Of a stretch of DNA of 64,000 bases, positions 1 to 64,000 are shown one piece after another. The notes beneath the pieces are model-generated. The model saw only the letters and a list, made by a program, of their open reading frames with translations. It was not told where the DNA came from and searched no databases. Each line of letters starts with the position of its first letter. The first letter of the stretch is position 1. This DNA is from Escherichia phage vB_EcoM_G2133. The translations under genes and the position numbers were made by a program. Location of the stretch: the sequence record MK327928.1, one strand, 5' to 3'.

Positions 1-11
1 AATTTTCCTTA

Positions 12-2244
12 TTAGGCCGCAAGGGCCTTCATAGTTTTAGCGATTTGGGAAACTTCATCATCGCTTAAAGAATTACGATAACCGATGAAGTCGGAAACAA
101 TACGGAATTTCTTGGTAAACTCAGCAACCATTTTATCACTATTTTTTGAAGCATTACGTGATAATTCATCAAAGAGATTAGTTACTGTCCAGATATCATG
201 ACCGATGGTATCTTTTCCACCATTGAAATACACACCGCGTAATGAACTAACCATATTACCAAGTCGTGTATATTCTTCAGAAACTTCATCTGTACTGAAG
301 TACTTCATCATAAAATCTAGTTCAGGATACTTGATAATTTTATCAATATATCGTTGAGCTGAACTTGAATAACCTACATACTTATCATAATCTACATCAT
401 CAAAAGCATCTACATATAAATCACGCAAAGCTTCAAAAATACATTGGCACTGACCGAGTTCTTTTACCTTTTTCTGTAAAAGCGGACGAATAACATAAAA
501 TTCATTAATGCCAATAAGATTAGCCATACGAATCAAAATATTCATAGATGGATGACAAAGTGATGTAGTACCATCCAGCCATACGAATCAAAATATTCAT
601 AGATGGATGACAAAGTGATGTAGTACCATCCATAGAGAAAATATCAGAACGATGCATATACGCTACATAACCAGTAATTTCATCTGCTTCTGACGTAAGT
701 GTAAATAGTTCCTCTTTTTCCCAGCGCCCGTCTTTAATTTCAAACTTAAATGCTGTAGCAGCTTTAGGACGAGGAGCTTTACTTTTAACTACCTTTGGAA
801 TATAGCTTTTAACTAAAGCTTCAATTTCTGACAAATAATGAATGTTAACTTCATCACTTTCAAACATCGCTATAATATCAGGAAGCAAATCAATCTGCGA
901 TTCTACTTCTGGATTAATAAACAGAAGGCGTTCGTTGTGATGAATATTCAAAGCGTTATTAAATTCACTATCATCTAACGCACGTGCTAATCCACGGACA
1001 ATATTAACACGATTTTTAATATTATCAATAACAATATTAATTTTTGTTGTATTAATACCAAACAGACGATAGCTTGATGCAACGGCTGAAGTTTCATGAC
1101 TTTGCTTAATGCGTTTCAGTCGAGGGTCAAGATTTACTTCATACACAACTCCTGCATTGCATAACTTACTATCAGGTTCAAACATACTCTGCATCTTTTT
1201 ATATGACAGATTTTTAGTCGTGAATTTGACTGAATTACTAATCATATAATCTCGAGCAGAATACCCCATCTTCATCAATTCACGATATGTGTGACGAGGA
1301 GATGTAGATTCTTTAAATCGTTTTACATCTTCATTAAATGCTTTCTCACTGAGTTCTTTAACACGCTCAATAATATTTTTACGAGTACGATCATCCAGCG
1401 AAAGAGCCTCGCGAGATGGAGCAATATCAAGTGAACCCATTGGAAACTTAATGTAATTCACTTCATTGCGAATGCTTAGCCAGTTACGGTCTCTAATAAC
1501 ACCATCGATAGGATAAACAATACCGCCATAGATAGCATATAATCCACCACGATCAGGCCAGTATCTTTCTGGATTTACACCGTAATAGTCATCAAAATCC
1601 GGAAAATAATCAATTTCGCGGTCAAGACCGTTAATGATAGCCAAATCTTTGAACGGTCGCATGATATAAGAAACTTCATAAGCAAAGTTTCTAAAGTCTT
1701 TTTCTTCAACTGGAACTACGATTTCAATACCAGTTTTATCATCTGGACCCATTTCTTTTACGAATGTAGGTTTAATCTGTGGGCCATCGCCATCCATGTA
1801 AGCTACATAACCACGAATTTCACCTTTATGGTATGAAGTAATACTAAACGTATCAGTATAACTAAACGGAGATTTAGAACCTAAACCAAATCCGCCAATG
1901 AAATCGTTAGATTCAGCCTTAGATGAACTGAAGTATGAATTATACAGACCAGGAGAATTATCATCACCCTGAATATCAAAATCACTCATACCCGGACCAA
2001 AATCTCGGCAAACAAATCGTGGATCTAAACGTCCAGGAACTTGAATGATAAATTTTTCAGGATTTCCATTGAGAGCATGGGCATCAATCATGTTGGTAAT
2101 CAATTCACGGACTACTGCGCGAATTTTGTTTGTATACAAATCAGATGACAGAATTTTAAATACTTTAGGAGATGCTGTGATGCTAAATGCTTTTGATTTA
2201 GAACCATTACCAAGAATTGTTTCTTTTTCAGTGGTGATAATCAT
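12..2244 (-). pseudogene. rIIA: rIIA rapid-lysis gene, frame broken by a 55-bp tandem duplication (574-codon ORF 520..2244 plus stranded 3' part 12..545)
   Basis: N-terminus [20 protein letters not shown]; both ORFs encode MNILIRMA at the junction; removing one 55-bp copy gives a single 725-codon ORF. Confidence 0.85.
522..631. repeat. perfect 55-bp direct tandem duplication (2 copies) inside rIIA
   Basis: 522-576 and 577-631 are identical: agccatacgaatcaaaatattcatagatggatgacaaagtgatgtagtaccatcc. Confidence 0.95.
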
Positions 2245-2254
2245 AATTTCCTCA

Positions 2255-2458
2255 TTAATTCATATTACGCTTAATAACTTCAGCAACTTCTAGTAGTTCA
2301 TCTTTAGTTGCGGTGTCGGATTGAATTTTATCTCTAATATCTTTAAAGCGGTTTTTAAATTCTTCGGCTTCTCCCATATCGAAAAAGCGTTGAATGATTC
2401 TATATTCTCGATGAACTGCTTTATCAAAAAGTTCTAAATTTACTTTATATGATTTCAT
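2255..2458 (-). CDS. hypothetical small protein (rIIA.1-like)
   Basis: 67-aa ORF between early promoter 2484..2513 and rIIA. Confidence 0.5.
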
Positions 2459-2483
2459 TTCAATATCCTCATTTGCCCAATTA

Positions 2484-2513
2484 ATTATACCACATCCTTG
2501 TGGTAAAGTAAAC
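2484..2513 (-). promoter_or_regulatory. T4-type early promoter (GTTTAC, 18-bp spacer, TATAAT)
   Basis: minus strand GTTTAC (2513..2508) and TATAAT (2489..2484) preceded by tgg. Confidence 0.6.
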
Positions 2514-4333
2514 TACTGGCTCATCCATTCTTTACGAAGGTCAGCATTATCTCCCATAAGCATTTCAAAAAGCTCTTTCCAATTCTCAGGAAGTTTAACA
2601 ACATCATATACTGGGTTTTGAATCATCTCACGATATTCAGATTTTTCCAAAGAGCCAAGTCCTTTAATATAACGGATGCTATGTTTAGGTAGAGCATCTT
2701 TGGCACTCTCATATTCAGCGACTGTATAAAACCATTCTTGTTTTTTACCGACCTGAGCGATGATTACAGGAGTTTTGACAAAGCGAATTCGTCCTTGTTC
2801 AAATAGTTCTGGCCAATTACTAAAAAATCCGAGCAGAGAAGGATAAATGCTTCCTAGACCATCATGGTCAGCATCAGTCATAATAGCAATATTGCGATAA
2901 TTCAAGTTTTCAGCTTTTTCACCAAGAACTAGACCAGTGATTGCGCAAATATCAAATAGTTCTTTGTTTTTAAGCATATCAGCATATGACATACCCCAAC
3001 TGTTGAGAACTTTACCACGTAATGGATAACCACCATGAAGTTCTTTATCACGAACATCAATAAGATAGCCGATAGCAGAATCACCCTCAGTCAAGAAAAG
3101 AGTAGTATCAGCATCTTTACCGCAAAGATTCGCTTTAATATGTTTATGAACCTTAGCTTTAGAAGCCTTTTTAGCTGCTTTAGTTTCTGCTGCTTTTTCT
3201 GCCGCCAATTTACGAGCCAAAGCAGCTTCAATAATCGGCATTAGAATTGCTTCATTATTTAGAATAGCGCGTGAAATCTTTTTAGCATCAAGCTGAATAT
3301 GACTACGAATTTCGCCAAATGGAGAAGTCAAACACTCTTTAGTTTGAGAATCAAATCGCATGTTTTTCATATCACGAACAAACATAACGATAATCAAACA
3401 TTCTTTGACACGCGCTTTAGTTACATCAATTTTGAACTTACGTTTGATTTGTGGAATAAGGTCTTCACAAATATCATCCATAACACAATCAATGTGATGG
3501 CCACCATTCTTAGTGTGAATGTTATTCACATAAGTTAATTGACGAAAACCATCCGGTGAACGACCAACCGCAATAGAACAATTTTCTTGCTCTTGGACGA
3601 TAGCATGCTCATCATATTGGCGTGCATATTTCTTAAAATTGCCCTGAACCTTTTTACCATTAAAGGTAAATTGAATATCAGGATAAACAACAGCAAGTGT
3701 CTGGAGACGATCCAGTGTAATGTCAAGATAAACTTGGGACAGCTCATTAGTTTCAAATGACATAAAATCAGGAATGAAAGTAACACGAGTTCCTTTCCAT
3801 TTTCCAGGAATATCTTCCCATGATTTATTTTCCATGCCATTTGAACAACGAACTACAATATTATTTTGACCATCACCAGTTTCACCGACAAACATCACAG
3901 AAAAAATGTTTGTCAAACTAGAACCAACACCGTTCATACCACCAGTGACGCGTTCTTTATCATCACCAAAGTTACCACCTGCTTTTGGAATAGTCCAGGC
4001 AGCAACTGGACCAGGAATTTCTTCACCGGTAGGTGTTTTAACCATCGCCTGTGGAATACCACGACCGTTATCTTCAACTGTTACTTGATTGTTTTTAATA
4101 GTAACATTAATTTTATTTGCGAATTTAAACTTAGTACGAATACCTTCATCTACTGAGTTATCGATAATTTCATCAATAAGCTTAACAAGACCAGGTACAT
4201 ACTGAACACTTTCCCATTTACCAAACAGAAAGCGCTCATGCATTTCATTAGCAGAAGAGCCAATGTACATGCCACTACGCTTTTTGATATGTTCAATATC
4301 GCTCAGAATTTTAATTTCATTCTTAATCATCAC
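2513..4333 (-). CDS. 39: DNA topoisomerase II large subunit gp39 (ATPase plus Toprim), uninterrupted
   Basis: 606-aa ORF; N-terminus MIKNEIKILSDIEHIKKRSGMYIGS; Toprim LTEGDSA; DNGRGIP ATPase motif. Confidence 0.85.
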   Translation of the reverse strand: MMIKNEIKILSDIEHIKKRSGMYIGSSANEMHERFLFGKWESVQYVPGLVKLIDEIIDNSVDEGIRTKFKFANKINVTIKNNQVTVEDNGRGIPQAMVKTPTGEEIPGPVAAWTIPKAGGNFGDDKERVTGGMNGVGSSLTNIFSVMFVGETGDGQNNIVVRCSNGMENKSWEDIPGKWKGTRVTFIPDFMSFETNELSQVYLDITLDRLQTLAVVYPDIQFTFNGKKVQGNFKKYARQYDEHAIVQEQENCSIAVGRSPDGFRQLTYVNNIHTKNGGHHIDCVMDDICEDLIPQIKRKFKIDVTKARVKECLIIVMFVRDMKNMRFDSQTKECLTSPFGEIRSHIQLDAKKISRAILNNEAILMPIIEAALARKLAAEKAAETKAAKKASKAKVHKHIKANLCGKDADTTLFLTEGDSAIGYLIDVRDKELHGGYPLRGKVLNSWGMSYADMLKNKELFDICAITGLVLGEKAENLNYRNIAIMTDADHDGLGSIYPSLLGFFSNWPELFEQGRIRFVKTPVIIAQVGKKQEWFYTVAEYESAKDALPKHSIRYIKGLGSLEKSEYREMIQNPVYDVVKLPENWKELFEMLMGDNADLRKEWMSQ

Positions 4334-4357
4334 TTATCCTCGTTTGGTTTCGGGAAT

Positions 4358-4382
4358 ATTATACTCCAATATTCATAAAGCT
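4358..4382 (-). promoter_or_regulatory. MotA-dependent middle promoter for gene 39 (aGCTTTA box, 12-bp spacer, TATAAT)
   Basis: minus strand aGCTTTA-tgaatattggag-TATAAT, about 25 nt upstream of the gp39 ATG with GAGGA ribosome-binding site. Confidence 0.5.
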
Positions 4383-4400
4383 AAAGGCCCGAAGGCCTTT
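4383..4400 (-). terminator. stem-loop with UUCG tetraloop (aaaggcc-uucg-ggccuuu)
   Basis: 7-bp stem and 4-nt loop at the 3' end of ORF 4400..4669. Confidence 0.5.
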
Positions 4401-4669
4401 TATTTAAAACGGATAGTCGAATCCTTAAAGAACAGCCCAGAACATACTGTTCCTTCTACTTTCTGCCCGGTAGGTCCAATAGCACGAAATCCAGTATGTT
4501 GGAAATCATTTTCAGAGCAACCGAACCAGTTATATCCAGTGATTTCAATATTAGTAAAACCGCTTGAAGATAAAACTTTGGTTGCATTATCAGCATCAGT
4601 ACATCCTACTAAAGATACTGCTAATACTAATGCTGCGATAGAACGATTAATATATTTCATAATTTTCAC
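4400..4669 (-). CDS. predicted lipoprotein
   Basis: 89 aa; signal peptide with lipobox LVGC. Confidence 0.5.
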   Translation of the reverse strand: MKIMKYINRSIAALVLAVSLVGCTDADNATKVLSSSGFTNIEITGYNWFGCSENDFQHTGFRAIGPTGQKVEGTVCSGLFFKDSTIRFK

Positions 4670-5037
4670 TTAAATTTAATGGCTTGAAGAAGACTAATAA
4701 CTCTCAAGCGACTTCTTTCATCTTTAACTGTAAAGGAAAGAGGGTCACCAGATTTCATAGTGATAGTACATGCAAAATCAAAATCTTCTGTGATTTCTTC
4801 GAAGAAGTCAAATTCTTCATCATAAATTAGAACACTACTTTGCAGACTGTGAAGAGTTTTTCCAGCATTTCCAGATGCTGTACCAATCATTGTAACATTA
4901 TGACCTTTCATATCTTCAACGATAAATTCACTAGTCAATATTACAGCATTAATAGAACTATTCCTATTACTAGCAGAAAGTAGAAATTTCTGTTCTTCAC
5001 CTTCGCGAATACGATATTTCTTACCCATTTTAAACAT
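4666..5037 (-). CDS. hypothetical protein
   Basis: 123-aa ORF in the operon, stop abuts next start. Confidence 0.45.
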   Translation of the reverse strand: MFKMGKKYRIREGEEQKFLLSASNRNSSINAVILTSEFIVEDMKGHNVTMIGTASGNAGKTLHSLQSSVLIYDEEFDFFEEITEDFDFACTITMKSGDPLSFTVKDERSRLRVISLLQAIKFK

Positions 5038-5039
5038 AA

Positions 5040-5216
5040 TTATCCCTTAAGTAAGTCGTAAAATCCGCCATTCACATGCTTAGGAGCAGAAGGCCGACGA
5101 GTAGACAAACGATGACATTTAGGGCAAACATCATTTTCTCGTTCAGAAATCTTTTTAATTTTTTCATATTCATGCCCACAATCTTCGGATTGGCATTTAT
5201 AATCATACATTGGCAT
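5040..5216 (-). CDS. small zinc-ribbon protein (FmdB-like CxxC...CxxC), 58 aa, not in ORF track
   Basis: translation MPMYDYKCQSEDCGHEYEKIKKISERENDVCPKCHRLSTRRPSAPKHVNGGFYDLLKG; stop overlaps next ATG. Confidence 0.5.
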   Translation of the reverse strand: MPMYDYKCQSEDCGHEYEKIKKISERENDVCPKCHRLSTRRPSAPKHVNGGFYDLLKG

Positions 5217-5218
5217 AA

Positions 5219-5644
5219 TTATTCCTTAAAGTGTGCTTTCAGCATCTGATACAAAGACCATGCCTGTTCATTATTTTCAATAGTAACTTTCATGACCGGG
5301 AATTCTGTGAAATCTTCTATTTGTTCTTGCTCTTTCTCTTCCTGCTCTTGCTCTCCAGATGCCTGATATGGATTTTCCACTTCATCAAAGAACCCAGCTT
5401 CGTTAGTAGAAAGCCAGATAAAGTTTTCGTCAAGGATATCACCATGTGTTGCGTATCCAACCATGCCAGTAGATGTCACAATTTTAGTAGGACGCCCAAG
5501 ATAATCAGCATCTAAAATTTTAAAAGGTTCCATACCTAAACGCCGTGCGTAGATTCCGTTATCAGTATGGTCTTTAATAAAATTTTCTTGAGCTTGTTTA
5601 TTTTTAAATTGATACCATTTATTAACTTCAAATTTAATAGCCAT
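5219..5644 (-). CDS. hypothetical protein (goF-like by size and position)
   Basis: 141-aa ORF, acidic [11 protein letters not shown] stretch. Confidence 0.4.
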
Positions 5645-5859
5645 TAATAAATTTCCTTCCAGTAAGTTGTGCCATCTTCAGTAATTTCACGAAATACACC
5701 GTAAATTGGCTGTTTATCACCGACTTTCTCATACACATAAACCGAAGTCAAGTGAGTAAACTTAACAGTATGTTCCTTTTTAACCACTACCAAATCTGGA
5801 TCAAATAATACATCTTCAAATTCGTCATTAGTGCAATTCTGAACAATTTTACGTTTCAT
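5644..5859 (-). CDS. hypothetical protein (cef-like by size and position)
   Basis: 71-aa ORF. Confidence 0.4.
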
Positions 5860-5872
5860 TACAATTTCCTCA

Positions 5873-6142
5873 TTAATTAAACAGTGGAGCGATACGTTTC
5901 AGAAGAGTAGCAGCACCTTTAGCGAATTTTACATCATGAAAAACAGTTTCTTCTTCTGTAACAACTCGAACTTTAATATTTTCACAATCCCAATTTTTAC
6001 GAACAATCTTCAAAAGCTGCAGTAAATCTTTACATTCAGCAATATCGATAACACATCCACGAGAATCTTCCATTATCGCACGATAACCGTAAGCCATACC
6101 ATAATCGTTGAAAGATTGCTCGATGATAATTAAGTTTTCCAT
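5873..6142 (-). CDS. hypothetical protein (likely start at ATG 6142; track start 6154 is TTG)
   Basis: GGAG 8 nt upstream of ATG; leader shared with ORF 51169..52137. Confidence 0.45.
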   Translation of the reverse strand: MENLIIIEQSFNDYGMAYGYRAIMEDSRGCVIDIAECKDLLQLLKIVRKNWDCENIKVRVVTEEETVFHDVKFAKGAATLLKRIAPLFN

Positions 6143-6166
6143 TTTATTCTCCAAGTTGTTTTCTGT

Positions 6167-6209
6167 ATCAGTAGTTGATATTGATATAGTACCATAATCA
6201 ACTACTGAT
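6167..6209. repeat. perfect 13-bp inverted repeat (atcagtagttgat / atcaactactgat) around a promoter -10-like box
   Basis: arms 6167-6179 and 6197-6209, 17-bp spacer containing tatagtacc. Confidence 0.8.
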
Positions 6210-6239
6210 GTATATAGTTTTATGAAAAAATTTTAAACT

Positions 6240-6728
6240 TTATGCATAGAGAGCATTGCTATAGTGTTTAATCCAACTTTCAGGAATGACTTTGTATGTT
6301 CCTAAAAATACCACGTTGTACAACTTAACGCCATCTTCTACCCATTGATCGGTAATGTATGCACACATAGCGCGAGTATAAACAGCCTTTCCATCATCTT
6401 TGATAAATTTAAATTCGCAAGGAGCAACGAACTTAATAGCTTGACCGAGTTTCCACTTAAAGTCTACACCTACATGCGAAGTATCAATCGTTTCAATTCC
6501 TTTAGCAGGAACAGCTTTCAAAAACGCAGACTCAAGAAATTTCGCACGAACATAGCCAAACTGAGGTTTAGACTTTCCATCTTTAGGAATGATACGCACT
6601 TTTACTTCAGAATCTTCATCTTTAACACCGTGTTTAAGCTGAATGCTTACAATTTCGACCAATTTTCCTGCTGCTTTAGAACGGGATTTATCAGATACAC
6701 GAGCTAATTCACCAATATTAATAATCAT
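6240..6728 (-). CDS. motB: MotB-like protein
   Basis: 162-aa ORF at the T4 motB position; C-terminus paralogous to ORF 6805..7338. Confidence 0.55.
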   Translation of the reverse strand: MIINIGELARVSDKSRSKAAGKLVEIVSIQLKHGVKDEDSEVKVRIIPKDGKSKPQFGYVRAKFLESAFLKAVPAKGIETIDTSHVGVDFKWKLGQAIKFVAPCEFKFIKDDGKAVYTRAMCAYITDQWVEDGVKLYNVVFLGTYKVIPESWIKHYSNALYA

Positions 6729-6772
6729 AGTTATCTCTCACTTGTTAAAAAGATTTTATACTCCGCGGGACC

Positions 6773-6802
6773 ATTATACTCTGGTCCCAAGAGTTTGTAA
6801 AC
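6773..6802 (-). promoter_or_regulatory. T4-type early promoter
   Basis: GTTTAC (6802..6797), 18-bp spacer, TATAAT (6778..6773). Confidence 0.6.
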
Positions 6803-6804
6803 TA

Positions 6805-7338
6805 TTAATTTAAAATAGCTACCACCGCACTACGAGGTACTACGCTAAAATCACCTGCATGAACAACATTCAGAAGTTCAACGCCATCTTCAATCCATTG
6901 GTCTGTTACCCAACCACAGACCGAAATAAATGGAGTCTTGATAGCTACCGCACGAGTCAGAAGGTCAGTAGGATCGCATTCTTGGAAGAGGATGAATTCA
7001 TCTTCATAAACCAGATTTTTCTCTATTTTGTTATTATCTAAACGACGACCGTGGACAATATAAGATTTAGTAAACCATTTACTTTTTTCAAAGTCTTCAA
7101 CAATAAATTCGCCTTCGCCAAAAACATCAGTCAGAATTTTATGGCCGGAAATCAAGGCATTAGTTTTAATTTTAGGTTCAACTAGTTTGTAGGTTTTGCC
7201 GATTTCAATAGCGGTAGTCATAATAGGTTCCTTAATTTCCAGTGGTTTAACAGGGCATACATAAGTACTTACAACATCAAAATCAACCAGTTTAGCTGCA
7301 GGATTTGGTGTGTATTCAGGATTATAATTAAATTTCAT
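6805..7338 (-). CDS. hypothetical protein, MotB paralog
   Basis: 177 aa; C-terminal TDQWIEDGVELLNVV matches motB TDQWVEDGVKLYNVV. Confidence 0.5.
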   Translation of the reverse strand: MKFNYNPEYTPNPAAKLVDFDVVSTYVCPVKPLEIKEPIMTTAIEIGKTYKLVEPKIKTNALISGHKILTDVFGEGEFIVEDFEKSKWFTKSYIVHGRRLDNNKIEKNLVYEDEFILFQECDPTDLLTRAVAIKTPFISVCGWVTDQWIEDGVELLNVVHAGDFSVVPRSAVVAILN

Positions 7339-7340
7339 AA

Positions 7341-7841
7341 TTATCTCATTTCAATAAAATCTACAAGTTCAGCATGGGATTTACGGAACATTACTTGATG
7401 CCCACCAATGATAACTTCATCTTCAGGAACTTCATATATAGCGAGATAAAATCCTTTAGAAGCTAATTCTTCACGCTCTTCTCGTGTGAACCATCTCATC
7501 ATATCATATTCGCTAGCAAAAGCAAAATGATAAAGAGCTATAAACCATCCTGGAATATGATATTCTACTCCAACATAATCTTTCTTGAACTTAGTATTAA
7601 TTACTATATTAGCGTTTTTAACTAATAGTTTATCTTCGTGCGGTAAAGGAATTCTTTTATTATTATCGCTATGATGCATAAAATTAGGTCTGTCATAACC
7701 TACGTGTAATAGCCACTCTTCGCTCCATGAATCTATTATACTCCTGTACGGCGTTATTTGAACACAAAGATTTCGACGTATTGTTATAGCATCTTCATAA
7801 TCAAGAATACTAAACGATGATTCAACACGATAAATTTTCAT
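7341..7841 (-). CDS. hypothetical protein
   Basis: 166-aa ORF. Confidence 0.45.
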   Translation of the reverse strand: MKIYRVESSFSILDYEDAITIRRNLCVQITPYRSIIDSWSEEWLLHVGYDRPNFMHHSDNNKRIPLPHEDKLLVKNANIVINTKFKKDYVGVEYHIPGWFIALYHFAFASEYDMMRWFTREEREELASKGFYLAIYEVPEDEVIIGGHQVMFRKSHAELVDFIEMR

Positions 7842-7869
7842 TTTTATTATCCTCAGTAGCTATGGTGTT

Positions 7870-7899
7870 ATAATACCATAACTAACCGAGGAAGTAAAC
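7870..7899 (-). promoter_or_regulatory. T4-type early promoter (-10 TATTAT)
   Basis: GTTTAC (7899..7894), 18-bp spacer, tggTATTAT. Confidence 0.45.
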
Positions 7900-7905
7900 A
7901 ACTTT

Positions 7906-8589
7906 TTATCGTTTAGTTGGAAGAGACAGAGGATCGCAATCTTCCTCTGACGGAGCATCTTCAAGACCCATAGCGTATCGCAAAGCATACTTCATCATCA
8001 GGATGTCTTTCGCACAGTCATGAATAGAATCATGCGCAACGAATCCATCTAAAGTTCCTTTTGGAAGAGGACACGTGGTCATATCACGAACAAGCAGAAG
8101 TGCTTCAATTCTGGTACGAATATCACGCTGATTCCAGAATTTACATGGTTCTAACTTAAATGTGTCAAGTTCATTCTCAGAAACACCATTAAGACGTTGA
8201 ATATCACGAATTAGATCGACTAAAATTGGAAAATCAAACGACATTCCACGGCACCAGCCTTGAGATTTCCAAGGATCGATATTATGCGCATTGATGTAAT
8301 CATTAAATTTTACAATACCATCGATAGTGCTTACATCTTCATCTGATGGTGCAATATTTTTTCGAGCTTCAGGAGACTGATTTTTCCACCATTCGATAGT
8401 GCTTTTAGTAAAAAGACGATGTCCTTTTTGGCTTTTTAAATCAAATTTGATTTTAATGCCACGTGAAACTAGTTCATCGAATGTTTCAACCACTTCTGGA
8501 TTAGGGTCAAAAGCAATTACAGCTAAATCAATAACCGCTGCTTTTTCACCGCTTCCCATTGTTTCAAAATCTATAATAAAATCAAACAT
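7906..8589 (-). CDS. dexA: exonuclease A (DEDDh 3'-5' exonuclease)
   Basis: 227 aa; N-terminal FDFIIDFETMG exonuclease motif. Confidence 0.7.
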   Translation of the reverse strand: MFDFIIDFETMGSGEKAAVIDLAVIAFDPNPEVVETFDELVSRGIKIKFDLKSQKGHRLFTKSTIEWWKNQSPEARKNIAPSDEDVSTIDGIVKFNDYINAHNIDPWKSQGWCRGMSFDFPILVDLIRDIQRLNGVSENELDTFKLEPCKFWNQRDIRTRIEALLLVRDMTTCPLPKGTLDGFVAHDSIHDCAKDILMMKYALRYAMGLEDAPSEEDCDPLSLPTKR

Positions 8590-8846
8590 TAAATTTTCCT
8601 CGCTAAATCACGAATTTGACCTACAGTATAGTCTTGAATATAAACTTTATTGATAGGCTCATCAATAAATTTTGCCATAGATTCAATGTCTTTTTGTATT
8701 TCTTCAAGACTGTATACTATCTTTAAAGCTTTTTCGCGAATAGTAATATTTTCAGGACCCTGATTTTCTTCAATGACAGCTTTAACATTTGTCATAAGAG
8801 ATTTAAATTGGTACCAACTTAATTCAATCATTAATAATCGCCTCAT
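8589..8846 (-). CDS. hypothetical small protein (paralog family 1 of 3)
   Basis: 85-aa ORF; similar to the next ORF (LEEIQKDIESM vs LEEIERDLIAL). Confidence 0.45.
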   Translation of the reverse strand: MRRLLMIELSWYQFKSLMTNVKAVIEENQGPENITIREKALKIVYSLEEIQKDIESMAKFIDEPINKVYIQDYTVGQIRDLARKI

Positions 8847-9084
8847 AAAGATAGCTAATTTCGCCTAAAACATAATCATTAATTGTAACAGTTTTCACTT
8901 CACCGCAAAAGAATTCTAACGCAATTAAATCTCGTTCAATTTCTTCTAATTGAAGCATCAACTTACTAGATTCAATTTTTACAGTTTCACGATTTTTACC
9001 ATGAGCAATTTCATAAATTTCGCTAACTTTATCCTGAAGAAGATAAAACTGATCTTTAGTTATTTCCACGAATAGCTTCCTCAA
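8824..9084 (-). CDS. hypothetical small protein (paralog family 2 of 3)
   Basis: 86-aa ORF. Confidence 0.45.
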   Translation of the reverse strand: MRKLFVEITKDQFYLLQDKVSEIYEIAHGKNRETVKIESSKLMLQLEEIERDLIALEFFCGEVKTVTINDYVLGEISYLYEAIIND

Positions 9085-9316
9085 ATTTAATTAGTAATTT
9101 ACAGACACTTTCATCTAGTGTAATTACCGTATCTGTATTACTGTGATATGATTGTTTTTCAATTCGTTTAATTGCTAATATAGTATCACTTATAAGATAA
9201 AGCTTATGAAGGAGCTCAGCTCCTGTTACCATAACATTAAGATTATCTTGCTTATTAGTATGCTTCCTTATACCATCTATTAGACGATTTAAATATTTTG
9301 AATTGATGTTAATCAT
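9056..9316 (-). CDS. hypothetical small protein (paralog family 3 of 3)
   Basis: 86-aa ORF. Confidence 0.4.
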   Translation of the reverse strand: MININSKYLNRLIDGIRKHTNKQDNLNVMVTGAELLHKLYLISDTILAIKRIEKQSYHSNTDTVITLDESVCKLLIKFEEAIRGNN

Positions 9317-9322
9317 ATATCC

Positions 9323-10642
9323 TCACACATAAAACACATCATAACGACCACGAGTGACACCAACATAAAGAAGCTGCTGAGCTAATTCAGCATCTGCATA
9401 ATGAATACAAGGCGTATAAATGAAAGCACGGTCTACAGACATACCCTGCGCTTTATGGAATGTTGATGCAGGAAGTGCTTTCACTTTACTGAACTGTGAT
9501 TTAGCATCCCAAAAATCACTCCACGGAGCTTTTCCGCCTTTGTTCCAATTTTTATAAGTTTCTGCCGTTTTACCTAAAAATAGGTTAAACTTATACAATT
9601 CTTCATCGGATGAAATTATTTTAATCTTTTCACGATAATATTCATCATCGCCGTAAGTTTCTACTGTTAAATCCCAATGACGAATTAGATATTCTCCAGG
9701 AACACCACGAGCTTTAACAAACGTCGATGTATACTCTGCTTCTATAATACGAACTAATTGTCCGTTATTAAAAATAATTTCTGACACAGGCTTTCCATCA
9801 ATTTTATATGTTTTAATTAATGGTTCCTGCATTACAATAATTTCACCGACAATAAAATCTTTATCAGTTTCAAAAATCTTTTTACGAATAATGCTATTTA
9901 ACTTATCAACAGATTTATTCGTAAATGCCATTACACGATTTTCAAACAAATCATCTAGAGATTTGACGATTGAAAAATAATTTACCATAAAATCGCGTAA
10001 AGCGGTATCACCTGTAAATCCACGTACTCCATGCCCGTCAACAACTTTATCATAAATCCACTTACCGTTACGAACATCAGTAGCTACATCAATAATAGGA
10101 GCATTACTGCGTTTAACTTCAGTAAGTTCACACTGATAAAAATCTTTGTGTGTAAAGAACGGACTGATATAAGCAGTGTTTTCTCCTGGGTCAACAGGTC
10201 TAATTTGCTTATTATCACCTATTCCAATTATAGTACACCACGGCGGGATAGTTGAAAGCAGAATTTTAAATAGCTTTCTATCATACATTGACACTTCGTC
10301 GCAGATTAATACCCTGCATTTAGCTAAATCTGGTACTTCCTTCTGCTCGAAGAGGACATTTTCTTCATATGTTACTGGGTTAATTTTAAGAATACTATGA
10401 ATAGTACTTGCTTCTTTCCCTGATAGTTTTGAAAAAATCTTTTTAGCTGCATGAGTAGGAGCTGCTAAAATAATACCAGTTTCACCCGTAGATATTAAAG
10501 CTTCAATGATGAACTTAGTAAGAGTAGTCTTACCGGTACCGGCAGGTCCATTAATAGTTACATGGTGTTTCTTTTCTTTAATAGCCTTCATAACAATGTT
10601 AAAGGCATTTTTCTGGCCTTCGGTCAAATCATCAAATGTCAT
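9323..10642 (-). CDS. dda: Dda DNA helicase (SF1B)
   Basis: 439 aa; Walker A GPAGTGKTT; Walker B LICDEVSM. Confidence 0.8.
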   Translation of the reverse strand: MTFDDLTEGQKNAFNIVMKAIKEKKHHVTINGPAGTGKTTLTKFIIEALISTGETGIILAAPTHAAKKIFSKLSGKEASTIHSILKINPVTYEENVLFEQKEVPDLAKCRVLICDEVSMYDRKLFKILLSTIPPWCTIIGIGDNKQIRPVDPGENTAYISPFFTHKDFYQCELTEVKRSNAPIIDVATDVRNGKWIYDKVVDGHGVRGFTGDTALRDFMVNYFSIVKSLDDLFENRVMAFTNKSVDKLNSIIRKKIFETDKDFIVGEIIVMQEPLIKTYKIDGKPVSEIIFNNGQLVRIIEAEYTSTFVKARGVPGEYLIRHWDLTVETYGDDEYYREKIKIISSDEELYKFNLFLGKTAETYKNWNKGGKAPWSDFWDAKSQFSKVKALPASTFHKAQGMSVDRAFIYTPCIHYADAELAQQLLYVGVTRGRYDVFYV

Positions 10643-10950
10643 CGTAAATTCCCTGCAATTGGTATACTAACAATACGCCCAGTATCTAAAATTCGCTGAT
10701 ATAATCTTTGCGTGTCTACGTCAGGCTTAACATGTTTAACTTCTATTTTATTAAACCAAAATTTACGTGGAGTCTCAACTAATCTTGGAATTCCTTTACC
10801 TAAAGCTAGTCGATACTGCTCTTTAAGAGTGGTAAATACTTTATCAGCAATCTTCCATTCAAAAAATACAGCAGGACGATGTTCATCAAGCGGAACTGGC
10901 GCCGTAAATCCGTCTTTGTCTCGGTAAACTATCGCGTATACATAAACCAT
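10639..10950 (-). CDS. hypothetical protein (dda.1-like)
   Basis: 103-aa ORF overlapping dda start by 4 nt. Confidence 0.45.
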   Translation of the reverse strand: MVYVYAIVYRDKDGFTAPVPLDEHRPAVFFEWKIADKVFTTLKEQYRLALGKGIPRLVETPRKFWFNKIEVKHVKPDVDTQRLYQRILDTGRIVSIPIAGNLR

Positions 10951-10951
10951 A

Positions 10952-11698
10952 TTATCCTCGGATAAGTTTAAAAATTGAACAATTTAGCGGGTATCCTCTT
11001 TTCAGTTTAAGTTTATCAATAAAAGACAAATTTTGATACCGCTCTACACCTTGAATAATTTTATCACACATATCATATTGCATTTCTGCTTCTGACAGCT
11101 TTTTCACAATTTTCCAATCCGAGCCTTTAAGAAGAACGTTCAATTTAACAACTTCAGCGCCTTCTGCTATGCGAGAACCATCAATACGAGCTTTAAGCGC
11201 TATAATCCTTAGCTTAATGTCAGAGGTCTGTTTTGATTTAGAAAGCTGAGAAATGTGTTCAATTCGGTTTTCACGTTTTTTCTGTATAGCTTTAATTTGA
11301 TTATAAGTCTTTTTGATTTTAGCCCATTTCTTTTCATCTAAATTTAGTTTATGAACTTTTTTCGCAGATGAACGACCAATTCGCAAAGCAAATAAATCAC
11401 GCTTTTCAATCAACTCTTCTAAAGTATAATCAGAACGAAATGTATTATACTTTTTCTTTACTGCAATAACATTCCCTTTAATGTATCCAACGTTATTATC
11501 AAAACGTTCTAATGATAATTTCTCTCCTTCAACACGATTATCAAAAGGTTCTCCTGAGTAAGCACAAACTTTCTGATCTAAAATGTTCTTAATGTAATTG
11601 AAGTCTAAGTTAAAATCTTTAGAACGTCTTTTTGCAGATGCCTGGGTATGCTCTAGACGACGTTTAATTTTACGAATTTGGTTATTAGACAGCTTCAT
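10952..11698 (-). CDS. hypothetical basic protein (Srd-like by position)
   Basis: 248-aa lysine/arginine-rich ORF. Confidence 0.4.
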   Translation of the reverse strand: MKLSNNQIRKIKRRLEHTQASAKRRSKDFNLDFNYIKNILDQKVCAYSGEPFDNRVEGEKLSLERFDNNVGYIKGNVIAVKKKYNTFRSDYTLEELIEKRDLFALRIGRSSAKKVHKLNLDEKKWAKIKKTYNQIKAIQKKRENRIEHISQLSKSKQTSDIKLRIIALKARIDGSRIAEGAEVVKLNVLLKGSDWKIVKKLSEAEMQYDMCDKIIQGVERYQNLSFIDKLKLKRGYPLNCSIFKLIRG

Positions 11699-11734
11699 AT
11701 TTTTCTCACATCTTACGGACGGTTAACTACTTAT

Positions 11735-11764
11735 ACTATAACATTTTTACTTTAACTTGTAAAC
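11735..11764 (-). promoter_or_regulatory. T4-type early promoter (-10 TATAGT)
   Basis: GTTTAC (11764..11759), 18-bp spacer, TATAGT. Confidence 0.5.
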
Positions 11765-11820
11765 AACTTTATGAAAAATGCTTTAAAACTTTCATGGTAT
11801 AATGAATCTAAGTCCTTCCA

Positions 11821-12423
11821 TTATAGATTAAATCCTTCAAAATCAAGAGTATAGATAGTGTATGTTGAATACTTTTTGTACTCATATCTATCTGCAATTC
11901 TAAATACACTTCCAGCTGGTATCATTACTTCTTGTTCATCTGAAACTAATTCCATATTACGATAACGATGGCTATCTGGAAACTTAAAGTTTGGATTGTA
12001 TTCTTTACAGCGTAGAGCTTTTATAGCATACTCCTGGAAATTGAATACCATAGGAGCTTTGAATTCAAAAATAACTTGTGTGTTATATTCTAAACCAGAA
12101 GCAAAATGTAGAGCTATATTTTTATCATATGAAGCTGATACTACTTTATCAAATGTAATAATATCAATTCCTTGATTTAACACCTGCTTAGTCTCAGCTG
12201 GAACACCTCTCCAAAGAGGTTTATCGTTTGGAACCAAACGAGATTTGATTATTTCATTTAACCAAGTATGGTCATCTGGTTTATTAGTAATACAATGAAT
12301 TAAAAGTTCAATTTCAGATAAATTAAACCCTTCAGAAAGTAATTCTTCACGAATAGAAGCACGCACCGATGCATCCATTGATTTTATTTTAAAATCTTTT
12401 AGTTGCATTACCGAGTATTTCAT
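11821..12423 (-). CDS. modA: ModA-like ADP-ribosyltransferase
   Basis: 200 aa, size and position match T4 modA; paralog of the next ORF. Confidence 0.55.
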   Translation of the reverse strand: MKYSVMQLKDFKIKSMDASVRASIREELLSEGFNLSEIELLIHCITNKPDDHTWLNEIIKSRLVPNDKPLWRGVPAETKQVLNQGIDIITFDKVVSASYDKNIALHFASGLEYNTQVIFEFKAPMVFNFQEYAIKALRCKEYNPNFKFPDSHRYRNMELVSDEQEVMIPAGSVFRIADRYEYKKYSTYTIYTLDFEGFNL

Positions 12424-13043
12424 TCAACTACCTCAATATCATAAACTTTAAATGTTCCAAATGAATCGTGTAATTTTTCTTTTGAAATAGAAGTTATTCT
12501 ATACTTTCCAATTGGAATCATCCATTCCTGTTCACGCACAATCATCATTAAGTTATCAGTACGCTCTGAATCTAATCCATCAGTATCTTCATACGTGTAC
12601 TTAAACTCAGTATTAGGAGAAGAAAGTATAATATCGCTGATATGGTCAGAATAATTAAAAGCTTTATTAGTTTTTAAGCGAAGTATTATTTTAGTAAAAT
12701 ATTCAGCGTAAGAAAAAGAACATGCTGTGAGCAAACTAGTAGTAAATGAATCTACTCTATTCGTTGAAAACACTTCTCCAACTTGTAAATCTTTAATAAG
12801 TTCTTCTGTTGATTTTGATATACCACGATATAACTGATATGGTGATTTAGTTAAATGCTTTTTAATGATTTTATTCAATTGCCGATGAAGAGCTTCATTC
12901 TTTTTGGCTTCCATACATTGCCAAAGAACTGACTGCTCAAAGTCAGTAAATTTTTCACAGACCTTTTTATACATATCATATTGAAAATCGACGCTTTCAG
13001 CTTTTATAGATAACTGTTCAACATCTGCAAGATTAATAATCAT
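12420..13043 (-). CDS. modB: ModB-like ADP-ribosyltransferase
   Basis: 207 aa, 4-nt overlap with modA. Confidence 0.55.
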   Translation of the reverse strand: MIINLADVEQLSIKAESVDFQYDMYKKVCEKFTDFEQSVLWQCMEAKKNEALHRQLNKIIKKHLTKSPYQLYRGISKSTEELIKDLQVGEVFSTNRVDSFTTSLLTACSFSYAEYFTKIILRLKTNKAFNYSDHISDIILSSPNTEFKYTYEDTDGLDSERTDNLMMIVREQEWMIPIGKYRITSISKEKLHDSFGTFKVYDIEVVE

Positions 13044-13110
13044 GATAGCCTCCGTATACTTCAGAAGCTATCATATCATCGTTAGAAAGGAAAGTAAACA
13101 ACTTTTTGAA

Positions 13111-13293
13111 TTATTTTGCCCAGGGAGCCCAAGGCGGAGGGTCAAGATGGTATGAAGCTAGTTCTTCTAGAAGAGCATCTGGGGCTTCAATTCCATAATT
13201 CTGTAATACTATACGGTACTCTTTCTTATAATCACTAGAATCATTCTGGATATTCGTAGAATGATTATCTTCTAACATCTCAAATAAATCCAT
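13111..13293 (-). CDS. hypothetical small protein
   Basis: 60-aa ORF. Confidence 0.4.
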   Translation of the reverse strand: MDLFEMLEDNHSTNIQNDSSDYKKEYRIVLQNYGIEAPDALLEELASYHLDPPPWAPWAK

Positions 13294-13301
13294 ATTAATT
13301 C

Positions 13302-13772
13302 CTAGCGATAAAAACCAAATTGACGATTAGCTTCAATAATCTTTCTTTCTTCTTCGGACATTCTCCATCGTAGTCCAACATCAAAATGAGCCCAGACCAT
13401 CCTAACAAATGCATTTATATCTTTAATATCTTCAATAATGAATGTTTTACTTTTAGAAGGTTGACTCGCTAATTTAACTTTATCGTCTTCAAACATGTCA
13501 AAAAGACCATATTCATGAGCTCTTTTATAGCCTTTAATAGTTAAAGCTTCAGAAGAAGAAAATGGTGAATCTGTATTCTGCAAAATATCTTCAGTATGCT
13601 TTATAATTAGAATAATATTTTCTGGATATTTTCTTTCTTTTATATCTTTAATTAAAATATCCGGATTTTCTGCTAAAGGAATAATTAATGAGCATTTTTT
13701 ATCAAGTGTATTTACTGATTTACCTTCTTTAGACATAAATTCTATTGAATAATGTTTTGCTACTTCAATCAT
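13302..13772 (-). CDS. hypothetical protein
   Basis: 156-aa ORF. Confidence 0.45.
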
Positions 13773-13917
13773 GGGATTTCCTTTTGCCTACTAATGGACC
13801 ATCGGGAATTTTGTTTTCCTGGATATATTTCTCATTTTCTTCCATCATTTTACTGCCAATTTTAAGAAGCAAATCCAGTGCTTCATTTGCTTTAGCTTTA
13901 GCCTCTTCCAGCGTCAT
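13765..13917 (-). CDS. hypothetical small protein, 50 aa, not in ORF track
   Basis: [50 protein letters not shown]; stop overlaps next start (ATGATTGA). Confidence 0.45.
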
Positions 13918-13925
13918 ATCTTTGT

Positions 13926-14129
13926 TCACGATTTATCCCCATAGATGTCTCTCATCAATTTAAGCGCTGAGCGTTCTAATTTCTTTTCTTTCTCAGCACT
14001 AATCATTGATTTCATCCATTCTTCTGATTCGTTCTGCATTTCTTTATTTGCTTGTTCAACCCAACCATCATCAATGTACATTGAGTTTGGTCTATTGAAC
14101 CATTCAAGAATCTTCTTGAGAGCTTTCAT
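13926..14129 (-). CDS. hypothetical small protein
   Basis: 67-aa ORF. Confidence 0.4.
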
Positions 14130-14601
14130 TTATTTTACCTAAAACAATAGTAGGAGCATTGTCAAATTTATGAATTTTTAGCAAATTTGGATTTAAATTA
14201 TTCCATAAAGAGGTAATAAAATATGATAGCGCACTTTCGTCCGTAATTATAAATTTATTTCCTTTATCTATTTTCCAATCATATATTGAATCATATGAAT
14301 AGAAGGATAACGGTTTATTATTATAATATGCTTCAGCAACATCAATATAGTTAGATTTAGTAAATGCTTGAATTGCCATAAATGGAGAATTTTGTACAGT
14401 TTCAATAATTCCGATCTTTTTAAGTTTTATTTCAACATCTTCTGGAATTGGCATTGAAATAAAATCTTCTACTAGATACATGTTATTGTCATATCTTTTA
14501 TCAATCATTACTGCTACGGTAATTGGAACATCCTTGACAAACGCCATACTAATGCTATTGATAGACATTTCAAACAAAATTGCTTCCATAATTTTCCTCA
14601 A
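14104..14601 (-). CDS. hypothetical protein
   Basis: 165-aa ORF. Confidence 0.45.
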
Positions 14602-14939
14602 TCACAAGATGTAGATGAACAACTAGAATCACAAGAACTTCCACATGAATCGCCCGTCCATACATAAACAGGAACATTTGTATCATATGAATCAGAACTA
14701 GACTGTGTTTTCTGTGCATTAGATGATGTAGTAGGTGTTGACCAGCGCCAAGGATTTTTATAATATTCTTGGGCTTCTTCATAAGTCATAGTAACTGCTT
14801 CTACTGTTCCATCTCCCATATAAACATACTCAACTACAGTTAAAGGAAGGTAGTCATTTGAAATAGGAACTACACCTTCTCCGGGAGTTGTAGAGAAAAA
14901 ATCTGTAAAGAAACTTTTAAACCAATTAAAGATAAACAT
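14598..14939 (-). CDS. hypothetical protein with Cys/Ser-rich C-terminus
   Basis: 113-aa ORF ending [18 protein letters not shown]. Confidence 0.45.
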
Positions 14940-15145
14940 TACAAAAAGCCTCTCTTGAATTCGACTTGCTTTTCGCCATAATCATATCGAATCTCTGCAT
15001 TAAATTCGACAGAACCATCTGCGTACATCATAAATGAATGAACAACAACTTCTGTAGACCATGGTTGCAGTTCATATTTCTTCATTACATGCCGTGAAAT
15101 GATAATATCTAAATCTTCATTTGGTTTAATCCAACGATTTAACAT
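14939..15145 (-). CDS. hypothetical small protein
   Basis: 68-aa ORF. Confidence 0.4.
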   Translation of the reverse strand: MLNRWIKPNEDLDIIISRHVMKKYELQPWSTEVVVHSFMMYADGSVEFNAEIRYDYGEKQVEFKRGFL

Positions 15146-15171
15146 AGTGCTCTCCTCTATAAGATAATTCT

Positions 15172-15201
15172 ATTATACCATACTCATTTTGGAAAGTAAA
15201 C
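15172..15201 (-). promoter_or_regulatory. T4-type early promoter
   Basis: GTTTAC (15201..15196), 18-bp spacer, tatggTATAAT. Confidence 0.55.
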
Positions 15202-15215
15202 CGTTTAAATGAAAA

Positions 15216-15237
15216 AAGGACTCCCGAAGGAGTCCTT
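15216..15237 (-). terminator. stem-loop with UUCG tetraloop downstream of soc
   Basis: aaggactcc-cgaa-ggagtcctt, 9-bp stem. Confidence 0.55.
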
Positions 15238-15241
15238 GAAT

Positions 15242-15487
15242 TTATTCACCAGTTACTTTCCACAAATCTTCATTTGCAGCAATCCATTCAGTACGTTGAT
15301 TTTCTTCATATACTGTAGAATATGCTGCTTTTTCTGAAGGGAATGTCTGGTAATGAGCGCCAGAAATTTTGTGAACGTCAGAATAAAGAGGGAAAGCTAC
15401 GGAAATTTCCTTTCCTTCAATTTTCTTATTTCCATCTAATTTCTGCTCAAATGTTTTGATATTAACATAACCGCGAGTACTAGCCAT
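15242..15487 (-). CDS. soc: small outer capsid protein Soc
   Basis: 81 aa, MASTRGYVNIKTFEQKLDGNKKIEGKEISVAF; own late promoter. Confidence 0.8.
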   Translation of the reverse strand: MASTRGYVNIKTFEQKLDGNKKIEGKEISVAFPLYSDVHKISGAHYQTFPSEKAAYSTVYEENQRTEWIAANEDLWKVTGE

Positions 15488-15503
15488 GTAATTCTCCTTT
15501 TAT

Positions 15504-15713
15504 TTAAATTACATGATTATTTATAATAAATTCTCGCGGAACGGTAAAATATCCAATTTTAGTTAATATAACAACATCGCCGTTAATAATTACCGGAGAA
15601 TAATCGTCTGGAGCATTAAATTTCCAATGGGCTCTAATATTATATCCATCAGAACCAAATGCTCGACTAGCCGGTCTCCCGGCTTTTTGCCATGCATAAA
15701 AATCAAATTTCAT
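15504..15713 (-). CDS. hypothetical small protein
   Basis: 69-aa ORF. Confidence 0.4.
   Translation of the reverse strand: MKFDFYAWQKAGRPASRAFGSDGYNIRAHWKFNAPDDYSPVIINGDVVILTKIGYFTVPREFIINNHVI
15518..15525 (-). promoter_or_regulatory. late promoter TATAAATA for soc
   Basis: exact TATAAATA on minus strand about 30 nt upstream of the soc ATG. Confidence 0.55.
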
Positions 15714-15916
15714 TTTGAATGCTCTATAATTAATTTTAAGGCTTCTTCACGCACCAACTTGCCTAATGGTATATGACCAGTTTTAATTGTGTAAGCTTTG
15801 TGGAGCTGATTAGATAAGAGCTCGTATGTGAGCTCTTTGTCATAATTTTTAAATAGCTGGTCAATACGTTTCTTGCGGGCTTTCTTAAGCTGGCGTTTAT
15901 TTAAACGAGCCATCAA
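15710..15916 (-). CDS. hypothetical basic small protein
   Basis: 68-aa ORF. Confidence 0.4.
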   Translation of the reverse strand: MMARLNKRQLKKARKKRIDQLFKNYDKELTYELLSNQLHKAYTIKTGHIPLGKLVREEALKLIIEHSK

Positions 15917-16431
15917 TAACCTCGGTCTTGACGAGCGAAGTTTTCAGCATTTTTCAGATAATAAAGTTTAAAGATTTCTTCAGCTGACATTCCAAGAGCA
16001 ATGAATTTATTCATGAAAAAGTGAAATTGGTCAATCAGTTCAAATTTAATTTCAAGCTGATCTTCAGGAGATAAGTCTTGAATTTTCTTGGATTGCATTT
16101 CAGAATAACGTTTCTTCCAAGGTTTCCATACGGCAGAAGCTTCTTTTTCACCATTACTCATACCACCAAGAGAAGTATATAGCTCGCGAGTTTCGTCTGC
16201 GATATAATCGTCTTGGTTTCGCAGCCAAGCAAGAACTTCTCCTGCGGTTTCAAGTGAATCAGGATGACGATTTGTTTCTGGTTTATCATTAGCCAAACGA
16301 ATCTGTAAATGCCGCTGCATATCAAGCATAACCTGCAGTGGGTCAATATTGTGCATAATATTCTCAGCATATGCACGATTTGCTTTATCAACACCTTCGA
16401 TCAAATGAGCACATTCATTAAAGTGAGCCAT
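15913..16431 (-). CDS. 56: dCTPase/dUTPase gp56 (MazG-like); start at ATG 16431
   Basis: 172 aa from MAHFNECAHLIEG with AAGGA ribosome-binding site; track ORF extends upstream through the promoter. Confidence 0.7.
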   Translation of the reverse strand: MAHFNECAHLIEGVDKANRAYAENIMHNIDPLQVMLDMQRHLQIRLANDKPETNRHPDSLETAGEVLAWLRNQDDYIADETRELYTSLGGMSNGEKEASAVWKPWKKRYSEMQSKKIQDLSPEDQLEIKFELIDQFHFFMNKFIALGMSAEEIFKLYYLKNAENFARQDRGY

Positions 16432-16465
16432 TATTTTTCCTTTCAATTCATGGGTTAGTAGATTA

Positions 16466-16490
16466 ATTATACAATAAATATATAAAGCAA
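16466..16490 (-). promoter_or_regulatory. MotA-dependent middle promoter for gene 56
   Basis: minus strand TTGCTTTA, 11-bp spacer, TATAAT. Confidence 0.45.
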
Positions 16491-16502
16491 TAAGGAGGAC
16501 AT

Positions 16503-16703
16503 ATGGTACAAAAATTAATGGCACTTGTTAATGCCATCAAAGGTAATAAAAAGCGTATAGCTTTTACTATTTCTGCTATGGTAGGAATTTTACTCTGGAA
16601 CTTTATTTTATCACCTGTTGCAATTGCGCATGGTATTAATATTCCAGTAGTTACTCTTGATACATTCGTAGATTTAGCATTTGCTTTAGTTGGGTTAATT
16701 TAA
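16503..16703 (+). CDS. small hydrophobic protein (two predicted transmembrane segments) on the plus strand
   Basis: 66-aa ORF in the gp56/gp61 intergenic gap; AAGGAGG 5 nt upstream of ATG. Confidence 0.45.
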   Translation: MVQKLMALVNAIKGNKKRIAFTISAMVGILLWNFILSPVAIAHGINIPVVTLDTFVDLAFALVGLI

Positions 16704-17728
16704 ATCTTAGCATATTTAGATAGCCGCATTTTAGCCATCAACCCCTGAGCAATATTATTTTTCATATATTCCATAATTTGTTCAGGGGTTGCACCTTCCT
16801 TTCTAATCATATCATTAACATCTTTTGATTTCCAGGGAGATTTATCCCAAAACATAACCCTTTCTCCTGCATCAACTAATTTAGTCATTCGCTTAATAGT
16901 GTCAGGATGACGAGGTTCATTATCTAAAACCCACACGCGTCTATCTTTAAATGGAACAACTTCTAGGTCTAATTGACCACCAGTAATAGCTATACCATTT
17001 TCAATAAAAAGTGAATCTATAGGTCCTTCTAGAACATATACATCACCATCTTTAACTCGTTCAACTCCATAGATTTTTGTTGCTTCAGGATAAGCTTTGA
17101 TGGTGATATATTTTTGAGGAGCATCTTTCTTTAATGCACGTCCTTGAAACGACTCAGCTTTTCCGTTAGCATTATAAATTGGAATAATAAGACGAGGCTC
17201 AGAAATTTCCTTTTTGTATGTTCCTGGTGCTATGCTATTAACTAATTTAGGCCATTCGGTTGTAAACCAAAGATATTTCCATTTATCTTTTGGAATACAA
17301 CGAGCTTTTACGTATTTTATAATTGGATGGTCTTCCGCCAGTTTATCTAATCTAACACATGACGGAAGAGATTTAATTATTTTCTTCTCAGGTTGTTTAG
17401 GAAGTTCTTTAGGTTTTTCTACTGGACGACTTTTACCTTTTTCTTTTCTTATTTCAAAGATATACTCACGATATAAATCAGGTTCAAACTCCTTTAAATA
17501 TATTCCGATTGGTGCATGATAGTTACAGTTATAACAATGAATATTTCCTTCATTATTATCACCATAATACCATCCACGAGCTTTATTCTGGTCGGTTTTT
17601 GAATCTCCACAAACAGGGCATCTAAACCGTAATTTAAAAGTTGAACTATTATTTACTTGTGTGAATTTAGGTAAATGAGCTAATGCACGGTATGCAAACT
17701 CATTATCAATCCAAGGTATTGATGACAT
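16700..17728 (-). CDS. 61: DNA primase gp61
   Basis: 342 aa; N-terminal zinc ribbon CPVCGDS...CYNC; Toprim-like core. Confidence 0.85.
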   Translation of the reverse strand: MSSIPWIDNEFAYRALAHLPKFTQVNNSSTFKLRFRCPVCGDSKTDQNKARGWYYGDNNEGNIHCYNCNYHAPIGIYLKEFEPDLYREYIFEIRKEKGKSRPVEKPKELPKQPEKKIIKSLPSCVRLDKLAEDHPIIKYVKARCIPKDKWKYLWFTTEWPKLVNSIAPGTYKKEISEPRLIIPIYNANGKAESFQGRALKKDAPQKYITIKAYPEATKIYGVERVKDGDVYVLEGPIDSLFIENGIAITGGQLDLEVVPFKDRRVWVLDNEPRHPDTIKRMTKLVDAGERVMFWDKSPWKSKDVNDMIRKEGATPEQIMEYMKNNIAQGLMAKMRLSKYAKI

Positions 17729-17730
17729 TT

Positions 17731-17895
17731 TTACTCTTCTTTTTCTTTAGATTCCTCTTTTTTCTTTTTAGGAATCTGTTCAGGACCTTTATTTACTACA
17801 GCGCCTGATGTTGTTCCAGTAGAGATATTTTCAGGACTACCACCTGAATCTCCAGCAAGCATATCTTCTTTGATAAATTCTTTATATGTTTTCAT
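17731..17895 (-). CDS. small protein with internal-protein-like capsid-targeting N-terminus, 54 aa, not in ORF track
   Basis: MKTYKEFIKEDMLAGDSGGSPENISTGTTSGAVVNKGPEQIPKKKKEESKEKEE; N-terminus matches MKTYQEFI of ipII/ipIII. Confidence 0.5.
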   Translation of the reverse strand: MKTYKEFIKEDMLAGDSGGSPENISTGTTSGAVVNKGPEQIPKKKKEESKEKEE

Positions 17896-17896
17896 A

Positions 17897-18523
17897 TTAA
17901 CCTCTATTCATAAAAGCATTAAAAATTTGGTCATCAATAGAAACATTTACTTTAGACTGTTTTTCAGATGGCAATTCATATCCACATATTACAATTTTAT
18001 GATCAATATCAAAATACACAGAAGCAATATGATTAATGATGTTTTCAGTAAAGTCTAAATCAACATCAATATCTTTTTGACCACAGCCCAAAGGATAAAT
18101 AATGCGAGTAATTCGATTATCTTTAACAAAGATTCCACCGACATACTCTGTGCTGCGTTTAAAGTCTACACGCCGACGAAATGAAAAATATTCAGGCTCT
18201 TTATGAGCTCGGCTCATAGGGCACAACGAATAACTAGAATAAGAGATGTCAAATCCTACGCCTTCAATATGAACTAAATTGTCATGATTAAACCAATTAT
18301 AATCATATGCCAAGTCCATTAGACTGTCATATGTGAAAGACACCGGATTAACATCATTGGTCATAAGCATATAATTAGCAACTGCTATAATTTCATTATT
18401 TTTAACGAATACAAACCGTGATTGATGCGAATGACCTGGACCTGCGTTTTCACGATTAATGATATAACACTGGGCACCTTTATATTTGTACGTGTCTTTA
18501 CACTTGTGCATTTGATAAAGCAT
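17897..18523 (-). CDS. hypothetical protein
   Basis: 208-aa ORF. Confidence 0.5.
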   Translation of the reverse strand: MLYQMHKCKDTYKYKGAQCYIINRENAGPGHSHQSRFVFVKNNEIIAVANYMLMTNDVNPVSFTYDSLMDLAYDYNWFNHDNLVHIEGVGFDISYSSYSLCPMSRAHKEPEYFSFRRRVDFKRSTEYVGGIFVKDNRITRIIYPLGCGQKDIDVDLDFTENIINHIASVYFDIDHKIVICGYELPSEKQSKVNVSIDDQIFNAFMNRG

Positions 18524-18816
18524 TATTCACCTACTACTTCAGCGATGATATTTTTATTATTAAAGTTTTTATCGCAATACAGAACATAATTATACTGCAT
18601 TACACCACCAGACTTAAGCTGTTTTTGCACTTCAGCTTTCATTTCAGGGCGATCGCGCTCAACGATATTCATAATATCTGCTTCAATTTGAGTTTCAACC
18701 TCAGTCTGATCTGCCGTCATAGACCATTCGCACAAATCTTTATCATAACCTGCCATAGCAGGCTGAGCAGCACAAGAAGCTAAAGCAAAAATTGTGGCAA
18801 AGATAAATTTTTTCAT
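18523..18816 (-). CDS. sp: Spackle-like periplasmic protein
   Basis: 97 aa with cleavable signal peptide MKKFIFATIFALASCAAQPAMA. Confidence 0.65.
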   Translation of the reverse strand: MKKFIFATIFALASCAAQPAMAGYDKDLCEWSMTADQTEVETQIEADIMNIVERDRPEMKAEVQKQLKSGGVMQYNYVLYCDKNFNNKNIIAEVVGE

Positions 18817-18844
18817 GATAATCTCCTCAGTAGTTTATGTTTAT

Positions 18845-18874
18845 ATAGTATCTCAATTTCCAACAAAAGTAAAC
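18845..18874 (-). promoter_or_regulatory. early promoter variant (-10 TACTAT)
   Basis: GTTTAC (18874..18869), 18-bp spacer, TACTAT. Confidence 0.4.
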
Positions 18875-18876
18875 AG

Positions 18877-19134
18877 TTATTTTAAAACTTCTGCGTAATC
18901 ACATGTTACAAACTGTTTCTCTAACTTGACGATTTTACGAAAGTATCTTTTGCATTGGCGAATCTGCCGCTTCGTAGGGCGAACAGCAAACTTAATAAAT
19001 TCCACTCGACCAAATGGAGGGATTTCTTCTGCTGGAATATCTAACACCAATTCCCACGTATCTGCAATAAGTGCTTTGAATTGCGTATTTTTCCTGACGT
19101 TATACGGAGTAGGTTTAAATAAAACAATATGCAT
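18877..19134 (-). CDS. hypothetical protein (likely start ATG 19134, TAATATG junction with dmd)
   Basis: 85 aa from MHIVLF; track ORF 18877..19176 overlaps dmd. Confidence 0.45.
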   Translation of the reverse strand: MHIVLFKPTPYNVRKNTQFKALIADTWELVLDIPAEEIPPFGRVEFIKFAVRPTKRQIRQCKRYFRKIVKLEKQFVTCDYAEVLK

Positions 19135-19135
19135 A

Positions 19136-19318
19136 TTATCCTCGGCAATCCACTTCACATACTTTCTTGTCATCAATGAAAGCTTTAACTACTGCTTTAT
19201 TAACTTCAGCATATTGAGTAGTAGCCCATTGAACGTCATCTTTCATCATTGTGATTTCTTTAGTAAACATGCTTTCATTCTTAAACCACCCCATAAAAAC
19301 TACCTTTACCAATTCCAT
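19136..19318 (-). CDS. dmd: Dmd antitoxin
   Basis: 60-aa ORF MELVKVVFMGWFKNESMFTKEITMMKDDVQWATTQYAEVNK, immediately downstream of gp41. Confidence 0.65.
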   Translation of the reverse strand: MELVKVVFMGWFKNESMFTKEITMMKDDVQWATTQYAEVNKAVVKAFIDDKKVCEVDCRG

Positions 19319-19347
19319 AACAATCTCCTCATTTAACCAACAAGACT

Positions 19348-19377
19348 ACTATACCATAGTCTTGTCAGCTTGTAAAC
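19348..19377 (-). promoter_or_regulatory. T4-type early promoter (-10 TATAGT)
   Basis: GTTTAC (19377..19372), 18-bp spacer, tatggTATAGT. Confidence 0.5.
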
Positions 19378-20804
19378 TAAAATTTTAATTCATTCGCCAA
19401 AGCATCTAACTGAGCTCGAGTGGATTCATTTCTTTGATAGCGATTCTGCTCAGTCTGAATCTGTTGTGAACCTGCTACTTCGTTCACTTCAGTTGGAGTA
19501 GAATCTTGTTCAATTTCTACCCATTTTTGATTTCCTTTTTGAACACCCATCAAAAACTTATTCCACTTATTCTTATCACCGTATCGTGATTTGATTTGCT
19601 TAATGAGTTGTTGTTCAGCAGCTGCTAGCTCCTCGGTTTCAATGACCGCAAGCATAAAATCAGCTGTTGCTGGAAGACCGGCAGATTCTGCAATATCGCT
19701 CATGTTAACATCGGAAGAGTCCCAAGCTTGTTTACCAACCTGTGCTGCAGTCCAAAGAACAGTTTCGGTTTCAACAGCCAAAGCACGCAATTCCTCTGCA
19801 ATAGCTTTAACAGTTGTGTAACTATTTTCTGAATAAACTCTAATGCGGCAAGATTTACAAATACCCAGATAGTCGACAATAATGATTGTTGGAACAAAAT
19901 TCTTTTTGAGCTTCAATTCGTTTAAAAGTGATCGAAATGTATTAGCGTCTGCTCCACCAGTTGGATACTGTTTAACGATTAAACGACCGAGAGTAGATTT
20001 CTCACGCCATTTTTCCATTTTTCCTTTATACTCAGCGTAAGAAATATGCCCATCATCAATGTCATCAAGAGAAACATCAAGCATATTAGCATCAATACGT
20101 TTCGCACAGACTTCTTCTGCCATTTCCATGGAAATGTAAAGAACATTATGTCCGAGCTGCAAATAATCTGCTGCCAATGAACACAATCCTAATGACTTAC
20201 CAACGTTAACGCCAGCCATTAAAACGTTCAGTGTTCCAGTCTCAGCTCCGCCTTTAGTAATTTTGTTCAGAATTCTGAGTTTAAATGGAACCTTACGAGC
20301 TTTATTCATATAAGATAGCCAACGTGCTTCGTAGTCATCCATCCAATCATGACCAACGTAACTATCAAATGAAATTGATAATGCTTGGCGCATGATGTCA
20401 GGAATAGCACCAACATCCGGCATTTTCTTATTTCGTTTTTCCGGAGGAAGTTCAGCATTAGTTTGAATTTCGATTATTTTAGACGTAGCATTAAACATCG
20501 CCCTTTGCTGAACATATTTTTCTGTTTCTTTTATTAACCAACTGTGGTCTTCCGGAGAATCAGCCAGTTTTGAAATAAGTGTTTTTACACCAGAATATTC
20601 TGTTTCAGTAAATGAACTATTTTCTAATGCAACATTTAACGCATTAATAGATGGAACGCTATGATACTCATTGACATGAGATTTAATTAATTTGAATGTA
20701 TTTTTAGCTGGACCACTTTCAAAATATTCTGAATCCATATATGGCCAAACTTTTGAAAAATAAGCTTGATCAAATATAAGATGAGAAAGAATAATTTCTA
20801 CCAC
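19377..20804 (-). CDS. 41: replicative DNA helicase gp41 (DnaB-like)
   Basis: 475 aa; Walker A GVNVGKS. Confidence 0.85.
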   Translation of the reverse strand: MVEIILSHLIFDQAYFSKVWPYMDSEYFESGPAKNTFKLIKSHVNEYHSVPSINALNVALENSSFTETEYSGVKTLISKLADSPEDHSWLIKETEKYVQQRAMFNATSKIIEIQTNAELPPEKRNKKMPDVGAIPDIMRQALSISFDSYVGHDWMDDYEARWLSYMNKARKVPFKLRILNKITKGGAETGTLNVLMAGVNVGKSLGLCSLAADYLQLGHNVLYISMEMAEEVCAKRIDANMLDVSLDDIDDGHISYAEYKGKMEKWREKSTLGRLIVKQYPTGGADANTFRSLLNELKLKKNFVPTIIIVDYLGICKSCRIRVYSENSYTTVKAIAEELRALAVETETVLWTAAQVGKQAWDSSDVNMSDIAESAGLPATADFMLAVIETEELAAAEQQLIKQIKSRYGDKNKWNKFLMGVQKGNQKWVEIEQDSTPTEVNEVAGSQQIQTEQNRYQRNESTRAQLDALANELKF

Positions 20805-20813
20805 ACTTACTCC

Positions 20814-21176
20814 TTAAAAGAATTTAAACTTTTTCTTTGACCTTTTATTAAATGCATCTTGTAGTTGCATTGTAATACATTTTTCTACATGAGGAGCTAA
20901 CTCAGCTTTTCTTTCTTGGTCAAGAACAGCAAAGTCCATTACAACCTTTCCATCAACCCAATCCAGTTTAGTTACATACACTATATGTGTAGAACCATCT
21001 TCTAGTTTAATGACAATCTCCTGGATAACATTTTCCATGGCAGATTTAATTATCTTAAGAGACTCATTAAAAAGATGTTCTTTTCTTTCTTCTTCCCCCT
21101 CCGAAGAGGGGGATTCATCGATAATTTCTAGATCTAAATCTAAATCATCTTTATTCATTAAATTCTTCCATATCAC
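20814..21176 (-). CDS. 40: gp40-like protein
   Basis: 120-aa ORF between gp41 and uvsX; acidic N-terminus. Confidence 0.55.
   Translation of the reverse strand: MIWKNLMNKDDLDLDLEIIDESPSSEGEEERKEHLFNESLKIIKSAMENVIQEIVIKLEDGSTHIVYVTKLDWVDGKVVMDFAVLDQERKAELAPHVEKCITMQLQDAFNKRSKKKFKFF
21095..21112 (-). other. GC-rich perfect hairpin with UUCG loop inside the gp40 coding region
   Basis: ccccctc-cgaa-gaggggg; 7-bp G/C stem in codons 22-28 of gp40, about 40 nt 3' of the uvsX stop. Confidence 0.5.
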
Positions 21177-22332
21177 TTAACTGCTCGAGGTCAGTTTCTA
21201 AATCAGCTGCTGATTTACTTTTGCTTTCTGGAGATTTAAATTTTTCAACCTTTGAGTTAATCAATTCATCAACTTCAGCTTCAACAATTTCATTACTATC
21301 AATAGCACCTAACTGATAAGCACGTTTAATAGCATCTCGGAATGGTTGATGCTTAAATAAAGGACCCCAGAATGTAGTGCAGTTAGTATCTTTTGCACGC
21401 CAAGATTTTTCTTCGCGAATCATCTCGCCGGTTTCTTCATCAAGAAATTCACGAGCATACCAACCATTTTTAGGTTTTACTACAAATCCTAATTCTAGAG
21501 CCATATCTAACAATCCAGAATAAGGATCGATACCACCGTCAAATTTAACATCAATAAAGAATTTACTTTTTTCTTTAACGGTACGAGATTTTTCTACATT
21601 TAGAACAAATTGATACCCCTGAAGATCAGAACCATCTTTAATCTGACGTTTACCGATAATGAATACGGTATCAGCCGAATACATTACGCCTGTACCACCT
21701 GTCATCACGGTTTTACTAAACATTTCAATGGTTTCAATTGTATGGTTAACCGCAACACATGGAATATTTTTAATGCTAAAATAAGGAGTAACAATACGGA
21801 ATAATGACTTCAGTGATTTAGCACGAGTCATATCTGCCACAGATTTTTCATTCAAGGCATCTTCCGTTTCTTTCTTGGAAGCCATATTACCAATTGAGTC
21901 GATGAATACAATAACCTTTTCACCACGCTCAATAGCTTCAAGCTGGTTCACCATATCAATTTTCAGCTGTTCAACTGACTGAATTGGCGTATGAATTACT
22001 CGTTCCGGGTCAACTCCCATGGATCGCAAATAAGCTGGAGTAATACCAAATTCACTATCATAGAATAGACAAACTGCATCAGGATATTTGTTCAAATATG
22101 CCGCAACCATAGTCAAAGACATATTTGATTTAAAGTGTTTAGAAGGTCCTGCGAAAATAGTTAAACCAGACTGCATACCACCATCAATTGCACCAGAAAT
22201 AGCAATATTAAGCATTGGGATTTTTGTACGGATTACATCCTTTTCATTAAAGAATTTAGATGTAGTCAGTTCAGCAGTCATTTTAGAAGTGGAAGCTTTA
22301 ATCAAACGGGATTTTAAATCTGCAATAGACAT
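21151..22332 (-). CDS. uvsX: UvsX recombinase (RecA/Rad51 family)
   Basis: 393 aa; MSIADLKSRLIKAS; Walker A GPSKHFKS. Confidence 0.85.
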   Translation of the reverse strand: MSIADLKSRLIKASTSKMTAELTTSKFFNEKDVIRTKIPMLNIAISGAIDGGMQSGLTIFAGPSKHFKSNMSLTMVAAYLNKYPDAVCLFYDSEFGITPAYLRSMGVDPERVIHTPIQSVEQLKIDMVNQLEAIERGEKVIVFIDSIGNMASKKETEDALNEKSVADMTRAKSLKSLFRIVTPYFSIKNIPCVAVNHTIETIEMFSKTVMTGGTGVMYSADTVFIIGKRQIKDGSDLQGYQFVLNVEKSRTVKEKSKFFIDVKFDGGIDPYSGLLDMALELGFVVKPKNGWYAREFLDEETGEMIREEKSWRAKDTNCTTFWGPLFKHQPFRDAIKRAYQLGAIDSNEIVEAEVDELINSKVEKFKSPESKSKSAADLETDLEQLSDMEEFNE

Positions 22333-22409
22333 TCATTTTTTCCATAGGCATCATTATATTTTCCTCACTGGTTAAAGATAGAGTAATTATAACACAATAA
22401 ATTTAGGCA

Positions 22410-23252
22410 TTAATCAACTGCTATTGGATGAATAGCATTAAACTTATGAAATGCTTCTGATTTTTCTTTACGCGAAACACACATGCGAAGAACCTTTAAT
22501 GGCTCGTCTTCTTCACCCAACGATTTTCGTTTTTCAATATTTGATGTTTTCCAACGAGCTTGCTCTGGAAACTCTCTATTGATTTGCTCAAGCGCTCTAT
22601 TATGTTTAGAATTACTACGAATTGAACTACACCCACCGGGAGCGTGTGATTTTCCAGATACAACTAGATATTTGAACAAGGCCAAATGCGGATAACCTTG
22701 ATTAATTAAATTGAGAAATGCATACATATCTTCGCATAAATCAATTTTTCCATACCCAATTTGTTCTGTCGTAAGTTTTCCGAGGTCATACCATGTATTC
22801 GTGAATCCATATGAGTTTTCACGATAATTACCCCAAGATGAAGTAATTTTAAAAATTGGTAGACGAGCATGACCGTGATAATACCCGCAATCCATGGCAT
22901 CTTCAACGTATTGAATCAATTCATAGAACTGTTCACGAGTTAATTGATTAATTTTATCTACACGCCGTTTATCGTCTCTCTTTCGTATTGAACTCATACG
23001 AATAGTAGTATCATCATCAATCATCCAGATTCGTTGACCTGCATACATATCAGTAATTGCTTTACGAGTACCGGCAATTCCATTAACATCATCAGGAATA
23101 GTTATAATTTTAGCTCTAGACCCATAAGCATCATAATAAGCTTTTTCTTCGTGTTCACGCACTACAATATGGGGTTCATAATCAGTCGGAAACATATTAA
23201 GGGCAGAAACTGCCCCTGCACGTTGATAGCTCGGAATTACGAATTGAATCAT
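22410..23252 (-). CDS. GT-A fold glycosyltransferase at the beta-gt locus (possibly beta-glucosyl-HMC-alpha-glucosyltransferase)
   Basis: 280 aa; DxD motif in IWMIDDDTTI; much shorter than the 351-aa T4 beta-gt. Confidence 0.45.
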   Translation of the reverse strand: MIQFVIPSYQRAGAVSALNMFPTDYEPHIVVREHEEKAYYDAYGSRAKIITIPDDVNGIAGTRKAITDMYAGQRIWMIDDDTTIRMSSIRKRDDKRRVDKINQLTREQFYELIQYVEDAMDCGYYHGHARLPIFKITSSWGNYRENSYGFTNTWYDLGKLTTEQIGYGKIDLCEDMYAFLNLINQGYPHLALFKYLVVSGKSHAPGGCSSIRSNSKHNRALEQINREFPEQARWKTSNIEKRKSLGEEDEPLKVLRMCVSRKEKSEAFHKFNAIHPIAVD

Positions 23253-23890
23253 TTAAGTGCCTTGCATTTGTCAAAATGGTATCTTGTCATATTTGGCCCA
23301 CGTCCTTTTAGTCCGCAATGCGGACATATTTTTTCTATCAAATTATGAGGTTTTCCTTTACGATTTTTAGACATCGTTTCTTTAATTATTTTAGCTTTTT
23401 CTGCGCCAAAAATTTCTTCATAAGTTTTACCAGAATTTTCCTTTGCTCGATTTATAATTCCATATGCCTGCTCATTTTTACCATACATTGGATTACCTTC
23501 GCCTTTCATTCTTTTAGAATGATCAGGACGCTTGATTCCACGAAAGGCATTTCCGCACTTATATCTTTCTTCTGGAGATAGTTTTTTACCGTACATTCCA
23601 TTTAATTTGCCTGGAAAACTTCCTCCCCATGCTTCATTCTTTAAATTATATGAATCCGGACAATTAGCAGCATCTAAACAAGTTAAAATAATTTCTTCAA
23701 CCTGTCTAAACATTGGTCCTTCATATAATATTTCTTTATTAAAGGATTTTATTCCATATTTCTTTTTAGCATGTTGCCAAACTACACCCGAACCATCATA
23801 ATTCGGGTTGTGACCATCATGACTTCCTATATACCACTTTTTAGTTTTAGGATGTTTATACTTATAAACATGTGGCACATTTACTTCCAT
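23249..23890 (-). CDS. GIY-YIG homing endonuclease (Seg-like)
   Basis: 213 aa; HVYKYKH...KWYIGS motif; C-terminal zinc finger CPHCG. Confidence 0.6.
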   Translation of the reverse strand: MEVNVPHVYKYKHPKTKKWYIGSHDGHNPNYDGSGVVWQHAKKKYGIKSFNKEILYEGPMFRQVEEIILTCLDAANCPDSYNLKNEAWGGSFPGKLNGMYGKKLSPEERYKCGNAFRGIKRPDHSKRMKGEGNPMYGKNEQAYGIINRAKENSGKTYEEIFGAEKAKIIKETMSKNRKGKPHNLIEKICPHCGLKGRGPNMTRYHFDKCKALK

Positions 23891-24621
23891 TTTCCAGTAT
23901 AATCCTTTTTAGCAATATGAGTTTCACCAGTGTTCCACCAATGGTCAACTAAATAAAACTGATTTTCGTACACATGAAGACTTCCAACGTTCCATATAAT
24001 AGAACCTGCTTTATATTGCCGCGATGGGTCGCCTGCATTCAAATCAGATACTAATTTATCTAATACGTATTTTTGCCATGCATAGTCATTACGATAGCCT
24101 GCCCAGCAATCATTGCTTCTCATGTTAACAACCGCATTAATTTTCTTGTCACGAATCAGATACTGCACGGTATTCGTACACATGAAATCTGACATACCAT
24201 CTTTATTGTAGTCAAACTGCATAGATGGACGAGTATAAATCATGATACCGCGCCGAGAATCAGGATTTTGACCAAGTTCAGCTAAACACATATCATACTG
24301 GGCATAGTTATCTTCTGACCAGATAGCCCAACCATAATTTGAGTTAATTTCACCTTTAGAAGATGCTACTTGTTGCCAAATCTTCGGTGTTTCACCCGGA
24401 ATATCTTTAACGAACAAGCTTTTAGATTTATACCATTCAAGTTCACGCTGAATGTATTCATCATTAAGAGCGCCAAAAATAAACGGTTCATCTGCTACAA
24501 ATGATGCGCCAATAATTTCAATAGTTTTAACACCTGTTTTATCAACTACGAAATCTTTTTCCTTTAATGCAAGCCCCAAATGAAGACGGATTTCTTCAAC
24601 TGTCATAGAGTCACTAATCAT
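23881..24621 (-). CDS. 42: dCMP hydroxymethylase gp42
   Basis: 246 aa, thymidylate-synthase-like fold, T4 gene position. Confidence 0.8.
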   Translation of the reverse strand: MISDSMTVEEIRLHLGLALKEKDFVVDKTGVKTIEIIGASFVADEPFIFGALNDEYIQRELEWYKSKSLFVKDIPGETPKIWQQVASSKGEINSNYGWAIWSEDNYAQYDMCLAELGQNPDSRRGIMIYTRPSMQFDYNKDGMSDFMCTNTVQYLIRDKKINAVVNMRSNDCWAGYRNDYAWQKYVLDKLVSDLNAGDPSRQYKAGSIIWNVGSLHVYENQFYLVDHWWNTGETHIAKKDYTGKWK

Positions 24622-24628
24622 TTAAACC

Positions 24629-24778
24629 TCAATTGATGCATTCATATTTAACTTGTAACAGTAATAAGCTCCAACCTAAAATAACAGTTGGAATCATAAG
24701 AGGAACCGTTACACTATAGTATATACTTATTATAATCATCAAGATTAAAAGCAATGCTGCTATAATTTTGCTTTTCAT
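24629..24778 (-). CDS. small hydrophobic membrane protein, 49 aa, not in ORF track
   Basis: MKSKIIAALLLILMIIISIYYSVTVPLMIPTVILGWSLLLLQVKYECIN; ATG overlaps imm stop (ATGA). Confidence 0.4.
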   Translation of the reverse strand: MKSKIIAALLLILMIIISIYYSVTVPLMIPTVILGWSLLLLQVKYECIN

Positions 24779-25026
24779 TCCTTCTCTCTGATGATAATTA
24801 CTTGATTTGGTTGTGCAGACTTTTTAGTTTCACCAGCAATTGACCAAATAAATGTAATAAACCAACCAATAATTGACCAGTTAAACAGTAAAGACGTGAA
24901 AAAGATTCCTACTGTCGATTTTGACCCACGCATCAAGGCGATAAACCATGGAAGCATGTATATAATAATAGCCAACACACCTGAAACTAAAACCATAAAA
25001 ATTGAACCTGCTACTAAAGTTTCCAT
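24775..25026 (-). CDS. imm: immunity (superinfection exclusion) membrane protein Imm
   Basis: 83-aa ORF with two hydrophobic helices. Confidence 0.7.
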   Translation of the reverse strand: METLVAGSIFMVLVSGVLAIIIYMLPWFIALMRGSKSTVGIFFTSLLFNWSIIGWFITFIWSIAGETKKSAQPNQVIIIREKE

Positions 25027-25033
25027 GTTTTCC

Positions 25034-25414
25034 TCACTTAGTCAAATTTTTTACACATGAATTATAAGAATTTACTACATACTCCATCGGAGCATTTTTA
25101 CCAGTACGCCATTGGTAATTATTAGCCCAATTAGCCCAAAGTTCGGCGCAGTAGTTTTCAATTTTTTCTTCGCGTGTAATTACATCCGAATTACGATATG
25201 CTTGAACAGATTCATCTGGACGAATAGCTTCGTCAAAATTCGCCTGCATTTGTTCTACTGTTTGCTTTGGAGCTTCTTTATAACACTTGACATTAGGATT
25301 ATAAAATTTGCTTGAACAGTTTACAATTTTTCCTACATCAGACTGATTTACTACCGGTCCTTGAGCTACACAACCAGTAAGACCTAATGCAATAACCAAA
25401 ATAGCGATTTTCAT
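25034..25414 (-). CDS. predicted lipoprotein (imm.1-like)
   Basis: 126 aa; signal peptide with lipobox LTGC. Confidence 0.5.
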   Translation of the reverse strand: MKIAILVIALGLTGCVAQGPVVNQSDVGKIVNCSSKFYNPNVKCYKEAPKQTVEQMQANFDEAIRPDESVQAYRNSDVITREEKIENYCAELWANWANNYQWRTGKNAPMEYVVNSYNSCVKNLTK

Positions 25415-25448
25415 TTCATTCTCTAAATCCGTATCAGTTGATAGTTGT

Positions 25449-25478
25449 ATAGTACCACAGAAGAACAGTCTTGTAAAC
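25449..25478 (-). promoter_or_regulatory. early promoter variant (-10 TACTAT), member of a repeated promoter-leader family
   Basis: GTTTAC (25478..25473), 18-bp spacer, gtggTACTATAC. Confidence 0.45.
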
Positions 25479-25566
25479 AGTTTTGTGAAAAATTTTTTAG
25501 GGAATTCTAAAGGTCCAGAATCATCTGTTTTTCATAAGTATAGATTTATATTACTTGTATGAAAAA

Positions 25567-25582
25567 GGGACCCGGAGGTCCC
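25567..25582 (-). terminator. stem-loop gggacc-cgga-ggtccc downstream of gene 43
   Basis: 6-bp G/C stem, 4-nt loop, 14 nt after the gp43 stop. Confidence 0.5.
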
Positions 25583-25595
25583 TAGATTTATTCTA

Positions 25596-28292
25596 TCAGC
25601 CAAACAGGAAGTCTAACGAAGCTTTTTCTTCATAGTCCATACCAGCCGATTCACACATACCTGCAAGCGGTTTAACAAACGATTTTTGGAACAAAGTTGA
25701 GTAGTCAATCCAAGATAGTACATCAGAACGAATTTCTTTTGGAAGTTCTGTACCTGATGGCCAAGCAATGCACTTGTCACCAAATGGATTTCCTTCACGT
25801 AATGGAAGAACCATTACTTTATTTCCATCCAAAATTGGAGCTACACCTAAACCGTTAACAGCTCGACGATAAGTTAGCACACCACGAATATGGAACGGGC
25901 ATTTAAATCCTGGCCAACCTTTATCATCATATTTCGCTATATCGTTCGCAGTTTTTACTTCAGCAATAACTTTATAGTCAAGTTGACGATATTCTTTCTC
26001 GAAGTTCTTGTAATATTCTTGGACAGACTCTTCACCTTCCTGAAGAATACGACGAATACTTTCTTCGAGAGCTTCTTGTACTGCTTTTGGTGTTGAACTC
26101 TGTTGAGTTTCCATACCCATGATTTTTAGATGCGGTTCAGCAAATCGCTTATCTTCCATATCATAAACGTTCAGAGCATAACGTTTTTTCGCTTTCCAAA
26201 ATCCGCCAACGCCCTTTGAACCAAGTGGAGGACAAGAAATAGCTTCACGGTCCATATGCATCAGATGCTCGCGGTTATTCATATAATCACATAACTCACG
26301 ATATGCAACATCAATCATAGGTTCCATCTTTTTCTTACCGAACTGATTCATGAATTCAACTAAATCGTTCTGCTCTTTAAAACGGTCAAGACCAACTTTT
26401 TCAATAACTTTATCTACGCAAACATATACCGAATCAGTATCACCTGCTGCGATGAAATCTTCACCGTTAGTTCCGCATACTTTATTCAGATATTCATTAA
26501 TTTTACGAGCAATCCACTGAATACCGACTTGACCAAAAATTGTGATAGCAGTAGCATTTCGCAAATCATAGTAACGGAAATGAATATTACCAAGAGCACC
26601 ATAAAGACTGTTAATAAGAATTTTACGGTTCAGCTGATTTGTATTAGCAAGTGTAGCCGCTTTTTCACATTCCTCAATCAGACTATTGAGAACAGATTCG
26701 GTGTAATTCGACAGTTCATTTAAAAAATCATCAGTGAACTTAACATATCGTTCAACTTCTGGTTTAGTTGAACAAGACCCTGCGCCTTTCATAATAATCT
26801 TTTTAATAGCTTCGGCATTCATTTCTTCAGCGAACATTTTCTTTTTCCAATCTTTACGCTGGAAAAATACTTTAGCGATTTCCTTTGGAATGATACCTTC
26901 TTGGTGCTTATCATACATCCATCCATTCGGAGAGCAAGAATATTCATCACTTGGCTTAGGAGCCGTTCCTGCGATATATTCATGAATTGGATGAACTTTA
27001 AACTGCCCACGAATAGTCTCAGGACTAATGTTAACCTGACGAATAATGCTAGGATACAGAGACGTCAAGTCAAAACTCATAATGTATCGACGAGCAATCG
27101 GTTTAGGTTCAAATACAAATGCACCTGGAAAACTCTGTTTAACGTGCGAACCTTGTTGAGGAATAACCTTATGTTCACCTTTCAGTGAGTTAAAAATAAT
27201 AGCATCCCAAGTTTTAATAGGACTCATTACACCAGAAAAAGGCATTTTAGCGTAATAAGACATACTTAAAACTAGATCGATAAACCCGCGAATTTTATCA
27301 ATTGCTTGAACTGATTCTACGTCAATGATGTTATAACTAATGTATCGTTGATGATTAGTCTCACGAAGTTTATTAATAGGACCGTCGTATGGTAATTTAC
27401 CTTTTTTGGTTTCATGTTGAGCAACTGATTCCAAAGAGAATGACGGCAAATTAGTAAAAGCAAATTTCTTGTACAAATCTAAATAATCAAGAATAGATAC
27501 GCCATCAATAGAATAAATTTCTTTGCTACCGTACATATTTTGAATTAGTTTAGATTTTACCCGACCGATTGGAGAGAAACGTTTCATACTGCGTTCACCT
27601 AGAATCATTTTAACACGATTCATGATATATGGAACGTCAAACCCCTCAATATTCCAACCAGTAAAAATAGCAGGTCGTTTCTGTTCCCAGAGATTGATAT
27701 ATTCCATGAGCATATCACGCTCATTATCGAATGGCATATAAATTACTCGGTCAAGAATTTCTTGAGGAACTTCATCACCACCTTCACAGTCAAGCTTAGC
27801 AGCTAACTTTGCATCCCATTTTGATACTGAACCATACATTGAATTCAAAAGGTCGAAAACATAAAAACGATCATCAATTGAATCATAATGAGTGATAGCA
27901 TCAATTTCATATTCAGCTTTCATTGGGTCAGGAAATTTATCACCAGTAACCTCAATGTCACAGTTAGCTACACGAACAAATTTTCGGTCATAAACAATTT
28001 CTGAACCATACGTATCACTGATATAAGCGAGTTTAAAATCGTTCATACCGAGAGCTTCGAGACCGATGTCTTCCATTCGCTTCATCCAATCTCGAGCATC
28101 TTTCATTGATGGAAATTTTTGAGGAGCGCAGTTTTTACCGTAGATGTCTTTGTATTTTGACTCTTCCTTACAATGCCTAAACATAGTCGGAAGATATTCT
28201 ACTTCACGAGTACGTTCCTTTCCGTTTTCATCAATATAACGTTCAACAATGTTATTTCCGACTGTTTCAATAGAGATATAAAATTCTTTCAT
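25596..28292 (-). CDS. 43: DNA polymerase gp43 (family B)
   Basis: 898 aa; MKEFYISIETVGNNI; 3'-5' exo motifs and polymerase motif AAGDTDSVYV. Confidence 0.9.
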   Translation of the reverse strand: MKEFYISIETVGNNIVERYIDENGKERTREVEYLPTMFRHCKEESKYKDIYGKNCAPQKFPSMKDARDWMKRMEDIGLEALGMNDFKLAYISDTYGSEIVYDRKFVRVANCDIEVTGDKFPDPMKAEYEIDAITHYDSIDDRFYVFDLLNSMYGSVSKWDAKLAAKLDCEGGDEVPQEILDRVIYMPFDNERDMLMEYINLWEQKRPAIFTGWNIEGFDVPYIMNRVKMILGERSMKRFSPIGRVKSKLIQNMYGSKEIYSIDGVSILDYLDLYKKFAFTNLPSFSLESVAQHETKKGKLPYDGPINKLRETNHQRYISYNIIDVESVQAIDKIRGFIDLVLSMSYYAKMPFSGVMSPIKTWDAIIFNSLKGEHKVIPQQGSHVKQSFPGAFVFEPKPIARRYIMSFDLTSLYPSIIRQVNISPETIRGQFKVHPIHEYIAGTAPKPSDEYSCSPNGWMYDKHQEGIIPKEIAKVFFQRKDWKKKMFAEEMNAEAIKKIIMKGAGSCSTKPEVERYVKFTDDFLNELSNYTESVLNSLIEECEKAATLANTNQLNRKILINSLYGALGNIHFRYYDLRNATAITIFGQVGIQWIARKINEYLNKVCGTNGEDFIAAGDTDSVYVCVDKVIEKVGLDRFKEQNDLVEFMNQFGKKKMEPMIDVAYRELCDYMNNREHLMHMDREAISCPPLGSKGVGGFWKAKKRYALNVYDMEDKRFAEPHLKIMGMETQQSSTPKAVQEALEESIRRILQEGEESVQEYYKNFEKEYRQLDYKVIAEVKTANDIAKYDDKGWPGFKCPFHIRGVLTYRRAVNGLGVAPILDGNKVMVLPLREGNPFGDKCIAWPSGTELPKEIRSDVLSWIDYSTLFQKSFVKPLAGMCESAGMDYEEKASLDFLFG

Positions 28293-28350
28293 AGATATTC
28301 CTTAGTTTATAGCCCGAGTTATTAGGCTCTTGATATATTATACTCCAAAT

Positions 28351-28368
28351 AAGGGGCCGAAGCCCCTT
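28351..28368 (-). terminator. stem-loop aaggggc-cgaa-gcccctt downstream of regA
   Basis: 7-bp stem, 4-nt loop, followed on the minus strand by ggagTATAAT. Confidence 0.5.
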
Positions 28369-28370
28369 GC

Positions 28371-28739
28371 TTAATTACCAATCGTATATTTAGGAACGAG
28401 ATTCCATTCATGTTTTTGTTTAAAAGAAATAACTCGGAAGTTATTAGTTAAATCTTTCATAAAAGTTCTTTGACCAGGAACGATTTCAATCAGTCCCCAA
28501 TCTTCTAATAGCCATGCAATCGAATCACGACGAACTTCATCTTCTTCTGTCATTTCAACTTGGCGACCATCCATACGAAGCATTTCTTTAAAATGAACGA
28601 TATAGTATAGTCCTTTTTTCTGAAGAATATGACAGGACTGATACAGAACTTTATCTTTATTATTAGCAATTCCCATACGAGTCAAAGTTTCTTTTACTTT
28701 CAGAAAATCTTCAGGTTTTTTAAGAGTAATTTCAATCAT
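28371..28739 (-). CDS. regA: translational repressor RegA
   Basis: 122-aa ORF at the T4 regA position. Confidence 0.75.
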   Translation of the reverse strand: MIEITLKKPEDFLKVKETLTRMGIANNKDKVLYQSCHILQKKGLYYIVHFKEMLRMDGRQVEMTEEDEVRRDSIAWLLEDWGLIEIVPGQRTFMKDLTNNFRVISFKQKHEWNLVPKYTIGN

Positions 28740-28740
28740 T

Positions 28741-29325
28741 TTACCATTCCAATGCTAGTTTTTTGAGTTGTTTCTGTTCTTTTACGTTCTTAGTCACTTC
28801 TTTCAAAAAATCATCCGTGACTAATCCTTTAAGTTCTTTTAATACTAAAGGTAGTTTTCCATTTTTAGTAAGAATTGATTTATAGTTAATTGCATCATTT
28901 GTATTAACTTGATACCGCTTAGCAAGTAACTTAATAATCAATACTTCGGTGGAATCTTCAACTAGTTTTGCCCATTTACCATATCTTTTACCACGAGGAA
29001 CTGCAGCCATTAGATAATTAAAATGAGCTTCATCACTTAAGCCTGATCCAATTAAATTCATAGCATATACAGCTGGCATGCACTCCGGAAATTGCGATAA
29101 TGCATTCTCAACCATGTATTTTGAATAATCTTTTTGAGCAATAGAGCATTTAGTTTTATTATTAATAGCTCCAATTATTTCAAAAAACTCATTTTCAGCT
29201 TTTTCTTTAAAAGAATCGGCAGCGGATTGGACAGCTGTCCAATCTTTAGAATACCAAGCAACTTGATGCTCGTTTAATTGAATATCATCTTCAAATAAGC
29301 TCATATCACTTCCACTGCATTTCAC
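28741..29325 (-). CDS. 62: clamp loader small subunit gp62
   Basis: 194-aa ORF between gp44 and regA. Confidence 0.7.
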
Positions 29326-30280
29326 ATGCTAATTGAATGAAAAGATAAGCTAAATGTAATTCAGTGTTAGCTGCAATTCCATGATACTGATTATTTTCAC
29401 CAACAATTTCGTACATACGAATAATACTTTGCGGAGTTACACGTGAATAGATTTCTTCGGCAAGTTTACCCACGAACCACGAATAATCAGCCGCATATTT
29501 TGGTGCTAAAGCTCTGAGTTGTTTAACATCTTTATTTTTGAGAGACTCAAGAACATCATCAATAGCACCACGATCGTTAGTAACCAGTGATAAAATACCA
29601 GCATCCAAAACACCTTTAGATGAATAACTATCGAGCTCGCCAATAGTTTTACGAAAATCAGGAAAATTCTTTTTAACCAAAGCTGCTACAACTTTCATAT
29701 CAGCTATAGCAATTCCTTCATGCTTACAGATTTCAGTCAATCGACGAATCATCTGCTTCATCATTTCAATTTTATCTTCATCGGTCGGTTGACCGAACGT
29801 AATAACTCGGCAGCGTGACTGAAGCGGTTTAATAATACCATCAATATTATTAGCAGTAATAATAATACTGCAGTTTGAACTATAAGCTTCCATAAAGGAA
29901 CGAAGATGTCGCTGAGACTCTGCTAACCCTGAGCGGTCAAATTCATCAATAACGATTACTTTTTGACGACCATCAAATGAAGCAGCGCTGGCAAAATTAG
30001 TCAAAGGACCACGAACGAAATCAATTTTACAGTCTGATCCATTCACAAACATCATATCAGCATTTACATCATGACACAATGCTTTTGCTACAGTTGTTTT
30101 ACCTGTTCCTGGAGAAGGAGAATGAAGAATAATATGTGGAATCTTACCTTTACTTGTAATAGATTTAAAGGTTTCTTTATCAAAGGCGGGAAGAATACAT
30201 TCATCGATAGTAGATGGACGATATTTCTGTTCAAGAATGTGTTCTTTTTCATTTACGGTAATCATAATTTCCTCATTCAA
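29306..30280 (-). CDS. 44: clamp loader ATPase gp44 (AAA+)
   Basis: 324 aa; Walker A GTGKTT; Walker B VIVIDEFD; SRC motif. Confidence 0.85.
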
Positions 30281-30297
30281 GTTTTAGTGTAAATTAT

Positions 30298-30315
30298 AAA
30301 GGGCCGAAGCCCTTT
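30298..30315 (-). terminator. stem-loop aaagggc-cgaa-gcccttt downstream of gene 45
   Basis: 7-bp stem; identical hairpin sequence at 35885..35902. Confidence 0.5.
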
Positions 30316-30316
30316 A

Positions 30317-31003
30317 TTAAAAATCGTGGGTAGAATCAGCTTCAAGAGCTACTACATAATTCGCATGTTCACCTTCAAATTTAGCAGCACCTTGTTTACC
30401 TTTTGCCCAGAGCAGAAGTTTATAATTTCCTGGTTGCATTTTCATATTTGCCATATTGATAATGAAATTAAATGTATTTTCACCATCATAATCACCAAGA
30501 GTCAAAGAATATTTAACACGGGTCAAAGCAGAATCTTCTACTTTATTAAAACCGTTAATTACGATTTTACCTTCTTTTACTGTGATAGCAATTGTATCAA
30601 TTTGCAGACCACGAGATACACGCAATAGTTGTTGAAGGTCTTCAGCTTTAATTTCAGTAACAACAGATGCTACCGGGAATGGAATTGGTTTATTAGGAGC
30701 AACTACTGTACTCGGATCGGCTGCTGGCCAAAAAATTGTTGAACGAGCATCAGCAATTTTAATATTTCCATCTTCTGACTGGGAAATTTCTGCATCATCA
30801 TTAACTAGAGACAGAATACCGAGAAAACCGTTCAAATCGTAAATTGCTACATCAAAATCAATAACGTCAGAAATATTTGCTTCCGCATAAGTTGTACCAT
30901 TAACTGCGCGAGTCATAATAAATTGACCTGATTTAAGCATAATACCGGAGTTAATAGTAGCAAAATTTTTAAGCAGAGCAGTAGTATCTTTAGACAGTTT
31001 CAT
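30317..31003 (-). CDS. 45: sliding clamp gp45
   Basis: 228 aa; MKLSKDTTALLKNFATINSGIML. Confidence 0.85.
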   Translation of the reverse strand: MKLSKDTTALLKNFATINSGIMLKSGQFIMTRAVNGTTYAEANISDVIDFDVAIYDLNGFLGILSLVNDDAEISQSEDGNIKIADARSTIFWPAADPSTVVAPNKPIPFPVASVVTEIKAEDLQQLLRVSRGLQIDTIAITVKEGKIVINGFNKVEDSALTRVKYSLTLGDYDGENTFNFIINMANMKMQPGNYKLLLWAKGKQGAAKFEGEHANYVVALEADSTHDF

Positions 31004-31058
31004 GTAATTTCCTTCAATTCAAATGAGATTTAATTTTATAACTAATTTAATAAAGCAA

Positions 31059-31448
31059 TTAACGATTAAAATCAGCCGCAATTGTTTCCGCAACAATTTG
31101 AGCAGCAACAATTAGACGTTCATCTGCATTGCCGCAATAATCATCTTCAAGGCGTTCACCACATGAAGTCATAATAAATTTAGCACCGGCGTTTAGGGAT
31201 TCTGTAGTATGTTTGCGCATTAGTTCAATCCATTTATTACTTACTTCACGATCGATAGCTTCATAATATGCATGACGAGCAGGTGCAGATTTAATTTTGT
31301 TCTGAATAACTTCCATTGCGTTATCAGAAAGAGACAAAACCCATGCTCGACGAATTTTATTTTGGTTTTGTGGATTTGATTCAGAACGCACGTGTTTTGG
31401 CTGAATATCTTTTACGTCAACAGTATAATTCACAGTAATTTTAGTCAT
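31059..31448 (-). CDS. rpbA: RNA polymerase binding protein RpbA
   Basis: 129-aa ORF directly upstream of gene 45. Confidence 0.6.
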
Positions 31449-31457
31449 AATACACCT

Positions 31458-31646
31458 TTAGTCATAATAATCAGTAACAGTCCAAGATTCATTTCTATTG
31501 GACATTATTTTTGTATATTCTGCTTTAAATGCATTCCTAAGCATAGATTCAGTAACTATATGCTCTTCATTAGAAAAATTATTTCTCAGAATATATCGTT
31601 TTATTTCAGGAATAGTTAATAGATGCTGTCCAGTTGAATATTCCAT
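31458..31646 (-). CDS. hypothetical small protein (45.2-like)
   Basis: 62-aa ORF. Confidence 0.45.
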   Translation of the reverse strand: MEYSTGQHLLTIPEIKRYILRNNFSNEEHIVTESMLRNAFKAEYTKIMSNRNESWTVTDYYD

Positions 31647-31663
31647 GTTTTTCCTCCATAGAG

Positions 31664-31687
31664 ATTATACTCTAATAAATTAAAGCA
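31664..31687 (-). promoter_or_regulatory. MotA-dependent middle promoter (TGCTTTA, 11-bp spacer, TATAAT)
   Basis: minus strand tatGCTTTAatttattagagTATAAT upstream of the 45.2/rpbA/45 block. Confidence 0.45.
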
Positions 31688-31701
31688 TAATCTCTTATAA
31701 A

Positions 31702-33384
31702 TTAAACCATTACAGTAAATCGACCAACTTTCTTCATTTGAAGATGCTGACCGTATGCTTGCGGGTCATGGTCTCTATGTGAAATAACAAAAACGTTAGT
31801 ATTTTTTAAACTATCTAAAATAGTTGAAATAGCTTTTACACCTTCAACGTCGGTCGCTGAATCAAAAACTTCATCAAGAATTAGTGTGTTTATTTTAACA
31901 CCTGAAACTTTTTCAGCAATATCACGCCAAGTAAATAAAAGAGCAATATCAATTCGTGCTTTTTCACCTTGACTGAATGAAGCATAACTAAAATCTTCAC
32001 GACCACGGGATTTAATTGTCTCATTAAATTCTTCATCTAATGTAAACACATAATCCGCTTCCATTATTTTAAGATAATGGTTAATCTGCTTATTAAATAA
32101 TGGAATGTACTTTTTAATAATAGCACCTTTAATACCAGAATCTTTGAGCATATCAGTCAAAATTCCTCGGTGGTATTTTTCCATTACTAAATTAGTTTTT
32201 GTCTTAACAATTTTATCAAGTTCTTCTTGAAGCAGTGCTATTTCATCAGCATGGTCAATAAACTCAGAAGATGCTTTTTCTATAGCCGCTTTAACCTTTT
32301 TAGCTTTATCTACCGTCGTGATTAGAGATTGCTTTTTATTGCGAATATCATTTGCCAACGACTGTTGGGTTTTAATATTATCTCGGTATTCATCAACAAG
32401 AACTCTTAAATTATCACGATGTGTTGAAAGCTGTTCAAACGAATGCGTACATTCAGAAACTTTATCTTTAATTTTAGAAACAACTTTATCACCGGAACTT
32501 AATTGTGACAAACAGGTTGGACATAATCCACCTTCGTGATACATATTAATGACTTTATTATACGAGTCAATTTTTGATTTAATTAAAAATGCTTCTTGAC
32601 CGATTTTATTAAATGCATCAGTCGGGTCTTCATCCAAAACAATATTAACTAATCTTTCATTAGCTTCTTCTATTTCCGATTTTAGCGTTCTAGCTTCTTT
32701 TGCCAAATCATCATACATATTTTGAAGACGAGTAAGGTTGTCACCCGTTAATTTTTTCTGGCGTTCAACGTTATCATTATATATTTTAATTTGTTGGATA
32801 ATACTATCTTTTTTAACATCAAGCACTTGGTTTTGTGAGTTTAATTCACGTATTAGTGCTTTATTAAGCTTATCCATTTCAGCTAATGTTCCTACCTCGA
32901 GCAGGTCTTCCACAAGCTTTCTTCGCGCAGGGGTCGACAAACCCATGAAAGGGGTATACCCTGCTGTACCAAGGACAACAATCTGCTTGAAACTGGCATA
33001 TGACATTCCGATAAGCTGTTCAAATTCTGCTTGGAAATCTTTACTGCTGGCAGATTCATTAAGACGTGTATCGTTAACGGTGATTTCGAAAACGTTTGGT
33101 TTTTGTCCTCTTTTGATATAGTACTTTTTCTCATCATATTCCATCCACAGTTCAACTAAAAGTTCTTTCTTATTTGTGCTGTTTATTAATTGACCTTTCT
33201 TTACATCGCGAAATGGCTTACCAAAAAGCCCAAATGTGATGGCTTCTAACATAGTAGACTTACCACCGCCATTTCGGCCAGTAATAAGAGTTTTTTGAAC
33301 CTTATCTAATTGAATGTCAACTCCATTTTGACCAACTGACATTATATTTTTATATTTTACTCTATTAAGTTTAAATGATTTCAT
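31702..33384 (-). CDS. 46: recombination nuclease subunit gp46 (Rad50/SbcC-like ATPase)
   Basis: 560 aa; Walker A GRNGGGKST; coiled-coil middle; C-terminal LILDEVFD. Confidence 0.85.
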   Translation of the reverse strand: MKSFKLNRVKYKNIMSVGQNGVDIQLDKVQKTLITGRNGGGKSTMLEAITFGLFGKPFRDVKKGQLINSTNKKELLVELWMEYDEKKYYIKRGQKPNVFEITVNDTRLNESASSKDFQAEFEQLIGMSYASFKQIVVLGTAGYTPFMGLSTPARRKLVEDLLEVGTLAEMDKLNKALIRELNSQNQVLDVKKDSIIQQIKIYNDNVERQKKLTGDNLTRLQNMYDDLAKEARTLKSEIEEANERLVNIVLDEDPTDAFNKIGQEAFLIKSKIDSYNKVINMYHEGGLCPTCLSQLSSGDKVVSKIKDKVSECTHSFEQLSTHRDNLRVLVDEYRDNIKTQQSLANDIRNKKQSLITTVDKAKKVKAAIEKASSEFIDHADEIALLQEELDKIVKTKTNLVMEKYHRGILTDMLKDSGIKGAIIKKYIPLFNKQINHYLKIMEADYVFTLDEEFNETIKSRGREDFSYASFSQGEKARIDIALLFTWRDIAEKVSGVKINTLILDEVFDSATDVEGVKAISTILDSLKNTNVFVISHRDHDPQAYGQHLQMKKVGRFTVMV

Positions 33385-33399
33385 TTTGTATCCAATTGT

Positions 33400-34261
33400 T
33401 CACAATGAAGAAAATTCTTTAACTAAAGCCTGTAATGAAGCCTCTATTGGATATCCATTCTTAACTAACATTTTCCTAAACATCACATGTTTAGGACGAT
33501 TATATGATATCCACAATTCATACAATTTATCTTTATTATCCCAATGATAACCTTTTCGTCGAGATGCTATATGAGCTTTTCTAATCTCCGGATTTTTCCA
33601 ACTAGCAGCTACTGAATTTGATATAGCTATTTTATATTCAGGTTTTGATAAAGCAGCACGAACAGCCTTTTGGTGTTTAATTTTATTTTCTTCGTTATTA
33701 AACCATTCCCTTGAAGCCATTGAAATTTTTTGTTTTGTTTTAAAATTATTTAATCTTTCTTTGTTATCTTTCCTATTTTTTGCTACTGAAAAATATTTTA
33801 ATGCCCTTTCTCTAGCAGCATTTCTATTTTGCGGATTTGAATAATACTGTTGAAGCCTTTTTGATATTGTGTCACTTACATCTTGTTTTATAAAACTATA
33901 CTCAGCAGCTATTAAATCAACTTCGGCTAAAGATAAATTTTTATATGTTTTTCCTGACATCATTCTATTTAAAGCATTTAGCATTTAGCATTTTTCCATT
34001 TTTACCTTTTGCTAATAAGAAATGTGCTTTAAAATGATTAAAATGACTTAAATTAACTAAATTCCATGTAGATTTTAAATATTCAGGAAATATTGATTTA
34101 GGAAGCACGTGGTGTGCTTCCGTTTTACCTGGAGTTTTAACAGTTGAATTCATAGAAATAAAATTAATGTAAGACTTGGCGTCTTCTTCACTCAACGCTA
34201 ATTTTTCAACTAATTCCTTTATTAAAAATTCATCATTAATGTCAAGTTTAAAATTCTTCAC
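33400..34261 (-). pseudogene. HNH homing endonuclease (Mob-like) split into two ORFs by an extra copy of a 7-bp repeat
   Basis: ORF 33965..34261 carries HNH motif EAHHVLPKS...NLVNLS...HFKAHF; ORF 33400..33984 matches the C-terminal half of the intact HNH ORF 53868..54647. Confidence 0.65.
33973..33993. repeat. heptamer agcattt x3 (minus strand aaatgct) at the HNH frameshift point
   Basis: three exact tandem copies; two copies would give a continuous reading frame. Confidence 0.9.
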
Positions 34262-34473
34262 AAAAGATTCCTTTTAATGTATCTTTTAGACCATTCTATC
34301 ATATCATCATAATCTAAAAAGTATTCATCAAATTCAGCCATGCAAACAACACCTTGTGCTGTTTTTGATGTAATATAAATTATTCCAACATATCTAGAAT
34401 CTTCTTCGGTATAATCAATGTTTGCTATGAATTCATCATTAATGTCAAATGTCGAAAACTTCACAGTATGCAT
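34258..34473 (-). CDS. hypothetical small protein (likely start ATG 34473)
   Basis: 71 aa from MHTVKFSTFDINDEF; N-terminal coding sequence repeated at the HNH start. Confidence 0.4.
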   Translation of the reverse strand: MHTVKFSTFDINDEFIANIDYTEEDSRYVGIIYITSKTAQGVVCMAEFDEYFLDYDDMIEWSKRYIKRNLL

Positions 34474-34708
34474 CCTTAATACAAGATACAGCCATATCTC
34501 GTAATGATTTAGGCGTGTCATTATCTAAAATGTTGAAGTTAAAAGATACAGCCCAATCAGTGCAGACTGTAACCTTTTTAATATAATTATCTTCAACCTC
34601 TAGTGGTTCAAACCAGTATTCAATAATTTCTTTATGACCAATATCATCTTTTACTTCGCATTCAAAATGCTGACTCATCATAACATTTTTAAATTCATCA
34701 AAAGTCAT
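34445..34708 (-). CDS. hypothetical protein
   Basis: 87-aa ORF immediately downstream of gene 47. Confidence 0.45.
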   Translation of the reverse strand: MTFDEFKNVMMSQHFECEVKDDIGHKEIIEYWFEPLEVEDNYIKKVTVCTDWAVSFNFNILDNDTPKSLRDMAVSCIKDAYCEVFDI

Positions 34709-35724
34709 TGTGTTGCCTCTACATATAACTGATTTGCATATTGAATAAGTGCTTCACGGTCAGAATCAGTGATGTCTGGAATTGCATTAATGTATTCTTC
34801 CATCAATGTCTGAAGCGATTGAACTTCAACTTCTTCACTGTTATCTGACTCGACAGAGTTATCAATCTTTGACACAACTCGTAATGAATGCACAACTTTT
34901 TCTAGTTCAGATTCGAACTTCGTCAGATTTTTGTCTACTTCAGTTACTATAACACGTACTGATAGATTTGTAAAATCTTTATAGTCAATTTTTCCTTTAA
35001 ATGGATAATGAATTCTACGATGCCAGGTAGTATTGTTTGGAATAAATTCCATTCGTTCTGTTTCTGTATCAAACATCCAGAACCCGCGAGGGTCATTCTC
35101 GTCACCTGCTGTTAGTGTCCATGGTGTCCCAATATATCTGACGTTAGCAGCCTCAGAAATAGTATGGAAGTGACCAGACCACACTTCTTTATAAGTCTTA
35201 AGGAAATCAGGTTCAAGACCATGAGATTTCATTCCTTTATAAAAATAAAATCCATTCAGTTCCCAGTGACCAACACAAAAAGAAGCAGATGAAGTTTTGA
35301 TGTGCTCAAGAATTTCACCAGTATTTTCTTCGCACATCCAAGGAATCAAATCAATCAAACACCCGTCAAAATCTACTGTAGTAGGCTTATCATATACTTT
35401 AACATTAGGATATTTAGCCAAAAGCTCAGTAGAAGCATTTGGAGTTAAAGTATTTTTAAAGTGCATATCATGGTTTCCTACAACAGTATGTAGGGTAATA
35501 CCAGCATCATCAAGCATTTGAACTATTTCACGAGCGAACTCCATAGTTTTATGCGTGATTGCTTTTCGCACATCAAAAATATCGCCGTATTGAATCCATG
35601 TAGTAATTTCATTTTTCTTAGAATATTCTATGGCTTGTTTAATTCCATCCAACTGAATGGATTGAACCCACTCATCATCGGCTTTAACGCCTAAATGCCA
35701 ATCACCTAAATTTAAAATTTTCAT
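34705..35724 (-). CDS. 47: recombination nuclease subunit gp47 (Mre11/SbcD-like)
   Basis: 339 aa; phosphoesterase motifs LGDWHLG, GDIFD, GNHD. Confidence 0.85.
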   Translation of the reverse strand: MKILNLGDWHLGVKADDEWVQSIQLDGIKQAIEYSKKNEITTWIQYGDIFDVRKAITHKTMEFAREIVQMLDDAGITLHTVVGNHDMHFKNTLTPNASTELLAKYPNVKVYDKPTTVDFDGCLIDLIPWMCEENTGEILEHIKTSSASFCVGHWELNGFYFYKGMKSHGLEPDFLKTYKEVWSGHFHTISEAANVRYIGTPWTLTAGDENDPRGFWMFDTETERMEFIPNNTTWHRRIHYPFKGKIDYKDFTNLSVRVIVTEVDKNLTKFESELEKVVHSLRVVSKIDNSVESDNSEEVEVQSLQTLMEEYINAIPDITDSDREALIQYANQLYVEATQ

Positions 35725-35859
35725 ATATCAAGAACCGTCATTGAAATGCAAAATAAAATTATTGAAATAAATCCATCTGGAGTGCTAAAGAACCCAATCC
35801 AACATGCTCTAGTGAATAGATAAAATGCAAGAAAAAGTATCACATATCCAAGAAATATC

Positions 35860-35883
35860 ATTATATCAAACTCCGTATAAAGC
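35860..35883 (-). promoter_or_regulatory. MotA-dependent middle promoter for gene 47 (aGCTTTA, 12-bp spacer, TATAAT)
   Basis: minus strand aGCTTTAtacggagtttgaTATAAT immediately 3' of hairpin 35885..35902. Confidence 0.45.
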
Positions 35884-35884
35884 T

Positions 35885-35902
35885 AAAGGGCCGAAGCCCT
35901 TT
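35885..35902 (-). terminator. stem-loop aaagggc-cgaa-gcccttt at the alpha-gt stop
   Basis: 7-bp stem, UUCG loop on the minus-strand RNA. Confidence 0.5.
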
Positions 35903-37103
35903 ATTTTGTAATAATGTCAAACTGTTCTTTAAAGCAGAAGCTTGAATCTTGATGTTGATACAAAAATTCATACGCTTTTTCACGTTCGCGGTCATAAAGA
36001 GCTCGGTCAGATGACAGTTCTTTAATACGCTCAAACGTTGATTCCATATCATTTTCATCAAACCAAATGATACCGCTATCATGCGAGGTCAAAGGAGTAT
36101 TATCAACACGGAATTTTAAATTTTCGCCAGTAGATTTCCAAAATACCGGAATTGTTCCACATGCACCAAGCTCGAGATGAGTATATTCTAAAGAACGCTG
36201 TAGATATTTTTTATCCAACTTACTCAGCTGATAACCAAATCCGGATTTACTCATGCGTTCAAGCATTTCGCTATTTACATAACGGTCAAGAATTTGCGTT
36301 GGCAAATTAGGAGCAATTTTAATTTGGTCTACTTGATGAAGACGATAATACTCGTATGGAATTCCTTTTTCTTTAATAGGAATGAACGCTGGAGAACGTT
36401 CCAGACCTTCCATAATAGTACTTAGTCCTGCAGGTTTAAGATGTTTTTCATGAAAATCAAACATCTGATAAAAACCTTTCCATGTAGTCGTACGACCAAT
36501 CCAACGGTTGATATTCATGTTAATTTCAGAAACATCTTTCCAGTAGGTTGATCGAACCTTCGCAATATCCATAGGAGGCTGAAAGTTATATACTGTCGGC
36601 GCTTCTTCAATATCATCAAACAGAGAAACTGTTTCCGGATACCATTCTTTCATCAGAACTTTATTAAAATCGCCATTATCAGAATGGCTAAAAATAACAT
36701 CAGCTCGACGAACAGTTTCTTCTAATCCCAAATTTCGACGCAAAGAAAGAGAAGAATGGTCATGCTGATAAACTACAACACGAACAGAAGGTTTAATGTT
36801 ATCAATAATTTTTTTATAGTTATTAATAGTGTCTTCTTCAACCGAAGTAGCAGGAACTGAATTGATAATTAGAATATCACAATCATTTACCAGCTTAAGT
36901 GTTTTATCGTATTCTTTTGCCAATAAAACCGGAATTGAAAATGATTTATAATCATGCGCGCAATTACGAGTAAATGATTTATCTTTAGCATAAACCAAAG
37001 TCACTTCATGACCATTTTTAATAAACCAATCACGTTGCTCGAGTGAGAATTTAGTTACACCACAACCTTCAAGACCTCGAGCCATAAAAATACATACTTT
37101 CAT
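35901..37103 (-). CDS. agt: DNA alpha-glucosyltransferase
   Basis: 400-aa ORF, MKVCIFMARGLEGCGVTKFSLEQRDWF. Confidence 0.75.
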   Translation of the reverse strand: MKVCIFMARGLEGCGVTKFSLEQRDWFIKNGHEVTLVYAKDKSFTRNCAHDYKSFSIPVLLAKEYDKTLKLVNDCDILIINSVPATSVEEDTINNYKKIIDNIKPSVRVVVYQHDHSSLSLRRNLGLEETVRRADVIFSHSDNGDFNKVLMKEWYPETVSLFDDIEEAPTVYNFQPPMDIAKVRSTYWKDVSEINMNINRWIGRTTTWKGFYQMFDFHEKHLKPAGLSTIMEGLERSPAFIPIKEKGIPYEYYRLHQVDQIKIAPNLPTQILDRYVNSEMLERMSKSGFGYQLSKLDKKYLQRSLEYTHLELGACGTIPVFWKSTGENLKFRVDNTPLTSHDSGIIWFDENDMESTFERIKELSSDRALYDREREKAYEFLYQHQDSSFCFKEQFDIITK

Positions 37104-37153
37104 TTAATATCCTCTTTGTTTTGGTTTATTTTACCAAAAATTTATAAAGCAAT

Positions 37154-37173
37154 ATAGGAGCCGAAGCTCCTAT
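37154..37173 (-). terminator. stem-loop ataggagc-cgaa-gctcctat
   Basis: 8-bp stem, overlaps stop of small ORF 37170..37286. Confidence 0.5.
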
Positions 37174-37286
37174 CCACATAATACGCCATACAGAGGCTCG
37201 TTAGAACTTTTAAATTTTATGCGCTTATATTTTATAGTTCCTTCTGCTTTAGCTTTATCATGAGACTCTTTAAAGCGTCTCATCAT
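37170..37286 (-). CDS. hypothetical basic small protein, 38 aa, not in ORF track
   Basis: MMRRFKESHDKAKAEGTIKYKRIKFKSSNEPLYGVLCG; AAGAGGA ribosome-binding site. Confidence 0.35.
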   Translation of the reverse strand: MMRRFKESHDKAKAEGTIKYKRIKFKSSNEPLYGVLCG

Positions 37287-37346
37287 TTCCTCTTTAGAGG
37301 AACGAATTTTATTATAATCTATTTCAGAAGTCTGGGTGTTCATCTT

Positions 37347-37553
37347 TCATAACTGCCACCATTTTTTGACTTGATAAGAATCAACCCACACTTTCATATT
37401 AGGGTCTGCTCTTACAATAGGAGAATTAACTTCTTTAATTGAACTATCATGGTATTCTTTTTCAGAAATTTTCACACAAAGATGACCATTCAAAGATTCA
37501 GTAAATCCTGCATTAATTTTAAGACGCTTGAATTTTACGTGTGTAAGCATCAA
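37347..37553 (-). CDS. hypothetical small protein
   Basis: 68-aa ORF. Confidence 0.4.
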   Translation of the reverse strand: MMLTHVKFKRLKINAGFTESLNGHLCVKISEKEYHDSSIKEVNSPIVRADPNMKVWVDSYQVKKWWQL

Positions 37554-37836
37554 TCATATCCTCAATCTGCGATCTAGTAGTCTTCCAAAGAATACTGATG
37601 AGTTCATCGTTATATGGCTGTTTTAGAATATCCCGACTTTTCTTGATAGCATATTCGTATTGAGCAAAATTATTATTTTCAGCTGCAATCTGAGCGTGCT
37701 TATAAAGACGATTCAGTTCGCGTTTGTTTTTAGACAATAACTTATTTGCTTTTCTTTCTGCTTCAAGACGGTTCTTTTCTTCAATAGAAGAAATAAGCTT
37801 TTCCACTTCATCATTAATTTCGGGTTTATCAGTCAT
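37519..37836 (-). CDS. hypothetical protein
   Basis: 105-aa ORF. Confidence 0.45.
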   Translation of the reverse strand: MTDKPEINDEVEKLISSIEEKNRLEAERKANKLLSKNKRELNRLYKHAQIAAENNNFAQYEYAIKKSRDILKQPYNDELISILWKTTRSQIEDMIDAYTRKIQAS

Positions 37837-37837
37837 A

Positions 37838-38056
37838 TTATTTCTCTAATATAAAATAAAAATCATCATCTGTTAAATGATACCGATAGTTTAATTCTAC
37901 ACCATTAGATTTAAAAGCGGTATCATACGGATTTTCTGGATCAATATCAATGTCAAGAGCTAAAACTTCCCTGAGATACATTTTAAGTAAATAGGGAATA
38001 GCTTCAACTTCAGGTATTTCTTCCAAGAATCCGGAGAGGTTAATCGTTAGCCTCAT
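37838..38056 (-). CDS. hypothetical small protein
   Basis: 72-aa ORF. Confidence 0.4.
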
Positions 38057-38603
38057 ATAAAAAATCCAAACTAGGAGAATCGTCTACAACACTTTTCTTT
38101 TCAGCCCCCGGTGTTCTATAGGTTGATTCTTCGTAATGCGTCATTTTATCGTAGATGTCTTGAATAAAAGTTTCATCTACTAACGCAACCATATCGTCGT
38201 CACGGCTGTCATAGACATTGTGAACGAAGTAACTATATTTCTTTGCAACTTCCTTACGTTCTTTTTTAATACGTTGGACGAATGCATTAAAACAAGCTTG
38301 AGTTATATACGCATGTGGGTTTTTATATTTCGTTTCATCAAAATTGTGAAGCCCCTTAATAGAAGCTTCTATACCATCTGCAATCATTTCTTGTTTCCAA
38401 GACTGGGTGTATCCTGAAAAGTTGAAACGTTTAGATAAGCCTTCTGCAATAAGCATAATGGCTAATCCGATAGTATCATTCTGACGAACTACTTTATTTG
38501 GGTCTTTATTATTTGCTAATTCTGTTTTCCAATCAATAATAGCTTGTAAAAGCTCTTTATTGTTTACGTAATTATATTTAGGCTTAGTTTCTGACATTTT
38601 CAC
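38040..38603 (-). CDS. 55: late transcription sigma factor gp55
   Basis: 187 aa; [26 protein letters not shown]. Confidence 0.8.
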
Positions 38604-38675
38604 CTCTTAGCTCAATTCATAGATCTATTATATCATAATATTTGAAGATCTATCTTAAAGCATAGAGGATATCAG

Positions 38676-38945
38676 TTATCTAAGTAAGCAGTATGCTTGG
38701 AACACTTTCTCCATCATCTTTTTAAATTCATGAATATCTATGTAATGATCATTAATATCAGCGCGATATAAAAAGTCTAAAAACTTTTTATGGGTATTAG
38801 AATATTTACTTCCAGTTAATTCAGAAACATGGCTTTCCCAATATCCAACACCAGTTTTATTTGGGAAAAATGAAATTTTCATGTATTGGTCAACATAGAA
38901 AATACCAAAATTTTCAATAGCAATAGAAATATTAATTAATTTCAT
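38676..38945 (-). CDS. hypothetical protein
   Basis: 89-aa ORF. Confidence 0.4.
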   Translation of the reverse strand: MKLINISIAIENFGIFYVDQYMKISFFPNKTGVGYWESHVSELTGSKYSNTHKKFLDFLYRADINDHYIDIHEFKKMMEKVFQAYCLLR

Positions 38946-39157
38946 ACATTCATCAACTTAGCCGCTTCGAGAGCTGCATCTAGTGAATCAAATTGGTCAA
39001 CATATTCAATCAATTCGCCGTAATTAGCATATAACCACCATTGGCTAAATTCATACTCAAGGATGAATCCGTTTCCTTCAATTTGAGTTAAACCAATGCC
39101 ATTTGTATTTACTTCATATCCAGCAAGACGCAAATCGTTAATAAGAGCTTCGTTCAT
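38942..39157 (-). CDS. hypothetical small protein
   Basis: 71-aa ORF. Confidence 0.4.
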   Translation of the reverse strand: MNEALINDLRLAGYEVNTNGIGLTQIEGNGFILEYEFSQWWLYANYGELIEYVDQFDSLDAALEAAKLMNV

Positions 39158-39159
39158 AA

Positions 39160-39486
39160 TTATACCTTAGTAATTTTCAGGTCTGCAAATTTTTTCTTGC
39201 GTTGATTTTTCATACGACGAATAGTCTTATCGGAAATTTCATGCTTTTGATAAGCTTTAGATTCTACACCAAAAGCTTTAACATCAAATTCTGACAAGAT
39301 ATATTGAACCAACAATTCACGGACAGTATTGCGTCCAATCTTCTGATCATTCTGTTTCATCGTCTGATGAAGCTCTTTTTCCCATTTATCCAAAATTTGA
39401 GGAGTTACAATATCGCCTTTTTCTAGCAAAGAAACTACTTTATCATATGCGTAAGAATTGATGGCGTTTTTAATTTGAATAGTCAT
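39160..39486 (-). CDS. hypothetical protein
   Basis: 108-aa ORF. Confidence 0.45.
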   Translation of the reverse strand: MTIQIKNAINSYAYDKVVSLLEKGDIVTPQILDKWEKELHQTMKQNDQKIGRNTVRELLVQYILSEFDVKAFGVESKAYQKHEISDKTIRRMKNQRKKKFADLKITKV

Positions 39487-39525
39487 ACATTATCCTCAAT
39501 TACGTTAAAATTTTATTATCCAAAA

Positions 39526-39541
39526 AAGGGCCGAAGCCCTT
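39526..39541 (-). terminator. stem-loop aagggc-cgaa-gccctt
   Basis: 6-bp stem, UUCG loop. Confidence 0.5.
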
Positions 39542-39740
39542 AGCTAAACTTTTTGGCACCCTTCCAGCCTTCATACATCATTGCGGCTGATATTAATATT
39601 GCTCCTGAGCAACTTGAATATTTGTGATTCCAAAACCAGTTCAGAAAAACTTCGTCATCAATACCTTGTGCTATCATATTTTCAAAGAACTGACGACGAG
39701 CTTCGGCAATTCGCTGCGATAATTTAGATTCAGGATTCAT
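39540..39740 (-). CDS. hypothetical small protein
   Basis: 66-aa ORF. Confidence 0.4.
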   Translation of the reverse strand: MNPESKLSQRIAEARRQFFENMIAQGIDDEVFLNWFWNHKYSSCSGAILISAAMMYEGWKGAKKFS

Positions 39741-39872
39741 TTAAATTTCCCAATTACCGTTTTCATCAATAAATTTAATCCAGTCATTTACTGACCACTT
39801 AGTTGTATCACCCTTTGGAGTAACATTTAAAGTGTATAGCCCTTGCTTAAAAAGCATGCGTTTGATATTCAT
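39741..39872 (-). CDS. hypothetical small protein (start ATG 39872, GAGGA site)
   Basis: 43 aa MNIKRMLFKQGLYTLNVTPKGDTTKWSVNDWIKFIDENGNWEI. Confidence 0.35.
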   Translation of the reverse strand: MNIKRMLFKQGLYTLNVTPKGDTTKWSVNDWIKFIDENGNWEI

Positions 39873-39879
39873 ATTTTCC

Positions 39880-40173
39880 TCAGCTGTAACGATAACACTC
39901 GTTTGATTTACGTTTAGCGACTCGTTGAGAAGTATTATAATCAAAATCATCGTCAATGTAAACTGATTTTTTCAACTTTCTTACTTCACCGCGTAATTGA
40001 CGATTTAACTCATCTTTAACTTCTGAATCAATACCTTTCATTCTACGCCATTTATCTGAGCGAAAAATGTTTTCAACCATATCTTTATGACTTACACCGT
40101 CAGGAGCTTTACGCTTTCCGAAATAGTCATAATCACGCACTTTCAAGTCTTTACGACGATACGTTTTACCCAT
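39880..40173 (-). CDS. hypothetical basic protein (start ATG 40173)
   Basis: 97 aa from MGKTYRRKDLK. Confidence 0.45.
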   Translation of the reverse strand: MGKTYRRKDLKVRDYDYFGKRKAPDGVSHKDMVENIFRSDKWRRMKGIDSEVKDELNRQLRGEVRKLKKSVYIDDDFDYNTSQRVAKRKSNECYRYS

Positions 40174-40348
40174 GGAGTTTAATTTCCTTAGCAACTGAAC
40201 TAAATGCAGCACGATCACAAATCATGCGTTTATGTAACTTGAGTATAATATAGCAAACTTCAAAACTATTTACATGAGTAACACGAACAGCATTACCATT
40301 AATGAGATAATACTGTCCCTTTTTAATTTCTTTATCAACCATAACCAT
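40166..40348 (-). CDS. hypothetical small protein
   Basis: 60-aa ORF directly downstream of early promoter 40378..40407. Confidence 0.4.
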   Translation of the reverse strand: MVMVDKEIKKGQYYLINGNAVRVTHVNSFEVCYIILKLHKRMICDRAAFSSVAKEIKLHG

Positions 40349-40377
40349 ATCAATTCCTCAAAGGTAATTCATATGTT

Positions 40378-40407
40378 AATAATACCACGGTTTGAACTTG
40401 TTGTAAA
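40378..40407 (-). promoter_or_regulatory. early promoter (-10 TATATT)
   Basis: GTTTAC (40407..40402), 18-bp spacer, gtggTATATT. Confidence 0.4.
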
Positions 40408-40489
40408 CAACTTTGTGAAAAATATTTTAGGGAATGACAAGAAGGGAACGATAGCTTAGAATGGTAATATACAGAATGTAAGAAAGAAA

Positions 40490-40502
40490 GGCCCAGAGGG
40501 CC
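40490..40502 (-). terminator. short G/C stem-loop downstream of nrdH
   Basis: ggccc-aga-gggcc. Confidence 0.3.
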
Positions 40503-40506
40503 CGCC

Positions 40507-40815
40507 TTAGTCTTCTATGATATCTCTATCATATCCAAGTGAAATGAGAGTTTCTTTGAAGTGTTTAATGTTCTTTTGTCTAGAATCATTGATGAAAATG
40601 ACTGGATAACGAATGTTAAGAGATGTGAATCCAGCGCGTTTAGCAAGAGATACAATCAGTGGACGATCATACTCAATCTTACCATTATTTGTAAGAACTT
40701 TATAGAAAGTAAAAGGAGCATTGAGCTCCTTTAGAAGTTTTGTAACTGATTGACATCCAGGACAACGACCTACTTCATCTGGAATTCCATAGACTTCAAT
40801 CTTATTTTGTTTCAC
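40507..40815 (-). CDS. nrdH: glutaredoxin-like protein NrdH
   Basis: 102 aa; redox motif CPGC. Confidence 0.6.
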   Translation of the reverse strand: MKQNKIEVYGIPDEVGRCPGCQSVTKLLKELNAPFTFYKVLTNNGKIEYDRPLIVSLAKRAGFTSLNIRYPVIFINDSRQKNIKHFKETLISLGYDRDIIED

Positions 40816-40817
40816 AA

Positions 40818-41030
40818 CTATTCCTTACTAAGAGCAGCATTCAGCTTGTTAGTAATTTTATCCAGACGCTCATTGAACTCACTAGAAGATAAGCCCTTTT
40901 CTGGAGAAATCAAACTAATCACGAAAAATATAGCAATAAAAGGAATAAGGAAAATAGCTCCAACTGCCATAAACAGAAAGAATGTTACAGTTGTAAGAAA
41001 ATCAGCTAAACCTTTACGAAATTTATACAT
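40818..41030 (-). CDS. small membrane protein
   Basis: 70 aa with central hydrophobic helix. Confidence 0.4.
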   Translation of the reverse strand: MYKFRKGLADFLTTVTFFLFMAVGAIFLIPFIAIFFVISLISPEKGLSSSEFNERLDKITNKLNAALSKE

Positions 41031-41145
41031 ATTTTACCCTTAATTGATTAACCAAGCATTGATAAGCACTAAACTATACTGTGAATAAAATTCTGGACCA
41101 AAATGAAAAATCATATCATTTATAGTATCCATAATATAATTCAAT

Positions 41146-41616
41146 TTAATCATGTTTCCACACCCCATCGGTATTTGACCAAAGCCGCTGATTATCTGAT
41201 CCTCGCCACAGCTTTTTAGTCGGAAGATTTTTCTCATACTTCCCATCAATAATAACATCAACATATTTAAGCATTTCTAGTTGTTTAATATCTTCAAACT
41301 TATATCCTGTCCACAACCAAATGCTTTTATTGGGATAAAGATTTTTTACTGTTTGAACAATACAATGAATAACATCTCGATTGTCAGGATAGAGAGGGTC
41401 TCCTCCAGTTATAGTCAATCCTTCTATATAATCATTATTCAAACATTCAATTAATTGTTCTAGTGTTTCACCAGTGAATGGAATACCATTTCTAGCATTC
41501 CATGTTGATTTATTATAACACCCTTCACATTTATGCAAACAACCTGTAACGAAAAGAACGACCCTGCAACCAGGGCCATTCACAAAATCGCAAGGATAAA
41601 ATCTATCATAATTCAT
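41146..41616 (-). CDS. nrdG: anaerobic ribonucleotide reductase activating protein NrdG (radical SAM)
   Basis: 156 aa; CLHKCEGCYN cluster motif. Confidence 0.8.
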   Translation of the reverse strand: MNYDRFYPCDFVNGPGCRVVLFVTGCLHKCEGCYNKSTWNARNGIPFTGETLEQLIECLNNDYIEGLTITGGDPLYPDNRDVIHCIVQTVKNLYPNKSIWLWTGYKFEDIKQLEMLKYVDVIIDGKYEKNLPTKKLWRGSDNQRLWSNTDGVWKHD

Positions 41617-43430
41617 TGGTGTTTAACCCTATGCATGATTTCTTTATTTTTGCCGAGATTAAATCCGCGTTCGTTCGGATTTCCCAAATAACCACATGTT
41701 CTTCTTATGGTATTCATCTTTTTAGGATCAGTTTCTCCACAAATAGAACAAACAAATCCGTTTTCAGTAGGAGTCATTTCATGGGTACTTCCACATGTAA
41801 AACATTTATCTACCGGCATGTTAACACCAAAATAATCTAAATGTTGTGCAGCATAATCCCATACAGCCTCAAGACCTTTTAGATTATTTTTCATATCAGG
41901 AAGTTCAACATAAGAAATGTGACCACCTGTCGCAATGAAATGATATGGCGCTTCACGAGAAATCTTTTCAAACGGAGTAATATTTTCTTCTACTGAAACA
42001 TGGAAACTGTTAGTGTACCAGCCTTTATCAGTAACATCTTTTACACTTCCATATTTTTCTGTATCGAGTTTACAGAAGCGATAACAAAGGTTTTCAGCAG
42101 GAGTAGAATATAAACTAAAAGCAAATCCGGTTCTTTCAGTCCACTGTTTAAGATGGGCATTCATTTTAGTTAAAATTTCCTGTCCAATATCACGACCGAC
42201 AAGAATATTCAATTCGTGAATACCAATGTATCCTAGGGACACTGAACTTCTACCGTTTTTAAATAACTCAATTATGTCGTCATCAGGTTTAAGACGAACC
42301 CCGAATGCACCTTCTTGGTAAAGAATAGGAGCAACAGTAGCTTTAACTCCTTTTAAGGAACTAATTCTACACATCAAAGCTTCAAAACATAAATCCATTC
42401 GTTCATTGAATAATTCAACAAATTTCTGTTCATTGAACTGTGTTCCAATATAAGAATCTAACGCTATGCGAGGAAGATTCAATGTTACAACACCAAGATT
42501 ATTACGTCCATCAAGAATTTCATTACCAGTCGAATCTTTCCATACGCTCAAGAAACTACGGCAACCCATTGGAGAAACAGGAACAGATGAACCAGTGATA
42601 GCTTTATTGTTCTTAGCTGAAATAATATCAGGATACATTCTTTTGCTTGCGCACTCTAAAGCAAGCTGTTTAATATCATAGTTCGGATCGTCTTTATAAA
42701 GATTAACACCTTCTTCAACGAACATAACAAGCTTAGGAAAAATAGGAGTTATCCCATCACGACCGAGACCTTTAATACGATTTTTCAGAATTGCTTTCTG
42801 AATCATTCGTTCAGTCCAGTCAGTTCCCGTACCAAATGTAATTGTTACAAAAGGTGTTTGTCCGTTTGAACTAAAGAGAGTATTTACTTCATATTCATAA
42901 GCTTGGAATGCATCGTATACGTCTTTTTCTGTTTTAGATTGAGCATAATTCAGTGCATCGGCGATTTGCCATTTTTCTGCATCCTCAATATGTTTTGCAT
43001 AGGTACGTTTAACATAAGGAGAAAGTACTTTATCTACATTCGCAAAAGTCGTTCCGCCGTACTGGTGTGAAGCAACCTGTGCAGTAATTTGTGCCATAAT
43101 TGCAGTAGCAACACCGATTAATTTAGGAGTTTCAATCTGCGCATTACCAAGCTTAAATCCGTTCTCAAGCATTCCTTTTAAATCTACTAAACAACAATTA
43201 GTAAATGGAAGAGCAGGGGAATAATCAATATCATGGAAATGGATAATTCCGCTTTCATGCGCTTTCATAATAAAAGACGGGACCATATTTTTGGCAATGT
43301 GTTTAGACACAATACCAGCCATAAGGTCCCGTTGAGTTGGAAAAACACGAGAATCTTTATTAGCATTCTCGTTTAAAAGGTCTTTATTAGTTTTATGAAT
43401 CAATCCTTCAATTTCTTTTTCAATTGTCAT
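41613..43430 (-). CDS. nrdD: anaerobic ribonucleotide reductase NrdD, uninterrupted
   Basis: 605 aa; C-terminal glycyl radical motif RRTCGYLG; zinc ribbon CFTCGS...CSICG. Confidence 0.85.
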   Translation of the reverse strand: MTIEKEIEGLIHKTNKDLLNENANKDSRVFPTQRDLMAGIVSKHIAKNMVPSFIMKAHESGIIHFHDIDYSPALPFTNCCLVDLKGMLENGFKLGNAQIETPKLIGVATAIMAQITAQVASHQYGGTTFANVDKVLSPYVKRTYAKHIEDAEKWQIADALNYAQSKTEKDVYDAFQAYEYEVNTLFSSNGQTPFVTITFGTGTDWTERMIQKAILKNRIKGLGRDGITPIFPKLVMFVEEGVNLYKDDPNYDIKQLALECASKRMYPDIISAKNNKAITGSSVPVSPMGCRSFLSVWKDSTGNEILDGRNNLGVVTLNLPRIALDSYIGTQFNEQKFVELFNERMDLCFEALMCRISSLKGVKATVAPILYQEGAFGVRLKPDDDIIELFKNGRSSVSLGYIGIHELNILVGRDIGQEILTKMNAHLKQWTERTGFAFSLYSTPAENLCYRFCKLDTEKYGSVKDVTDKGWYTNSFHVSVEENITPFEKISREAPYHFIATGGHISYVELPDMKNNLKGLEAVWDYAAQHLDYFGVNMPVDKCFTCGSTHEMTPTENGFVCSICGETDPKKMNTIRRTCGYLGNPNERGFNLGKNKEIMHRVKHQ

Positions 43431-43900
43431 TTTAAACTCTTTCTAAGCTGCTTCTTAAATGAAGCTATTAACTGTGTTTTGGTGTCAGATTCATTATATT
43501 CAAATCCTCTTTGAAGCATCTCAGCCATCATTTCCTCTTTTCCTAAACGAGAAAATTCCTTTGATTTATCTCCAACAAAGTTAGGGTGAATATTATTTTG
43601 GGTGTAATCGGATTTTAAATAAGTAAGTAAATTTTCTAACCATTCAAGATAATCAACACCTTGTCCCTTTAAGCCAGAACGATTAAATTTATGCTTCATT
43701 TGACCTTCTGCGGCATTGCAGAGATTACAAAGCAATCCACGTACCTTTCCTGCTTTTGGTCCATTTAATTCATGGTCATGGTCGAGGTGATTAGCTTGAA
43801 CATCAGGATTTAGTTCTCGTTGGCAAATTAAGCATTTACCGTTTTGTGCATCATAAAATTTCTGTTTTTCTTCTTTGTATAATTTGCCAGTCAATAACAT
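43427..43900 (-). CDS. 49: endonuclease VII (Holliday junction resolvase) gp49
   Basis: 157 aa; CLICQ...HLDHDHELNG...CNLCN. Confidence 0.8.
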   Translation of the reverse strand: MLLTGKLYKEEKQKFYDAQNGKCLICQRELNPDVQANHLDHDHELNGPKAGKVRGLLCNLCNAAEGQMKHKFNRSGLKGQGVDYLEWLENLLTYLKSDYTQNNIHPNFVGDKSKEFSRLGKEEMMAEMLQRGFEYNESDTKTQLIASFKKQLRKSLK

Positions 43901-43941
43901 AATAAACCCTTACCTTAAATAGATAAGGGTATTTATTATTT

Positions 43942-44427
43942 TCAAGTATTGTAAAACATTTGATTCAATCGCTTATATTGCCGAATCTTTTGGTCAGAAA
44001 AAGAAATTTGGGTTTCAAGCCATTCAATATATTCTGCCGCAGCTTGCATCAAATTTCCTTCATAGCCATCGTTATTTTCTTGTGCAGCTAATTTAGCTAA
44101 TGCGTATGAAATACGTTCACCTTGAAAATCAGCTTTAGGCTTCTGAACAACTTGATTAGTTCTCTCTACAACTTCTTCAATTTCGCCATTTTCTACTGAT
44201 TCAGTATTCCACAAGCACCAATACGTAATTGGCTTATCGTAGATGTTAATAATCTTTCCATCAGAAAGTTCAATTTCAATAATTCCAGTATCAGGCTCTA
44301 TATCATCTTCACATTCTTTTGCAAGTTCACGAACTTTAAAGACAGTACCTGCACTAAGTTCCGGCCAGTAATTACACAGTCCTGTATCAGCACGATTAAT
44401 TCTAAACCACTTATCTACTGTAATCAT
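43942..44427 (-). CDS. pin: protease inhibitor Pin-like (start ATG 44427)
   Basis: 161 aa from MITVDKWF; track start 44445 is TTG inside the promoter leader. Confidence 0.55.
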   Translation of the reverse strand: MITVDKWFRINRADTGLCNYWPELSAGTVFKVRELAKECEDDIEPDTGIIEIELSDGKIINIYDKPITYWCLWNTESVENGEIEEVVERTNQVVQKPKADFQGERISYALAKLAAQENNDGYEGNLMQAAAEYIEWLETQISFSDQKIRQYKRLNQMFYNT

Positions 44428-44467
44428 GTCCCATCTCCATATCAATTAAGTCATTTATCGTTGGTTC

Positions 44468-44497
44468 ATTATATATTGTTTCTTCATCAGTGTAAAC
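44468..44497 (-). promoter_or_regulatory. T4-type early promoter
   Basis: GTTTAC (44497..44492), 18-bp spacer, TATAAT (44473..44468). Confidence 0.6.
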
Positions 44498-44517
44498 CGG
44501 TTCTTCCTGCTCTGGCT

Positions 44518-44760
44518 CTACAGTTTCCCATCTAGCCGCCCACCAGGGTTTAACCCCCGAAGCTTATTAAGTTCTTCATAATCAATCCAGGATTCTAATC
44601 CTGATGGCAAATCAGATTCAATTTCCCAAAGAAGCTCTTCAATTTTCTGAAGACGATCTAGTTCTTCAGCTGGAATAGTAACCATTGATGGAGTTCTTGA
44701 TACACTAATATCGTAAATCATATTTACCCCAGTTTGACCATGCAATCGCCGTATTTCCAC
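44518..44760 (-). CDS. hypothetical protein
   Basis: 80-aa ORF; C-terminus encoded by an unusually GC-rich patch. Confidence 0.4.
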   Translation of the reverse strand: MEIRRLHGQTGVNMIYDISVSRTPSMVTIPAEELDRLQKIEELLWEIESDLPSGLESWIDYEELNKLRGLNPGGRLDGKL

Positions 44761-44939
44761 TTAGAAATAGACTTTTCGCCATTAGAATAATAAACTTCGA
44801 GTTTAGCACGGTTATTTTTAATTTGAATAATCTTTGCTGTCATCAAAGTTCCATACCCATAATAAACTGCAACTTCATCACCTACATATACCGCGCTTCC
44901 GCGGTAATCATGGATATAGTCAGTTCCTTCGAGCATCAT
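44724..44939 (-). CDS. hypothetical small protein
   Basis: 71-aa ORF. Confidence 0.4.
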   Translation of the reverse strand: MMLEGTDYIHDYRGSAVYVGDEVAVYYGYGTLMTAKIIQIKNNRAKLEVYYSNGEKSISKWKYGDCMVKLG

Positions 44940-45199
44940 TTAAAGTATTCCCGCAATTGGTCAAATCCACCAATATGACTTCCATCAGGAGCAAATACCT
45001 GAGGCATTGTCAATCCAATTTGAGTATCACGACCTAGTTTAGTCAGAAGCTCAGCGATTTTCTCATCATCAAAAACACTTTTTTCCGGCATAATGTTGAT
45101 AAATTCAAACGTCTGTTTCTTCACGGTCAAAAGACGTTTTGCATTATCACAATACACACATTTGTGGATGTTGCTATCATAACCATATACTTTAAACAT
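44936..45199 (-). CDS. nrdC: thioredoxin/glutaredoxin NrdC
   Basis: 87 aa; MFKVYGYDSNIHKCVYCDNAKRLL with CVYC active site. Confidence 0.8.
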   Translation of the reverse strand: MFKVYGYDSNIHKCVYCDNAKRLLTVKKQTFEFINIMPEKSVFDDEKIAELLTKLGRDTQIGLTMPQVFAPDGSHIGGFDQLREYFK

Positions 45200-45200
45200 A

Positions 45201-45443
45201 TTATTCCTTAATTCCTAGTACTTGTTTAAAAGTCTCGTCGTAATCAAGACTTTGGCCCGTTTGTTCTTTATGTTTGTATATAATATCACTTACTTCTGAT
45301 AGCATATTTTTATATGAACGAGTTAAAGCTGATTTAAGCACGCTGTATCTATCAGGAAATTTACCATGTTCATTATAATAAGCTATTGCTAATTCACGGA
45401 CTGCCTTTTCAGCAGTCTCCATATATTCTTTACGCTTTGTCAT
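45201..45443 (-). CDS. hypothetical protein (start ATG 45443)
   Basis: 80 aa from [13 protein letters not shown]. Confidence 0.4.
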
Positions 45444-45744
45444 TTTCTTCTCGGTCAAATCGGTGTTTACAATGGCGACATTTATAACGAAGATTACTAG
45501 TCTGCCAATGGACCAATTGCACCTGTTCAGTTCCACATTCAGGGCAATTAGGAACGTTTTTAGAAGCACGTTCGCGGCGTTCAACCATGACCATTACAGA
45601 ATCCCAATTAATAGGGCTGCTATAATCATCACAACCATGAATCTTTCCACGCATTTCCAAATCGTCTTCTTCACCGGCCATAATAATTTTAATTAAACTG
45701 GAATTACTTGAAGCTGCAATGTCTTCTAATAGACGCTTTTTCAT
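45430..45744 (-). CDS. zinc-ribbon protein
   Basis: 104 aa; CPECG...CRHCKH. Confidence 0.45.
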
Positions 45745-46673
45745 TTCAATATCTCAATAGCATTACGTAAACCATTTGCTTTTGCATTAAGAGCTTTTAA
45801 CAATTTGGTGTGTTCTGCAATTTGGGCTTCAACTTCAATCAAACGAGCATTGAGATATTCGCGTTCTTCACTCAGATTATCAGCCTTTTCTGCTTTAGGT
45901 TCTTTTACAACTTGCTTATATGTATTAGGGTTCTTCAGTTTAATTAGAATGCGTGAACTGTACAGCATTGAACCATTATCTTCGGTTTCGTCATACATTT
46001 CCACTACGTCCATCATCTCCACCATCGTGCAGAGTTTATAAGACAACGAACGAATAATTTTGTTGTGCTTATTAATTTCTCTAGCTGTCATGGTGCCGAG
46101 ATTACGTGAGTAATAATAAGGAACCTGGATATTAATTAATACTGATGAACCACCTGGCTTGTGTGTTACTTCATCAGCAATAACCCAATCCTTAACATGA
46201 ACTGTATTTGTACGGTCATCTCCCGCGGTAAATAGTTTACGAGCATGCTTAAAAAGCATATTCACTTGGTCATTGAATTGACAAGCGAATTTATCAGCAA
46301 ATTTAGTTTCGGGAATGGTAGATAACCAATCAGCCAAATGGGTCTTTTTAACATCGTTAACAATAGTAAATTCAACCAAATCGGTTATAGATGTCTCAGA
46401 TTTAATGAAGCTCGGCTTCATAAAGTTTTTAATGTTATCACTAGCTACAGTAGAAGATAACAGACGAGAACGTTTAAACCATTGAAGCAAATTGCCTAAC
46501 GAATGAGAATAAGCGTTTTGAGTATCTTTACAGATATGATTTTCCTGGCCAACATATTGAAGGAAATCACGAAGAATATTATTATTGATTACTGCCCTGT
46601 GTCCTATCTGATAATTACGATGTTTAGTAATAAGACTGTCAAAATAATCAATATAATGTTTACGAGTTTTCAT
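45741..46673 (-). CDS. coiled-coil C-terminus protein, paralog 1 of 4
   Basis: 310 aa; shared FRxxLKxIL/ASxL motif and C-terminal heptad-repeat helix. Confidence 0.5.
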   Translation of the reverse strand: MKTRKHYIDYFDSLITKHRNYQIGHRAVINNNILRDFLQYVGQENHICKDTQNAYSHSLGNLLQWFKRSRLLSSTVASDNIKNFMKPSFIKSETSITDLVEFTIVNDVKKTHLADWLSTIPETKFADKFACQFNDQVNMLFKHARKLFTAGDDRTNTVHVKDWVIADEVTHKPGGSSVLINIQVPYYYSRNLGTMTAREINKHNKIIRSLSYKLCTMVEMMDVVEMYDETEDNGSMLYSSRILIKLKNPNTYKQVVKEPKAEKADNLSEEREYLNARLIEVEAQIAEHTKLLKALNAKANGLRNAIEILK

Positions 46674-46725
46674 GTTCTTCTCACTTTGTTAATGATTTGT
46701 ACTCCGAGCCATCCTTGGCTTTAAA

Positions 46726-47727
46726 TTACTTAATTAACTGTAAAGCTTGTTCAAGACGATCAAGACGATTAACAGATTCTTCCCAAATCCTTTTAGCCTG
46801 CTCATATTCTTTCTGCGCTTTATTAGAAATTTCTAGAACTTCTTTATAAGCTTTTTCTAGTGCAATAACTTCTGGACGAATTTCTACCGATTCAGGTGAA
46901 TCATCAAGATTATCCATTAGTTCCTCAAGGGTAGTTTCTTCTTTAGGAGTATTCACAATTTCATCACATTTTTGCTGGTAAATTTCTTTATCAGTCGGTG
47001 AGTACGCACACTTTACTTCACGAAGACTAATTACAATTTTATATCCTTCCCAACCACCCATATTTTTGAAAGGATATGTATGAATACTTTTTACAGTTTC
47101 CATACAATCCAAAGCCGTCTCTAATTGATGAGTTATAGTGCTAGCAATTGAGAAAAATTTATTAATATTCTTTTGGTTAGCTTCTGGTGTAAAAAATTCG
47201 TAATTCACAAAAATAGCTACTTTATTTTTATCAAGCTCATATTCTTTTACGATAATCATATCAGAAGCCAAAGGATGAATTTGACGATAATCGCCATAAC
47301 ATAATTTAGAAGCTGATTTTAGAATTTGTCCTTTAAAAAGTCTGAAATTACTAATCCAACGACGAGTAAAAATATTCTTAGGGTCTTCTTTGATATTAAG
47401 ATGATAAGAATTAACATCACCGAACCAATTGTATCCTATTACACCTTTAGTTCGTTTAATTTCTTTCCCAAAATTACCAAGAATATCCCGATTAACTAAA
47501 TATGAAAGAAGACGAGACCCTTTAAAGATTATCTTAATATCATCTTTATCTACACGGCTAGAAATTTCACGAACTTCATGAATAAATTTACTGGAAGAAA
47601 CAATACTTGCATCAATACTACTGAGCCATTGATTGATAATAGAAAGAACAGCGTTCTGACTAGACATGGGTTTAACTTTATCATCAATAACGCTATTGAA
47701 TGATTTGATATATTCGTTACGAGTCAT
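46726..47727 (-). CDS. coiled-coil C-terminus protein, paralog 2 of 4 (start ATG 47727)
   Basis: 333 aa from MTRNEYIKSF; GAGGAG ribosome-binding site. Confidence 0.5.
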   Translation of the reverse strand: MTRNEYIKSFNSVIDDKVKPMSSQNAVLSIINQWLSSIDASIVSSSKFIHEVREISSRVDKDDIKIIFKGSRLLSYLVNRDILGNFGKEIKRTKGVIGYNWFGDVNSYHLNIKEDPKNIFTRRWISNFRLFKGQILKSASKLCYGDYRQIHPLASDMIIVKEYELDKNKVAIFVNYEFFTPEANQKNINKFFSIASTITHQLETALDCMETVKSIHTYPFKNMGGWEGYKIVISLREVKCAYSPTDKEIYQQKCDEIVNTPKEETTLEELMDNLDDSPESVEIRPEVIALEKAYKEVLEISNKAQKEYEQAKRIWEESVNRLDRLEQALQLIK

Positions 47728-47755
47728 ATTAATCTCCTCAGTAGAAAGTAAGAAC

Positions 47756-47785
47756 ATTATACCACATCCTTGTGGCAAAGTAAAC
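47756..47785 (-). promoter_or_regulatory. T4-type early promoter, near-identical to 2484..2513
   Basis: GTTTAC-tttgccacaaggatgtgg-TATAAT. Confidence 0.6.
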
Positions 47786-48807
47786 TAGTTCAGTGCATTT
47801 AGTGCATTGTTCAGTTTAGAACGTTGCTTTGTCAGATTTTGAACCCTTGACTGAGCTTGTTCTAACGCCTTTTCAGCTTCTAGCACTTCATTGGTCGCTT
47901 TAACGAGTTCATCATCTACTGCCTTAAGAGACTTCTCAATCGCGTCAGCGTGCCATTTTTCTACAGGTTTAAAATTTGAATTTTCAGTAGGAAGAAAACT
48001 CACTTTATTAAGTTTACATGCATCTTTATTACCTGAACTATACATCCAAAATTTAGGATCGTTTGATAAGTAATTAGATAAATTTAAGTTATCTTGCACT
48101 TCCTGCTTTTTCTCTTGTGTAACTTCGTCCTTTCTCAAAAAATCATATTTAAATGAAACGATCATATCAAGTTCATATGTTGTCGTATCTAATTTAAATC
48201 GTTCGAAATGCTGCGAAATCTTAGACTGAACAGCAGAAACAACATCCATATACTTAAATGCTTCTGTCAACTGTGATTTAAGGCATTCACAAATTGAAAG
48301 AGAATTTTTTGTATTAGGTTTAAAGCTAATTCGTGCAGTTCTATTATTTTCTTTTAATGGTCTTACTTCCATCTGAAGAGTATAACCATCAAATTTCAGG
48401 TTCTTTAAGTTAATATCAGAACCTTTTAATCGACTCGCAGTTGATAAAATTTGCTTTAATTGTCTACGGAACAGAGCAATAAATCTCCATTCAATACGAT
48501 AATGATTTGGATTGAAAAATCCAGATGATAAATCGACCTTACTTTGACCAACGCCTTGAACAAATAGAGGATTTTTATAATCAATAGTTTTACAGAAATC
48601 GGTGAGCTGCTCACGAGCAGTCATTTGTGTAATATACCCTGCTTCATTAAAATTACGCACCCATTCACTGCTGTTCAGATGTTTAAAGGCGTGAATGGAA
48701 CAATTAACTTTATTAAGGTCTAAATTATTTTCACACAAAAATGTCATAGCATCACGAGTATAGCTTGCATTACGAACCATATCTTCAATTTGAGAACGAG
48801 TTTTCAT
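47785..48807 (-). CDS. coiled-coil C-terminus protein, paralog 3 of 4
   Basis: 340-aa ORF. Confidence 0.5.
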   Translation of the reverse strand: MKTRSQIEDMVRNASYTRDAMTFLCENNLDLNKVNCSIHAFKHLNSSEWVRNFNEAGYITQMTAREQLTDFCKTIDYKNPLFVQGVGQSKVDLSSGFFNPNHYRIEWRFIALFRRQLKQILSTASRLKGSDINLKNLKFDGYTLQMEVRPLKENNRTARISFKPNTKNSLSICECLKSQLTEAFKYMDVVSAVQSKISQHFERFKLDTTTYELDMIVSFKYDFLRKDEVTQEKKQEVQDNLNLSNYLSNDPKFWMYSSGNKDACKLNKVSFLPTENSNFKPVEKWHADAIEKSLKAVDDELVKATNEVLEAEKALEQAQSRVQNLTKQRSKLNNALNALN

Positions 48808-48815
48808 AGTGTTCC

Positions 48816-49727
48816 TTAAGATTTAAGTAAATCAACAATTTTAATTAATTTTTCACGTTCAGATTTAGCTTTACTACTCAATCCAGATAGTCTAAAGATT
48901 TCATCGTCATATTGTTGAATAGAAATATTCAGCTCTTCAATCTGTTTATTAAAATAATCAATTTGTTCAGAATGTTTTTCATTACTACGAACTGATACAG
49001 GTTTTGTAGGCAATTTAGTTGAACTAGATTCATCCGGGCGATAAATTAAAATACAACTTGAACCAATTGGACATTTTGCACCAGATGAATATTCTAATGT
49101 TCCGGCTTCTTTTAAAACTTCAAAAGCTAAACAGAGATGATGCCCCATATTAACATAATCAGTAGAGCGAGCTCTGATGTAATAATCATCTCCGCGAATA
49201 CTAAATTTAAAGCATTTAAGGTCTTCTGTATTATTGGTCTTAAAAATCATTTGTTTATTTAGACCTTTAGCTAATCGAGCGCCTAATGCTAATAATCGTC
49301 GTTGATTTTCCCACAAATCTGCGATCATTTGGTCAAATGATAATTTCGGCATTAGTCGACCATAAAGGTCGTATCCTTTATTATAATTGCGAAGGATTTC
49401 ACTCGCGTTAATACGGGACAATGCTCCAATTTTATTAAGGGCTTTCATAATGCGATTAGATAAACTCATTCCAGACCCGTTTGTTCGCTGTAAATGTTTT
49501 TCTAATCCAAATCCAATATCAACTTTAAATTTATCTAAAATTTCAGCATGAACATCTCTGTCAATAACATTCAAATCCAGAGTTGGGTTAAATCTATGAA
49601 AAAATTTATCTGGCTCTCCACGACGAAGTACAGTCCATTCATTCATCATTTTTTTATTAACTAAAGATTTAATTACTGCATTGACATTATTAATTACGAC
49701 TGACATATTTTCCTCACTCAATTTCAA
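48816..49727 (-). CDS. coiled-coil C-terminus protein, paralog 4 of 4
   Basis: 303-aa ORF. Confidence 0.5.
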   Translation of the reverse strand: MKLSEENMSVVINNVNAVIKSLVNKKMMNEWTVLRRGEPDKFFHRFNPTLDLNVIDRDVHAEILDKFKVDIGFGLEKHLQRTNGSGMSLSNRIMKALNKIGALSRINASEILRNYNKGYDLYGRLMPKLSFDQMIADLWENQRRLLALGARLAKGLNKQMIFKTNNTEDLKCFKFSIRGDDYYIRARSTDYVNMGHHLCLAFEVLKEAGTLEYSSGAKCPIGSSCILIYRPDESSSTKLPTKPVSVRSNEKHSEQIDYFNKQIEELNISIQQYDDEIFRLSGLSSKAKSEREKLIKIVDLLKS

Positions 49728-50121
49728 TTTTACTAAATATACAGAATAAGATGGAACAGACTATATAAGCACCACACACAGATTGAACTAATACCATTCC
49801 AAAGAACCAAACAATATTATCAAACAATGTCTGTTTTACGTCGAAAGGACGTAAACTTACAGTAATATTATCGCCTTTTTCTATTGATGAATACATCTCT
49901 GGTGAAATATATTCGCTAAATCTATAACCGTCTTTGAGTTCATATACAGCAATAAACGATAAACTAGACCCCTTTCCTTGAGTTCCTGTAAGGGTATTAA
50001 CTACAGTAACATCATAATCTTTATAATGCATATAATCATTAATTGCGTAATAACCATATGCAATTGCTATACATAAACAACATATCAATAAATTCAATCT
50101 TTTAATTATCAACTGTTTCAT
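49714..50121 (-). CDS. membrane protein (two predicted transmembrane segments)
   Basis: 135-aa ORF. Confidence 0.45.
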   Translation of the reverse strand: MKQLIIKRLNLLICCLCIAIAYGYYAINDYMHYKDYDVTVVNTLTGTQGKGSSLSFIAVYELKDGYRFSEYISPEMYSSIEKGDNITVSLRPFDVKQTLFDNIVWFFGMVLVQSVCGAYIVCSILFCIFSKIEIE

Positions 50122-50176
50122 AATAATCTCAATTAAAAGGGCTTAGAACCATTATACCATCCTTGGTATAAAGCGG

Positions 50177-50704
50177 TTATGCGAGTACCGTCTTTAACCG
50201 TTCTTCAAACTTCCGAAGAGTATTCTGGCGTTCAGCTCTTTGCTTTTTGTAAGTTTCAATACGCTCTGAAATGAGAGTGTATCGTTCATTTACTGATTCT
50301 TTCATAAAATCAGGAATTTCACGAGAAGCTTTAATCTCGTCAAATTTATCAATAACAGCTTGCTCTTCAGCAATTAAGTTATCATACATCAAAATATCTT
50401 TCTTGATGAACTCAATATCTTCTTGAGTTACACGAGATAATTTAGATGCTTTATCCTTTTTGTACTGTTCGTTAGTATCACGAGACCAGTGTAATGTACG
50501 ATTTTTATTCGTATTCTTGTAAATTTCTACAATACCAATCTCATCGATAATAACGATCCAATTCCAACGGGATTTGTAAATTTGTCCTCCATCAACAGTG
50601 ATTTCACCTCCAATTGAGATGTCATTAAAGAACTTGCTTTGTGCTTCAGATTTAAATTTACCATCGTTGTAATTTACCAGGTTGAAAATATCTTTAGCGT
50701 TCAT
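50177..50704 (-). CDS. hypothetical protein (start ATG 50704)
   Basis: 175 aa from MNAKDIFNL; GGAGG ribosome-binding site. Confidence 0.45.
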   Translation of the reverse strand: MNAKDIFNLVNYNDGKFKSEAQSKFFNDISIGGEITVDGGQIYKSRWNWIVIIDEIGIVEIYKNTNKNRTLHWSRDTNEQYKKDKASKLSRVTQEDIEFIKKDILMYDNLIAEEQAVIDKFDEIKASREIPDFMKESVNERYTLISERIETYKKQRAERQNTLRKFEERLKTVLA

Positions 50705-50732
50705 TTTGTGTTCCTCCGTAGTTGATAGTTGT

Positions 50733-50762
50733 ATAGTACCACAGAGGAACAGTCTTGTAAAC
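50733..50762 (-). promoter_or_regulatory. early promoter variant (-10 TACTAT), repeated promoter-leader family
   Basis: GTTTAC (50762..50757), 18-bp spacer, gtggTACTATAC. Confidence 0.45.
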
Positions 50763-50764
50763 AA

Positions 50765-51067
50765 CTAAAAGAAACTTCTTTCACAATTTTTTCCACTGAA
50801 CCAAGCGCTCACTGCTTTCTTAGTCTCAGGAGCAGTGTTATCCATAAACCATTCAAAGGCAGCCTTTTTATGATTCTGGAGGGCTTCTCGGGCTTTAATC
50901 TGCTCACGGTCTATTAACACTAACATATGAGCCTTTCTTGTCACCAGGGGCTTCTTATGATTTTTTGAATACTCCCAATCATTTGTCCATCGCATCGTTG
51001 TTGCGAACTGAAATACTGCTTCTTTAATTTTAGTTTCGTAAATTTCACGAGCCTTTGAGTATAACAT
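50765..51067 (-). CDS. hypothetical protein (start ATG 51067)
   Basis: 100 aa from MLYSKAREIYE; GGAGG ribosome-binding site. Confidence 0.4.
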   Translation of the reverse strand: MLYSKAREIYETKIKEAVFQFATTMRWTNDWEYSKNHKKPLVTRKAHMLVLIDREQIKAREALQNHKKAAFEWFMDNTAPETKKAVSAWFSGKNCERSFF

Positions 51068-51168
51068 CACTACCTCCATTTACCAGTTTAATTCTAATCA
51101 TCTTTTTGATGGCAGTCCATATAATCTATTTCTGAACTGCCTTTTTGTCATAGAAGGCCTCTTATGAA

Positions 51169-52137
51169 TTATTTCAGAAGAGTAACCTCAGCAATTTCTT
51201 CCCAACCGTTTTTGTCGGTCATAATAAAGTCAGCAAGATAAAGTGCAGTACGCAGTGAAACATTGCGTAAACGGTTAACATTGACTTTCATCCATGATAA
51301 TGCTTTATAAGTTTCTTCATCAGAAAGACCGCGCTTTTGCATCATGTCGGTTGAAAGAATAACATCTTCAACCCTGACCATAATTTCTTCATTAGTGTGA
51401 ACACCCAAATCTAAATAAACTGAGCGGGACACTAATGCTTGTAAATGTGGAGCAAGTTTAGTACCACGGTCTAATTCGCGGTCAATATCAACGTTTGTGA
51501 TAAAAACAATCGTTCCTTTAAATTCAAACTCACGCTCAATGCCTTTTTCTTCTAAGTAAGAAGATGCAGTGCTCCAGCAGACTTTACGGGTCTCTCCAGT
51601 GTCCAGAGCAGCTTTCAGAAGATTAAGAATGTCCATATCAGAGAAAACATCCACATCATCAATCAAAAGGACAGAATTCTCTTCACGATTATTCCAGAGC
51701 TGTTCATAAAGACCGATACCAGAGATTTTACCGTTAATGCTTTTATATTCAATGTATCCAATATCATTTGCTTTATTTAAAGCTTTATCTAAAGAATACG
51801 TTTTACCAATACCTGCTGCTCCCGAGATAATTAATGAACGAATGTTTCCGTTAATAATACCATTCGTCATCATTCCCATAACATTAAATCTTTTATTAAT
51901 GCGGGTTTTCATATCTTCATATGATTCTTTAACTTCTTCAACTTTTACACCATCATATGAAATGTCTGATTTGTAAACCCAAACACCGCGACGTTTACCG
52001 TCAATTTCAACAAAAACTTTACCATCTCCTTGTGCATCTACTGGAGCATTATCTGGGAACCATTCGCCTAAGAGCTCAAAAGTTCCAGAGATTTCTTTAC
52101 CGAAGTAGATACCCTTATTGATAGTTACAGTTTTCAT
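51169..52137 (-). CDS. P-loop ATPase (AAA-like)
   Basis: 322 aa from MKTVTINKG; Walker A GAAGIGKT; Walker B LLIDDVD. Confidence 0.55.
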   Translation of the reverse strand: MKTVTINKGIYFGKEISGTFELLGEWFPDNAPVDAQGDGKVFVEIDGKRRGVWVYKSDISYDGVKVEEVKESYEDMKTRINKRFNVMGMMTNGIINGNIRSLIISGAAGIGKTYSLDKALNKANDIGYIEYKSINGKISGIGLYEQLWNNREENSVLLIDDVDVFSDMDILNLLKAALDTGETRKVCWSTASSYLEEKGIEREFEFKGTIVFITNVDIDRELDRGTKLAPHLQALVSRSVYLDLGVHTNEEIMVRVEDVILSTDMMQKRGLSDEETYKALSWMKVNVNRLRNVSLRTALYLADFIMTDKNGWEEIAEVTLLK

Positions 52138-52174
52138 TTTATTCTCCAAATCTGTATCAGTAGTTGATAGTTGT

Positions 52175-52204
52175 ATAGTACCATAAAGCTTTATGCTTGT
52201 AAAC
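52175..52204 (-). promoter_or_regulatory. early promoter variant (-10 TACTAT), repeated promoter-leader family
   Basis: GTTTAC (52204..52199), 18-bp spacer, TACTATAC. Confidence 0.45.
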
Positions 52205-52235
52205 CGTTTTGTGAAAAAATTTTTGAAATAAAAAA

Positions 52236-52253
52236 GGGGACCTCTAAGGCCCC
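52236..52253 (-). terminator. G/C stem-loop with one bulge
   Basis: ggggacc-tctaa-ggcccc after the stop of ORF 52263..52748. Confidence 0.4.
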
Positions 52254-52262
52254 TTTATGCTT

Positions 52263-52748
52263 TTATTCCATTTCTATTATATGCATGTTCTTTTTGCTAT
52301 CAAAATATATGTTTTTAACTGTTAACTCCGAATTAATTGGCAATAAAAACTCTCTTTCATAATCTACCATACAAAGGTTATCATAAAGCTTGTTAAGCTT
52401 ATCATCGTCAGTTTGGCCAGATTCTTCAATTGCGATTAAATTTTCTAAAATGTCAATCATAGCAGTCGAATAGTCAAAAACGTTTGCATTTTTTAACACT
52501 ACTAAAACATTAGTCATATAGCGTTCTGCAGCAAACGTTTCAGCTATATGAGACTCACTGCTAAAGGAAGTTATTCTTTTAAATTTGATTCTCCTATTAA
52601 CTTCAAACTTATAAGATAGCACTTCCTCTATTGTAAGTCCTCTAAAAAGTGTGTCTTTAATCTCAAGTTTGTCTTTAATGTAATCATTAACACGCTTATG
52701 ATTAAAATTATTAATTTTGTTGCCAAGGCATTGCATTAAAATATGCAT
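52263..52748 (-). CDS. hypothetical protein
   Basis: 161-aa ORF. Confidence 0.45.
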   Translation of the reverse strand: MHILMQCLGNKINNFNHKRVNDYIKDKLEIKDTLFRGLTIEEVLSYKFEVNRRIKFKRITSFSSESHIAETFAAERYMTNVLVVLKNANVFDYSTAMIDILENLIAIEESGQTDDDKLNKLYDNLCMVDYEREFLLPINSELTVKNIYFDSKKNMHIIEME

Positions 52749-52794
52749 TGTATTCTCCTCAATTTTTAAAGAGCAATTAATTAACTACACGTAT

Positions 52795-52824
52795 ATTATA
52801 ATATGCTTTGCGGCAGAAGTAAAC
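52795..52824 (-). promoter_or_regulatory. T4-type early promoter
   Basis: GTTTAC (52824..52819), 18-bp spacer, TATAAT (52800..52795). Confidence 0.55.
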
Positions 52825-52854
52825 AACTTTGTGACGTCATTTTAAACAAAAAAA

Positions 52855-52870
52855 GGAGCCCGAAGGCTCC
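52855..52870 (-). terminator. stem-loop ggagcc-cgaa-ggctcc
   Basis: 6-bp stem, UUCG loop, after the stop of ORF 52874..53884. Confidence 0.5.
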
Positions 52871-52873
52871 CTA

Positions 52874-53884
52874 TCATTTATAATAACTTCGATGGTTTTC
52901 AAGATAGACTTTCTCAAGGAAGTCATCCCAAAAACCCATGTCCACTTTTTGCTGCATACCGTTCTTAGAAGCTTCAGTAGATGCTGCTTCTACTTGATCG
53001 ACCACATCTTCCAAAAACTCTTGAACGGTTTTAAATGGATGTTTACCCAACTTCACGTCGAGAATAAATGGAGCGTCTTGAAGTGGATAAACCAAGTCGC
53101 CAGTTTTGTAAATTTCCAATAGTTGAAGTCCACCACGACAGGCATGGCTCAGAGCTTTCCAGTCAATACCTTCATTGGCTTCGGCCTTACGAGCACGTTC
53201 ACCATATTCAGCATCTAATTTGTTCAGTGACTGCTTAAGCTCAATAAGAGAAAGAGTTGTCTGATATTTACGACCCAACACTGTGTAAAACGTTTGTGGG
53301 CCTGTTTTCTCATGATTATGGAACACCCATTCACAGAATTCGTTTTCTGGAAGACGATGCTTAATATCTTCAACTTTAGTACGACGCTGCTTAATGGAAC
53401 CGTCTTCTTGGTAATCAACCCATTGCTCAGGGATTTGATTAACTACTTTCAATACATCACGTAATGCAGCCAAACGAGAACCCTTGACACCGTATTTAGA
53501 AGCTTGCTTGCGGACATATCCTAAATAGGATTTCATGTTAGTCGTATAAAAACGAGAACGGTTGTCTTGAATAAACTTCCATACATCAGGCAAATCGGAT
53601 TTAACCACTAGTTCAGGTGGAGTGTGAAGCATATCCAACGCTACAGTTTCACCATCTGCCGCTAATTTAAAGAAATATTTAAGACTGTATAGTTCATGGT
53701 CAATATCATCTTTAGTGTTTTTAGATGATGTGTTGTTAGTGTTTTTACTCATGTGCTCTTTGACATTTCCGATAAGAATATCACGAGCAGGAGGAACAAA
53801 AATTTCTTTAAAATCTACATCAGATTCTGGGGTAGAAGTTCCATAAAGATGACTACCAAAATAAGACTTAACTACAGTTTTCAT
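52874..53884 (-). CDS. predicted nucleotidyltransferase (pol-beta superfamily fold)
   Basis: 336 aa from MKTVVKSYFGSHLYGTSTPESDVDF (GS-x10-DxD signature). Confidence 0.45.
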   Translation of the reverse strand: MKTVVKSYFGSHLYGTSTPESDVDFKEIFVPPARDILIGNVKEHMSKNTNNTSSKNTKDDIDHELYSLKYFFKLAADGETVALDMLHTPPELVVKSDLPDVWKFIQDNRSRFYTTNMKSYLGYVRKQASKYGVKGSRLAALRDVLKVVNQIPEQWVDYQEDGSIKQRRTKVEDIKHRLPENEFCEWVFHNHEKTGPQTFYTVLGRKYQTTLSLIELKQSLNKLDAEYGERARKAEANEGIDWKALSHACRGGLQLLEIYKTGDLVYPLQDAPFILDVKLGKHPFKTVQEFLEDVVDQVEAASTEASKNGMQQKVDMGFWDDFLEKVYLENHRSYYK

Positions 53885-54647
53885 TATTAGACCTTTCATA
53901 ATCTTCATTAAATTGTACAATCAATCGATGATAATTAGATTTTGGATATCCTAATTTACTTATATAAGTTCCGAATGACCCACGTTTAGGTCTATTTAAT
54001 TTAATCCATAACTTATAAAGTAAGTCATAGTCTTGCCAATGTTTACCAGTTCTTTGTCTAATTTTAGATGAATTTGATTGTTTCTTTTTAGTTTCAAAAT
54101 TATTCAAAGATTTTTTGACTGCAGCAGAGTGTTTTTCTTTAACTCCCGGTCGTTTAAAAGCAGCTTTCACCCCTTTAGATATTTTTTCTTTAACTTCCGG
54201 TTTGTTTTGTGCTTCTAACTGGGATTCTGAAATTTTAGCCCTTATTTCAGGAAGACTTAATGTTATCGAACGTTTTTCTCTGTATTCATTAGACTTCCAC
54301 ATTTCTTTCATTGTATTAGAATGTATTTTTGAAAATTTTTCTCTAACTAACTGATATCCTCTTGAAGTTAATTTGAGATTTCTTCCTAAAGAATCTTCTC
54401 CAAAATTATAAAATGACCACCATGCATAAATTAATCCAGGCGAATTATAATGAATTTTAGCTAAAAGCCAATGGGCTATAAAATGCTCTCTAGCTGTTAA
54501 TAAAACTAGATTATCAGAATCATCATTACCACCAATACAAGATGGAATAATATGATGCTTTTCCGTATAAAAATTTAATTTAGATTTATCTAATTTTCTG
54601 AGTTTTCCTTTCTTAATTAAATTATTATATACTTTAGTATAATTCAT
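53868..54647 (-). CDS. HNH homing endonuclease (Mob-like), intact
   Basis: 259 aa; EKHHIIPSCIGGNDDSDNLVLLTAREHFIAHW. Confidence 0.65.
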   Translation of the reverse strand: MNYTKVYNNLIKKGKLRKLDKSKLNFYTEKHHIIPSCIGGNDDSDNLVLLTAREHFIAHWLLAKIHYNSPGLIYAWWSFYNFGEDSLGRNLKLTSRGYQLVREKFSKIHSNTMKEMWKSNEYREKRSITLSLPEIRAKISESQLEAQNKPEVKEKISKGVKAAFKRPGVKEKHSAAVKKSLNNFETKKKQSNSSKIRQRTGKHWQDYDLLYKLWIKLNRPKRGSFGTYISKLGYPKSNYHRLIVQFNEDYERSNNENCS

Positions 54648-54721
54648 TGGTTCTTCGTCTCATTTAATTTTGCTTTGCATTTATAACACATGTCTGTTCC
54701 ACTTGAAATAAACATATTTCC

Positions 54722-55255
54722 TCACTTCGAAATCATAGTTGGAATGACAGAATCAAGATAAGTCTTTAGCGCAATAGCTTCGTCTTTGGTAAATGTGACA
54801 ATATGTGATCGAAAATCGTCAATTTGGCGAATAGTTAAGACATCTCCCTCTTCATAACATTTTGATACATTTAAAAGAGTTTCATCATTCTGATTGCAAG
54901 CGTTAGTAATAATAGCATTGCAATTTTTGAGCCATTTTAAACTATGTTTTCTTTCATTAGAATAATAAAAATATTTAATCTTAGCTATAAAACTATCCCA
55001 ATGGATAACTGATAAACACATTGACTCACTTTTAATATTAAATCCTGGGCATGAAGAATAAAAATGAATTTTGTGCTCATCATTGATGCTTACAATTTTA
55101 TCAGTATAAGGATATTCAATTTGGGTTAAATGAATAATTTCACTAGATGTAAAATACAGCATATCGTCTTCTTGCGTCAAACGATACATATTATTTACTT
55201 TTTCTATAGCCAATTCACCAAAAAGTGGACTAACTTCTAATACTAATCGTTTCAT
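54722..55255 (-). CDS. hypothetical protein
   Basis: 177-aa ORF. Confidence 0.45.
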   Translation of the reverse strand: MKRLVLEVSPLFGELAIEKVNNMYRLTQEDDMLYFTSSEIIHLTQIEYPYTDKIVSINDEHKIHFYSSCPGFNIKSESMCLSVIHWDSFIAKIKYFYYSNERKHSLKWLKNCNAIITNACNQNDETLLNVSKCYEEGDVLTIRQIDDFRSHIVTFTKDEAIALKTYLDSVIPTMISK

Positions 55256-55256
55256 A

Positions 55257-55535
55257 TTAATCCTTTTTATTTGCGCTGATTTGTTCTAAAATTTTAGAGT
55301 ATTCCTTTGTATCAGATTTACGTACAATCGATACGCTATACGGCATACTATCGGTGTCTTTTATAAAGCGTTCCAAATGACACTCTAATAAAATTTCTGG
55401 ATTATAAATCGTGTACATCAAATTACCTGTTGCTCCACGATATTGACAGATTTCTACTGATTGAACATCATTCCATAATTTTGTTAAGACCAAATCACCT
55501 ACTTCTAATTTAGGAAAGCCCATGTTATTCACCAA
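55257..55535 (-). CDS. hypothetical protein
   Basis: 92-aa ORF. Confidence 0.45.
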   Translation of the reverse strand: MVNNMGFPKLEVGDLVLTKLWNDVQSVEICQYRGATGNLMYTIYNPEILLECHLERFIKDTDSMPYSVSIVRKSDTKEYSKILEQISANKKD

Positions 55536-55710
55536 TTAAAGTTTCAATATAAGAATCAAGATTTACTTTAGCTTCTTCCATAAGAGTTTTGTATTTAATC
55601 TTGTTGGCATGTCCGGAGAAAGCTGATTCATCAATAATTGTTGATGTATGAACAGCTTTACTATACGTCTCAATTAATTCTCTTAATTTAAAAGCCTGCT
55701 CACTTGTCAT
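55525..55710 (-). CDS. hypothetical small protein
   Basis: 61-aa ORF. Confidence 0.4.
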   Translation of the reverse strand: MTSEQAFKLRELIETYSKAVHTSTIIDESAFSGHANKIKYKTLMEEAKVNLDSYIETLIGE

Positions 55711-55842
55711 TACATACTCCTTTGAATAATATCAATAATGTTGTTCACTAGATTATAAGTAAACATTGGGTAATTATATTGAATCATCACATACACAACA
55801 AACAAAACTTTCATTCTCTTCTCCTTGACAGTTGACAAGATT

Positions 55843-55872
55843 ACTATACCATAACCTTGCCAACTTGTAAAC
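55843..55872 (-). promoter_or_regulatory. T4-type early promoter (-10 TATAGT)
   Basis: GTTTAC (55872..55867), 18-bp spacer, tatggTATAGT. Confidence 0.5.
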
Positions 55873-55874
55873 CG

Positions 55875-56030
55875 TTAAATGTTGTTTTCAATAAAATTTT
55901 GAAGCTTTGTGTGAGCATCAACCATGATTTTCATTTCTTCTTTGGCGAAAGCTGTGCCTCTTTCACGAGAAGAACATTCATAGTCAGAAACTGCATTAGC
56001 ATATTCTTCAATTAGTTTCATTAAAAACAT
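55875..56030 (-). CDS. hypothetical small protein, 51 aa, not in ORF track
   Basis: MFLMKLIEEYANAVSDYECSSRERGTAFAKEEMKIMVDAHTKLQNFIENNI. Confidence 0.35.
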   Translation of the reverse strand: MFLMKLIEEYANAVSDYECSSRERGTAFAKEEMKIMVDAHTKLQNFIENNI

Positions 56031-56037
56031 CTGCTTT

Positions 56038-56232
56038 TCAGTTTTCATTATTCCACCTAATCATTTCAAGATATTGAACTAACTTAGCTTTGGATTTATC
56101 CAAATCCTTTTTAGCTGCTTCTATACCGTCGTATGAATATCCTTCACAATGCTCAACTGCTAATTGATATGAATCTATTTCAATATCACGTGCTAATTTA
56201 ATGATTTTTTCAAACTGTTCGCGTGTTAGCAT
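56038..56232 (-). CDS. hypothetical small protein
   Basis: 64-aa ORF. Confidence 0.4.
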   Translation of the reverse strand: MLTREQFEKIIKLARDIEIDSYQLAVEHCEGYSYDGIEAAKKDLDKSKAKLVQYLEMIRWNNEN

Positions 56233-56234
56233 AA

Positions 56235-56438
56235 TTAAACTCTCGTATTATGATCGATAATTTCATCAAGAAACATATCTAACGCTTCTAAAGCATTATC
56301 AACTTTAGCTTCAAGTTCATCAGCACCTTTATTTGCAATGCCTGACGAAAACCAAGCAAAGTCACTAAGTTCCTCGTCTGCCTTGCGAATTGAAGCCACT
56401 AATTCCTTGATTTTATCCGCTTGCTCTACACTAATCAT
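56235..56438 (-). CDS. hypothetical small protein (start ATG 56438, TAATG junction)
   Basis: 67 aa from [14 protein letters not shown]. Confidence 0.4.
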   Translation of the reverse strand: MISVEQADKIKELVASIRKADEELSDFAWFSSGIANKGADELEAKVDNALEALDMFLDEIIDHNTRV

Positions 56439-56626
56439 TATTCCACCACATATGAAAGAGAGAATATTGCACACGCCATGTGAGTTGCAACTTCATCACA
56501 CATATTATAACGTTTCTTAAGAAGTTCTACAAGTTTTTCACTGGTAACTTCATCCATGTTGACGAAAAAATCACCATTAATGATGACGTAGATATTTCCT
56601 TCTTGATTAAGTGCTTCAATTTTCAT
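56438..56626 (-). CDS. hypothetical small protein (start ATG 56626)
   Basis: 62 aa from [11 protein letters not shown]; GAGGAG ribosome-binding site. Confidence 0.4.
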
Positions 56627-56654
56627 GATGTTCTCCTCTTTATCCGATGGTTGT

Positions 56655-56684
56655 ATAGTACCACGGCTCAAACGAAAAGTAAAC
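56655..56684 (-). promoter_or_regulatory. early promoter variant (-10 TACTAT), repeated promoter-leader family
   Basis: GTTTAC (56684..56679), 18-bp spacer, gtggTACTATAC. Confidence 0.45.
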
Positions 56685-56699
56685 AGGTAAAATGAAAAA

Positions 56700-56717
56700 A
56701 GTCTCCCGAAGGAGACT
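56700..56717 (-). terminator. stem-loop agtctcc-cgaa-ggagact
   Basis: 7-bp stem, UUCG loop, 5 nt after the stop of ORF 56722..57108. Confidence 0.5.
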
Positions 56718-56721
56718 AATG

Positions 56722-57108
56722 TTATTCGAGGGAAAGAAGATATTTACTCTGGTAAAACATTCCAGTAATATCATCTATAGTGCTTTGGATGGCTGGAGGC
56801 ATTTCTTTATAAATGCTGTTAGATTGGTCTAATATGCGATCAATCATTTTAATTGTGTCGGTAGGAAGTTTACTGGCATCTGGAATTGAAGGTGTGTATT
56901 TTCTACCAGAATACCCCAAATACTGCTCACCAAATTTGTCAATCAAATCTGGTAACTCGGAGAAAATAAAATCGTATGCTTTATGTCTAGCATAACTTTT
57001 AGTTTCAAAATGTGCAGAATGAAAATAAGCTTGTGCAGCCATTAATAAACCTAAGTATTCATCTGCCTTTGAAGGTTTTCCACTTTGTGAAAAGTCGCTG
57101 AATTTCAT
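56722..57108 (-). CDS. hypothetical protein
   Basis: 128-aa ORF. Confidence 0.45.
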
Positions 57109-57398
57109 TCAGTCTCCAATTTAATGTTCATAATTCTAGCGTATGATTGTGCCATCTCCGCGCCTCGTTCTATACATTCAAAATCAGAAGAGCACGGGTC
57201 ATTTTTATAGGTCGTTCTCATAAAACTATAGAATTGTTCAGACGATTCTACGCTTTTATTTTCAAAAAGCATATAAACATGTCTAATACCAGATTCCATA
57301 AATTTATCAAAATGAGGATCGACATTCGCTTCAATTGGTGGAGATAAAGCAAATGACAATCCTAGCATGGCAAATAGTGCCGTTGCTTTTAAGGCCAT
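57105..57398 (-). CDS. rI: lysis inhibition regulator RI
   Basis: 97 aa; MALKATALFAMLGLSFALSPPIEANVDPHFDKF with N-terminal signal-anchor. Confidence 0.7.
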   Translation of the reverse strand: MALKATALFAMLGLSFALSPPIEANVDPHFDKFMESGIRHVYMLFENKSVESSEQFYSFMRTTYKNDPCSSDFECIERGAEMAQSYARIMNIKLETE

Positions 57399-57410
57399 AA
57401 AGGCCTCCTA

Positions 57411-57623
57411 TCATTTTTGTCCTGTATTTACTTTATGCCGGTGCACGGCCTTAACTTTATCAAGGTATTTTTCAAAATTTCGCAATCTAGTATAGTCTGC
57501 CGGAGATTGGTTGAGTGATACTTCTCGACGCAAAGCTGAAATGATATTTCCAACTTCCCTACGAATTTCATCTAATTGAAGCACAGTAAGATTGCGAAGT
57601 TGCTTTTCAGTTAATTGTAGCAT
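57411..57623 (-). CDS. hypothetical small protein
   Basis: 70-aa ORF preceded by a late promoter. Confidence 0.4.
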
Positions 57624-57648
57624 ATATACCCCTTTAGTTAGATAAACC

Positions 57649-57656
57649 TATTTATA
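57649..57656 (-). promoter_or_regulatory. late promoter TATAAATA
   Basis: exact TATAAATA on minus strand about 30 nt upstream of ATG 57623. Confidence 0.4.
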
Positions 57657-57665
57657 ACTTTTGCA

Positions 57666-58247
57666 CTAACCGAGCTTTTTAGTTAATTCATTCCAATGTT
57701 TTCTACACAAAGAAACATAAATTTCATCACCAATACAGATTTGATTACCTTCTTTAACTGGTGTTCCATCTTCCATTAATCGAGCTGTCATAATCGCTTT
57801 TTTGCCGCAATGACAAACTGCCTTTAGTTCAATAAGTTTATCTGCAATCGCCAAAAGTTCTTTAGAACCTTCAAACAATTTTCCAGCGAAATCAGTCCTT
57901 AGACCATAAGCCATAACAGGAACATTATATGTATCAACAATTCGACTTAATTGATGCACCTGTTCAGTTTTTAAAAACTGAGCTTCATCTACAAATACGC
58001 AATGAATATCTTTTTGTGCTTCAGCCCATTTATAGAACTCAAAAATATCCATATCATCTGTAATAATATTCGCTTCCTGTTTAATTCCAATGCGAGAAAC
58101 GACTTCGCAGACAGAATCGCGAGTATCAATAGCAGGCTTAAGAACTAATACACTCATTCCACGCTCTTTATAATTATGCGCAGCAGTCAAAAGAGAAGCA
58201 GATTTTCCAGCATTCATTGCTGCATAAGTAAAAATTAAACTCGCCAT
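57666..58247 (-). CDS. tk: thymidine kinase
   Basis: 193 aa; P-loop AAMNAGKS; zinc motif CHCGKKA. Confidence 0.8.
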   Translation of the reverse strand: MASLIFTYAAMNAGKSASLLTAAHNYKERGMSVLVLKPAIDTRDSVCEVVSRIGIKQEANIITDDMDIFEFYKWAEAQKDIHCVFVDEAQFLKTEQVHQLSRIVDTYNVPVMAYGLRTDFAGKLFEGSKELLAIADKLIELKAVCHCGKKAIMTARLMEDGTPVKEGNQICIGDEIYVSLCRKHWNELTKKLG

Positions 58248-58256
58248 ATCACCTTC

Positions 58257-58442
58257 TTAAAGCGTATTCACATAAGCTATTAATTCGTTTTCTTTCTTAT
58301 CAAACCGATCAGCAAATTCTTCCTGCTGTTCGGGAGATAACGGGCCGTATTCATCATAAAAGGTGTTTGCTTCTGTATGCTCATCTAGAAGTTCATGGAT
58401 AAGCTCAAACAATTTATCTTTTTGTTCTTTTCTTAGACTCAC
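58257..58442 (-). CDS. hypothetical acidic small protein, GTG start
   Basis: 61-aa ORF with no internal Met; GTG overlaps upstream stop (GTGA). Confidence 0.4.
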   Translation of the reverse strand: MSLRKEQKDKLFELIHELLDEHTEANTFYDEYGPLSPEQQEEFADRFDKKENELIAYVNTL

Positions 58443-58615
58443 AGTATGTCAATCCCCAAAAGTTTTAAAATGACTCGTTTCTGATTCATAACCGCTACGA
58501 TTGAATGACCGTTAGGGTCTTTTTGACCCGATCCAATTATAAATCCTTTTTGTGCAGAAAGTTCAATCAAAACATCAAGTTCACGTAATAATTGATATTT
58601 TAAATCATCATTCAT
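58439..58615 (-). CDS. hypothetical small protein, 58 aa, not in ORF track
   Basis: MNDDLKYQLLRELDVLIELSAQKGFIIGSGQKDPNGHSIVAVMNQKRVILKLLGIDIL; ATGA overlap upstream, GTGA overlap downstream. Confidence 0.4.
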   Translation of the reverse strand: MNDDLKYQLLRELDVLIELSAQKGFIIGSGQKDPNGHSIVAVMNQKRVILKLLGIDIL

Positions 58616-58839
58616 TTTGGTTTGCCTTCTTTAACGAAATCAGGATAAGGATAAAATCCCGAATAAAATCCTTCACCTTTATGATTGATGCATCCTTTAT
58701 TAGAACAATAGCACCAATAATCGAAATCACAAGCCATTTCATCATTACATAAAGCAAAAACAACAGGCCATTTACACTTTTCACAATGGGCATTTTTAAG
58801 AATACTAGTTTGGCTCATAACCATGTAACCTTTAAGCAA
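58612..58839 (-). CDS. Cys-rich small protein
   Basis: 75 aa; CEKCKW...CYCSNKGC. Confidence 0.4.
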   Translation of the reverse strand: MLKGYMVMSQTSILKNAHCEKCKWPVVFALCNDEMACDFDYWCYCSNKGCINHKGEGFYSGFYPYPDFVKEGKPK

Positions 58840-59042
58840 TATTCTTCTACGTGCTGTTTACGACCTTTCTTATCAATAAAGGTATATTCAACGAATGTTC
58901 CAATGTAGTCTTTATCTACATCATGTGGACTATTAATTGGACATTTAGTACGGCAAATGCGTTCCCATTGACGGATAATTACTGCCTTATTCTTTGGGTC
59001 ATACGGATGTGGATAATGTATATTCATAATAATGGTTCCCAA
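58815..59042 (-). CDS. hypothetical small protein
   Basis: 75-aa ORF. Confidence 0.4.
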   Translation of the reverse strand: MGTIIMNIHYPHPYDPKNKAVIIRQWERICRTKCPINSPHDVDKDYIGTFVEYTFIDKKGRKQHVEEYCLKVTWL

Positions 59043-59491
59043 TCAACAATCACAATTTCTAATTTAGAAGAATATGTATCTAAAATCCCCTCAATAATAT
59101 CCCAGTTCCCTTTACCTATGCCTGCACCAATCCTAGGCATATAGATTGTAGGTTTAATCAGTTTATTTTCACCAAACTCATTTAATTCTAACATACAATT
59201 CATTAAAGCGGAATACTCAAAATTTGGCCCTGGTTGAAATTGAGTATAAAGGTTGAAGCAATACGCTTTATGAGTCCTAAAGTATTTTTCATAGACTGAG
59301 TAAGAACCGAGTTTAGTTACATCACCCCATTCAGTCTGTAATTTATCAGCTTCCAAAATTTTAGGGAAAGCTTTGGTTAATTGACCTGCGACTCCAGCTT
59401 TCATCGTGTGAAAACAATTACATCCATGCGCAATATTTTTACCTTCAGCGAAAAGGGCGACAATATCGCCCTTAATATATTTTACAATCAT
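59024..59491 (-). CDS. macro-domain-like protein (tentative ADP-ribose binding or hydrolysis)
   Basis: 155 aa; IVALFAEGKNIAHGCNCFHTMKAGVAGQ resembles the macrodomain N-x-x-N / G-x-G core. Confidence 0.4.
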   Translation of the reverse strand: MIVKYIKGDIVALFAEGKNIAHGCNCFHTMKAGVAGQLTKAFPKILEADKLQTEWGDVTKLGSYSVYEKYFRTHKAYCFNLYTQFQPGPNFEYSALMNCMLELNEFGENKLIKPTIYMPRIGAGIGKGNWDIIEGILDTYSSKLEIVIVDWEPLL

Positions 59492-59835
59492 CTAGTACTC
59501 AATCCTCGATTATAAGAATCTACCAAACGGTCAACCATTGAATGACAAGCGGCTTTATCTTTCTCCTCCGCAACTGAGCATTCTAAGGTATTCCACTTTT
59601 TAGCATATCGTTTTAACAATGTATCGTTTTTGTATCTGCTTGATTTATCTCTTTCTCCGTCTTTATATGCATATATTAATTTCTGCGCAAATTCAGCTTG
59701 GCATGCTTTATTTTTCCCACAATAATCTGCCGCAGTGCGGTTTACATATTCTCTAATTTCAGTATATGATGTATCTGCTGACGCAGAAGCAGAAAATGAA
59801 ATTAATCCTATACATAAAACCAAAATTTTAGTCAT
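59488..59835 (-). CDS. secreted small protein (Vs-like by size and position)
   Basis: 115 aa with signal peptide MTKILVLCIGLISFSASASA. Confidence 0.4.
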   Translation of the reverse strand: MTKILVLCIGLISFSASASADTSYTEIREYVNRTAADYCGKNKACQAEFAQKLIYAYKDGERDKSSRYKNDTLLKRYAKKWNTLECSVAEEKDKAACHSMVDRLVDSYNRGLSTR

Positions 59836-60373
59836 TTACTATTTCCAAAAGTTTATTATTTTTAAGGTAGTTAGCCTTTTCTAGGACTTCAGAAGCATAT
59901 TTAGAACCTGCTTTAACATTCCATCCCGAATTATAAGAGGATATTGCTTTTCTTATATCACCCTTATGTATATTTAACCAATAAGAAAGTTCAATGTACG
60001 CCCAGGAAGCTGAATTGGATCGTTTATTCAACATTCTTTTTATTTCAGCATCGGTCATATTATAACCAAGTTCCTTAACTCTCGCTCGCATAGTAGGCAA
60101 ATAATTTTGGAACATTCCGTAGGCGTGATGCTTTGGTTTAGATTTTAAATTAACTCCGCCAGAGCTTTCTTGCCATAAAATAGCAGCCATTATATGACCT
60201 AATCCGCTCTTGTGGATATTTTTGTGTGTTTTATATTTTCCATCCTTAGAAAATTGTTCCCCGAATTGATACGCGTAACGCATGTTATCGAGTTGGACAT
60301 TACTGAAAGTATGCTCGGAGCTATGTGCCATCATTGAAATGGCCAATAGACCAGCGAGTAGTGCTTTTCTCAT
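59828..60373 (-). CDS. periplasmic lytic-transglycosylase-like protein
   Basis: 181 aa; signal peptide; LWQESSGG ... GMFQ ... SYNSGWN. Confidence 0.45.
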   Translation of the reverse strand: MRKALLAGLLAISMMAHSSEHTFSNVQLDNMRYAYQFGEQFSKDGKYKTHKNIHKSGLGHIMAAILWQESSGGVNLKSKPKHHAYGMFQNYLPTMRARVKELGYNMTDAEIKRMLNKRSNSASWAYIELSYWLNIHKGDIRKAISSYNSGWNVKAGSKYASEVLEKANYLKNNKLLEIVND

Positions 60374-60380
60374 GCTTACC

Positions 60381-60842
60381 TCATTGAGTTTTAATTACTG
60401 CTTTAGAAGCCTTTCCTGGTAAACGACGACTGTTGATAATTGCCATCCTACATTGAAGTGACGGGTCTTTGAACTTCGCGTTAGGTTTACAAACTGTAAA
60501 TCCAAGCCAAAGATTTCCATCTGTGATTTCTAAACGTCCAGGACGATATTCAACCCCATCAATAAAATCCTCGTCAATGTCAGGACGCGGAGGCATACTC
60601 AGGAATTCATTAACTTCTAAAACATGGTCTTTTATTTTATGGAATAATTCAAAAACGTATGTCTCATCAATCTCCCGTTGAATTGCGCGATCAAGAAGAT
60701 GCTGAGAATATTTTAGATGAAACGATGAGACTCCTGCTGCTTTTGATGCCTCACGAATCTCATTGTTAATTTGACGAAACTCCGACTCAAAGTGACGACG
60801 AAGCTTATTTCGACGGATAAAAACTTCTGTATTGATAGTCAT
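60381..60842 (-). CDS. regB: endoribonuclease RegB
   Basis: 153 aa; MTINTEVFIRRNKLRRHFESEF. Confidence 0.7.
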   Translation of the reverse strand: MTINTEVFIRRNKLRRHFESEFRQINNEIREASKAAGVSSFHLKYSQHLLDRAIQREIDETYVFELFHKIKDHVLEVNEFLSMPPRPDIDEDFIDGVEYRPGRLEITDGNLWLGFTVCKPNAKFKDPSLQCRMAIINSRRLPGKASKAVIKTQ

Positions 60843-60869
60843 GTTATTCTCCTCTTAACTGATAGAAAA

Positions 60870-60899
60870 ATTATACCACAGTCAAGAGGAAAAGTAAAC
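60870..60899 (-). promoter_or_regulatory. T4-type early promoter for regB
   Basis: GTTTAC (60899..60894), 18-bp spacer, gtggTATAAT. Confidence 0.6.
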
Positions 60900-60901
60900 A
60901 G

Positions 60902-61222
60902 TTATTCTTTAAATCTGATCAATTTATTCATAGACTTTGAAACTTCTGCACGAACCTCATGTAAGTTTTTAAGCTGTTCAAGACGCTGTTCATAGTAAGC
61001 AATTTCATCTTCTTCGAGACAGTCCTGTGAATCTTCTTTAAGATAGCGTGCATAGTCCTGGAAAGCTTTACGGACTACTTCCTGGAAGTCATCAAGACTT
61101 TGAATTTTCTTAGGAGCAACAGATACACGACGAGGGGCAGTATAATACTCATAACCAAACCCTGCGCTTAATTGAGCCATTAGTATTTTTCCTCTGGTTG
61201 GAACACTGCGCGACAAGCCCAC
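60902..61222 (-). CDS. hypothetical protein
   Basis: 106-aa ORF. Confidence 0.45.
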
Positions 61223-61482
61223 ATACTGGCTTCTTTGAGTTTCGTTTTAGCAATAGTTAACTGATCGAGGCTTTCGGCATAATTCTTCGCGAATTCACAG
61301 TCTTCACAATTATCTAGTGCTTCCCAAAATTCATCGTATAAAGCGTCAAAGATAAGTCCTAAACGAACTTCAGCATCTTTGATAGCATTCACTTTACCGA
61401 TTTTCTCTTCAGTATGTGGCTTATAACCTTTAATATCTTCAATCATATTTGACTTCCTCACCAGTACATAAATCATATTCAA
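61180..61482 (-). CDS. hypothetical protein
   Basis: 100-aa ORF. Confidence 0.45.
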
Positions 61483-61660
61483 CTAAACGAATAGGTTCAT
61501 GAATGCCATATCCTTGAACAGAAATTTCTGTCGTAGGATAAATTCCATCAATATCACCCATGGTCCACGCTTCATTAAATTGCTGTTCGCCTGAATTACT
61601 AAACCACTCGGCGAAAGCATTTAGCACATCTTTAGAACCTTCAATAATTATCTTTGCCAT
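61439..61660 (-). CDS. hypothetical small protein
   Basis: 73-aa ORF. Confidence 0.4.
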   Translation of the reverse strand: MAKIIIEGSKDVLNAFAEWFSNSGEQQFNEAWTMGDIDGIYPTTEISVQGYGIHEPIRLVEYDLCTGEEVKYD

Positions 61661-62022
61661 TACAAACTCTCAGTAAAGGTACGAGCGATAACGTCGCGCT
61701 GCTGTTCCGGAGTCAGAGAGTTAAAGCGAACTGCATAACCGGATACACGGATGGTCAGCTGCGGATATTTTTCCGGATGCTTAACTGCATCTTCCAGAGT
61801 TTCACGACGCAGAACGTTAACGTTCAGGTGTTGACCACCTTCAATTTTAACTGTAGGCTGTTGCTCAATTTCAATTTCACGGGCATGCAAACCGTAGAAA
61901 ATTTCTGGGTCTACAAAAGAGTCCTCTTTAAAGGTTTTAGAGACAATAATTCGTGCTTGAATACCATCTTCAAAATAAATAGTACCTTTATGTGTGCCTT
62001 CAAGAATTTGATATGCTTTCAT
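61660..62022 (-). CDS. autonomous glycyl-radical cofactor (GrcA/YfiD-like)
   Basis: 120 aa; C-terminal 60 aa [59 protein letters not shown] with RVSGY glycine-radical motif. Confidence 0.7.
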
Positions 62023-62029
62023 ATAAACC

Positions 62030-62361
62030 TCAATTAGAAAATAAATTTATCCAAGATTGTTCTTTAATTAAAAACGGCTCAGAATCATATGCCATTAAAC
62101 TCTGTGTGATTAGTCCTTTAAAAGGTCCATCAATAAATTCCATGGTAAAATATGGAATTTTATTCATTAGCCGTGCATTAGGAGCAGTACATAAAACTCT
62201 GCATCCTTTGAATACGCCTTTTTGTAATTTGTATTGCTTGGGATAAAATTCGCTCAAAATATTATTATTCGCTAAAATTTCAAAATGATTCACCAATTTA
62301 TTTTTAATAGTTTTTGGCGAAAAATAAAGATATTCGAAAAGCTGAGTGTCTGTCATCATTG
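62030..62361 (-). CDS. hypothetical protein (start ATG 62361, ATGA overlap)
   Basis: 110 aa from [10 protein letters not shown]. Confidence 0.4.
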
Positions 62362-62943
62362 CATTCCGATTACGAAAAACTGTGGACGAGTAATACCACC
62401 AATACAACAGTTAATATTACAGCAGCAGTGTACAGTGTCAATATGGACACTATAAATCTTATCCATATCAGGAGATTTGACAGGCTCATCAATTATATAC
62501 AAAATTCGCGAAAGCGATAAACCTCTGAACTTGCTTCCTTTATTACCTATAAAACTGCGCACAGAATCAGTAAATAAACGAAAACGTATATCATCATTAG
62601 AATAACGCGAAAATTCCTTTTTAATGTTATTTGCAGAAATTTTAGCGTAAGCTGAAGTATTAGAAAGAACAATAACTGTTCCGCCATCATACAGCCAATT
62701 AGCAGCAAAGTTAGTCACAGCAATTGATTTACCGGATTGACGTCCACCATCTAGTCGAAGTGTGCAATACTGTTTAAGTAAATCTTCAAATGGCGGAATA
62801 TATTCGTTTTTACAAATTTCTTCTACTCTAGCATCAGAATGGTGTGTAAAAGCATTCATCAGGGATAGATAAGGTCCAGTTAAAAATGTTCTCATTTTAT
62901 TCTCTCTAAATTTGGGCCATTCCATGGCGCATGAATTGTCCAT
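62356..62943 (-). CDS. P-loop NTPase with Cys-rich C-terminus (start ATG 62943)
   Basis: 195 aa from MDNSCAMEWPKF; Walker A GGRQSGKS; Walker B ILYIIDEP; tail HCCCNINCC. Confidence 0.45.
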   Translation of the reverse strand: MDNSCAMEWPKFRENKMRTFLTGPYLSLMNAFTHHSDARVEEICKNEYIPPFEDLLKQYCTLRLDGGRQSGKSIAVTNFAANWLYDGGTVIVLSNTSAYAKISANNIKKEFSRYSNDDIRFRLFTDSVRSFIGNKGSKFRGLSLSRILYIIDEPVKSPDMDKIYSVHIDTVHCCCNINCCIGGITRPQFFVIGMQ

Positions 62944-63008
62944 TTCTGTATTTACCCCCTCCAAGTAATTATGATTATACTATCACAATTCTAGGAGAAA
63001 GTAAACTG

Positions 63009-63311
63009 TTATTTACCTTTAATTACTTTAGCTGCTTCGATAGCCGCTTGCTGAAGGTCATCCATAGACATACCGAATTTAGAAGCAAAGTTATCAATTT
63101 TCTTTTCGACAGCATTCAAAGGCTTGGCCTGTTTACCTTCATTAGCGCCAGGAAGAGCGAGAATACGCTCTTTGTCAATATAAAGGCTTACAAGTTTCTT
63201 ACGGTCTTTATCGGACAAATCATGAAATGAATGGGCCTTTTTATTTATAGCGGCTTCTAATTTACCTGCACTCACTCGCGCTTCAGTAATAAATTCTTGA
63301 TATGTTTTCAT
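63009..63311 (-). CDS. ipII: internal protein II (packaged in capsid)
   Basis: 100 aa; N-terminal capsid targeting sequence MKTYQEFITEA. Confidence 0.75.
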   Translation of the reverse strand: MKTYQEFITEARVSAGKLEAAINKKAHSFHDLSDKDRKKLVSLYIDKERILALPGANEGKQAKPLNAVEKKIDNFASKFGMSMDDLQQAAIEAAKVIKGK

Positions 63312-63352
63312 ATGTTTCCTTTAAATGTAAATAGGTCTGAGTATTAGCTTTA

Positions 63353-63931
63353 TTAGGAATTACGGGCTGCATTAGCAACGGCGTAAGCGTACTGAACATT
63401 AGCGTCTTTAAACGTACCTTTAGAGGTATCTAGTTCTGCCTTAAAGCCGCCTTTAGTCATAACATCGGCAAATTCTTTACGGAAAGCCATTGCATCAAGA
63501 CTTCTCCATAATGATTTGTGCTTGGCGAATTCAAGACCAGCGTAGTTGACAGCCTTAGCTAATTTGTTATCAATAACCCATTTACCAGCTTTAGGCACAA
63601 ACACCGGGCCTTTCTGTTTAGAGAACAGTTTTAAATTCCAGCGACGAAGGTCACCGTCGGCTTTAACAAAAGCTGCGTCTAAGTTACTAGCAACAACATC
63701 CTGAATATGGCCAAATTTAAGCCCATCAACTTCAATATTTAGATCGGTACGCCAGCGAAGTCCTTCCCAAGCGAAAGCTTTAAAGTCGGAAGCCTTTGTA
63801 GCTAAGTACCGTTCAATAGGAGCTGTTTTAGGGTCAAAGCCGTTTCCCGATCGGTAGGTCCACTCATCTTTATTAATGCCTTTGGCCTTTACTACAGAAG
63901 CTTCGGCAATAAATTCTTGATATGTTTTCAT
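63353..63931 (-). CDS. ipIII: internal protein III (packaged in capsid)
   Basis: 192 aa; N-terminal capsid targeting sequence MKTYQEFIAEA. Confidence 0.75.
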   Translation of the reverse strand: MKTYQEFIAEASVVKAKGINKDEWTYRSGNGFDPKTAPIERYLATKASDFKAFAWEGLRWRTDLNIEVDGLKFGHIQDVVASNLDAAFVKADGDLRRWNLKLFSKQKGPVFVPKAGKWVIDNKLAKAVNYAGLEFAKHKSLWRSLDAMAFRKEFADVMTKGGFKAELDTSKGTFKDANVQYAYAVANAARNS

Positions 63932-63959
63932 GTGTTTCCTTGTTTGTTTTGATAGAGTA

Positions 63960-63989
63960 ATTATACCATATTAATACTTAAGCGTAAAC
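63960..63989 (-). promoter_or_regulatory. T4-type early promoter for ipIII
   Basis: GTTTAC (63989..63984), 18-bp spacer, tatggTATAAT. Confidence 0.6.
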
Positions 63990-64000
63990 CGTTTAAGCTT

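Follow-up and report, generated by a model that had tools for sequence, protein, structure and literature searches.

A conserved gene for a predicted small membrane protein between genes 56 and 61 of T-even phages and its probable relation to PF11351-like holins

In the 64,000-nucleotide stretch of Escherichia phage vB_EcoM_G2133 analysed here (hereafter the window), 268 bp separate gene 56 and gene 61. This short gap holds an open reading frame (ORF) for 66 residues on the plus strand, as the original prediction had described. The locus (1.9 kb) is 98.5% identical to Tequatrovirus genomes of the RB14/RB18/R5505 type and contains the following features.

15913..16431, minus strand: gene 56 (dCTPase/dUTPase), divergent neighbour of the 66-aa ORF
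16466..16489, minus strand: MotA-dependent middle promoter of gene 56 (MotA box, spacer and -10)
16473..16480, plus strand: candidate T4-type late promoter AATAAATA, with a predicted RNA start at about 16486-16487
16492..16498, plus strand: Shine-Dalgarno sequence AAGGAGG, 4 nt before the ATG of the 66-aa ORF
16503..16703, plus strand: coding sequence of the predicted small membrane protein, ATG start, 66 aa, MVQKLMALVNAIKGNKKRIAFTISAMVGILLWNFILSPVAIAHGINIPVVTLDTFVDLAFALVGLI
16505..16540, minus strand: terminator-like hairpin of gene 61 (11-bp stem, loop of 4, then UUUUUGU)
16700..17728, minus strand: gene 61 (DNA primase), convergent with the 66-aa ORF

The stop codons of the ORF and gene 61 overlap by 4 nt (16700-16703). 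The ribosome-binding site AAGGAGG is present as predicted, although its spacing to the start codon is 4 nt and not 5. The gap also houses the middle promoter of gene 56, again as anticipated: on the minus strand, a MotA box (TGCTTTA, the reverse complement of 16483-16489) is followed by an 11-nt spacer and TATAAT (the reverse complement of 16466-16471). We call this promoter by the MotA-box consensus and the spacing, and the homologous site in Yersinia phage fPS-90 is annotated as a predicted middle promoter. It overlaps the late-promoter motif that faces the 66-aa ORF on the plus strand. The minus-strand hairpin of gene 61 sits within codons 2-13 of the ORF, with a folding energy of -12.4 kcal/mol (z = -3.6). 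It is an annotated terminator in fPS-90, is weaker in T4, and is absent in the other genera examined. Outside Tequatrovirus the ORF is retained without the hairpin, which therefore cannot account for the conservation of the ORF. No terminator-like site was found on the plus strand between 15800 and 17200, and a scan for sigma-70 promoters gave no plus-strand promoter for the ORF and a count of sites not above chance. Across the window, minus-strand ORFs of at least 45 aa leave four gaps of at least 150 bp. Only one of these (16525-16699) contains a credible plus-strand ORF, in agreement with the claim that this is the sole plus-strand gene candidate in the window; the other three contain none.

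The 66-residue protein was detected by tblastn in 696 phage records, 686 of which cover at least 80% of its length. Identity is at least 90% within Tequatrovirus and falls to about 50-55% in Mosigvirus and to 38% in Kanagawavirus. The ORF is present in every one of the 502 phage records with the 3' end of gene 61, as judged by megablast from equal record counts for the two segments and the same organism breakdown. This is the opposite of the case raised against the gene at the outset, namely relatives that share the flanks and lack the ORF, and no Tequatrovirus in the collection searched has the primase flank without it. The gene occupies the same place in at least six genera of Tevenvirinae, and it lies on the plus strand, convergent with gene 61, in Tequatrovirus, Mosigvirus, Kanagawavirus, Moonvirus (Merlin), and Jiaodavirus (Mineola). 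Trp32, Asn33, Pro38, Gly44, Pro48, and Gly64 are invariant in eleven sequences drawn from six genera. GGAG(G) is found at the same spot before the homologues of T4, Mosigvirus, Kanagawavirus, Moonvirus, and Jiaodavirus, surrounded by upstream sequence that is unrelated.

The pattern of substitutions is that of a protein-coding sequence. The DNA of the ORF is 90-95% identical in 156 of the 502 records, a range into which the adjacent primase segment falls in none, and the protein stays at least 90% identical despite DNA that is more diverged than the neighbouring gene 61. Variable sites at the first, second, and third codon positions number 9, 2, and 12 in nine Tequatrovirus sequences, and 37, 13, and 47 in five sequences of the Mosigvirus group. 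The dN/dS ratio in the ORF's own frame is 0.20 in Tequatrovirus and 0.37 in the Mosigvirus group, the lowest among the six frames. These values indicate that the ORF is under purifying selection. In addition, the homologue of OE5505 has a 9-nt deletion that keeps the frame, and two tandem paralogues, one T4-like and one Kanagawavirus-like, occur on three IMG/VR contigs. Conservation and dN/dS thus support the proposal of a plus-strand gene that encodes a small hydrophobic protein and converges with the primase gene, and we are highly confident that the 66-aa ORF is a genuine protein-coding gene.

This gene is already known as a hypothetical protein in genomes of the RB14/RB32/RB69 type. The RB14 protein ACP30675.1 (RB32ORF030w, 'similar to RB69ORF029w') is 100% identical to the window protein and alike in position and orientation, and residues 2-66 of the window protein match positions 1-65 of the 65-position profile PHROG 2024 (E = 1.4e-31). 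RB32ORF030w, RB69ORF029w, and PHROG 2024 represent the same gene, in records that carry no function, promoter, or family link. New here are the inference of a late promoter, the link to a holin family, and a gap in the reference annotation of T4. In the T4 reference genome (NC_000866), an intact ORF lies at 17738..17938 on the plus strand and encodes a protein with 64 of 66 residues identical; it sits in the 309-bp gap between dam and gene 61 without annotation. We found no NCBI accession for the exact T4 protein sequence. Literature searches for the ORF names, for ribosome profiling and small ORFs of T4, and for start sites and late promoters of T4 yielded no specific mention of this ORF. A word-indexed search with the window protein gave no relatives other than those above 90% identity.

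Upstream of the gene, an nATAAATA motif is found 19-40 nt before the ATG in eight of nine lineage contexts (about 25 nt upstream in the window). The spacers of 7-13 nt between this motif and the ribosome-binding site are non-homologous. The motifs are as follows.

Window and Mosigvirus: AATAAATA
T4: GATAAATA
L011 and L015: CATAAATA
Kanagawavirus: TATAAATA
Mineola: nATAAATA in two copies

In Moonvirus Merlin, only ATTAAATA is located upstream of the homologue. ATAAATA is six-fold depleted in the 64-kb window, with 7 copies against 41 ± 6 expected from shuffles, and another of these copies lies 31 nt upstream of the start of the late gene soc. The T4 late promoter has been described as TATAAATA at -13 to -6, with A(-13), the commonest variant in T4, replacing T at 9 of the 50 listed late promoters (PMC2988020). 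The window motif at 16473-16480 matches this consensus at seven of eight positions and is an A(-13) variant. Early and middle T4 transcripts are all of the polarity opposite to that of the 66-aa ORF (PMC2988020; PMC1524935), and the ORF, with clockwise polarity, runs against all the early and middle genes that flank it. The late-promoter HMM of Nolan et al. listed no plus-strand site near the RB69 homologue. From the conserved nATAAATA, its depletion in the window, the precedent for A(-13), and the polarity of the gene, we infer gp55-dependent transcription, and the ORF is probably expressed late. RNA polymerase with gp55 would use the AATAAATA promoter, and the strong ribosome-binding site would then drive translation.

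The 66-residue product is most likely an inner-membrane protein, as judged from its hydropathy and predicted structure. Its N-terminus carries a charge of +5, with five Lys/Arg and no acidic residue in residues 1-18. The mean Kyte-Doolittle hydropathy is 2.0 for the segment 19-42 and 1.86 for the segment 48-66, which is hydrophobic and includes two Asp residues. An AlphaFold2 model (pLDDT 77) contains helices at residues 2-12, 16-42, and 52-63. The protein had been proposed to be a two-helix hydrophobic protein. Its hydrophobic nature is borne out, but it is doubtful that the family in general has a second complete transmembrane helix; the C-terminal one is short and, in other genera (e.g., Merlin and Mineola), too polar for a full membrane span. 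One transmembrane segment (residues 21-41) was predicted for RB69ORF029w by Nolan et al. (2006). In the arrangement we propose, the basic amphipathic helix at the N-terminus (residues 2-12) would stay in the cytoplasm, giving an N-in orientation, and a single long transmembrane helix (residues ~16-42) would bear the invariant Trp32-Asn33 motif and Pro38. A conserved turn (Gly44 and Pro48) would lead to the short hydrophobic C-terminal helix (residues 52-63), which may re-enter the membrane. A Foldseek search of the model against viral structures returned only the protein's own family, and no relatives of solved structure were found.

Relatives outside the T4-like phages were not apparent in standard scans. 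The T-even protein gave no match in Pfam or NCBIfam, even at E ≤ 1 in the case of Pfam, and neither this protein nor the neighbours of its prophage relatives (see below) matched in PADLOC. E. coli genomes contained no DNA match. When 1.84 billion representatives were searched exhaustively with HMMER, only small T4-like homologues were obtained besides three long repeat proteins (P0032, P0036, and P0037), which we judged to be spurious because of multi-repeat score inflation.

A pattern scan of viral contigs led to a 92-aa protein of a Yersinia prophage (L016). PHROG 2024 matches the last 45 residues of this protein (E = 8e-13), and over its full length the protein matches the Pfam family PF11351 (GTA_holin_3TM) at exactly the gathering score of 24.8 bits. 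This protein belongs to a prophage family of about 96 aa (alignment A2), which is widespread in Enterobacterales, with one member present on 941 contigs; 25 of its 31 members match PF11351 at E < 0.1, the best at 24.8 bits. A profile search with the 96-aa family gave only its own members among the matches listed. The genes are encoded in siphovirus-like prophages, at the prophage end, with a phage lysozyme and a DUF2730-like transmembrane/coiled-coil protein encoded no more than about 2 kb away. At one locus (L026), the gene adjoins a KAP NTPase and a restriction-modification system, without lysozyme. We also considered the 189-aa and 103-aa prophage neighbours as spanins, but since both are soluble, with neither a lipobox nor a transmembrane segment, this idea was dropped. 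In the 96-aa family (e.g., P0076, labelled 'MULTISPECIES: hypothetical protein [Enterobacteriaceae]'), the final 45 residues can be aligned with the entire membrane core of the T-even protein. The two share the positions of Trp-Asn-(Phe/Tyr), Pro, Gly, LP..PL(D/E), and Gly, as well as an N-terminal amphipathic helix. The prophage proteins, on the other hand, are about 30 residues longer and have a polar linker, QN.ITLEETR..(S/T)WR, that is absent in the T-evens.

From the consensus of the 96-aa family, tblastn reached a 170-aa protein of Rhodobacter phage RC1, the gene of which lies between lysozyme and a DUF2730 protein; it matches PF11351 at 24.2 bits, just under the threshold. In the tblastn table, genes of the RC1 type (RcWaterboi, RcapMu, phiM5, StopSmel, POI1126, OH, and Atu_ph08) overlap or abut an endolysin; at the six loci retrieved (all of these relatives except RcapMu) the endolysin is immediately upstream. 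The proteins of this family (A4) are about 170 aa long and come from phages of Rhodobacter, Sinorhizobium, Ochrobactrum, and Agrobacterium; two of them are annotated as holin.

Profile comparisons with hhalign connected the three groups. The T-even alignment (A5) matched the prophage alignment A2 with 97.8% probability (E = 8.5e-13), and A2 matched the endolysin-adjacent A4 with 93.7% probability (E = 2e-7). The direct comparison of A5 with A4, whose RC1 protein itself falls just under the PF11351 threshold, gave 78% (E = 1.7e-5). The Trp-Asn and LP..P.(D/E) motifs were in register in all three comparisons, and a common core, WN(F/Y)..P......G..LP..PL(D/E), is found in the T-even protein and in the C-terminal part of the 96-aa and ~170-aa proteins. 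As a control, the core columns of A4 were permuted 150 times with composition preserved. The permuted scores were 12.3 ± 1.6 (maximum 21.3) and 12.7 ± 2.9 (maximum 24.1). None of the 150 permutations attained the observed 33.8 and 46.7, and the reversed alignment scored 10.9 and 12.0. Since the permuted and reversed scores are far below those observed, the similarity does not come from hydrophobic composition alone. These comparisons suggest that the T-even core quite probably shares ancestry with the core of PF11351-like holins.

The T-even proteins have about 18 residues ahead of the transmembrane segment and stop at the hydrophobic helix with which it pairs. They resemble PF11351-type holins (the release holin of RcGTA and the proteins of RC1, RcapMu, RcWaterboi, and phiM5) as small phage membrane proteins with a transmembrane-turn-helix core, in which the Trp-Asn and P..P.(D/E) motifs are in register. 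However, they lack the N-terminal region of about 100 residues, the (A)WRP motif, and the charged C-terminal tail, and neither the window protein nor four other T4-like members gave any Pfam match to PF11351, whose gathering threshold is 24.8 bits. Because of this threshold and the absence of the motif and the tail, we do not file the T-even protein as a member of PF11351; it seems best described as a PF11351-like holin reduced to its membrane hairpin. Holin function has experimental support for some proteins of PF11351. TeaA, the holin in the lysis-inhibition system of phage ICP1, was previously assigned to PF11351 by remote homology and shown to have holin activity (Hays and Seed, PMC7182436). 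In our comparisons its similarity was undetected, with no Pfam match for ORF137-139 and a null hhalign result against the prophage family, and we dropped TeaA as direct evidence for a bridge to that family.

The position of the T-even gene differs from that of its endolysin-adjacent relatives. It is not in a lysis cassette, with no endolysin or spanin adjacent; its neighbours are gene 56 and gene 61, and the phage has a different holin. Lysis fails in T4 t mutants, so the 66-aa protein cannot be a sufficient holin. Since the T-evens already possess holin T, an accessory role is most likely rather than a main one, and a main or stand-alone holin is unlikely. Holin T is a late protein of 218 aa with one transmembrane segment, a large periplasmic domain, and an N-in orientation. 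The 66-aa protein would be late and N-in like holin T, and like holin T and the antiholins RI and RIII it would be a phage membrane or membrane-associated protein, but gene t is far from this locus, and the exhaustive HMMER search revealed no sequence relation to holin T. By description, the class II holins or pinholins, such as S68 of phage 21, are similar in size and in their hydrophobic two-helix layout. Pinholins have a charged C-terminus, whereas the 66-aa protein has a hydrophobic C-terminal end and its charge at the N-terminus.

We therefore favour, tentatively and with somewhat less than even confidence in the statement as a whole, a T-even gene for a late, holin-like accessory protein of the inner membrane with PF11351-like ancestry. 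In its accessory role, the protein would act late in the membrane by self-association or by association with the lysis machinery, altering permeability or the timing of lysis, for example as a co-holin, an antiholin-like partner, or a depolariser. That its role is related to lysis or permeability is, taken by itself, rather doubtful. The bolder proposal of a second holin-family gene in T-evens, a relic or retooled PF11351-type holin that helps to set or execute lysis late in infection, for instance by depolarising the membrane as a co-holin or by acting as a membrane-embedded partner of T or its antagonist, is unlikely.

A real small membrane protein with a role outside lysis is nearly as likely as an accessory lysis protein, and we regard it as a serious though uncertain possibility. 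It could act in superinfection exclusion, in protection against a membrane-acting host defence, or as a membrane anchor for primase or replication, and its likeness to holins would then reflect the shared hairpin only. The constant tie of the gene to the 3' end of gene 61 and not to lysis genes is consistent with such a role, as are the presence of holin T, the restriction of the common region in the holin-like relatives to the hairpin core, and the location of the prophage relative at the cargo end, including the one beside the KAP NTPase and restriction-modification system. On the other hand, the T-even protein and the prophage neighbours had no PADLOC matches, the longer relatives hold the classic holin position after the endolysin, and the probable late expression poorly suits exclusion functions; the exclusion functions Imm and Sp are early.

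Two further explanations place the weight on nucleic acid rather than protein. A late plus-strand transcript antisense to gene 61 might shut off primase late, with the ORF secondary. The candidate late promoter does point at gene 61, the stop codons overlap, the plus strand has no terminator-like site in the region scanned, and transcription of both strands, at different times, has been described for some T4 sites (PMC2988020). Against this stand the selection at the amino-acid level, seen in the codon positions and dN/dS and in homologues of 33-55% identity that keep Trp-Asn, Pro, and Gly, together with the conserved strong ribosome-binding site; moreover, in Jiaodavirus Mineola such a transcript would run into a GC-rich hairpin, placed between the ORF and gene 61, and end there. 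We consider RNA as the key product very improbable, but an antisense effect on primase could coexist with a role of the protein. The remaining explanation, a chance ORF in a regulatory spacer conserved for the gene 61 terminator and the gene 56 middle promoter (near oriA in T4), is hardly credible. It would fit the hairpin inside codons 2-13, the promoter just upstream, and the missing annotation in the T4 reference genome, but the hairpin is lost outside Tequatrovirus where the ORF is kept, the protein is conserved at a higher DNA divergence than that of the gene 61 segment, and the own frame has the lowest dN/dS of six. The in-frame deletion, the tandem paralogues, and the homologous proteins in bacteria also argue against chance.

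T4 serves as the reference for work on phage lysis and lysis inhibition, and its list of genes is commonly taken to be complete. The present gene is universal in Tequatrovirus and kept across several genera of Tevenvirinae, yet it is missing from the T4 reference annotation, and screens built on annotated T4 genes therefore leave it out. If its product affects membrane integrity or lysis timing, it would be an added component of a textbook pathway. If it affects neither, it would still illustrate cleanly how a minimal membrane hairpin can be retained from a holin scaffold and put to a different use.

The original prediction stated that T4 carries dam near the gene 56-61 interval, which is indeed the case, and noted that the window is devoid of a methyltransferase-like ORF; tblastn with T4 Dam found no homologue in the window (best E = 0.8). 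In T4, an insertion of about 900 bp, comprising dam and its flanks, replaces window positions 16472-16491, between gene 56 and the ORF. Since dam is an insertion of T4-type genomes upstream of the ORF, it is not missing from an expected place. The dam-less arrangement of the window is found in 395 of 532 matching records (about three quarters), and by this comparison the absence of dam is a common cassette polymorphism and no anomaly. The locus is a single hot spot at which dam, homing endonucleases, and other cargo enter, exactly between the promoter region of the ORF and gene 56: dam and a 186-aa ORF are located at the same spot in OE5505 and OES_C-3, and a homing endonuclease is found there in fPS-90.

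The small ORF is intact in the T4 reference genome. Its 66-aa counterpart lies at NC_000866.4 17738..17938 on the plus strand (3239..3439 of the T4 reference locus, L003), has a ribosome-binding site of its own, AAAGGAGG, and encodes a protein identical to that of the window at 64 of 66 residues. The T4 ORF occupies a 309-bp gap without annotation, flanked by dam on one side and gene 61 on the other. A second T4 record, KJ477684, also lacks an annotation of the small ORF, and the exact T4 protein sequence is without an NCBI accession.

The interval between gene 56 and the small ORF is a hot spot for insertions, located at 16472-16491 in the window and at the equivalent place in L003 and in three other T4-like phage loci (L018, L021, and L022). 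Every arrangement retains an ATAAATA box for the small ORF as well as a site that resembles a middle promoter and would serve the minus-strand gene downstream of it.

Content of the insertion hot spot
Window, 16472-16491: empty
T4: dam
OE5505 and OES_C-3: dam and a 186-aa ORF
fPS-90: homing endonuclease

Across the whole window, ATAAATA is about six-fold rarer than expected (7 observed versus 41 ± 6 expected). Since the motif is under-represented, we suggest that stray late promoters are selected against in the window.

Five of the ATAAATA sites in the window
18095-18101, plus strand
61975-61981, plus strand
43930-43936, minus strand
57649-57655, minus strand
63242-63248, minus strand

Besides the copy upstream of the small ORF, the plus-strand copies are those at 18095-18101 and 61975-61981; both lie within minus-strand genes, and neither is followed by an obvious ORF or ribosome-binding site. 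They could drive late antisense RNAs.

In 502 Tequatrovirus records, the DNA of the small ORF (16503-16703) is more divergent than the neighbouring 3' end of the primase gene (16710-17010): the former falls at 90-95% identity in 156 of the records, whereas the latter is at least 95% identical in all 502. This difference in DNA sequence hints that the small gene may be evolving faster, or recombining. Three T4-like IMG/VR contigs carry a tandem pair of small-ORF paralogues between genes 56 and 61 (L011:2495..2901; also L012 and L015), one T4/Mosigvirus-like and the other Kanagawavirus-like, and the second paralogue overlaps the gene 61 stop codon. The 61-aa homologue P0034, from the representative library, has Val, Phe, or Ile in place of many residues (e.g. 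MVFVNVIKGNKKCIVFIIFVMVG) and seems to stem from reads that were error-rich or heavily C-to-T-altered, not from natural variation.

Codons 2-13 of the small ORF (plus strand) are the same DNA as the intrinsic-terminator hairpin of gene 61 (16505-16540, minus strand), the stem of which is 11 bp in the window and 8 bp in T4. This dual use is confined to Tequatrovirus. A perfect GC-rich hairpin, GGCCCAGAGGGCC, at 40488-40505 is probably also a terminator; the window has few other non-coding gaps, and the hairpin lies in one of these, between two minus-strand genes. The nearby plus-strand ORF at 40274..40459 lacks a ribosome-binding site; it also overlaps an ORF on the minus strand.

In Enterobacterales, the 96-aa prophage relative of the small ORF closes a four-gene block (L023:4670..6291 and L026:4681..6291), for which PADLOC returned no match.

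Gene order of the block
GIY-YIG-like 149-aa protein
189-aa protein
103-aa protein
96-aa protein

The block usually adjoins a prophage lysozyme gene. In one Klebsiella-type locus, it is without tail or lysozyme genes and lies beside a KAP NTPase and an EcoRII-type restriction-modification system.

The interval between soc and gene 56 also varies. T4 carries the homing endonuclease gene segF there, in place of which the window has a pair of small ORFs, 69 and 68 aa long (15504..15916, minus strand), the second being RB14ncORF029c in the RB14 annotation. Pu-Krd-SF3 (L017) has a different homing endonuclease in this interval.

What the first reader, a model, noticed from the sequence alone, without database searches (positions are those of the whole stretch)
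17731..17895. 54-aa ORF carrying an internal-protein-type capsid targeting sequence
A 54-aa ORF (not in the track) between primase and ORF 17897..18523 starts MKTYKEFIKE, closely matching the MKTYQEFI(A/T)E N-termini of ipII and ipIII 45 kb away. The I-x-E in that leader resembles the site where the prohead protease is known to cut internal proteins. The rest is a low-complexity Gly/Ser/Thr stretch and a Lys/Glu-rich tail, suggesting a small injected protein such as an anti-defence factor.
Basis: partly seen in the sequence, partly recalled or inferred. Interest (0 to 1): 0.55.

Follow-up and report, generated by a model that had tools for sequence, protein, structure and literature searches.

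The report
T4 gene 61.1: capsid-protein mimic

Summary
Window 17731..17895 (-) encodes 54 aa starting MKTYKEFIKE, 8/10 identical to the ipIII leader and 7/10 to the ipII leader in the same window. No other start in 64 kb matches at 6/10 or better.

The ORF is the ortholog of T4 gene 61.1, annotated in GenBank as hypothetical. It evolves under strong purifying selection (dN/dS 0.01-0.16). It lay directly upstream of the primase gene in all 69 related metagenomic loci.

The "low-complexity" stretch is a conserved module homologous to gp23 residues 57-93. That segment holds the gp21 cleavage site Glu65|Ala66 and the "N-fist" of mature gp23* (pairwise E 1e-7; profile E 1e-8 to 3e-11, gp23 the only hits). 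An aliphatic-x-Glu motif precedes the module in all 55 distinct family junctions.

Many relatives carry a long form of 150-180 aa, in which a helical domain replaces the short leader.

Best reading (inferred): a prohead-targeted gp21 substrate whose product mimics the gp23* N-terminus, acting as a dispensable head accessory. Family-wide conservation argues against a host-specific anti-defence cargo. Packaging and cleavage remain untested, and no paper describing the gene's function was found.

The parts
17731..17895 (-). Gene 61.1 ortholog, 54 codons plus TAA stop
   Evidence: ORF list. T4 annotation NP_049649.1 at the syntenic place. phrog_1823 full-length match, E 1e-32. dN/dS 0.01-0.16 between genera.
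17901..17904 (-). Shine-Dalgarno GAGG, 5 nt upstream of the ATG, lying inside the end of gene 61.2
   Evidence: Read directly from the sequence.
17866..17895 (-). Codons 1-10, MKTYKEFIKE: capsid-targeting-sequence-type leader
   Evidence: 8/10 identical to the ipIII leader and 7/10 to the ipII leader; the only other such start in the window. Positions 4, 7, 8 and 10 are the experimentally important ones. The same 7-residue start heads 55 unrelated proteins in viral contigs.
17866..17874 (-). Codons 8-10, Ile-Lys-Glu: predicted gp21 prohead-protease site, cut after Glu10
   Evidence: Glu10 aligns with gp23 Glu65, the known cleavage site (review). Aliphatic-x-Glu is kept in 55/55 distinct family junctions. 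The gp21 I/L-x-E preference is cited.
17776..17865 (-). Codons 11-40, DMLAGDSGGSPENISTGTTSGAVVNKGPEQ: module homologous to the N-terminus ('N-fist') of mature gp23*
   Evidence: BLASTP to T4 gp23 57-93: 41% identity, no gaps, E 1e-7. Module HMM hits only gp23 among 1731 ORFs, E 3e-11 to 7e-8 at Z = 1e6. T4 gp23 is the top PDB hit. Invariant columns listed.
17734..17775 (-). Codons 41-54, IPKKKKEESKEKEE: Lys-rich charged tail
   Evidence: A K/R-rich tail is present in all family members. Mean net charge of the 15 residues after the Gly-Pro is +4.2 (alignments).
16700..17728 (-). Gene 61 primase, 2 nt downstream (context; probably translationally coupled)
   Evidence: A primase homolog lies directly downstream in 69/69 related loci.
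17897..18523 (-). Gene 61.2 = AdfA, anti-DarT factor, immediately upstream (context)
   Evidence: Pfam PF23813, E 3e-134.
63009..63931 (-). ipII (63009..63311) and ipIII (63353..63931), the comparator internal-protein genes carrying the canonical leader
   Evidence: phrog_7857 and phrog_5341, 'internal virion protein'.

Best explanation
The ORF is T4 gene 61.1. It has three parts:
1. A 10-residue leader of the capsid-targeting type that ends in an Ile-x-Glu prohead-protease site.
2. A 30-residue module that is an ancient paralog of the gp23 segment starting at the maturation cut (Glu65|Ala66) and forming the N-terminal 'N-fist' of gp23*.
3. A Lys-rich tail.

Proposed mechanism:
- The protein is made with the helicase-primase operon. 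That operon also encodes the head-vertex chaperone gp40.
- The leader takes it into the assembling prohead core. In long-form relatives the helical N-domain would do this instead.
- gp21 cuts it after Glu10.
- The freed 44-residue peptide behaves like a detached gp23* N-terminus. It would dock on the gp23/gp24 lattice, for example where no gp23 N-fist is supplied: next to gp24 pentamers or the portal. It would therefore be a minor, dispensable head accessory rather than a host-specific weapon.

What is shown: gene identity, purifying selection, family-wide conservation of the junction motif, homology to gp23 57-93, synteny, and lack of a knock-down phenotype.

What is inferred: targeting, cleavage, and what the mature peptide binds.
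For: - Identity and selection.
- Leader: 8/10 identical to the ipIII leader and 7/10 to the ipII leader, unique in the window, with the experimentally critical positions 4, 7, 8 and 10 kept.
- Leader type is portable. MKTY[KQ]EF heads 55 unrelated cargo families, 30 of them with [LIVMF]-x-E at positions 8-10. MIGFKQF heads about 14.
- The leader varies by lineage together with the UvsW.1 leader.
- Junction: aliphatic-x-Glu in 55/55 distinct junctions, short and long forms alike.
- Homology to gp23 57-93, with Glu10 aligned to Glu65.
- N-fist biology: it contacts four subunits, moves from inside to outside on expansion, and is absent from gp24 (review PMC9958956).
- Near-universal in non-cyanophage T4-like phages and always next to the primase gene. 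gp40 sits in the same gene block.
- Dispensable in the laboratory, as Soc, Hoc and the internal proteins are: CRISPRi-ART score -0.84, 'Not Fit'.
- Internal proteins are also made early, so early expression is compatible (own knowledge).
Against: - No direct evidence of packaging or cleavage. [quoted passage not shown] The protein was also not found in the stored part of a T4 infection proteome.
- No late promoter (TATAAATA) lies anywhere upstream in the operon, and T4 tables class the gene as early.
- Small cleavage peptides are thought to leave the prohead.
- I am not aware of any unassigned N-fist-like density reported in published 3.3-3.4 A head maps; I did not check this.
- The module does not co-vary with the phage's own gp23: 15.9 vs 15.5 identities of 33, and insertions are not shared.
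- A CTS-like leader also sits on UvsW.1, which is not known to be a virion protein. The leader alone therefore does not prove packaging.
- Long forms have no N-terminal leader.
Confidence: 0.4

Rival explanations
1. Cytoplasmic decoy or regulator. gp61.1 is made early and stays in the cytoplasm. There it acts as a mimic of the gp23 cleavage region: a competitive substrate or inhibitor that soaks up stray gp21 activity, or a blocker of something that binds the gp23 N-terminal segment. It could, for instance, blunt host sensors triggered by gp21 or by capsid protein.
For: - Early expression with no late promoter.
- Exact mimicry of the gp23 site, including about 28 residues on the P' side.
- A 2026 preprint shows that a CBASS CD-NTase is switched on when gp21 cuts an I/L-x-E loop, so gp21 activity outside proheads is sensed.
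- The gene sits beside the dmd, tifA and adfA anti-toxin genes, a block called an 'anti-TA island'.
Against: - Conservation in phages of very different hosts, and in genomes lacking the neighbouring anti-defence genes (avDM7, D482, Thanatos-2), points to a phage-encoded partner.
- A cleavable substrate is consumed, and gp23 vastly outnumbers an early small protein.
- This model gives no role to the conserved basic tail or to the N-domain.
Confidence: 0.2
2. It is a fourth internal protein: packaged through the leader, trimmed by gp21, injected with the DNA, and acting against a host defence system.
For: - Leader and cleavage motif as in ipII and ipIII.
- Internal proteins are a diverse CTS-tagged set of defence inhibitors (PMC3012670).
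- Neighbouring genes are anti-defence genes.
- Dispensable in a laboratory host.
Against: - Internal proteins are poorly conserved, even among T-even phages. This module is nearly invariant across genera and host groups, with dN/dS 0.01-0.16.
- The body is a copy of a capsid-protein segment, not a folded inhibitor. AlphaFold2 predicts it to be disordered in the long form (pLDDT below 50).
- Not reported among T4 head proteins.
Confidence: 0.12
3. Replication accessory. The gene's fixed place between helicase 41 and primase 61 reflects a role with the primosome, with the basic tail binding DNA or an acidic replisome surface. The resemblance to gp23 and to the CTS would then be historical or incidental.
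For: - A primase homolog lies directly downstream in 69/69 loci.
- It is the only gene between 41 and 61 in Aeromonas, Vibrio and Shewanella phages.
- Likely translational coupling to gene 61.
- Another CTS-like leader sits on UvsW.1, a helicase-associated protein.
Against: - Nothing in the sequence resembles a known replication factor (Pfam and NCBIfam give no hits).
- It does not explain selection for the aliphatic-x-Glu junction or the gp23-like residues.
- Gene order of core T4 genes is conserved in general, and gp40, a head-assembly factor, is in the same block.
- An apparent helicase fusion in TAG-recoded phages proved to be a separate frame.
Confidence: 0.15
4. A non-functional remnant of a partial duplication of gene 23, or a chance ORF.
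For: Short length. No fitness effect of knock-down.
Against: - Saturated synonymous change alongside very low non-synonymous change.
- Hundreds of orthologs, with invariant columns.
- Good Shine-Dalgarno and tight operon packing.
Confidence: 0.02

Closest known systems
T4 internal proteins IPI, IPII and IPIII and their capsid targeting sequence (Mullaney & Black 1996)
   Same: A 10-residue N-terminal leader, M-K-T-Y-x-E-F-I-x-E, with the same residues at positions 4, 7, 8 and 10 and an Ile-x-Glu gp21 site at its end. Dispensable in the laboratory. Encoded in the early region.
   Different: The cargo is a 44-residue peptide, predicted disordered, copied from the capsid protein rather than a folded basic protein. 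It is conserved across the whole family instead of hypervariable. Many orthologs lack the N-terminal leader and carry a 105-aa domain instead. Packaging has not been shown.
[quoted passage not shown]
   Same: Ungapped alignment of residues 2-38 with gp23 57-93. Shared pattern: F-[LI]-x-E | x-x-x-G-D-x-G-x-x-x-x-I-[AS]-x-G-x-T-[ST]-G-A-[VI]-x-x-x-G-P.
   Different: No HK97-fold body follows; a Lys-rich tail does. There are family-specific residues (GDSGG versus GDHGY). There is no co-variation with the cognate gp23, so this is an old paralog and not a recent copy.
Small gp21-processed prohead core proteins gp67 and gp68 and the internal peptides II and VII
   Same: Small proteins that would be cut by gp21 inside the prohead to give short peptides.
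   Different: Those are highly acidic, are encoded in the late head-gene cluster, and are essential or shape-determining. 61.1 is encoded in the replication operon, has a basic tail, and is dispensable.
Accessory capsid proteins Soc and Hoc
   Same: If the docking model is right: a non-essential protein that binds the expanded gp23* lattice. The N-fist helps to form the Soc site.
   Different: Soc and Hoc are added from outside after expansion, are not processed, and are seen in cryo-EM maps. None of this has been shown for 61.1.

Membership tests
T4 gene 61.1 orthologs (phrog_1823) | Full-length sequence match and the same position, directly upstream of gene 61 | tested here: met
   Matches T4 NP_049649.1 at 50 of 54 positions (residues 4, 13, 20 and 26 differ), at the syntenic place. 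phrog_1823 E 1e-32 over residues 1-54. Primase directly downstream.
CTS-bearing internal (packaged) proteins of T4-like phages | N-terminal ~10-residue leader resembling MKTYQEFIAE, with the residues important for targeting (4, 7) and processing (8, 10) | tested here: met
   MKTYKEFIKE: Y4, F7, I8 and E10 identical to ipIII. Importance of these positions from review PMC9026906.
CTS-bearing internal (packaged) proteins of T4-like phages | gp21 cleavage motif (L/I)-x-E at the end of the leader | tested here: met
   I-K-E at residues 8-10. The motif is conserved in 55/55 distinct junctions of the family. Actual cleavage was not tested.
CTS-bearing internal (packaged) proteins of T4-like phages | Physically present in proheads and virions, and injected with the DNA | not testable with these tools
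   Literature held here: no mention in the T4 virion mass-spectrometry paper or its supplements. Not found in the stored part of an infection proteome table.
CTS-bearing internal (packaged) proteins of T4-like phages | Cargo that is lineage-specific and poorly conserved (arms-race proteins) | tested here: not met
   Module conserved from Escherichia to Vibrio, Acinetobacter and Shewanella phages, with invariant columns; dN/dS 0.01-0.16.
CTS-bearing internal (packaged) proteins of T4-like phages | Expression that reaches the time of prohead assembly (internal-protein genes have early and late promoters) | tested here: inconclusive
   No TATAAATA on the minus strand between 15.5 and 57 kb. T4 tables class 61.1 as early. 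Protein stability is unknown.
Major capsid protein gp23 family (HK97 fold) | Significant similarity to the gp23 sequence | tested here: met
   Only to residues 57-93: BLASTP E 1e-7; profile E 1e-8 for T4 gp23 and down to 3e-11 for others. gp23 is the top PDB hit.
Major capsid protein gp23 family (HK97 fold) | HK97-fold A and P domains | tested here: not met
   The protein ends 16 residues after the similar segment. Database names such as 'major capsid (domain-containing) protein' overstate the relationship.
Anti-defence proteins of the dmd-tifA-adfA 'anti-TA island' | Demonstrated or homology-based link to inhibition of a defence system | not tested
   Adjacency only. No homology to a known inhibitor in Pfam, PHROGs or NCBIfam. 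The gene persists in genomes that lack the island.

The most novel reading that the evidence does not exclude
gp61.1 is a detachable 'spare N-fist'. It enters the prohead, gp21 cuts it exactly as it cuts gp23, and the peptide completes the capsid lattice where gp23 cannot supply an N-fist, around gp24 pentamers or the portal. It is also the evolutionary link showing that the internal-protein capsid targeting sequence derives from the segment of the major capsid protein just before its maturation cut. In that case, proteins are addressed to the T4 head by imitating the capsid protein's own propeptide end.
Probability: 0.2. Interest if true: 0.75.

Novelty: new variant of a known kind. Interest (0 to 1): 0.55.

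Why it matters
- How proteins are addressed to the T4 scaffolding core is still described as unresolved (review). The 10-residue targeting tag is widely used for phage engineering.
- This gene joins that tag to a copy of the capsid protein's cleavage site and N-fist. It suggests the tag works by imitating gp23's own propeptide end, and it gives a small, dispensable gene on which to test the idea.
- It adds a nearly universal but overlooked gene to the T4-like gene set. The published core and quasicore lists do not include it.
- It shows that database labels such as 'major capsid protein' on these small ORFs are misleading.
- The census of leaders in viral contigs suggests that capsid-targeted cargo is far more diverse than the known internal proteins: dozens of unrelated proteins, including RNA-ligase-like enzymes.

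Tried and rejected
1. Helicase fusion. In five TAG-recoded loci the module seemed to continue from gp41 through a TAG codon. Checking frames showed it is a separate overlapping ORF, so this gives no Rosetta-stone evidence.
2. Co-variation with the phage's own gp23. Identity to own versus foreign gp23 N-fists is 15.9 versus 15.5 of 33. Insertions in the module (Yersinia TG1, Vibrio phages) are absent from the cognate gp23. There is no concerted evolution.
3. Fold of the long-form N-domain. The AlphaFold2 model is helical but of modest confidence (mean pLDDT 64), and Foldseek against the PDB found nothing (best E 1.8). Pfam and NCBIfam gave nothing either.
4. The N-domain is not encoded elsewhere in this window (tblastn, best E 0.12).
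5. Recent DNA transfer of an ip-gene leader cassette. The upstream sequences are unrelated.
6. The representative-protein search was meant to profile the 54-aa module, but the N-domain columns entered the profile and dominated the hits. It showed the breadth of the N-domain family but not other homes of the module.
7. Literature. Searches for 61.1, gp61.1 and the leader peptides found no functional study. One search on bare gene numbers was swamped by unrelated papers. The Miller 2003 T4 genome review is not held.
8. Two guesses at gene 23 coordinates missed, for IME-CF2 and VH7D.
9. RNA element on either strand: no Rfam hit, folding z = -1.7.

Full report
**What is there**

Window 17731..17895 (minus strand) is an ATG-initiated ORF of 54 codons: MKTYKEFIKEDMLAGDSGGSPENISTGTTSGAVVNKGPEQIPKKKKEESKEKEE. 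It is tightly packed. The stop of the upstream gene lies 1 nt before its ATG, a GAGG Shine-Dalgarno lies 5 nt upstream, and its own stop lies 2 nt before the primase ATG.

The window is a Tequatrovirus, 98.8% identical to phage VEc74 over this region. On the minus strand the gene order is 41, dmd, 61.4, sp, 61.2, this ORF, 61. T4 GenBank annotates the equivalent ORF as 61.1, 'gp61.1 hypothetical protein' (NP_049649.1, MKTFKEFIKE...). The upstream gene 61.2 is the anti-DarT factor AdfA.

**The leader observation holds**

- ipII (63009..63311) starts MKTYQEFITE and ipIII (63353..63931) starts MKTYQEFIAE.
- Among all ATG/GTG/TTG starts on both strands of the 64-kb window, only these two and 61.1 match the ipIII leader at 6/10 or better, with 9, 10 and 8 identities.
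- Experiments summarised in a review located targeting mainly at residues 4 and 7 of the IPIII leader and processing at residues 8 and 10 (PMC9026906). All four (Y4, F7, I8, E10) are identical in 61.1.
- At the DNA level 25/30 leader bases equal those of ipIII, but the upstream regions are unrelated. This is not a recently moved cassette.

**It is a real gene**

Between genera of T-even-like phages, synonymous sites are saturated (pS 0.6-0.9) while non-synonymous change is 3-20%. This gives dN/dS of 0.01-0.16 in the core and similar values overall. No Rfam family matches either strand, and the RNA fold is unremarkable.

**The 'low-complexity' part is the conserved part, and it is a piece of the capsid protein**

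- tblastn finds relatives in 1477 phage records, including phages of Klebsiella, Aeromonas, Acinetobacter, Vibrio and Shewanella. In distant ones the match covers residues 8-41, not the leader.
- Some records and UniRef call these small ORFs 'major capsid (domain-containing) protein'.
- The reason is visible in a direct comparison. Residues 2-38 align without gaps to T4 gp23 residues 57-93, at 41% identity and pairwise E 1e-7. Glu10 falls on Glu65.
- gp23 is cut by the gp21 prohead protease after its first 65 residues, between Glu65 and Ala66. The next ~25 residues form the 'N-fist' of gp23*. According to review PMC9958956, the N-fist contacts four neighbouring subunits, moves from inside the prohead to the outer surface on expansion, helps form the Soc site, and has no counterpart in gp24.
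- I built a profile from 55 distinct 61.1 modules and searched it, with all filters off, against 1731 stop-to-stop ORFs from the window and five head-gene loci. It hit only gp23 proteins, with E 3e-11 to 7e-8 for a nominal database of one million.
- In the PDB, T4 gp23 is the top hit.
- Shared pattern: F-[LI]-x-E | x-x-x-G-D-x-G-x-x-x-x-I-[AS]-x-G-x-T-[ST]-G-A-[VI]-x-x-x-G-P.
- The two families also differ consistently (GDSGG versus GDHGY). The module is no closer to its own phage's gp23 than to others (15.9 versus 15.5 identities of 33), and insertions are not shared. They are old paralogs, not recent copies.

**Family anatomy**

There are two forms.

- Short forms (51-64 aa) occur in Tequatrovirus and several other genera. 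Leaders include MKTYKEFIKE, MKTFKDFINE, MKSFKEVMNE, MKTYKEFVKLNE and MIGFKQFVEENKLKE.
- Long forms (phrog_2086, about 150-180 aa) occur in CC31 (where the gene is annotated 61.1), RB69, Salmonella, Citrobacter, Yersinia, Serratia, Acinetobacter and Vibrio phages. They have a helical N-domain of about 105 residues, then the same junction and module.
- AlphaFold2 gives the N-domain moderate confidence and leaves the module disordered. No PDB fold matches.

In every one of 55 distinct junctions the module is preceded by aliphatic-x-Glu. In 47 this holds with the nearest Glu. In the other 8 there is a Glu-Glu pair, and the first Glu gives L/M-x-E. That is the known gp21 preference, I/L-x-E.

The module is always followed by a K/R-rich tail, with mean net charge +4.2 over 15 residues.

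**Synteny**

In all 69 loci recovered from viral contigs, a primase homolog lies directly downstream on the same strand. In Aeromonas avDM7, Vibrio D482 and Shewanella Thanatos-2 this is the only gene between helicase 41 and primase 61. T-even phages have inserted dmd, tifA, sp and adfA between 41 and 61.1. The head-vertex chaperone gene 40 sits just upstream of 41 in the same block, so a head-assembly gene in this operon has a precedent.

**The leader is a general, portable tag**

They fall into 55 unrelated cargo families of 40-833 aa, and 30 of these continue with [LIVMF]-x-E at positions 8-10.
- The Krischvirus 61.1 leader MIGFKQF heads about 14 unrelated proteins, including RNA-ligase-like and HAD-like enzymes. 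Nine of them continue with [LIVF]-x-E.
- Within genomes the leader varies by lineage across unrelated genes. GEC-3S has MIGFKQFVEE on 61.1 and MISFKRFLVE on UvsW.1. CC31 UvsW.1 has MKTFEEVIYE, and T4 UvsW.1 has ..EFKQFLYE|AS.
- This fits a shared, lineage-specific receptor. However, UvsW.1 is not known to be packaged, so the leader alone is not proof of packaging.
- A marine short form, MKTYKEFIKQFDEE-ITNV...KKKRK, and the HTVC008M gene MKTFTDF...QEDIANVAGDG show the same association far outside the T-even group.

**What the literature adds**

- I found no functional study of 61.1.
- It is listed as function 'Unknown', and its knock-down in T4 had no fitness effect (score -0.84, p 0.93, 'Not Fit'; PMC11879866 supplement).
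- T4 tables class it as early.
- It is absent from the published core and quasicore lists.
- The neighbouring genes have been called an anti-TA island whose other genes are 'attractive anti-toxin candidates'.
- A 2026 preprint reports that CBASS enzymes sense gp21 through I/L-x-E loops.

**Interpretation**

Shown here: a conserved gene with three parts.
1. A variable addressing part, either a CTS-type leader or an N-domain.
2. A conserved gp21-type junction.
3. A conserved copy of the gp23* N-terminus followed by a basic tail.

Inferred: the protein enters the prohead core and is cut after Glu10. The 44-residue product then acts like a detached N-fist on the gp23/gp24 lattice, as a dispensable head accessory (confidence 0.4).

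Rivals:
- A cytoplasmic decoy or regulator of gp21, or of something that binds gp23 (0.2).
- A replication accessory, suggested by the synteny (0.15).
This fits the leader but not the family-wide conservation.
- A non-functional remnant (0.02).

No late promoter lies upstream, and small cleavage peptides are thought to leave proheads. Both points count against the preferred model.

**Novelty**

The ORF itself is already annotated. I found no description in the searchable literature of three things:
- its CTS-type leader;
- the homology of its body to the gp23 cleavage site and N-fist;
- the long and short forms with near-universal synteny.

It is best filed as a new variant of a known kind: a CTS/gp21-site protein whose cargo is a capsid-protein mimic. 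All functional steps remain to be tested.

Noticed in passing
window 17897..18523 (-): The ORF immediately upstream (T4 gene 61.2) is a full-length match to Pfam AdfA, anti-DarT factor A (E 3e-134). Together with dmd, 61.4 and sp it forms the block between genes 41 and 61.1 that the literature calls an anti-TA island.
   Followed up: partly
L050, L057-L060 (IMG/VR contigs, about 30% GC), positions ~1080-2680: These T4-like phages have in-frame TAG codons in the gp41 helicase homolog. They also have one inside the 61.1 module, at a position that is Gln (CAA/CAG) in the sister contig. TAG is therefore evidently read as a sense codon. The module ORF overlaps the end of gp41 in another frame and is not a fusion.
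   Followed up: partly
L084 (RB69, NC_004928) 1518..1984: In the RB69 RefSeq record the long-form 61.1 is split by a frameshift into RB69ORF032c (N-domain start) and a 92-aa '61.1'. Near-identical intact 155-aa versions exist in L033 and L034. This is either a sequencing error or a real disruption.
   Followed up: partly
L008 22572..22802 (CC31 uvsW.1); L009 24104.. (GEC-3S); PDB 2JPN (T4 UvsW.1): UvsW.1, a small protein encoded next to the UvsW helicase, also starts with a CTS-like leader ending in L/I-x-E: MKTFEEVIYE|AT, MISFKRFLVE|AA and ..EFKQFLYE|AS. It is not known to be a virion protein.
   Followed up: partly
L091-L109 and L110-L229 (IMG/VR): The leaders MIGFKQF and MKTY[KQ]EF head dozens of unrelated proteins in viral contigs. 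These include RNA-ligase-like proteins of 411-582 aa, a HAD-like protein of 201 aa and an 833-aa helicase-like protein. More than half continue with [LIVMF]-x-E at positions 8-10. Capsid-targeted cargo may be much more diverse than the known internal proteins.
   Followed up: partly
P0110-P0258; L085 (Pelagibacter phage HTVC008M) 2989..5044: The helical N-domain of long-form 61.1 (phrog_2086/phrog_18642) is a large uncharacterised family: 1838 representative proteins at E<=1e-3. It reaches into Kyanoviridae with other C-termini. HTVC008M has three consecutive genes about 3 kb upstream of its primase: an N-domain protein, a very basic protein starting MRTYRAFKKD, and a 359-aa protein starting MKTFTDF that contains a module-like EDIANVAGDG.
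   Followed up: partly
whole window: The T4 late-promoter core TATAAATA occurs only 3 times in 64 kb, against 11 expected from shuffles. None lies on the minus strand between 15.5 and 57 kb. This fits an early/middle-gene region.
   Followed up: no
L010 (Citrobacter phage IME-CF2), minus strand, start at 12167: A 263-aa hypothetical protein between the gp2-like and gp3-like genes starts MKSFKELLSE, another CTS-like leader. It is a candidate internal protein of that phage.
   Followed up: no
window 16503..16703 (+): A 66-aa ORF with a hydrophobic, membrane-like sequence lies on the opposite strand between genes 56 and 61. It is annotated in a related phage as RB32ORF030w, hypothetical protein (L001).
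   Followed up: no

Follow-up and report, generated by a model that had tools for sequence, protein, structure and literature searches.

A T2/T6-type DNA glucosyltransferase gene beside a Seg-type GIY-YIG endonuclease gene linked to gene 42 in Escherichia phage vB_EcoM_G2133

The 42-uvsX interval and its glucosyltransferase

What lies between gene 42 and uvsX in phage G2133? In the window, the 64,000-nucleotide stretch of record MK327928.1 analysed here, we find open reading frames for proteins of 280 and 213 amino acids, both on the minus strand (Table 1). The two are joined by an ATGA overlap, and the 213-aa frame shares a further 10 nt with the end of gene 42. A preliminary description had the transferase followed by the endonuclease, which is correct in plus-strand coordinates only: in the order of transcription, gene 42 (dCMP hydroxymethylase) precedes the endonuclease, then the transferase and finally uvsX. 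A sigma-70 promoter scan gave 13 hits where 12.8 would be expected by chance, and near the locus there was no T4 late promoter (TATAAATA).

Table 1. Features of the locus and its surroundings in the window (all coordinates refer to the window)
Feature	Position	Strand	Basis or remark
uvsX	21151..22332	-	Pfam RecA and T4_UVSX_C; conserved gene that bounds the variable 42-uvsX interval on its downstream side
ba-gt, beta-glucosyl-HMC-alpha-glucosyltransferase, 280 aa	22410..23252	-	T2/T6 identity, Pfam TAGT, PHROG 842
DDD (DxD-type) motif, transferase residues 79-81	23010..23018	-	Invariant in family alignment
Free-standing Seg-like GIY-YIG homing endonuclease gene, 213 aa, intact	23249..23890	-	PHROG 314, I-TevI profile, AF2 model
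632-nt insertion relative to T2/T6	23255..23886	-	Alignment with T2; 2-nt ambiguity
C-terminal CPHC...HFDKC zinc-finger-like element	23264..23326	-	Conserved in family alignment
Two NUMOD3-like repeats (NGMYGK, NPMYGK), putative DNA-binding modules	23477..23602	-	Sub-threshold NUMOD3 score
GIY-YIG catalytic domain: Y9, Y20-I-G, Y31-x-GSG, E65/E66, N82	23636..23872	-	Family alignment, HMM alignment to I-TevI
Gene 42, dCMP hydroxymethylase, 246 aa	23881..24621	-	Pfam Thymidylat_synt; predicted target gene of the endonuclease
Endonuclease-linked haplotype tract, 3' third of gene 42	23891..24134	-	Carrier versus non-carrier divergence
Patch 2, gene 42 codons 219-221	23959..23967	-	ENQ here versus SRH; endonuclease-linked in most carriers, not all
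Patch 1, gene 42 codons 168-176	24094..24120	-	RSNDCWAGY here versus RSNDVVFGF in endonuclease-free phages; candidate immunity or target site
alpha-gt	35901..37103	-	Pfam AGT, E 1.8e-237; primary transferase, makes the ba-gt substrate

The interval is variable among relatives. As stated earlier, T4 encodes its 351-aa beta-glucosyltransferase at the corresponding place, and its interval between 42 and uvsX comprises b-gt and segA; T2 and T6 have ba-gt only, with 42 directly overlapping ba-gt in their annotation; G2133 has a homing endonuclease gene (HEG) plus ba-gt; and other contigs combine HEG with b-gt, either alone or together with ba-gt. Given these differing intervals and the patchy presence of the endonuclease, calling the locus an exchange hotspot is fair.

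Judged by its closest relatives, the 280-aa protein is the known second-step DNA glucosyltransferase of T2 and T6 (ba-gt, also ggt), the type to which it had tentatively been assigned. Over the full length (280 aa), its identity is 96.4% with the T2 and 95.7% with the T6 enzyme, and it matches Pfam TAGT (PF20691; 41.6 bits, cut-off 27.5) as well as PHROG 842 (E 2e-87); PMC11078745, PMC2993671 and bioRxiv 10.64898/2025.12.06.692756 likewise support the identification. The motif IWMIDDDTTI noticed at the outset is present, D79-D81 being invariant in a 10-sequence family alignment, and the protein appears to adopt a GT-A fold in which this DxD motif would serve metal and nucleotide-sugar binding, with moderate model confidence and weak fold matches. 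With T4 beta-gt there is no detectable similarity (best BLASTP E 4.1, no real alignment), nor does the protein match Pfam PF09198, the GT-B family of the T4 beta-glucosyltransferase, in keeping with the initial assignment. Besides the 96% identity, the position between 42 and uvsX, the DDD motif and the alpha-gt partner are shared with T2 and T6; what sets G2133 apart are about 10-12 substitutions in the enzyme and the endonuclease gene inserted between gene 42 and ba-gt.

The makers of the acceptor substrate, dCMP hydroxymethylase and alpha-gt, are both encoded in the window. By analogy with the experimentally studied, 96%-identical enzyme, alpha-gt would first place an alpha-glucose on hydroxymethylcytosine (hmC), to which ba-gt would then add a second glucose from UDP-glucose in beta-1,6 linkage, yielding gentiobiosyl-hmC. 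This modification is reported to be a target of GmrSD, too. The earlier suggestion of a changed glucosylation pattern and restriction sensitivity likewise leans on this 96%-identical relative, through deletion experiments in T6, where removal of ba-gt abolished the second, beta-linked glucose and altered sensitivity to the Brig1 glycosylase (PMC11078745). Could the G2133 enzyme catalyse a different reaction, for instance carry out the primary transfer onto hmC itself, or use another sugar? Homologues of the family do occur in many phages without a recognisable primary transferase (bioRxiv 10.64898/2025.12.06.692756), and the T2 and T6 enzymes, themselves ~96% identical, go along with 5% and 72% diglucosylation, respectively (PMC11078745). 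We nevertheless regard a deviating reaction as extremely improbable in view of the full-length identity to both enzymes, the equal genomic slot, the alpha-gt gene in the window and the T6 deletion phenotype. The transferase assigns this phage, a T2/T6-like Tequatrovirus, to the modification class of T2 and T6, in which alpha-glucosyl-hmC occurs together with gentiobiosyl-hmC and beta-monoglucosyl-hmC is absent; membership of this class predicts the phage's behaviour towards Brig1-type glycosylases. Otherwise, this part of the locus is already known and offers nothing new.

A Seg-type endonuclease gene in a clean insertion

The 213-aa protein is a free-standing GIY-YIG homing endonuclease of the Seg type, as borne out by its fold, its motifs and its patchy distribution. 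It matches PHROG 314 (E 1.8e-31) but on its own stays below the GIY-YIG threshold in a Pfam scan, while 17 of 49 family members match SegE_GIY-YIG and eight match GIY-YIG. Since searches of the PDB with single proteins (the transferase or the endonuclease alone) yielded nothing useful, a family profile was needed, and this recovered the I-TevI catalytic domain (1LN0; E 7e-5), in line with the family named in the preliminary description. An AF2 model (pLDDT 89) agrees: Foldseek aligned it to 1MK0 and 1LN0 with probability 1.0, TM 0.63-0.66 and an rmsd of ~3 A, the best match being 1MK0 (target-normalised TM 0.66, rmsd 2.9 A). In pairwise BLASTP against I-TevI (E 0.54), no similarity was seen past the GIY-YIG motifs.

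The I-TevI catalytic residues Y6, Y17, E75 and N90 have counterparts in Y9, Y20, E65/E66 and N82. Across the family, down to about 45% identity, both tyrosines and the asparagine hardly vary, and most members keep the Glu pair as well. For the catalytic Arg of I-TevI, R27, there is no aligned residue; a Y-x-GSG segment replaces the helix concerned. The same Arg-less form is found in T4 SegA and SegC, whose catalytic domains are 32% and 36% identical to that of the G2133 protein and which are listed with demonstrated endonuclease activity in PMC2988022 (Table 1). We infer that the G2133 protein is a nuclease as well. Its C-terminal half differs from those of the T4 Seg proteins. Here, the NUMOD3 score (18.1 bits) falls below the cut-off of 20.4 in G2133, with 35 of 49 family members matching, and the CPHC...HFDKC element, modelled as a beta-hairpin plus helix, may represent a zinc finger.

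The gene is a clean insertion of 632 nt relative to T2 and T6, with the gene 42 codon for W245 on one side and the stop/start junction AAATGA on the other; T2, T4 and T6 all lack it. Because IMG/VR holds few Tequatrovirus contigs, we used the GenBank phage collection, searched with a chimeric query, for the population comparison. Carriers make up 77 of about 500 Tequatrovirus records and belong to several species; in 73 records the protein is full length and at least 99% identical, and Jiaodavirus has a 70%-identical copy in the same slot. Among five carriers compared, the endonuclease gene diverged by about 1.2%, as against about 4% for the adjoining ba-gt. Together with decayed copies in some phages (frameshifted, N-truncated or reduced to C-terminal remnants), these features speak for a mobile gene.

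These data also bear on whether the gene might be an inactive or domesticated Seg-type relic, cleaving nothing and retained only since the coupled translation of gene 42 and ba-gt would suffer from its loss. Such a view would accommodate the ATGA overlaps at both ends of the reading frame, the missing counterpart of the catalytic Arg, the sub-threshold Pfam scores and the existence of the decayed copies. It sits poorly, however, with a protein that is near-identical and full length in 73 records, that is less diverged than the genes flanking it, that has spread through several Tequatrovirus species and a second genus, and whose remaining catalytic residues are conserved; the Arg-less segment, moreover, is shared with active Seg enzymes. 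We consider a relic very unlikely.

Association of the endonuclease with gene 42

The new result, drawn from comparison of loci, is that the endonuclease family tracks gene 42 and not the transferase, correcting the earlier pairing of the endonuclease with its transferase neighbour; our literature search found no paper on an endonuclease associated with gene 42. Seven distant homologues (44-66% identity) were looked up, and every one of them immediately follows a gene of the thymidylate synthase (TS) family (PF00303), while the gene on their other side varies (ba-gt, b-gt, IMPDH, dCMP deaminase or helicase).

Within gene 42, whose product matches PDB entries 1B49/1B5E (E 8e-161) and is identical to that of T4 over residues 1-171, carriers and non-carriers diverge by 13-32% in a 3' tract, compared to 2-7% elsewhere. 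This linkage is confined to the gene 42 side, with none on the side of ba-gt, and it starts sharply at patch 1, in which G2133 uses recoded Arg and Ser codons. About 400 non-carriers reach just 80-90% identity across the final 262 nt of gene 42. All 77 Tequatrovirus carrier records have the variant patch 1. In Jiaodavirus, too, carriers read CWAGY and one non-carrier VVFGY, but the sequence between the patches tracks the genus rather than endonuclease status, which led us to reject the idea that the 3' end of gene 42 passed from one genus to another as a whole. Of 80 gp42 loci from IMG/VR, 32 have an 'xWAGY' allele, and the endonuclease follows 11 of these but none of the 48 other alleles (Fisher p = 1.2e-5, uncorrected for phylogeny).

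Recombinants that lack the endonuclease retain nested pieces of the tract, patch 1 always included: SP21535 has patch 1 only (CWAGY with SRH), and T4_ev151 both patches. Conversely, the carrier L094 combines a CWAGF patch 1 with SRH at patch 2. By separating the patches, SP21535 and L094 weaken the idea that these are structurally coupled, compensatory changes in gp42.

A candidate target site and its homing scenario

Together, this suggests that the endonuclease targets gene 42, not the transferase gene, and that the motif in patch 1 is its cleavage or immunity site. That the locus combines a T2/T6-type ba-gt with a Seg-type enzyme directed against gene 42, and possibly carries ba-gt along, is the reading we hold to be probable. 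When a carrier and an endonuclease-free phage such as T2, T4 or T6 infect together, the enzyme would cleave the latter's gene 42 where it encodes RSNDVVFGF, about 210-230 bp upstream of the site at which the endonuclease gene is inserted in carriers. With the carrier genome as template, repair would hand the recipient the resistant CWAGY allele, the remaining 3' end of gene 42 and the endonuclease gene. In a T4-like recipient, where the next shared homology lies in uvsX, ba-gt would be brought in as well and may replace b-gt and segA. Patch 2 is a second candidate site, which targeting of gene 42 at patch 1 leaves unaccounted for.

Alternatively, the enzyme may home actively but recognise its insertion junction, as intron endonucleases do, or a site elsewhere, CWAGY and ENQ being mere passengers from the first donor. 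The insertion is precise and destroyed the original TGG|AAATGA junction. Also, 'WA' alleles without the endonuclease occur in many lineages and are common in metagenomic T4-like phages (21/32), so that WA is possibly the native state of the lineage from which the endonuclease came, and more distant family members adjoin TS-family genes without WA. The linkage counts lack phylogenetic independence, and one old introgression followed by spread could be enough for much of the pattern within Tequatrovirus. Nevertheless, a junction-spanning site could not be conserved across the family, given its differing downstream neighbours. Passengers, in turn, would hardly end sharply at patch 1 and be complete in 77/77 carriers when recombination has left no linkage either upstream of that patch or towards ba-gt, nor would carriers from Tequatrovirus and Jiaodavirus be expected to have only the short patches, and not the sequence between them, in common. 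We therefore find this alternative unlikely, albeit less so than a relic, and favour gene 42 as the target.

How does the proposed site compare with those of known homing endonucleases? In alignment, patch 1 corresponds to the codons QRSVDVFLG|LPFN of T4 td, within which the td intron is inserted. The homing site of I-TevI spans this point, with cleavage about 23-25 nt upstream. The G2133 enzyme is akin to I-TevI, from the td intron of T4, and I-BmoI, from the thyA intron of Bacillus, in its GIY-YIG fold and in a putatively modular build of NUMOD3-like and zinc-finger-like elements, and its predicted target motif, RSxDV..G in a gene of thymidylate synthase fold, is homologous to the td intron site. 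Unlike these two, however, it is not intron-encoded, its likely target is the paralogue dCMP hydroxymethylase, and the presumed distance from cut to insertion is about 210-230 bp, compared to about 25 bp for I-TevI. I-TevI and I-BmoI themselves, both residing in introns of thymidylate synthase genes, share the positions at which they nick their substrates (PMC3161791). If true, targeting of patch 1 would represent a second, independent convergence of GIY-YIG enzymes on the same thymidylate-synthase-fold motif.

A more far-reaching version, to which we give an even chance, takes the endonuclease for an undescribed free-standing GIY-YIG lineage specialised on genes of thymidylate synthase fold. 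Such a lineage would have landed on the active-site motif used at the td intron, but in the paralogue, and would have escaped self-cleavage through replacements in the active site itself (V172C/V173W/F174A) instead of silent changes. Flanking alternative glucosyltransferase cassettes, the endonuclease might drive ba-gt into T4-type genomes and so work against segA, located on the far side of b-gt. This points to a way in which selfish nucleases could settle which DNA-glucosylation cassette prevails when T-even phages infect together. For a Seg-type enzyme, the analysis makes a concrete prediction as to which gene and motif are attacked and which allele resists.

Like SegA and SegC of T4, the G2133 gene is a free-standing GIY-YIG gene in a T-even intergenic slot. 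Cleavage of a neighbouring gene is established for Seg enzymes, as with SegA acting on uvsX (PMC2988022, Table 1). The slots differ: SegA is encoded between b-gt and uvsX and the G2133 endonuclease between 42 and ba-gt, with gene 42 as its probable target. For SegF and SegG, intronless homing with marker exclusion has reportedly been shown by experiment, and Liu et al. are said to have described in 2003 co-conversion by SegG from a distant cleavage site. A cut in a neighbouring essential gene of the rival, followed by co-conversion up to the endonuclease gene, would be common to these enzymes and that of G2133, the mechanism being experimental in the former and deduced from comparative genomics in the latter. 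Weak matches in the Klebsiella phages KP179, PKO111 and Merci, at first candidates for carriers devoid of the patch, proved to stem from another endonuclease gene, which lies between nrdA and td, and thus provide no test of the patch 1 prediction.

A T2/T6-type transferase beside an endonuclease

The short GT-A glycosyltransferase and the adjacent GIY-YIG homing endonuclease of the preliminary description are real ORFs, correctly placed (see table), in a run of minus-strand genes transcribed in the order gene 43, imm.1, imm, a 49-aa ORF, gene 42, the 213-aa endonuclease ORF, the 280-aa transferase ORF (ba-gt), uvsX, gene 40 and gene 41, the endonuclease being transcribed ahead of the transferase. 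The window is 98-99% identical at the DNA level to many Tequatrovirus genomes, vB_EcoM_C2-3 being the closest (99.2%). In SYGD1 (L090 4328-5457; L-numbers denote relatives' loci compared with the window) and SP21535 (L093 3696-5262), the annotation gives a 310-aa uvsX ORF with a distinct 241-aa ORF after it, pointing to an interruption of the gene or an insertion into it.

Features of the locus and related genes in the window
Feature	Position	Strand	Remarks
uvsX	21151-22332	minus	393 aa, intact
Transferase ORF (ba-gt)	22410-23252	minus	280 aa
DDD motif of ba-gt	23010-23018		residues 79-81
Endonuclease ORF	23249-23890	minus	213 aa
Gene 42	23881-24621	minus	
Patch 1 of gene 42	24094-24120		codons 168-176
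alpha-gt	35901-37103		primary transferase

Searches place the 280-aa protein in Pfam TAGT (PF20691; E 1.8e-10, over the cut-off) and PHROG 842 'beta-glucosyl-HMC-alpha-glucosyltransferase' (E 2e-87), and it is 96.4% and 95.7% identical over its full length to its counterparts in T2 and T6, whose genes occupy the same slot, from gene 42 to uvsX. No similarity was found to the 351-aa beta-glucosyltransferase (b-gt) that fills this slot in T4. The preliminary description had proposed the former type and named a full-length b-gt match as what would speak against it; the lack of such similarity therefore favours its interpretation, and the transferase half of that finding is correct and already known. 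Overall, its observation is confirmed and its interpretation supported.

The DDD motif is invariant across the transferase family alignment. Only ten sequences went into the AF2 model of the transferase, which is of moderate confidence (pLDDT 69, pTM 0.72). The PDB structures that it resembles most are GT-A/GT2 enzymes (K4CP, AvpGT, PcManGT, TarS, GlfT2), with weak E-values, and several of these top hits extend over no more than the N-terminal ~95 residues. T2 and T6, which are without beta-gt, use this enzyme to put beta-1,6 glucose onto alpha-glucosyl-hmC (PMC2993671), and deletion of ba-gt in T6 leaves alpha-glucosyl-hmC only and raises sensitivity to the Brig1 glycosylase (PMC11078745). 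The extent of diglucosylation, 5% in T2 and 72% in T6 (PMC11078745), is not readable from sequence.

Two T6 records differ in their ba-gt lesions, which may stem from sequencing errors or from mutations in the stocks: in AP018814 (L002 2501-3340) the DDD motif is one Asp codon short (279 aa), and MH550421 (L104 1138-1980, minus strand) keeps DDD but is interrupted by a stop at codon 10, its annotation starting at M20 (262 aa). Unlike both, the window's ba-gt is intact. On Logan contig SRR30563987_108351 (L094 1770-5036), both transferase types stand in tandem behind the endonuclease gene: gene 42 and the endonuclease are followed by a ba-gt-like gene of 276 aa, then by a T4-type b-gt of 358 aa (PF09198) and by uvsX.

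A Seg-type endonuclease with a patchy distribution

Compared with T2 and T6, 632 nt holding the endonuclease gene have been inserted cleanly after the W245 codon of gene 42 and ahead of an AAATGA stop/start overlap, which is re-formed where the endonuclease meets ba-gt. The gene is present in 77 phage records and absent from roughly 400 related ones; carriers span several Tequatrovirus species, and Klebsiella Jiaodaviruses hold a 70%-identical copy in the same slot. Among five carriers, divergence is ~1.2% in the endonuclease gene and ~4% in the adjoining ba-gt, the low former value fitting a recent spread. Decayed copies occur in PYps5T (frameshifted) and SYGD1 (N-truncated), with only the C-terminal part left in IMG/VR contigs and phage GF. 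In the partial genome of this Klebsiella phage (L087 ~2480-2600), a deletion, which may be real or an assembly fault, fuses gene 42 at ~codon 212 to the last ~30 endonuclease codons, cutting gp42 (dCMP hydroxymethylase) off ahead of its HVY motif.

Taken alone, the 213-aa protein gives just a sub-threshold NUMOD3 match in Pfam, a likewise sub-threshold TIGR01453 match, and a match to PHROG 314 'homing endonuclease' (E 1.8e-31). We found 69 homologues and aligned 49, among which Y9, Y20, G22, Y31-x-G33-S34-G35 and N82 are (nearly) invariant; NUMOD3 is matched by 35, SegE_GIY-YIG by 17 and GIY-YIG by eight of these 49. The family profile matches the I-TevI catalytic domain (1LN0, E 7e-5), and the N-terminal domain of a confident AF2 model (pLDDT 89) fits I-TevI 1MK0 with probability 1.0, TM 0.66 and rmsd 2.9 Å. 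Within this GIY-YIG domain, identity to the endonuclease is 32% for T4 SegA and 36% for T4 SegC. The alignment holds no counterpart of the catalytic Arg27 of I-TevI; in its place is a Y-x-GSG segment common to the endonuclease, SegA and SegC, the latter two being listed among enzymes whose endonuclease activity is proven (PMC2988022, Table 1). The endonuclease could be inactive, yet its conservation argues otherwise. Its C-terminal half comprises two NUMOD3-like repeats and a putatively zinc-finger-like CPHC...HFDKC element.

A profile search of the whole 64-kb window with the endonuclease family returned one copy only, even at E up to 10, and our literature search found no description of this endonuclease. 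It is a new, uncharacterised Seg-type family member with a specific, testable predicted target.

Linkage to a gene 42 variant

What does the endonuclease travel with? Seven family members of 44-66% identity, looked up solely for their similarity to the endonuclease, all lie directly downstream of a thymidylate-synthase-family (PF00303) gene, and the gene that follows varies: ba-gt plus b-gt, b-gt alone, IMPDH-like, dCMP deaminase with family-A polymerase, helicase, or unknown ORFs. The endonuclease tracks gene 42, not the transferase. A further case of an endonuclease gene adjoining a TS-fold gene is found in Klebsiella phages KP179, PKO111 and Merci (L105-L107 1478-2209), where a different, 243-aa homing endonuclease gene lies on the opposite strand between nrdA and td, the true thymidylate synthase gene. 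In IMG/VR contigs L026 (1779-2516) and L027 (257-994), a distant relative of the window's endonuclease (~35% identity) is upstream of gp42, not downstream, and the gp42 motif is AWAGY.

The window's gp42 equals T4 gp42 (PDB 1B49/1B5E) over residues 1-171 and diverges thereafter. Patch 1, the active-site motif, reads RSNDCWAGY in carriers and RSNDVVFGF in T2, T4, T6 and other non-carriers, and patch 2 (codons 219-221) is ENQ in most carriers versus SRH. Patch 1 DNA differs at 13 positions, including synonymous Arg and Ser recoding (CGC TCA to AGA AGC). Carriers diverge from non-carriers by 13-32% over 24134 to 23895 and by 2-7% everywhere else, with no linked tract seen on the ba-gt side in this comparison. 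A chimeric query, in which 36 nt from patch 1 were joined to 100 nt from the endonuclease gene, matched with both its parts in exactly 77 records, and these are all the carriers. Jiaodavirus carriers have CWAGY and QNQ, the non-carrier KLB8 VVFGY and ERH, and between the patches the sequence tracks genus (Tequatrovirus vs Jiaodavirus). Across 80 IMG/VR gp42 loci, the endonuclease lies downstream of 11/32 'xWAGY' alleles and 0/48 others (Fisher p = 1.2e-5, uncorrected for shared ancestry). Other carriers have CWAGF, VWAGY or AWAGY; since the Logan contig pairs CWAGF with SRH, patch 1 is the consistent partner of the endonuclease and patch 2 is not. Non-carrier recombinants contain nested pieces of the tract, always including patch 1 (SP21535, patch 1 only; T4_ev151, both patches).

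Such linkage could also reflect hitch-hiking from a single introgression, the true site being at the insertion junction or elsewhere: the linkage statistics lack phylogenetic independence, 'WA' alleles commonly occur where there is no endonuclease, and the target we propose leaves patch 2 unaccounted for. However, the downstream neighbours are variable, the boundary of the linkage is sharp and one-sided, and the pattern is replicated in a second genus.

Gene 42 is split in Escherichia phage BYEP02 (L086 2039-2856), a phage without the endonuclease gene: a first part of the endonuclease-linked type ends at codon 215, and a 63-aa ORF then repeats codons ~190-246 in T2-type form, a partial duplication within the linked tract.

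A candidate target and its consequences

The td intron of T4, as annotated in its record, splits the codons for Q-R-S-V-D-V-F-L-G from those for L-P-F-N, and BLASTP pairs this stretch with gp42 M-R-S-N-D-V-V-F-G-F-R-N-D. The I-TevI recognition site spans the intron insertion point, with the cut ~23-25 nt upstream. I-TevI and I-BmoI, GIY-YIG enzymes of thymidylate synthase gene introns, place their nicks at identical substrate positions (PMC3161791), and active-site codons often coincide with homing sites (PMC2988022). Patch 1 is thus homologous to an established landing site of GIY-YIG enzymes in td, a paralogue of gene 42.

The endonuclease would cut the VVFGF-type gene 42 sequence of a co-infecting phage ~210-230 bp from its own gene, and repair would then copy the resistant allele and the endonuclease gene together with the gene 42 sequence that separates them, a scheme that follows the model reported for SegF and SegG. 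In a T4-type recipient, ba-gt would replace b-gt and segA, because downstream homology there lies in uvsX. In T4, segA lies beside b-gt, towards uvsX, which is its target (PMC2988022), so each of these alternative transferase cassettes may have its own driver.
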